From positions 1 to 13,888 of the forward strand of contig JASFVE010000050.1 in the NCBI GenBank assembly GCA_050049995.1: a DNA stretch of 13,888 bases, given 5' to 3'. Origin of the DNA: Chlamydiota bacterium (GTDB lineage: Bacteria > Chlamydiota > Chlamydiia > Chlamydiales > SM23-39). A program made the translations under genes and the position numbers. The notes beneath the pieces were generated by a model that was not told the DNA's origin, did no database searches, and saw only the letters and a list, made by a program, of their open reading frames with translations. Shown here piece by piece: positions 1 to 13,888 of the stretch. Within the stretch, counting starts at the first letter, position 1, and every line of letters begins with the position of its first letter.

Positions 1-51
1 CCCAGTCGATTTACCTCTCAATAATTGAGTTTGTCATGTTACGACACATCT

Positions 52-72
52 AGCCTCTCTTATGGAGAGGCT
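52..72. terminator. Stem-loop AGCCTCTC-ttatg-GAGAGGCT, possible terminator ~40 nt downstream of the DUF1801 gene
   Basis: Perfect 8-bp inverted repeat (52-59 / 65-72) with a 5-nt loop. There is no clear U-tract on the minus strand, so function is uncertain. Confidence 0.4.
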
Positions 73-111
73 CAATCACTTTTATTCAGAAGTTTTTATT
101 TTTACTACTAT

Positions 112-573
112 TCAAACTTCATAAGCATCCCCTTCTTTCAACTTATTTTTAATGAGATGGTATGTTAATGCTATTTTAATACAATGACGCAGCTTTTTTA
201 TATTTTCTAAAGAGATTTTATCGTTGAGATTAAAACGTATAGCTCTATTGTCTTCATACTCAAATTCTGTAGGGTATAATTTTTTAAAAGTAGGGACTAA
301 AAGTGAAGTACATTTAAAGTAAATTGCATACTGCTTTCCAAGTTTTTCTTTCCAATTGATCCTAATTGTGCTTCCATTTGTTGTAACATAACTTGGTTCA
401 CCCCATTTAAGTGTTTCCTCAACTTCTCCAACCTCTTTAGTCTTCGAGGCAACATCAAAGATCAGCTGGCGTAAAAACATCAATTTATTTCTACATTCTT
501 TAGGATAAGAAGCAAAAACAGCAGCGACTTCTGGGTTTATGAACTTTACTTGTTTCATATTTATTTTCAGCAT
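112..573 (-). CDS. DUF1801 / YdhG-like domain protein (alternative start ATG at 558, MKQVKF)
   Basis: Motifs VAAVFASYP...LRQLIFDVA...EETLKWGEPSY...GSTIRINWK...YFKCTS...NRAI...IALTYH match my recollection of the DUF1801 family. Confidence 0.8.
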   Translation of the reverse strand: MLKINMKQVKFINPEVAAVFASYPKECRNKLMFLRQLIFDVASKTKEVGEVEETLKWGEPSYVTTNGSTIRINWKEKLGKQYAIYFKCTSLLVPTFKKLYPTEFEYEDNRAIRFNLNDKISLENIKKLRHCIKIALTYHLIKNKLKEGDAYEV

Positions 574-590
574 TTAATGCTTTATAAATA

Positions 591-623
591 CTTCGTTTTA
601 AAACGAAGCAGAGAAAAATGCAA
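591..623 (-). promoter_or_regulatory. Putative sigma70-type promoter of the DUF1801 gene, overlapped by a perfect 18-bp palindrome
   Basis: Minus strand TTGCAT (623-618), 17 bp, TAAAAC (600-595). Palindrome CTTCGTTTTAAAACGAAG at 591-608. Confidence 0.45.
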
Positions 624-750
624 TATTACCCCATGCCTAAACTTATCAAAACTCAAAGTAAATAGCGCCGGAGTAGACAAAGCAAAAAAGACCTTTTTGT
701 TTCAAAAAATGACCTAAAAACTTACTTTGTGTTAAGCGAGTTAATTTAAC

Positions 751-823
751 AAAAACATTTTTTTAATTATTTACGTTTGCGTAAATCATAAAGTGACGGA
801 CCCGACTGCAACCAATTCGAACT
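751..823. repeat. Copy 1 of a tRNA-3'-end-like direct repeat (att-like); identical 23-bp core at 801-823
   Basis: CCCGACTGCAACCAATTCGAACT is identical to 2417-2439. The upstream block AAAAACATTTTTTTAATTATTTA matches 2366-2388. TGACGGA (794-800) equals 2633-2639 at the tRNA-Ser 3' end. Confidence 0.9.
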
Positions 824-829
824 CTCTCA

Positions 830-1708
830 TTAATCAACATTCGAGTCAAAATTTTGTGAAGATAAATTAGTATTTACCTGTATCCACTTATTAATGCTGG
901 AAATAATCTCTTGTAATTCATTTGGTAGAGAATGACCTGACTTAAGACCGCGAAGATAAGCTTTCCAAAAAATTTGCATGTTTTTTAATTCTTTTCCAGA
1001 AAACATTATTGGGAGTAATAAATCAGTTTGCCTATGCTCAAATACTTTTCTAACAATCTTTGATATATTTTTTAACTGATCTCCCTTTTGTAAAATCATC
1101 GCATATAGATCATGAAAATCTTTCATTCGACTATTTTTCCCTTTTCGAGAAATAATTGTCTGAATTTTTTCTGCAAAAATAAATTCCAGTGGGTAACATT
1201 TTATTTCTATGTGACTTTCAAAAATTGCTCCTTTCTTTGAGAAAGCTAAAGGAAGCTTTAATTCAATAGGCTCAACAAGATCTCCATAACCTAAATCAAT
1301 ACATACTTTAAAACGAGTTTTGCCAAAATATCCAATCATGCTAATTCTTTTTCCGGCATACTTCATATGAGAATGTAGGAGTTCCTCAATACGTACATTT
1401 TCAAATGAAAATCCATCTTTCACTCTAATTTGAGCTATTTCTTCAAAGATCTCTTTTATCTTTTTTGCGTCTTGTAGATTCTTTCTCAAACTGAAATCTA
1501 AATCTTTTGTTTCTCTTTCTATTTTTAAAATTTTTGAAAGAAGAATCCCTCCTTTAAGAATAAATTGACTAGCATGTCTAGATTGAATTAATCTTACTAA
1601 AAATCTCTCAAGAACTAAATTTTGCCATAATATCGCTGGATCAATATTTTGTTCTCGAGCAAGATTTCTAATTCTAGCTTTGAAAGCTTTTTCTATATCT
1701 TCTGTCAT
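830..1708 (-). CDS. abiEii: AbiEii/AbiGii-family nucleotidyltransferase toxin (type IV TA)
   Basis: Motifs ERFLVRL, FILKGGILL, RETKDLDF, IDLGYGD, YPLEFIFAEK, NSRMKDFHDLY. Start overlaps the antitoxin stop (ATGA, 1705-1708). Confidence 0.9.
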   Translation of the reverse strand: MTEDIEKAFKARIRNLAREQNIDPAILWQNLVLERFLVRLIQSRHASQFILKGGILLSKILKIERETKDLDFSLRKNLQDAKKIKEIFEEIAQIRVKDGFSFENVRIEELLHSHMKYAGKRISMIGYFGKTRFKVCIDLGYGDLVEPIELKLPLAFSKKGAIFESHIEIKCYPLEFIFAEKIQTIISRKGKNSRMKDFHDLYAMILQKGDQLKNISKIVRKVFEHRQTDLLLPIMFSGKELKNMQIFWKAYLRGLKSGHSLPNELQEIISSINKWIQVNTNLSSQNFDSNVD

Positions 1709-2301
1709 GTCGTCAAAGTAATAATGTATGGTTGAATATTAACTCGCAAAATTTTTGCATATTTAGATAATTTTGTAAGAGATGGATGCTGTTTAGAATC
1801 AAACAAATAAGCTTTCAAGGCTTTAATCGCTATTTCGAGACTTAAATACCGGAACGCATCAATAATACATCTTTCTTTATCAAAAATTTTTACCTTATAC
1901 TCTCCCATCATAATTTCTCTTTTCCCCAGTTCAATATTTCGCATCCGAATAATTCGTACACCTTTTCTTTTTGGTGCACGCAATTGATGAGGAACAGCTA
2001 TCCAATTTTCTCTAGGAATTTCATCAGTTAAATCATAGTACGCTAAAGCTGAGATTAAACATATTACCCCTTGAGGAATCGTAGATGAGTTAATAGCAAG
2101 CTGTTCCCAGGCAATATCTACTTTCGGTTCATAAGATCTCGATCTATATACCCCTCTAGATATTCTCTCCAAAATTCCCTTTTTGCAAAGGTAAGCCAAA
2201 ATATGTCTAGGTACGCCAATTTCTTCTGCTTGCTTTGCTGAAAACTGAGGTTTTTTTAGAAGTTTTCTTAAAGGTTGATAGTACTTTGATTTCTTTTTCA
2301 T
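1705..2301 (-). CDS. abiEi: AbiEi-family antitoxin / transcriptional regulator (198 aa from ATG 2301; the track's TTG start at 2337 lies inside the promoter)
   Basis: N-terminal wHTH-like segment FSAKQAEEIGVPRHILAYLCKKGILERISRGVY. Also GVICLISALAYYDLTDEIP and IFDKERCIIDAFRY. Lies directly upstream of and coupled to abiEii. Confidence 0.9.
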   Translation of the reverse strand: MKKKSKYYQPLRKLLKKPQFSAKQAEEIGVPRHILAYLCKKGILERISRGVYRSRSYEPKVDIAWEQLAINSSTIPQGVICLISALAYYDLTDEIPRENWIAVPHQLRAPKRKGVRIIRMRNIELGKREIMMGEYKVKIFDKERCIIDAFRYLSLEIAIKALKAYLFDSKQHPSLTKLSKYAKILRVNIQPYIITLTT

Positions 2302-2308
2302 AATTAAA

Positions 2309-2337
2309 ATTATATAAAACGCACCCAATTTAGTCAA
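2309..2337 (-). promoter_or_regulatory. Near-consensus sigma70/sigma66 promoter of the abiE operon
   Basis: Minus strand TTGACT (2337-2332), 17 bp, TATAAT (2314-2309), then 7 nt to the ATG at 2301. Confidence 0.85.
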
Positions 2338-2350
2338 TTGGGTGCGTTTT
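2316..2350. promoter_or_regulatory. Perfect 15-bp inverted repeat, probable AbiEi autorepression operator
   Basis: AAAACGCACCCAATT-tagtc-AATTGGGTGCGTTTT straddles the -35 box and spacer. AbiEi proteins are known to repress their own promoter through inverted repeats. Confidence 0.8.
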
Positions 2351-2365
2351 GGTGATTTTTAAGAA

Positions 2366-2439
2366 AAAAACATTTTTTAAGTTATTTATATTAAATGTGA
2401 TATGAAATGATGACCCCCCGACTGCAACCAATTCGAACT
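2366..2439. repeat. Copy 2 of the tRNA-3'-end-like direct repeat; identical 23-bp core at 2417-2439
   Basis: Core is identical to 801-823 and is preceded by TGAC (2411-2414). The A5-CA-T6-AA.TTATTTA block lies at the same distance (+1 nt) as in copy 1. Confidence 0.9.
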
Positions 2440-2635
2440 TTTACAGAGATCTCTATCAAAGTTCCCCCCCCTTAAAGCCAATTTATTTTAAAGTTACAGT
2501 TCAAGGTGTAAAAAACTAAAAACTTTAAGAAGAAAAAAACAGAAAAATAGCAAGAATAGTTTAAACAAACTGCAAGATAATATAGGAAATTTTTTATATT
2601 TCAGAACAAATTCATTTTACTTAATTAGATAATGA

Positions 2636-2723
2636 CGGAGGAGGTGGGATTCGAACCCACGGTACGTTTGTGGCGCACACACGCTTTCCAAGCGTGCTCC
2701 TTCGGCCGCTCGGACACTCCTCC
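2636..2723 (-). tRNA. tRNA-Ser (anticodon GGA)
   Basis: Reverse complement GGAGGAGTGTCCGAGCGGCCGAAGGAGCACGCTTGGAAAGCGTGTGTGCGCCACAAACGTACCGTGGGTTCGAATCCCACCTCCTCCG. Acceptor stem GGAGGAG/CTCCTCC, anticodon arm CACGC-TTGGAAA-GCGTG, long variable arm, T arm GTGGG-TTCGAAT-CCCAC, discriminator G. Followed by TCA rather than CCA. Confidence 0.97.
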
Positions 2724-2737
2724 AAAGAAGGGTTACA

Positions 2738-2766
2738 AGATTATCGAAAAATAAGAAAATCAGCAA
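2738..2766 (-). promoter_or_regulatory. Putative promoter of tRNA-Ser
   Basis: Minus strand TTGCTG (2766-2761), 17 bp, TAATCT (2743-2738), 14 nt upstream of the mature 5' end. Confidence 0.5.
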
Positions 2767-2873
2767 CCTTTGAAAAATAAATTACCTCTCAATAGGAGAA
2801 ATCATTAAGATGATAGACCGTTAAATGGGGAATTCTGGTTGAAAAACCGACTTTCAGGCATTATTTATTTTGT

Positions 2874-3743
2874 ATGAAAAAATATAAAAAAACATTTTAC
2901 TTCTTTTTAGCGATTTTTTTGGGTTTTTCCAGCTGCACCCCCAAAAGTACATCCATTGAAAAGCCTTCTGTTTTAGTCTCGATTGAACCTTATGCATTTT
3001 TTGTAAAAAAAATTGCAGGCGACACTCTTCAAGTGAAAACATTAATCCCCCCTAGCGCTAATGCTCATTCCTATGAGCCTACACCTAAAGAAGTAAAAGA
3101 AGCGGGAAACGCTGATGTATGGTTTCAGATTGGAGAGCCAATTGAACATGCAATTACCCCCTCTTTGCAGCAAAAAAATAAACACCTCCTCATTTATGAT
3201 GTTAAAACTGACATTGAACTTATTGGTGGGTGCTGTTTAGGGCATCATCATAAAGAAAGTAAAGACATTCATGTATGGCTAAGCCCTATCCTTATGAAAA
3301 AGCAAGCGATAGCGATGGCAAAAATTCTTATGAATAGATTTCCTGAAAACGCTTCTCTATATAAAAGAAACTTACAAAGCCTGCTTTTAGAACTAGATGA
3401 TTTGAATGATGAAATAGAAAATTTATTAAATTCCATCGAGAACAAGAAAATTCTAGTCACACATCCAGCGTTTGGTTATTTTTGCAGAGACTATAACTGT
3501 GAACAAATAGCTATTGAGTTTGAAGGGAAAGATCCCTTACCTAGACAATTAGATGAAACAGTTAAAGTTGCAAAAAATTCTCGTGTAAAACTGATCATAT
3601 CCCAACCTCAATTTTCTCAAAAAAGCGCAGAAGTCGTCTCCAGACGATTGCAACTACCTATTTATGAGTTTAACCCTTATGCAAGTGATTATATAAGCAA
3701 TATGCTCTACCTTGCTAGTTTGGTGGTGCAAAGCAATGAGTAA
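2874..3743 (+). CDS. znuA: Zn/Mn ABC transporter substrate-binding lipoprotein (ZnuA/TroA family)
   Basis: Signal peptide with lipobox-like FSSC. Metal-ligand motifs NAHSYEP, DIHVWLSP and THPAFGYF. Short His/Cys loop CCLGHHH. Confidence 0.9.
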   Translation: MKKYKKTFYFFLAIFLGFSSCTPKSTSIEKPSVLVSIEPYAFFVKKIAGDTLQVKTLIPPSANAHSYEPTPKEVKEAGNADVWFQIGEPIEHAITPSLQQKNKHLLIYDVKTDIELIGGCCLGHHHKESKDIHVWLSPILMKKQAIAMAKILMNRFPENASLYKRNLQSLLLELDDLNDEIENLLNSIENKKILVTHPAFGYFCRDYNCEQIAIEFEGKDPLPRQLDETVKVAKNSRVKLIISQPQFSQKSAEVVSRRLQLPIYEFNPYASDYISNMLYLASLVVQSNE

Positions 3744-4455
3744 AGCAATTGAAATTACCTCTTTAGACTTTGCCTATGAAACAGCCAAAATTTTAGAAGA
3801 TGTCAACCTTACTATTGAGGAAGGTTCCTATGTAGGAATTATTGGACCAAATGGTGGTGGTAAGACAACACTCCTTAAACTTATTATGGGCTTTCTACGT
3901 TATCATAAAGGATCCATTAAGCTTTTTGGTAAGCCTTCTGAAAAATTCAAAAATAGAATTGGTTATGTACCGCAAGTTAATGCGTTTGATAGAGCTTTTC
4001 CAATTACTGTCGAGGAAGTTATTTTGCAAGGGTGCCTTGCAAAATACAGTTTTTTCCAAGGCTTTAGGCAGCAAGAAATAAGCAAAGCAAACGACGCTAT
4101 ACAGCTAATGAGGCTTGATGACTTTAGAAAGACTCCATTTGGCAAGCTTTCAGGCGGGCTTGCTCAAAGAACACTCATAGCAAGAGCTCTAGCATCTGAT
4201 CCTTTGTTTCTTTTTTTTGATGAACCAACAGCAAATGTCGACACAAAAACAAAAGACATTATCTTTCAAGCTTTACACGATTTTAAAGGTAAAAAGACTA
4301 TTTTACATGTTACCCATGATCTTAATTTAGTCATCAAAGAAGTTCAACTAGTGGTTGCTGTAGAAAAAAAAGTGACTACCTACCTTCCTAAAGATGTGTG
4401 TGAACATTTTGCACTTGGACTTTATCACCCACCGCTAATAAAGGAAAAAGAATGA
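3736..4455 (+). CDS. znuC: Zn/Mn ABC transporter ATP-binding protein (start at ATG 3736, MSKAIE)
   Basis: Walker A GPNGGGKT, Q-loop GYVPQ, signature LSGG, Walker B FFDEPT, H-loop VTHD. Overlaps the znuA stop. Confidence 0.9.
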   Translation: MSKAIEITSLDFAYETAKILEDVNLTIEEGSYVGIIGPNGGGKTTLLKLIMGFLRYHKGSIKLFGKPSEKFKNRIGYVPQVNAFDRAFPITVEEVILQGCLAKYSFFQGFRQQEISKANDAIQLMRLDDFRKTPFGKLSGGLAQRTLIARALASDPLFLFFDEPTANVDTKTKDIIFQALHDFKGKKTILHVTHDLNLVIKEVQLVVAVEKKVTTYLPKDVCEHFALGLYHPPLIKEKE

Positions 4456-5291
4456 ACCTGCTGGAAATTTTTAATAGCCCATTTTTTCAAACAGCACTAC
4501 TTGCTGGACTTTTAGCCTCTATAGCTAGTGGAATGATAGGATCGTTCGTTGTAGTAAAACGCCTAGTTTTTTTATCTGGTAGTATTGCCCACTCAGTCTT
4601 AAGTGGAATGGGTCTTTTTTTATGGCTGCAAAGAAAGCATGGCATCACTTGGCTCAACCCCCTTTATGGAGCTTTTTTAGCCGCTGTTATATCTGCCCTC
4701 TTGATTGGGTGGATCCACTTAAAGTACAGACAAAGAAAGGATGCTGTCATAGCAAGTATTTGGGCATCAGGCATGGCTATTGGAGTTATTTTCATTTCTC
4801 TTACTCCAGGTTATAATGTTGAGCTTTTTAACTTTCTTTTTGGAAACATTTTATGGACGACAGCACAAGATCTTTGGATGCTTTTTGCCCTTGACTTAGC
4901 CATTTTTGCAATTGTTGCTACACAGTTTCAAAAACTACTAGCTGTTTCGTTTGACGAAGAGCAAGCTCATTTGCAAGGGATCCCTGTAAATAAACTTTAT
5001 TTTTTACTTCTTTGTCTAGTTGCAGTATCAATAGTTCTACTAGTTCAAGTTATTGGAACAATTTTAGTTATAGCTCTACTAGCTCTACCTCCTTTAATTG
5101 CCAACCTTTTCACTAACACATTAAAAAGTTTAATTGTCTTATCTATTCTTTTTTGCGCTTTTTTTAATACTTTTGGGCTAGTTCTATCCTATGAGCTAAA
5201 CTGGCCAATTGGAGCTACCATTGCACTGACCGCTACCACCAGCTATTTTATAGCATTATTTTTTGACAAAAAGAAAAAGCTGAAATTTTAA
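4452..5291 (+). CDS. znuB: Zn/Mn ABC transporter permease (ZnuB/ABC-3 family)
   Basis: Multiple TM segments. Motifs GSFVVVKR..FLSGSIAH, FLFGNIL, SFDEEQA..QGI, VQVIGTILVIALL..P. ATGA overlap with znuC. Confidence 0.9.
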   Translation: MNLLEIFNSPFFQTALLAGLLASIASGMIGSFVVVKRLVFLSGSIAHSVLSGMGLFLWLQRKHGITWLNPLYGAFLAAVISALLIGWIHLKYRQRKDAVIASIWASGMAIGVIFISLTPGYNVELFNFLFGNILWTTAQDLWMLFALDLAIFAIVATQFQKLLAVSFDEEQAHLQGIPVNKLYFLLLCLVAVSIVLLVQVIGTILVIALLALPPLIANLFTNTLKSLIVLSILFCAFFNTFGLVLSYELNWPIGATIALTATTSYFIALFFDKKKKLKF

Positions 5292-5353
5292 TGTAGTTTT
5301 ACTAGAAAGTTTACTATATTTCTTCTTCAAACAATTTTTTATGGAGCAAAATA

Positions 5354-5626
5354 ATGACACAACCAGCTAATCCCCGCCATGAGAACACTTCCCCATTTCT
5401 AGATCCTTTTGAGGACTTCACTATCAGTCTTACTCTATGTAAAGGCAAGAATGATAGTAATTTAATGACACGACTTGAAAATTCAGTCGCTGTCTTATAT
5501 GCCAGTGGAAAAGGAGCTTCTCAAAAGAAAATATTAGCAACTACTGAAAGTGTTGACCCTAAACTTGTTCCAATAGTAGAAGGCATTATACTTAATATTA
5601 TTCTCAAGGATTCTGCCCTTTCATAG
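5354..5626 (+). CDS. Small hypothetical protein (90 aa)
   Basis: ATG preceded by GGAG. Fills the gap between znuB and rplU. No motif recognised. Confidence 0.55.
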   Translation: MTQPANPRHENTSPFLDPFEDFTISLTLCKGKNDSNLMTRLENSVAVLYASGKGASQKKILATTESVDPKLVPIVEGIILNIILKDSALS

Positions 5627-5677
5627 GAAGAGACTATAAAATAATTTTTTAAGCTAGTTAAAATAACCATTTTAAAG

Positions 5678-5715
5678 GATTCTTGTTGACGAGTACAAGA
5701 ATCATCTTATAAAAT
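5678..5715 (+). promoter_or_regulatory. Putative promoter of rplU-rpmA-obg with an overlapping 9-bp inverted repeat
   Basis: TTGACG (5686-5691), 18 bp, TAAAAT (5710-5715). IR GATTCTTGT-N8-ACAAGAATC at 5678-5703. SD AGGAGG at 5733-5738. Confidence 0.6.
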
Positions 5716-5743
5716 AACTGCTCTTTGTGGTCAGGAGGACTAA

Positions 5744-6058
5744 ATGTACGCGATTATAAAAACTGGCGGGAAACAGTATAAAGTGAAAAAAGGAGATGTT
5801 ATTAATGTCGAGCTATTAGACATCTCTCCCGATCAACCAGTAGAATTTAAAGAAATTATTTTCCTAAATGATGGGAAAGAGACAAAGATAGGCCTTCCGA
5901 ACGTGGAAAATTGCATTGTTCGAGGCGAATTTATTGGTGAAACAAAAGGACCTAAAGTAATTGCTTTTAAATATAAGCGAAGAAAAAATTACCATAAGAC
6001 AAAAGGTCATCGCCAAAACTACACTCGAGTAAAAATAACCGAAATTGCACTAGGCTAA
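5744..6058 (+). CDS. rplU: 50S ribosomal protein L21
   Basis: MYAIIKTGGKQYKV...KVIAFKYKRRKNYHKTKGHRQNYTRVKI; strong SD. Confidence 0.98.
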   Translation: MYAIIKTGGKQYKVKKGDVINVELLDISPDQPVEFKEIIFLNDGKETKIGLPNVENCIVRGEFIGETKGPKVIAFKYKRRKNYHKTKGHRQNYTRVKITEIALG

Positions 6059-6068
6059 GGAGTAAAGA

Positions 6069-6329
6069 ATGGCTCATAAGAAAGGTCAAGGATCGACTAG
6101 AAACGGAAGAGACTCTCACGCAAAACGATTAGGCGTCAAAGCATCTGACGGTACATTTGTTTCTGCGGGCAGCATTATTATCAGACAAAGAGGAACCAAA
6201 TGGCATCCTTCTAGTAATGTTGGCATGGGTCGTGACTACACCATTTTTGCTCTTACAGATGGAATCGTAAAATTTCATAAAACGAAAAAAACTTACGTTT
6301 CTATTCAGCCACAAGAGCAAGTTTCATAA
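6069..6329 (+). CDS. rpmA: 50S ribosomal protein L27
   Basis: [24 protein letters not shown]...[15 protein letters not shown]...[27 protein letters not shown]. Confidence 0.98.
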
Positions 6330-6349
6330 AAAAAATATAGTTTTCAGCC

Positions 6350-7360
6350 ATGTTTGTCGATAAAGTTCAACTTCGCTTGATAGCGGGAAAAGGAGGAAAC
6401 GGCGTCGTAGCATGGCGAAGAGAAAAGTATATTCCTAAGGGTGGTCCTTCTGGCGGAGACGGCGGCAAAGGGGCCTCCATTATTATTCAAGCAGACAATC
6501 ATGTTTATTCTTTAGAAGATTACCGCAATATTAAAATTGTTCGTGCTAAAAATGGCGGGCAAGGCGGATCTAATCAAAAAAAAGGAAAAGACGGCCAAGA
6601 CAAGATTCTAAAAGTCCCTTTAGGCACTATTGTCAAAAAAATTAGTTCCAATGAAGTCCTCTATGATTTAACAGAGCATGGGCAGCAAGTTACTATCTGC
6701 TCGGGTGGTAAAGGCGGAAAAGGAAATATTCATTTTAAATCTTCTACGAATAGAGCACCTAATCAATGTACCGAGGGTACCGAGGGCGGGGAAGAGGAAA
6801 TTGAACTAGAGTTAAAACTTATTGCAGATGTTGGTTTAGTTGGCATGCCAAATGCCGGAAAATCAACCATTATTTCAAAACTTGCCAAGCTACCTGTAAA
6901 AATTGCCCCCTATCCTTTTACCACATTAACCCCTAATTTAGGGCTTGTTGAGTTTGATGATTACTCTCGTATTCTCATTGCCGACATTCCAGGAATTATC
7001 AAAGGGGCTCATCACGATAAAGGCCTTGGACTTGCTTTTTTAAAACACATTGAAAGGACAGAAGTTTTAGTTTTTGTCATTGATATTGCAGCACAAGATC
7101 AAAGAGATCCTCTACAGGACTTTCTCACTTTGCAAAATGAGCTAAAGTCTTATAATCCTAATCTATTACAAAAACCATCATTAGTCGTTCTTAATAAAAT
7201 AGATGATGAAAACAGCAACGAGTACTGCAAGCAATTTAAAAAATCTATTTCCTTAGGCAATACTCCTATACTGGAAACATCTGCTGTTAATAATATAAAT
7301 ATGGATGAGCTGAAAGAAACTATCCGAGAGCTAGCTCAAAAAAAAGGTAAAAAGTTTTAG
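6350..7360 (+). CDS. obgE: GTPase ObgE/CgtA (short form, no long C-terminal domain)
   Basis: Gly-rich Obg fold AGKGGNG..RREKYIPKGGPSGGDGG. G1 GMPNAGKST, G2 YPFTT, G3 DIPG, G4 NKID. Canonical position after rplU-rpmA. Confidence 0.97.
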   Translation: MFVDKVQLRLIAGKGGNGVVAWRREKYIPKGGPSGGDGGKGASIIIQADNHVYSLEDYRNIKIVRAKNGGQGGSNQKKGKDGQDKILKVPLGTIVKKISSNEVLYDLTEHGQQVTICSGGKGGKGNIHFKSSTNRAPNQCTEGTEGGEEEIELELKLIADVGLVGMPNAGKSTIISKLAKLPVKIAPYPFTTLTPNLGLVEFDDYSRILIADIPGIIKGAHHDKGLGLAFLKHIERTEVLVFVIDIAAQDQRDPLQDFLTLQNELKSYNPNLLQKPSLVVLNKIDDENSNEYCKQFKKSISLGNTPILETSAVNNINMDELKETIRELAQKKGKKF

Positions 7361-8226
7361 CCTTTTTTAGATGGGATTATTTTTCCCTTTTTATCCAACA
7401 ATGTTAAAACCCCTCCTAAAATCACTAAACATGCTCCTAAGAGAATTGTAATTTTTGGGACTGCATCAAAAAGAAAAAATCCTATAATCCCCCCAAATAC
7501 AATACTCATATACATTAAACAGCCAGCTTGCGTAGCAGGTATATAAGTATAAGCCTTAGTGATAAAAAACTGAAAAAACGTAGCAGCTACACCTACTCCT
7601 AAAATATAGATCCACATTTTTTCACCAAAAGGCTCCCATGTAAAAACCATCGGGAAAAAAGAAATTATAATAGAAAAAATGAAGAAATAAAAAAGAATGC
7701 TTTCTGTTTTCTCAGTTTTTGAGAGCAACCTGACACTCACCATAGCAACAGCTACAAAGAGTCCTGCACTTAAACCAATAATACTTGGAACGAGTGGAAA
7801 ATGAAGATTTGGTTCTAAAATTAGAGCAACTCCTAAAAAGCCAAGACCCAAAAAAAACATTCTTCTTTTAGGTATTTTACTTTTTATCCACAGTAAAACC
7901 ACTAGTGGAATGAAAAGAGGACTGGTATTTGCCAGCAAAATCGCATTTACTAAAGGAAGGTTTCTTACGGCATAAAAGTAAGCATAAAGACCAAGCATGC
8001 CAACGATTGCTCGAAAAGTATGCAGCTTAAATCGTTTAGTCTTTAAGCTGATCTTCTTTTTTAATAAGAAAGGCAAGAGAATAATCATGGAAACCACATT
8101 CCTAAAAAAGACCATGGCTTCAATTCTAACCTCAGGAGAAAGCTTAACCAAAGTGGCCATGATGGTATAGCTCAATGCAGCTAACAGGCCAAACAGGGAC
8201 CCAATAAAAATATCTCTTTCTTTCAT
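7357..8226 (-). CDS. EamA/DMT-family transporter
   Basis: About 10 TM segments in two repeats. Motifs MVFFRN, HTFRAIVG, YAVRNLPLVNAILLANTSPLF, TKAY. Convergent with obgE, with the stop codons overlapping. Confidence 0.88.
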   Translation of the reverse strand: MKERDIFIGSLFGLLAALSYTIMATLVKLSPEVRIEAMVFFRNVVSMIILLPFLLKKKISLKTKRFKLHTFRAIVGMLGLYAYFYAVRNLPLVNAILLANTSPLFIPLVVLLWIKSKIPKRRMFFLGLGFLGVALILEPNLHFPLVPSIIGLSAGLFVAVAMVSVRLLSKTEKTESILFYFFIFSIIISFFPMVFTWEPFGEKMWIYILGVGVAATFFQFFITKAYTYIPATQAGCLMYMSIVFGGIIGFFLFDAVPKITILLGACLVILGGVLTLLDKKGKIIPSKKG

Positions 8227-8307
8227 GCATGAAGTATACTGCTATTTATATTTCTTCATGACATTTTCCTTTCTTTAAGACAACTTTAAAGATGATCTAC
8301 GAATCGC

Positions 8308-8336
8308 TTTACCCAATTCTTTTTACCTGGTACGAT
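8308..8336 (+). promoter_or_regulatory. Putative promoter of the 8369 ORF
   Basis: TTTACC (8308-8313), 17 bp, TACGAT (8331-8336), with an extended -10 TGn. Confidence 0.45.
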
Positions 8337-8368
8337 TTCTGGCCTTTAAAAGAACAAAAGGATAAATA

Positions 8369-8929
8369 ATGGCTACACAAGCTCTTGCATATGGTATTGA
8401 AAGATCATTTTATGAAAGTACTATCTCGAAATTAAGAAATACGCATTTTCGTTATGCTGATCCAGCTGCAAGCGAGAAACTATTTTTTCCTGCTAAAGCT
8501 CTATTAACAATGGTTCAATCTATCGATCTTTCTAAGAAAGCCGCAAAACTTTTTAAAGTTAACTCTTTATTTCCCAAAATATCTAAAAGTCTTTTTTCTC
8601 AGATTACAAGTACATATTTAATTTCTCAAATTTTTTTTGATGCTATAGCTGCTTATGGAGAAGGGGCATTGAGCAATAAAAGCATACAAACGATTAGGCT
8701 AATCAGTGGAGGTTTAGATTTCTTGCGCGCTACAGCTAATGCGATTTGCGTTGTCGCTTCTATGAACTTCCCCTTCATTGTAGGATATTTTTTATTTGCT
8801 ACTTTACAAAGTGATTTAATTAGTAATGACCTTCAAGTAGCTAGCGTATCATTATCTTATGCAATTGCTGCGACCTCTATGATTATGCATGGTGGGTTTA
8901 TCTCTAGACTGCTTCCCGCAAAGTTTTAA
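8369..8929 (+). CDS. Hypothetical protein with hydrophobic C-terminal segments
   Basis: 186-aa ORF with SD AAGGA. Hydrophobic stretches AICVVASMNFPFIVGYFLFATL and VASVSLSYAIAATSMIMHGGFI. Confidence 0.65.
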   Translation: MATQALAYGIERSFYESTISKLRNTHFRYADPAASEKLFFPAKALLTMVQSIDLSKKAAKLFKVNSLFPKISKSLFSQITSTYLISQIFFDAIAAYGEGALSNKSIQTIRLISGGLDFLRATANAICVVASMNFPFIVGYFLFATLQSDLISNDLQVASVSLSYAIAATSMIMHGGFISRLLPAKF

Positions 8930-8991
8930 ATCACAAGACATTAAAGTATTAATTTGGCAATATTCCCTTTGGCACAATTAGGGGTATTGCC

Positions 8992-10341
8992 ATGAGCTTA
9001 TTTCGCGAAAAACCTTTTGCCTTCTTTATTTTACTTTTTGCAGCTTTGGGAGGACTTTTATATGGTTATGATATCGGCGTGATATCAGGTGCACTTCTTT
9101 TTATCCAAAAAGACATCCCACTTTCTACTGAACAAACGTCCCTTGTTGTTGCAGCTGTATTAGGGGGCGGGTCAATTGCCACCCTTATCTCAGGTCCAAT
9201 GGCAGATTGGATAGGAAGAAAGAAAATGATCATTTTAGCTGCTGTCATTGTCATTATTGGAACCTTACTACTAGCTGGAGCCTATAATTTTTCCTCTCTT
9301 TTATTGGGAAGACTTATTCAAGGGATAAGCATTGGCATTGTAACTATCGTAATTCCACTTTACATAGCTGAAGCAACACCTAAAAATATGCGAGGAAGAG
9401 GGCTCGCCTTATTTCAACTTATACTGACGTTGGGCATATTGCTTGCCTATGCTATAAATTTTCTTCTCGCACCCAGTGGTAACTGGAGAGGAATGTTCTA
9501 CTGTGTCCTCATACCTGGATTTACATTATTTTTAGGCTCATTATTTATACCTGAATCCCCTGTCTGGCTATTTTCTAAAGGGAAAAAATCAAAAGCAAAG
9601 AGTATTTTGCAGAAGCTGAGATTGCCAAAAGAGGCGGAAAAAGAGTTCCAGGAAATGGAAGGGTTAAAGAAAGAAACTCATGCGAGCATAGAGAAATTCA
9701 CATGGCAAAAACATTATTTCCTCCCTCTTTTTTTAGCTCTTAGCATCGGAACATTGAATCAACTTACCGGTATCAATGTCATCTTACAGTTTATTACCAT
9801 CATTTTAAAAGACTCAGGGCTTCAAACAAATTTACTTTCTTTACTGGGAAGCATAGGTATAGGCTTGATCAATTTTATTATCACAATTTTTGCTCTTGTA
9901 CTTGTTGATAAAATTGGAAGAAAGCCCCTTTTGTTAATGGGAACTGGTGGCATTGTCTTATCTCTTTTTTTTGCTGGAGTAACTTCCTTTGCCTTGGATG
10001 ATGGAACATTTAAAGGAACAATTATTTTGGTTTCGCTCGTTGGGTTTATCTGTAGTTTCGCTATTGGCCCAGGCGTTGTTGTATGGCTTGCTGTCAGCGA
10101 AATACTTCCTAATGCTTTGCGAAGCAAAGGAATGGCTGTTGCCTTATTTTTAAACTCAATCTCCTCTACTATTTACGCCTCTTTTTTCTTGTCTTTGGCT
10201 CAAAACATAGGCTTTGGAGGGATTTTTATGCTAAGCGCTACTTTTTCCCTGATATATTTTCTAATTACCTATTTTTATCTTCCTGAAACAAAACATAAAA
10301 CCTTGGAAGAAATTGAAGAAGGCTTTAGAAAAAGGATATGA
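8992..10341 (+). CDS. Sugar porter family MFS transporter (GalP/XylE-like), probable GlcNAc/glucosamine importer
   Basis: GGLLYGYDIGVISGA, ADWIGRK, YIAEATPKNMRG, PESPVWL, NQLTGINVI, VDKIGRKPLLL, LPETKHKTLEEIE. Substrate inferred from operon context. Confidence 0.92.
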   Translation: MSLFREKPFAFFILLFAALGGLLYGYDIGVISGALLFIQKDIPLSTEQTSLVVAAVLGGGSIATLISGPMADWIGRKKMIILAAVIVIIGTLLLAGAYNFSSLLLGRLIQGISIGIVTIVIPLYIAEATPKNMRGRGLALFQLILTLGILLAYAINFLLAPSGNWRGMFYCVLIPGFTLFLGSLFIPESPVWLFSKGKKSKAKSILQKLRLPKEAEKEFQEMEGLKKETHASIEKFTWQKHYFLPLFLALSIGTLNQLTGINVILQFITIILKDSGLQTNLLSLLGSIGIGLINFIITIFALVLVDKIGRKPLLLMGTGGIVLSLFFAGVTSFALDDGTFKGTIILVSLVGFICSFAIGPGVVVWLAVSEILPNALRSKGMAVALFLNSISSTIYASFFLSLAQNIGFGGIFMLSATFSLIYFLITYFYLPETKHKTLEEIEEGFRKRI

Positions 10342-11225
10342 AAAAAGATATTTTTATAGGGCTAGATGGTGGAGGCACCAAAACTAAGCTTCTTATAGAA
10401 GATGCAAAAGGCAACCTTCTAGGAAGTGCTAGGGCAGGACCTGCTAACATTCGCTTATCGGTAAGTCAGGCATGGGATTCTATTTTTCATGCTCTACATA
10501 GTGCCTTGAGGCAAGCAAAAATTGAAATTGATGACCCAACTATTAATCTGCATGCCGGCATGGGACTTGCGGGAACAGAAATCCCATTTGCCTGCAAAGA
10601 TTTTTTAGAAAAACCCCATCCTTTTAAAAGTATTTGTCTTCGATCAGATGCTTTTACAGCTTGTCTAGGAGCCCATAATGGTCAGGATGGAGATATCATT
10701 ATTATTGGGACAGGTGTTATTGGGTATCAGATTTTTGAAAATGCAGAGTCACAGGTAAATGGCTGGGGCTTTCCTCATGCTGATGAAGGTGGAGGCGCAT
10801 GGCTTGGCATGCAAGCTATTCGGAAAACCCTGCAATGGCAAGACGGCAGAGGAGATAAAAGTTCTATGTTAGAAGCTATCTTTGATCACTTTAACAACAA
10901 TTTAAATGAAATGGTTGTATGGGCAAATGAGGCAAAGTCTACGAACTTTGCAGAACTTGCCTTGATTGTCACGCAATTTTTAGAGGAAAATGACCCTATT
11001 TCCTTAGAGCTTTTACAACTTGCCGGAAATGAAATAAACAAAGTTGGCTCAGCATTAGAAAAATTTTCCCATAAGCCTCTGCCTTGTTCTTTATTTGGAG
11101 GCATTGCAAATTTTATCATACCCTTTTTAAGTGACAGTCTTAAAAGTAGAATAAAAGAAAGGTTAAATGATGCTCCCAAAGGAGCTATTTTCATGATACG
11201 AAAGCAGGTTTTAGGAGAAAAATGA
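10338..11225 (+). CDS. BadF/BadG/BcrA/BcrD-type sugar kinase, probable N-acetylglucosamine/glucosamine kinase
   Basis: IGLDGGGTKT, GPANI, GMGLAG, SDAFTACLGAH, IIIGTG, GWGFPHADEGGGAWLG. ATGA-coupled to both neighbours. Confidence 0.85.
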   Translation: MKKDIFIGLDGGGTKTKLLIEDAKGNLLGSARAGPANIRLSVSQAWDSIFHALHSALRQAKIEIDDPTINLHAGMGLAGTEIPFACKDFLEKPHPFKSICLRSDAFTACLGAHNGQDGDIIIIGTGVIGYQIFENAESQVNGWGFPHADEGGGAWLGMQAIRKTLQWQDGRGDKSSMLEAIFDHFNNNLNEMVVWANEAKSTNFAELALIVTQFLEENDPISLELLQLAGNEINKVGSALEKFSHKPLPCSLFGGIANFIIPFLSDSLKSRIKERLNDAPKGAIFMIRKQVLGEK

Positions 11226-12265
11226 CAACGCAAATGGAACTTGAAGCAAAAGAATCTCCTCAAAAAATAGAACTACAGCTTCAAGAAAACCATGCAATGC
11301 TGTCAAAAATAGCCTCTTATATCAAAAAGAAAAACCCCGCCTTTGCTCTTACTATGGCAAGAGGAAGCTCTGCTTATGCAGCTCTTTACCTTAAATATCT
11401 TTTAGAAAACAAGCTAGGCCTTATAACTTCTTCTCAACAACTAAGTACAGTAAGTATCTATCAATCTCCTCTTGAATTACGACATGCATTAGCTATTGCA
11501 ATATCACAATCAGGAAAAAGCCCTGACATATGTGAAAACATACGCTATGCAAAAAAAAAAGGAGCGTTGACCTTATGCTTTGTCAATGATGTAAACTCTC
11601 CGCTTGCCAAAGAAGCCGAATTAGTTGTTCCTCTTTTTGCAGGGCAAGAAAAAGCAGTTGCTGCTACGAAAAGCTTTTTAACCTCCTTAAGCGCAGCTAT
11701 GCATATGGTAGCCGAACTTGCGGAAGATAAATTGCTTTTAAGATCACTGCAAAAAATACCTCAAGCAATGGAGAATACTCTTCAAGTTAATCCATCTGCT
11801 CTTATCAAAGCGTTCGCTAAAGTCAATAATTTATTTGTCTTAGCAAGAGGTTTTTCCCATCCTATTGCCATGGAAGCTGCTTTAAAATTTAAAGAAACAT
11901 GTTCTATTCATGCTGAAGGATTCAGTTCCGCAGAAGTTTTGCATGGTCCTTTTGCTCTAGTAAAAAAAGATTTTCATGCTCTTTTATTTGCTCAAAATGA
12001 CGTTTCATTAACAACTACTATGGCAATTTGTAAGAAAATTCAAAAAGCGAAAGGGACAACCTTTTTAATTACGAATGAAACACATTCTAAAATGATACAT
12101 AACTGTGCTGATAAAGTGCTCATGGTTCCTAAAAGCATTCACCCTGTATGTGACCCTCTGATGTATTTGCAACTGTTATACCCCTTTTTTGCAAAGCTAG
12201 CTGTAAAAAAAGGGATAGATCCAGACAACCCACAAAACTTGCAAAAAGTTACTGAAACACTATGA
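11222..12265 (+). CDS. SIS-domain glucosamine-6-phosphate deaminase (NagB-II type; GlmS isomerase-domain homologue without the glutaminase domain)
   Basis: ARGSS, ISQSGKSPD, AGQEKAVAATKSF, EAALKFKET, AEVLHGP, C-terminal DPDNPQNLQKVTETL. Confidence 0.85.
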   Translation: MTTQMELEAKESPQKIELQLQENHAMLSKIASYIKKKNPAFALTMARGSSAYAALYLKYLLENKLGLITSSQQLSTVSIYQSPLELRHALAIAISQSGKSPDICENIRYAKKKGALTLCFVNDVNSPLAKEAELVVPLFAGQEKAVAATKSFLTSLSAAMHMVAELAEDKLLLRSLQKIPQAMENTLQVNPSALIKAFAKVNNLFVLARGFSHPIAMEAALKFKETCSIHAEGFSSAEVLHGPFALVKKDFHALLFAQNDVSLTTTMAICKKIQKAKGTTFLITNETHSKMIHNCADKVLMVPKSIHPVCDPLMYLQLLYPFFAKLAVKKGIDPDNPQNLQKVTETL

Positions 12266-13428
12266 CAAGGTTTTTAATTCAGGGACTCAAAGTTTATACA
12301 GAAACAAAAGTGTTAAAGCAAGGGGGTGTCTTAATTGAAGATGGGGTAATTCAAGAAATTTTCACGCATGATCAATTACAAAAGTTTTGTGAAAAAACCA
12401 CGTATCACTTTCCCGCCAATTATCATTTAGTCCCTGGATTTATTGACCTTCATATTCACGGGGCAAATGGCTCTGATGTAATGGATAATAGTATTGATGC
12501 ACTTCAAAATATTTGCATAAGCCTTCCTAAAGAAGGTACAACTAGCTTTTTAGCAACTACTTTGTCACAGCCAAAAGCTAAAATAGAAGAAGTATTACAG
12601 ACAATTAGCCGCGCCACTGCTTTAAAAGGAGCTGAAATTCTAGGAGTTCACCTAGAAGGGCCTTTTTTGTCTTTTGAAAAACCCGGAGCACATGAGCCCT
12701 CTTATTTTTTAGATCCAGACATTCCCCTTTTTGATAGGTGGCAAACTCTTTCTGGAGATAAAATAAAGGTTGTAACTGTAGCTCCCGAGAAAAAGAATGG
12801 CATAGAGTTTATTCAGCATTTAAAAAAGAAAAATGTAACAGCATCTATTGGTCATAGTTATGCAAGTTATGAAAAAGCTATTGAAGCTATTGAAGCAGGA
12901 TCTTCTTACGCAACACATCTTTTTAATGCAATGACACCTATACATCAAAGAAATCCTGGATGTTCTATAGCCTGTCTTTTACATAATCATATCAGTGCAG
13001 AAATCATAGCAGACGGGGTGCATTTACATGGAGCTATGATCCATCTCACCTACCAAGTTAAAGGTCCAGACCTTGTCTTGCTTGTTACAGATGCCATGAG
13101 AGCTAAATGCATGCCTGCAGGAGAATATACTTTAGGTGATAAGACTGTAACCGTTAACAAAGAAATGGCCACTTTAAAAGATGGGACTATAGCTGGAAGC
13201 ATTTTAAAAATGGATCAGGCATTTAGAAATGTCTATAAATATTTAAATTGTCCCATAGAACATATGATAAAAATGTGCTCGACCAATCCCGCAAAAATAG
13301 CTCGCGTATTTGATAGGAAAGGCAGCATTACTAAAGGTAAAGAAGCCGATCTTGTCATTTTAGACGAAGACTTGGAACCAATTCTCACCTTATGCAAGGG
13401 GGAAGCTGTTTTTGAAAAAAAAACTTGA
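12262..13428 (+). CDS. nagA: N-acetylglucosamine-6-phosphate deacetylase
   Basis: PGFIDLHIHG, GVHLEGPFL, GAH, GHS, THLFNAM, IADGVH, LVTDAM, IAGS, NPA...GSITKGKEADLV. Confidence 0.95.
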   Translation: MTRFLIQGLKVYTETKVLKQGGVLIEDGVIQEIFTHDQLQKFCEKTTYHFPANYHLVPGFIDLHIHGANGSDVMDNSIDALQNICISLPKEGTTSFLATTLSQPKAKIEEVLQTISRATALKGAEILGVHLEGPFLSFEKPGAHEPSYFLDPDIPLFDRWQTLSGDKIKVVTVAPEKKNGIEFIQHLKKKNVTASIGHSYASYEKAIEAIEAGSSYATHLFNAMTPIHQRNPGCSIACLLHNHISAEIIADGVHLHGAMIHLTYQVKGPDLVLLVTDAMRAKCMPAGEYTLGDKTVTVNKEMATLKDGTIAGSILKMDQAFRNVYKYLNCPIEHMIKMCSTNPAKIARVFDRKGSITKGKEADLVILDEDLEPILTLCKGEAVFEKKT

Positions 13429-13498
13429 AAACCTTCTTTAAGTTGCATAATAACGACTATATAACTATTTTTTTATTTAAACTAGTCAAGGTACTCAA

Positions 13499-13888
13499 TT
13501 GAAAGTCACGGCCATTGTTCCCTGTTATAATGTAGAGAAATATTGCCGAAATGTTATTGAAAAAACGTTAGATCATTGCAGTTTTATTGTTCTTATTGAC
13601 GATGGTTCCACAGATCAGACTAATAAAATTCTTCAAGAGCTACAATCCTCAAATAGTCAGAAGATTCACTTAATTACCTTTCCTCAAAACCAAGGGAAAG
13701 GGATAGCTTTACTGGAAGGAATAAAGTATGCCTTATCAGATACTTCTTTTGACGCCCTTGTTACCATTGATTCTGATGGGCAGCATCTTCCTTCAGAAAT
13801 TCCCAAGCTTGTCTCATGCATCCAAGAAGGTTCAAGCTTAGTTATTGGTAGCAGAGATTTTACAAAAATCCCCTTTAGAAGACGCCTA
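13499..13888 (+). CDS. Glycosyltransferase family 2 (DPM1/polyprenol-phosphate glycosyltransferase-like), 5' part, runs off the window
   Basis: Not in the ORF track. Translated by hand from TTG 13499: MKVTAIVPCYNVEKY...LIDDGSTDQT...NQGKGIAL...VTIDSDGQHLPSEIPKL...LVIGSR. Open to the window end. Confidence 0.9.
   Translation, partial: MKVTAIVPCYNVEKYCRNVIEKTLDHCSFIVLIDDGSTDQTNKILQELQSSNSQKIHLITFPQNQGKGIALLEGIKYALSDTSFDALVTIDSDGQHLPSEIPKLVSCIQEGSSLVIGSRDFTKIPFRRRL

Follow-up and report, generated by a model that had tools for sequence, protein, structure and literature searches.

Putative attR scars of a tRNA-Ser-targeting large serine recombinase flank a predicted AbiE toxin–antitoxin operon in a Chlamydiota genome

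Tandem islands without an integration module of their own have been described behind conserved gene ends in several bacteria. In the portion of McMurdie et al. 2011 (PMC3146451) used here, the ssrA islands of Dehalococcoides, associated with the serine recombinase DsiB, are tandem, the 3′ end of the large serine recombinase (LSR) gene overlaps attL, and many units lack an integration module. Excerpts on composite SCC elements (PMC11470126, PMC13739063) describe ccr-less units in which defence genes are over-represented and which the CcrAB or CcrC of a neighbour mobilises, and the first of these sources adds that Ccr excises tandem SCC-like cassettes in all combinations. For serine integrases, part of PMC3783163 gives a 5-bp shift of the ZD motif between attP and attB as a signature, and attP × attB and attL × attR as the only productive pairings of the classical enzymes. 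In Myxococcus phage Mx8, attP lies inside the integrase gene and integration exchanges the C-terminus of the enzyme (excerpt of PMC6070905). Our literature search returned nothing specific on the LSR family described below or on an att site inside a serine integrase gene.

We analysed a window of 13,888 nt, positions 1 to 13,888 of contig JASFVE010000050.1 (C50) in the Chlamydiota assembly GCA_050049995.1 (G000), in which an operon predicted to encode a type IV toxin–antitoxin (TA) pair lies between two repeats behind tRNA-Ser(GGA) (Table 1). The abiEi–abiEii gene order, nucleotidyltransferase motifs and an upstream inverted repeat agree with AbiE; the inverted repeat contains an 11/12 promoter match and is presumably the operator, a role we assign from AbiE biology. 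Homologues of abiEii stop or diverge around residue 282. The initial annotation had described the locus as an integron-like stack of cassettes at tRNA-Ser, bounded by tRNA-3′-like direct repeats and oriented with the tRNA, and abiEii, abiEi, the DUF1801 gene, the operator and the tRNA are indeed all on the minus strand.

Table 1. Coordinates of predicted features in the window
Feature	Position	Strand	Remarks
DUF1801 gene	112..573	-	PF08818 E 4.8e-10; outermost accessory gene
Site 1 right (B′-type) flank, contains shared AT block	751..798	-	P′ arm score negative; resembles site 2 flank
Site 1 central dinucleotide TC, predicted crossover	799..800	-	GTTCGAAT 14 nt away, as in palindromic attP of relatives
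P arm of putative attR site 1, intact	801..823	-	GTTCGAAT motif at 815-822
Tail-frame remnant 1, 18 codons, attP-state recombinase tail	803..859	+	antisense to last 10 abiEii codons
abiEii, predicted type IV TA nucleotidyltransferase toxin	830..1708	-	PF08843 E 1.3e-36; PADLOC AbiEii E 8.5e-72
abiEi, predicted antitoxin / autorepressor	1705..2301	-	PF13338 E 3.5e-10; PADLOC AbiEi E 1.3e-77
Inverted-repeat predicted operator and sigma70-type promoter	2304..2362	-	-35 at 2337-2332, -10 at 2314-2309
Site 2 right (B′-type) flank, contains shared AT block	2366..2414	-	
Site 2 centre, damaged	2415..2416	-	GG in place of TC; site shorter by 1 nt
P arm of putative attR site 2	2417..2439	-	exact copy of 801-823
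Tail-frame remnant 2, 18 codons, attP-state tail	2419..2475	+	tail HMM E 0.013
Innermost unit without genes	2440..2637	.	2606-2637 common to tRNA flank of G001
tRNA-Ser(GGA), 3′ end a putative empty attB	2634..2724	-	TC 2638-2639; GTTCGAAT 2649-2656; no P′ arm next

The repeats themselves were verified. Their 23-bp cores are identical, TGAC precedes each (794–797 and 2411–2414, leaving gaps of 3 and 2 nt to the first and second core), and the shared AT block (751–778 and 2366–2393) scored 39.5 against 22.8 ± 4.2 for shuffled sequences (0/300 shuffles, and 0/200 in a second run). Searching the whole assembly (1,881,569 bases, 122 contigs) with up to 4 mismatches returned only these two copies of the core, and an independently assembled contig from run X1, possibly the source sample of G000, covers 656–2702 with 0 differences. 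The match to the tRNA end is made up of GTTCGAAT, present in both sites on the tRNA strand, and TCCGTCA, present in copy 1 only. However, the label of tRNA-3′-like repeats does not hold, as the two motifs are separated in the site by 14 bases unrelated to the tRNA, against 9 in the tRNA itself, which also sets aside a displaced tRNA fragment of the Islander type. Measured from the central TC, GTTCGAAT lies 14 nt away in the site and 9 nt away in the tRNA, a 5-bp shift, and therefore we read the sites as serine-integrase attR sites and not as tRNA copies.

By sequence, the repeats match the element-side (P) arms of attR sites of an LSR family whose targets are tRNA-Ser 3′ ends. A mirror arm is found exactly 14 nt past TC after 19 of 55 distinct tRNA-Ser ends in the loci we fetched, a set enriched by the searches that gathered it; 11 sites among the fetched loci form the complete palindrome of 14 nt, TC and 14 nt. 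The TC-type centre is kept by 68/74 P arms and tracks the target, being CC at a tRNA-Asp array (L042). Within the window, TC is intact at site 1 and replaced by GG at site 2, and each site combines a P arm with a right arm that is not P′, which makes them attR-type where attP-like junctions had been proposed. Decayed P′ arms were rejected for these right halves, which score −13 or lower on the P′ profile at six offsets against at least 16.5 for 30 of 31 P′ arms. No P′ arm, the functional partner in attL, was found in the window, and the attL–attR pair of a cis-mobilisable unit is accordingly absent from it. Other candidates fell away: a non-coding RNA had no Rfam match at either site, a dif/Xer-like view of the AT block was set aside when attL and attP partners emerged, and three matches of a 16-mer in viral contigs were not att-like.

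The cognate enzyme is encoded in relatives. Their full-length LSRs carry Resolvase, Recombinase and Zn-ribbon domains, the LSR frames run into tRNA-Ser across attL (L063/L112, L064/L123, L117, L118 and L148), and attR lies 4.5–9 kb from that attL in L112, L148 and L123, so that an LSR beside a matching attL, together with palindromic attP, is found in relatives and not in G000. In G000, which is 98% complete, PF07508 and PF00239 gave no match and tblastn returned only tRNA read-through, in agreement with the earlier view that the recombinase is not encoded in this assembly; because the assembly is split into 122 contigs, with C50 ending at position 1 of the window, an LSR gene could lie within a gap. 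The family numbers 641 proteins at E ≤ 1e-50 and was not found in viral contigs or plasmids. Among 401 genomes of the Chlamydiota phylum, 17 carry the arm, against 1 control match, and it is also present in other phyla.

Filled and empty alleles support the proposed crossover. In genome G001 a P arm and TC are followed by a flank that in G000 lies directly behind tRNA-Ser(GCT) on contig C48, the alleles differing by a 2-nt indel right of TC, and in L101 the flank is identical from TC onward. Intermediate states comprise attL with a truncated LSR remnant (L024, L094, L098, L100, L125), attL, cargo and attR without LSR (L044, L099, L129, L131) and an empty tRNA with attR (L025, L050, L054, L101, L162). 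The flank is duplicated behind both junctions over 84 nt from the centre in L101 and 527 nt in L131, and short tRNA-to-P-arm units also occur in L157 and L155 (143 and 185 nt). In the window, 2606–2637 agrees with the tRNA flank of G001 at 29/32 nt and is unrelated beyond, so that the G000-specific stretch begins 32 nt past the crossover and not at it. In genome G294, DUF1801 comes directly after tRNA-Ser(GGA), and both the arm and AbiE are lacking; DUF1801 was found in 1 of 102 other genomes of the family (79% at the amino-acid level), adjoining tRNA-Ser(GGA) without a P arm. The AT block resembles the G294 tRNA-to-DUF1801 spacer modestly in the same orientation (7/500 and 34/500 shuffles) and best when inverted (1/500 shuffles). 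A 27-nt match of the site 2 block to G294 was rejected as native flank, being on the opposite strand, and homology of window 590–750 to the G001 tRNA flank was not above shuffles (154/300). The P arms agree at all 23 nt although their flanks have diverged, which may reflect selection on the arms and not decay.

P-arm geometry, the partner arm, the cognate LSR in relatives, the filled and empty pairs and the absence of an LSR here are the basis of our preferred reading: the two sites are probably attR scars of earlier insertions that lost their recombinase-bearing inner ends, leaving the AbiE operon stranded between them. As the repeats match element-side half-sites, the TA pair enclosed by them is likely cargo of those insertions. 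A circle whose attP consists of a 14-bp arm, TC and a 14-bp arm, both arms ending in a copy of the T-loop motif of the tRNA, would be inserted by the LSR at the TC that directly precedes the final tRNA bases. Because the LSR gene would occupy the tRNA-proximal end, deletions or filled/empty hybrids would drop it together with the P′ arm, keeping cargo beside attR and restoring an empty target open to another insertion, and repeated rounds could build the stack. The array would be inert in this genome, and the locus has the look of a relic. Should another element insert, it would supply an attL to pair with the intact site 1, and this pairing could remove a segment of 1,839 bp that contains AbiE (cis-mobilisation); persistence of that segment is probably aided by the TA pair. 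Since site 2 lacks the central TC, a 1,616-bp AbiE circle is not expected under known serine-integrase chemistry.

The window thus holds an att-bounded unit without its own recombinase, in tandem at the integration site, and such stacks recur elsewhere. Tandem P arms surround units of one or two genes in nine further loci, one with two AbiE units (L129), which bears out the proposal of short recombinase-less units stacked at tRNA-Ser; counting this one, 8 of the 65 non-redundant arm loci have two P arms, L123 and L153 being additional cases missed by the filter. P-to-P intervals measure 1.6–2.0 kb in 8 of 10 cases, and TA, defence-like or ATPase genes are frequent as cargo. Of the integron-like stack in the initial annotation, the recombination junctions of tRNA-Ser-targeting elements remain and the integron integrase gives way to an LSR. 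The window holds no IntI tyrosine integrase with attI (three PF00589 genes lie elsewhere in G000), and no attC hairpin was seen, neither site having an inverted repeat among those listed or an Rfam match. Orientation varies between arrays and is not the uniform one of integron cassettes, the AbiE genes of L129 pointing toward the tRNA. AbiE homologues do not accompany these arms (0 of 32 loci), and DUF1801 is at most a candidate cassette, no P arm being present on its outer side either in the window or in G294. No joint of the predicted ~1,616-bp circle, or of an empty site, was seen in four contig sets (X1–X4); X1 alone covers the locus, X2–X4 having given short pieces, and contigs lose rare forms. 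Nor does the locus belong to the SCC family, given its tRNA-Ser target and the lack of a serine recombinase in G000.

The P arm also opens a conserved helix-turn-helix (HTH)-like frame, a tail of ~60 aa that is joined to the recombinase gene only in the attP state. An HMM built from 46 tails matches the remnant at site 1 with E 6.1e-5 and that at site 2 with the weaker value in Table 1; beside both window arms the frame is worn down to 18 codons, and nhmmer found no match in the window, the 190-bp spacer included, to the HTH-coding DNA beyond those first 18 codons. A fold search with the tail model returned only HTH proteins, at E > 0.4, and Pfam HTH matches were below cut-off. A weak match on contig C14 proved to be a coding junction.

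Such arrays could instead belong to an active system, a reading we consider unlikely, in which a unit (B′ flank, cargo and P arm) leaves as an attR circle, through attB × downstream attP or the non-canonical pairings attB × attR and attR × attR, and integrates again at the tRNA or an attL, one LSR in trans shuffling gene-sized defence units as an integron does with another enzyme. The clustered unit sizes and the cargo are in line with this, as are the states of empty tRNA, unit and attP in L140 and L157, the flank duplication in L101 that starts exactly at the centre, the first units of L140 and L162, 89% alike and different right of the next TC, and the behaviour of Ccr on tandem cassettes (part of PMC11470126). 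Against it, classical serine integrases do not use the other pairings productively (PMC3783163, in part), TC is missing from site 2, AbiE homologue loci are devoid of arms (0 of 32), no window unit recurs with the same boundaries among the fetched loci, contigs contain no joint, and the tail is eroded. A little less probable is an integron analogue based on a serine recombinase, present in Chlamydiota and other phyla, in which one tRNA-Ser LSR with an HTH tail only in the attP state would move its own island and shuffle gene-sized, single-P-arm defence cassettes via attR circles, the tail serving as an intrinsic switch of direction that would replace a separate directionality factor.

There is a rather small chance that the whole block of site 2, AbiE, site 1 and DUF1801 was acquired from another chlamydia at once, through homologous recombination or within a composite island. 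Compared with G001, the inserted stretch does start 32 nt beyond the tRNA TC, and DUF1801 is 81% identical at the DNA level to the gene that a different genus has at this tRNA; yet the accretion would then have had to take place in the donor, and no donor with the block was found. We consider tRNA-3′ duplicates made by a tyrosine integrase or integron-type system very improbable: GTTCGAAT and TCCGTCA are common to the tRNA end and one of the PF00589 genes lies beside tRNA-Ser(TGA) on contig C17, but that tyrosine island leaves a true 54-nt tRNA copy on contig C52, the partner genes of the arm are serine recombinases, and the sites have no attC-type hairpin or Rfam family. An assembly artefact, or chance or local duplication, is scarcely credible, for although the assembly is metagenome-derived with a contig end close by, one independently assembled contig carries both copies and the arm recurs across the phylum and beyond.

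The locus helps to define a complete attB/attP/attL/attR set for an LSR family that mimics the T-loop at tRNA-Ser ends, and shows how defence and TA genes accumulate in environmental chlamydiae. Sites of this kind leave no tRNA duplicate for island-finding tools to detect, and a 2014 island database excluded this target class for serine integrases (PMC4383910). Whether the recombination-dependent HTH tail sets direction, and whether single-arm units move, is directly testable.

Compared with integron cassette arrays, the locus shares the stack of short units and TA cargo with its own promoter, and differs in having no IntI, no attC hairpin and no fixed gene orientation. The Int of phage Mx8 is a tyrosine integrase; attP inside the integrase gene is the likeness to the part of that system considered here, whereas ours involves a serine recombinase, a ~60-aa HTH-like tail and an island in place of a phage. 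With the A118/LI, phiC31 and Bxb1 integrases, as covered in part of PMC3783163, it has in common the 5-bp ZD motif shift, the central dinucleotide and the Resolvase–Recombinase–Zn-ribbon domains; unlike phage large serine integrases, the att site lies within the integrase gene, the elements are small islands and the family was not found in viral contigs or plasmids. Composite SCC of staphylococci, as far as the excerpts go, likewise has tandem att sites produced by an LSR behind the end of a single conserved gene, with rlmH as target, Ccr and cassettes of tens of kb, where here the target is a tRNA, the LSR is of another clade and mobilisation is only predicted. The Dehalococcoides ssrA islands, in the portion of the account used, also place tandem units behind a tRNA-like 3′ end, many of which lack an integration module and are read as cis-mobilisable and as products of accretion; they target the tmRNA T-loop, whereas here tRNA-Ser is entered at the TC before its last bases, with no 20-bp target direct repeat, a single LSR beside which no DsiA-type module was seen, units of 0.2–2 kb and an HTH-like tail across attP. 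The AbiE locus is best read as an array grown by accretion, its units recombinase-less and possibly cis-mobilisable, that resembles the Dehalococcoides ssrA islands and composite SCC and is not an integron.

The two sites flanking the AbiE pair do carry an identical 23-bp core, as the initial annotation had claimed, and its description of the genes, the operator and tRNA-Ser(GGA) agrees with the sequence. It had taken the cores for tRNA-3'-like repeats; we read them instead as P arms of serine-integrase attR sites. On the tRNA strand, the tRNA reads GTTCGAAT, 9 nt, TC, whereas the sites of the window read GTTCGAAT, 14 nt, TC, and in serine integrases, according to PMC3783163, the motif bound by the zinc ribbon is displaced by 5 bp between attP and attB. 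The palindrome motif-14-TC-14-motif occurs at 11 sites, the search pattern itself having required the 14-nt spacing. Full-length large serine recombinase (LSR) genes adjoin the junction on the tRNA side and run on into the tRNA in L063, L064 and L057, where they encode Resolvase, Recombinase and Zn ribbon domains, and in L117, L118 and L148; a complete element (L112) measures 6.4 kb and carries restriction-modification cargo. In the same-genus genome G001, a P arm and TC precede the flank that directly abuts tRNA-Ser(GCT) in G000, the genome of the window; the two alleles differ by a 2-nt indel to the right of TC. Furthermore, an array behind tRNA-Asp (L042) has CC at the centre of target and sites alike. 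The attR reading is strongly supported by these sequence comparisons, namely the spacing shift, the palindromes, the adjoining LSRs, the G001/G000 pair and the CC centres.

Coordinates of features in the window and in related sequences
Feature	Sequence	Position	Remark
Hairpin downstream of DUF1801	window	52-72	as read from sequence
18-bp perfect palindrome upstream of DUF1801	window	591-608	
Site 1, 23-bp core	window	801-823	
Stretch from abiEi ATG to AbiE -10 box, the box ending 7 nt before the ATG	window	2301-2314	transcript may be leaderless
Site 2, 23-bp core	window	2417-2439	
ABC partners of ZnuA, ribosomal protein and GTPase genes, sugar transporter, amino-sugar cluster	window	2874-13428	presumably housekeeping, as is ZnuA; names as read from sequence
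ZnuA gene	window	within 2874-13428	Pfam
ORF	window	5354-5626	no Pfam match
ORF	window	8369-8929	no Pfam match
True partial copy of tRNA-Ser(TGA)	G000 C52	6637-6689	
Ankyrin-like gene (by eye), 735 aa, behind tRNA-Ser(GGA)	G001, L021	3612-5819	
Hybrid P arm, outer site of complete G156 element	L112	224	tRNA-like bases by centre; motif copy 3 nt right of centre

The 1.88-Mb assembly G000 holds no third match to the core at up to 4 mismatches. Among 301 genomes of the order, 8 match a 22-nt arm pattern; an exact 15-mer of the arm matches in 17 of 401 genomes of the phylum (against 1 control match), and a 20-mer at 21 genome loci (Chlamydiota, Omnitrophota, Planctomycetota, Myxococcota) and in 37 metagenome stretches. 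At many of these loci, a tRNA-Ser end is followed by a mirror copy of the arm. Records labelled Chlamydiae share the arm, and the closest recombinases are likewise so labelled, from which the host is inferred to belong to Chlamydiota. Other LSR clades of the order (L070-L091) similarly read into tRNA-Asn, tRNA-Leu, tRNA-Tyr and tmRNA ends. A full-text search, which covers subscription journals thinly, yielded no account of this LSR family or of the att sites and arrays belonging to it; serine integrases were not known to target tRNA genes, according to PMC4383910, and the word 'tRNA' is absent from the main text of PMC10083194.

Stacking of arm-bounded units is a recurrent pattern. Two P arms lie in 8 of 65 non-redundant arm loci, the window included, at spacings of 1616, 1974, 1860, 1904, 1710, 4005, 1963 and 1839 nt, a count that is a lower bound because the arm loci span 1-20 kb; L123 (spacing 738) and L153 (1663) are two-arm loci outside that filter. 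The closest parallel, L129, consists of tRNA-Ser(GGA), attL, an AbiE pair, attR, a second AbiE pair and attR, with the AbiE genes facing the tRNA. Other units carry RhuM, YhcG, Schlafen-like, AAA-DUF4143 or methyltransferase genes. A survey of 29 loci, picked for the presence of a tRNA or of two arms, revealed complete elements, attL accompanied by a truncated LSR, attL-cargo-attR lacking an LSR, and empty tRNAs with a P arm 143 to 7,738 nt downstream. Behind the outer arm the tRNA flank is duplicated over 84 nt starting at the centre in L101 and over 527 nt in L131. One contig (L157 and L130) presents an empty tRNA-Ser(TGA), a 143-nt spacer, attP, a full LSR and type I RM genes, with an attR ~19 kb further along; another 8-kb element at tRNA-Ser(GGA) (L203, G169 C38) has a broken LSR and putative large enzyme genes as cargo. 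In L096 and L097, attL lies on a partial second tRNA-Ser end interrupted by hairpin-like repeats. Of 301 genomes, 83 encode AbiEii homologues, the best of them 55% identical, and arms occur at none of 32 AbiE homologue loci (29 best plus 3 earlier, most with ~1.5 kb of flank). G001 has its own AbiE pair lacking arms on C12 (L023), where G000 C28 has an unrelated 2.2-kb stretch.

In the window, tRNA-Ser(GGA) is an empty target, with no P' arm after its 3' end. Of the first 32 nt of its flank, 29 match G001, which continues with the ankyrin-like gene and lacks AbiE, DUF1801 and arms there. G000 has only the second half of this gene, situated at the C49 terminus, and C50, the contig of the window, probably joins C49 across a gap. 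Site 1 retains the TC centre, site 2 has GG instead and is 1 base shorter; TC-type centres are kept in 68 of 74 P arms. Scored as P' arms, the right halves of both sites do not qualify. An AT block is common to the two halves. Its motif is rare in G000, where both strands together give 16 matches when 1 mismatch is allowed, and it occurs at 0 of the 34 tRNA flanks of that genome. In G294, the single genome among 102 others of the family to have the window-type DUF1801, the motif occurs twice, the copies inverted relative to each other, in the 100-nt spacer that separates tRNA-Ser(GGA) from DUF1801, with neither arm nor AbiE there; same-orientation likeness of the block to this spacer is modest (7/500 shuffles for site 1, 34/500 for site 2). 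Neither PF07508 nor PF00239 has a match in G000, and tblastn with the cognate LSR yields only a tRNA read-through. A tyrosine integrase gene adjoining tRNA-Ser(TGA) on C17 (L061) and the partial tRNA copy on C52 belong to a separate, conventional island; G001 C55 has a similar partial tRNA-Ser copy.

On the plus strand of the window, each arm opens a frame starting RLQPIRT. This frame stays open for at least 55 codons in 43 of 63 arms (4 and 5 for the other two frames), its peptide is conserved across AT-rich to GC-rich hosts, and an in-frame ATG lies within 25 codons in only 11 of 53 attR-type arms. Modelling gives the peptide three helices (pLDDT 82), and all its HTH matches are sub-threshold. 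At attP junctions the frame is in register with the LSR end, and the best 120 homologues comprise 62 tRNA-antisense tails, 46 ending at the site, 10 ending otherwise and 2 attP-type tails, one of which (P0082) has the whole HTH-like domain. Based on this register and these tail classes, excision is predicted to give the LSR a putative DNA-binding tail, of which 18 codons per site remain in the window. Precedents are DsiB of Dehalococcoides, whose gene overlaps attL (PMC3146451), and Mx8, where attP lies within the integrase gene and integration exchanges the C-terminus (PMC6070905).

The array in the window is real and is well explained as a relic. With the LSR gene at the tRNA-proximal end, loss of that end would remove both enzyme and P' arm, leave the attR-proximal cargo in place and restore an empty target, and later insertions would stack upstream of the retained cargo. 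The last 10 codons of abiEii overlap the element terminus beside site 1, which suggests capture via an imprecise junction rather than an exact cassette boundary. Mobility of the array would require a new element to bring attL and enzyme, in which case attL x site 1 could carry off a 1,839-bp segment including AbiE. An active cassette system operating via attR circles is unlikely, though it keeps some weight: L140 and L157 show the order 'empty tRNA - unit - attP', and the units cluster in size. A site 1 x site 2 circle needs non-standard pairing and mismatched centres, and the single contig spanning both sites contains no alternative joint, although rare circles could escape contig data. Ccr enzymes reportedly accept non-canonical pairs (attributed to Misiura, 2013).

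The relic array resembles the Dehalococcoides ssrA islands, which lack an integration module and were built by accretion (PMC3146451), and the tandem cassettes without ccr that Ccr mobilises (PMC11470126, PMC13739063). Tycheposon islands stack similarly, mostly with tyrosine integrases (10.1101/2020.12.28.424599).
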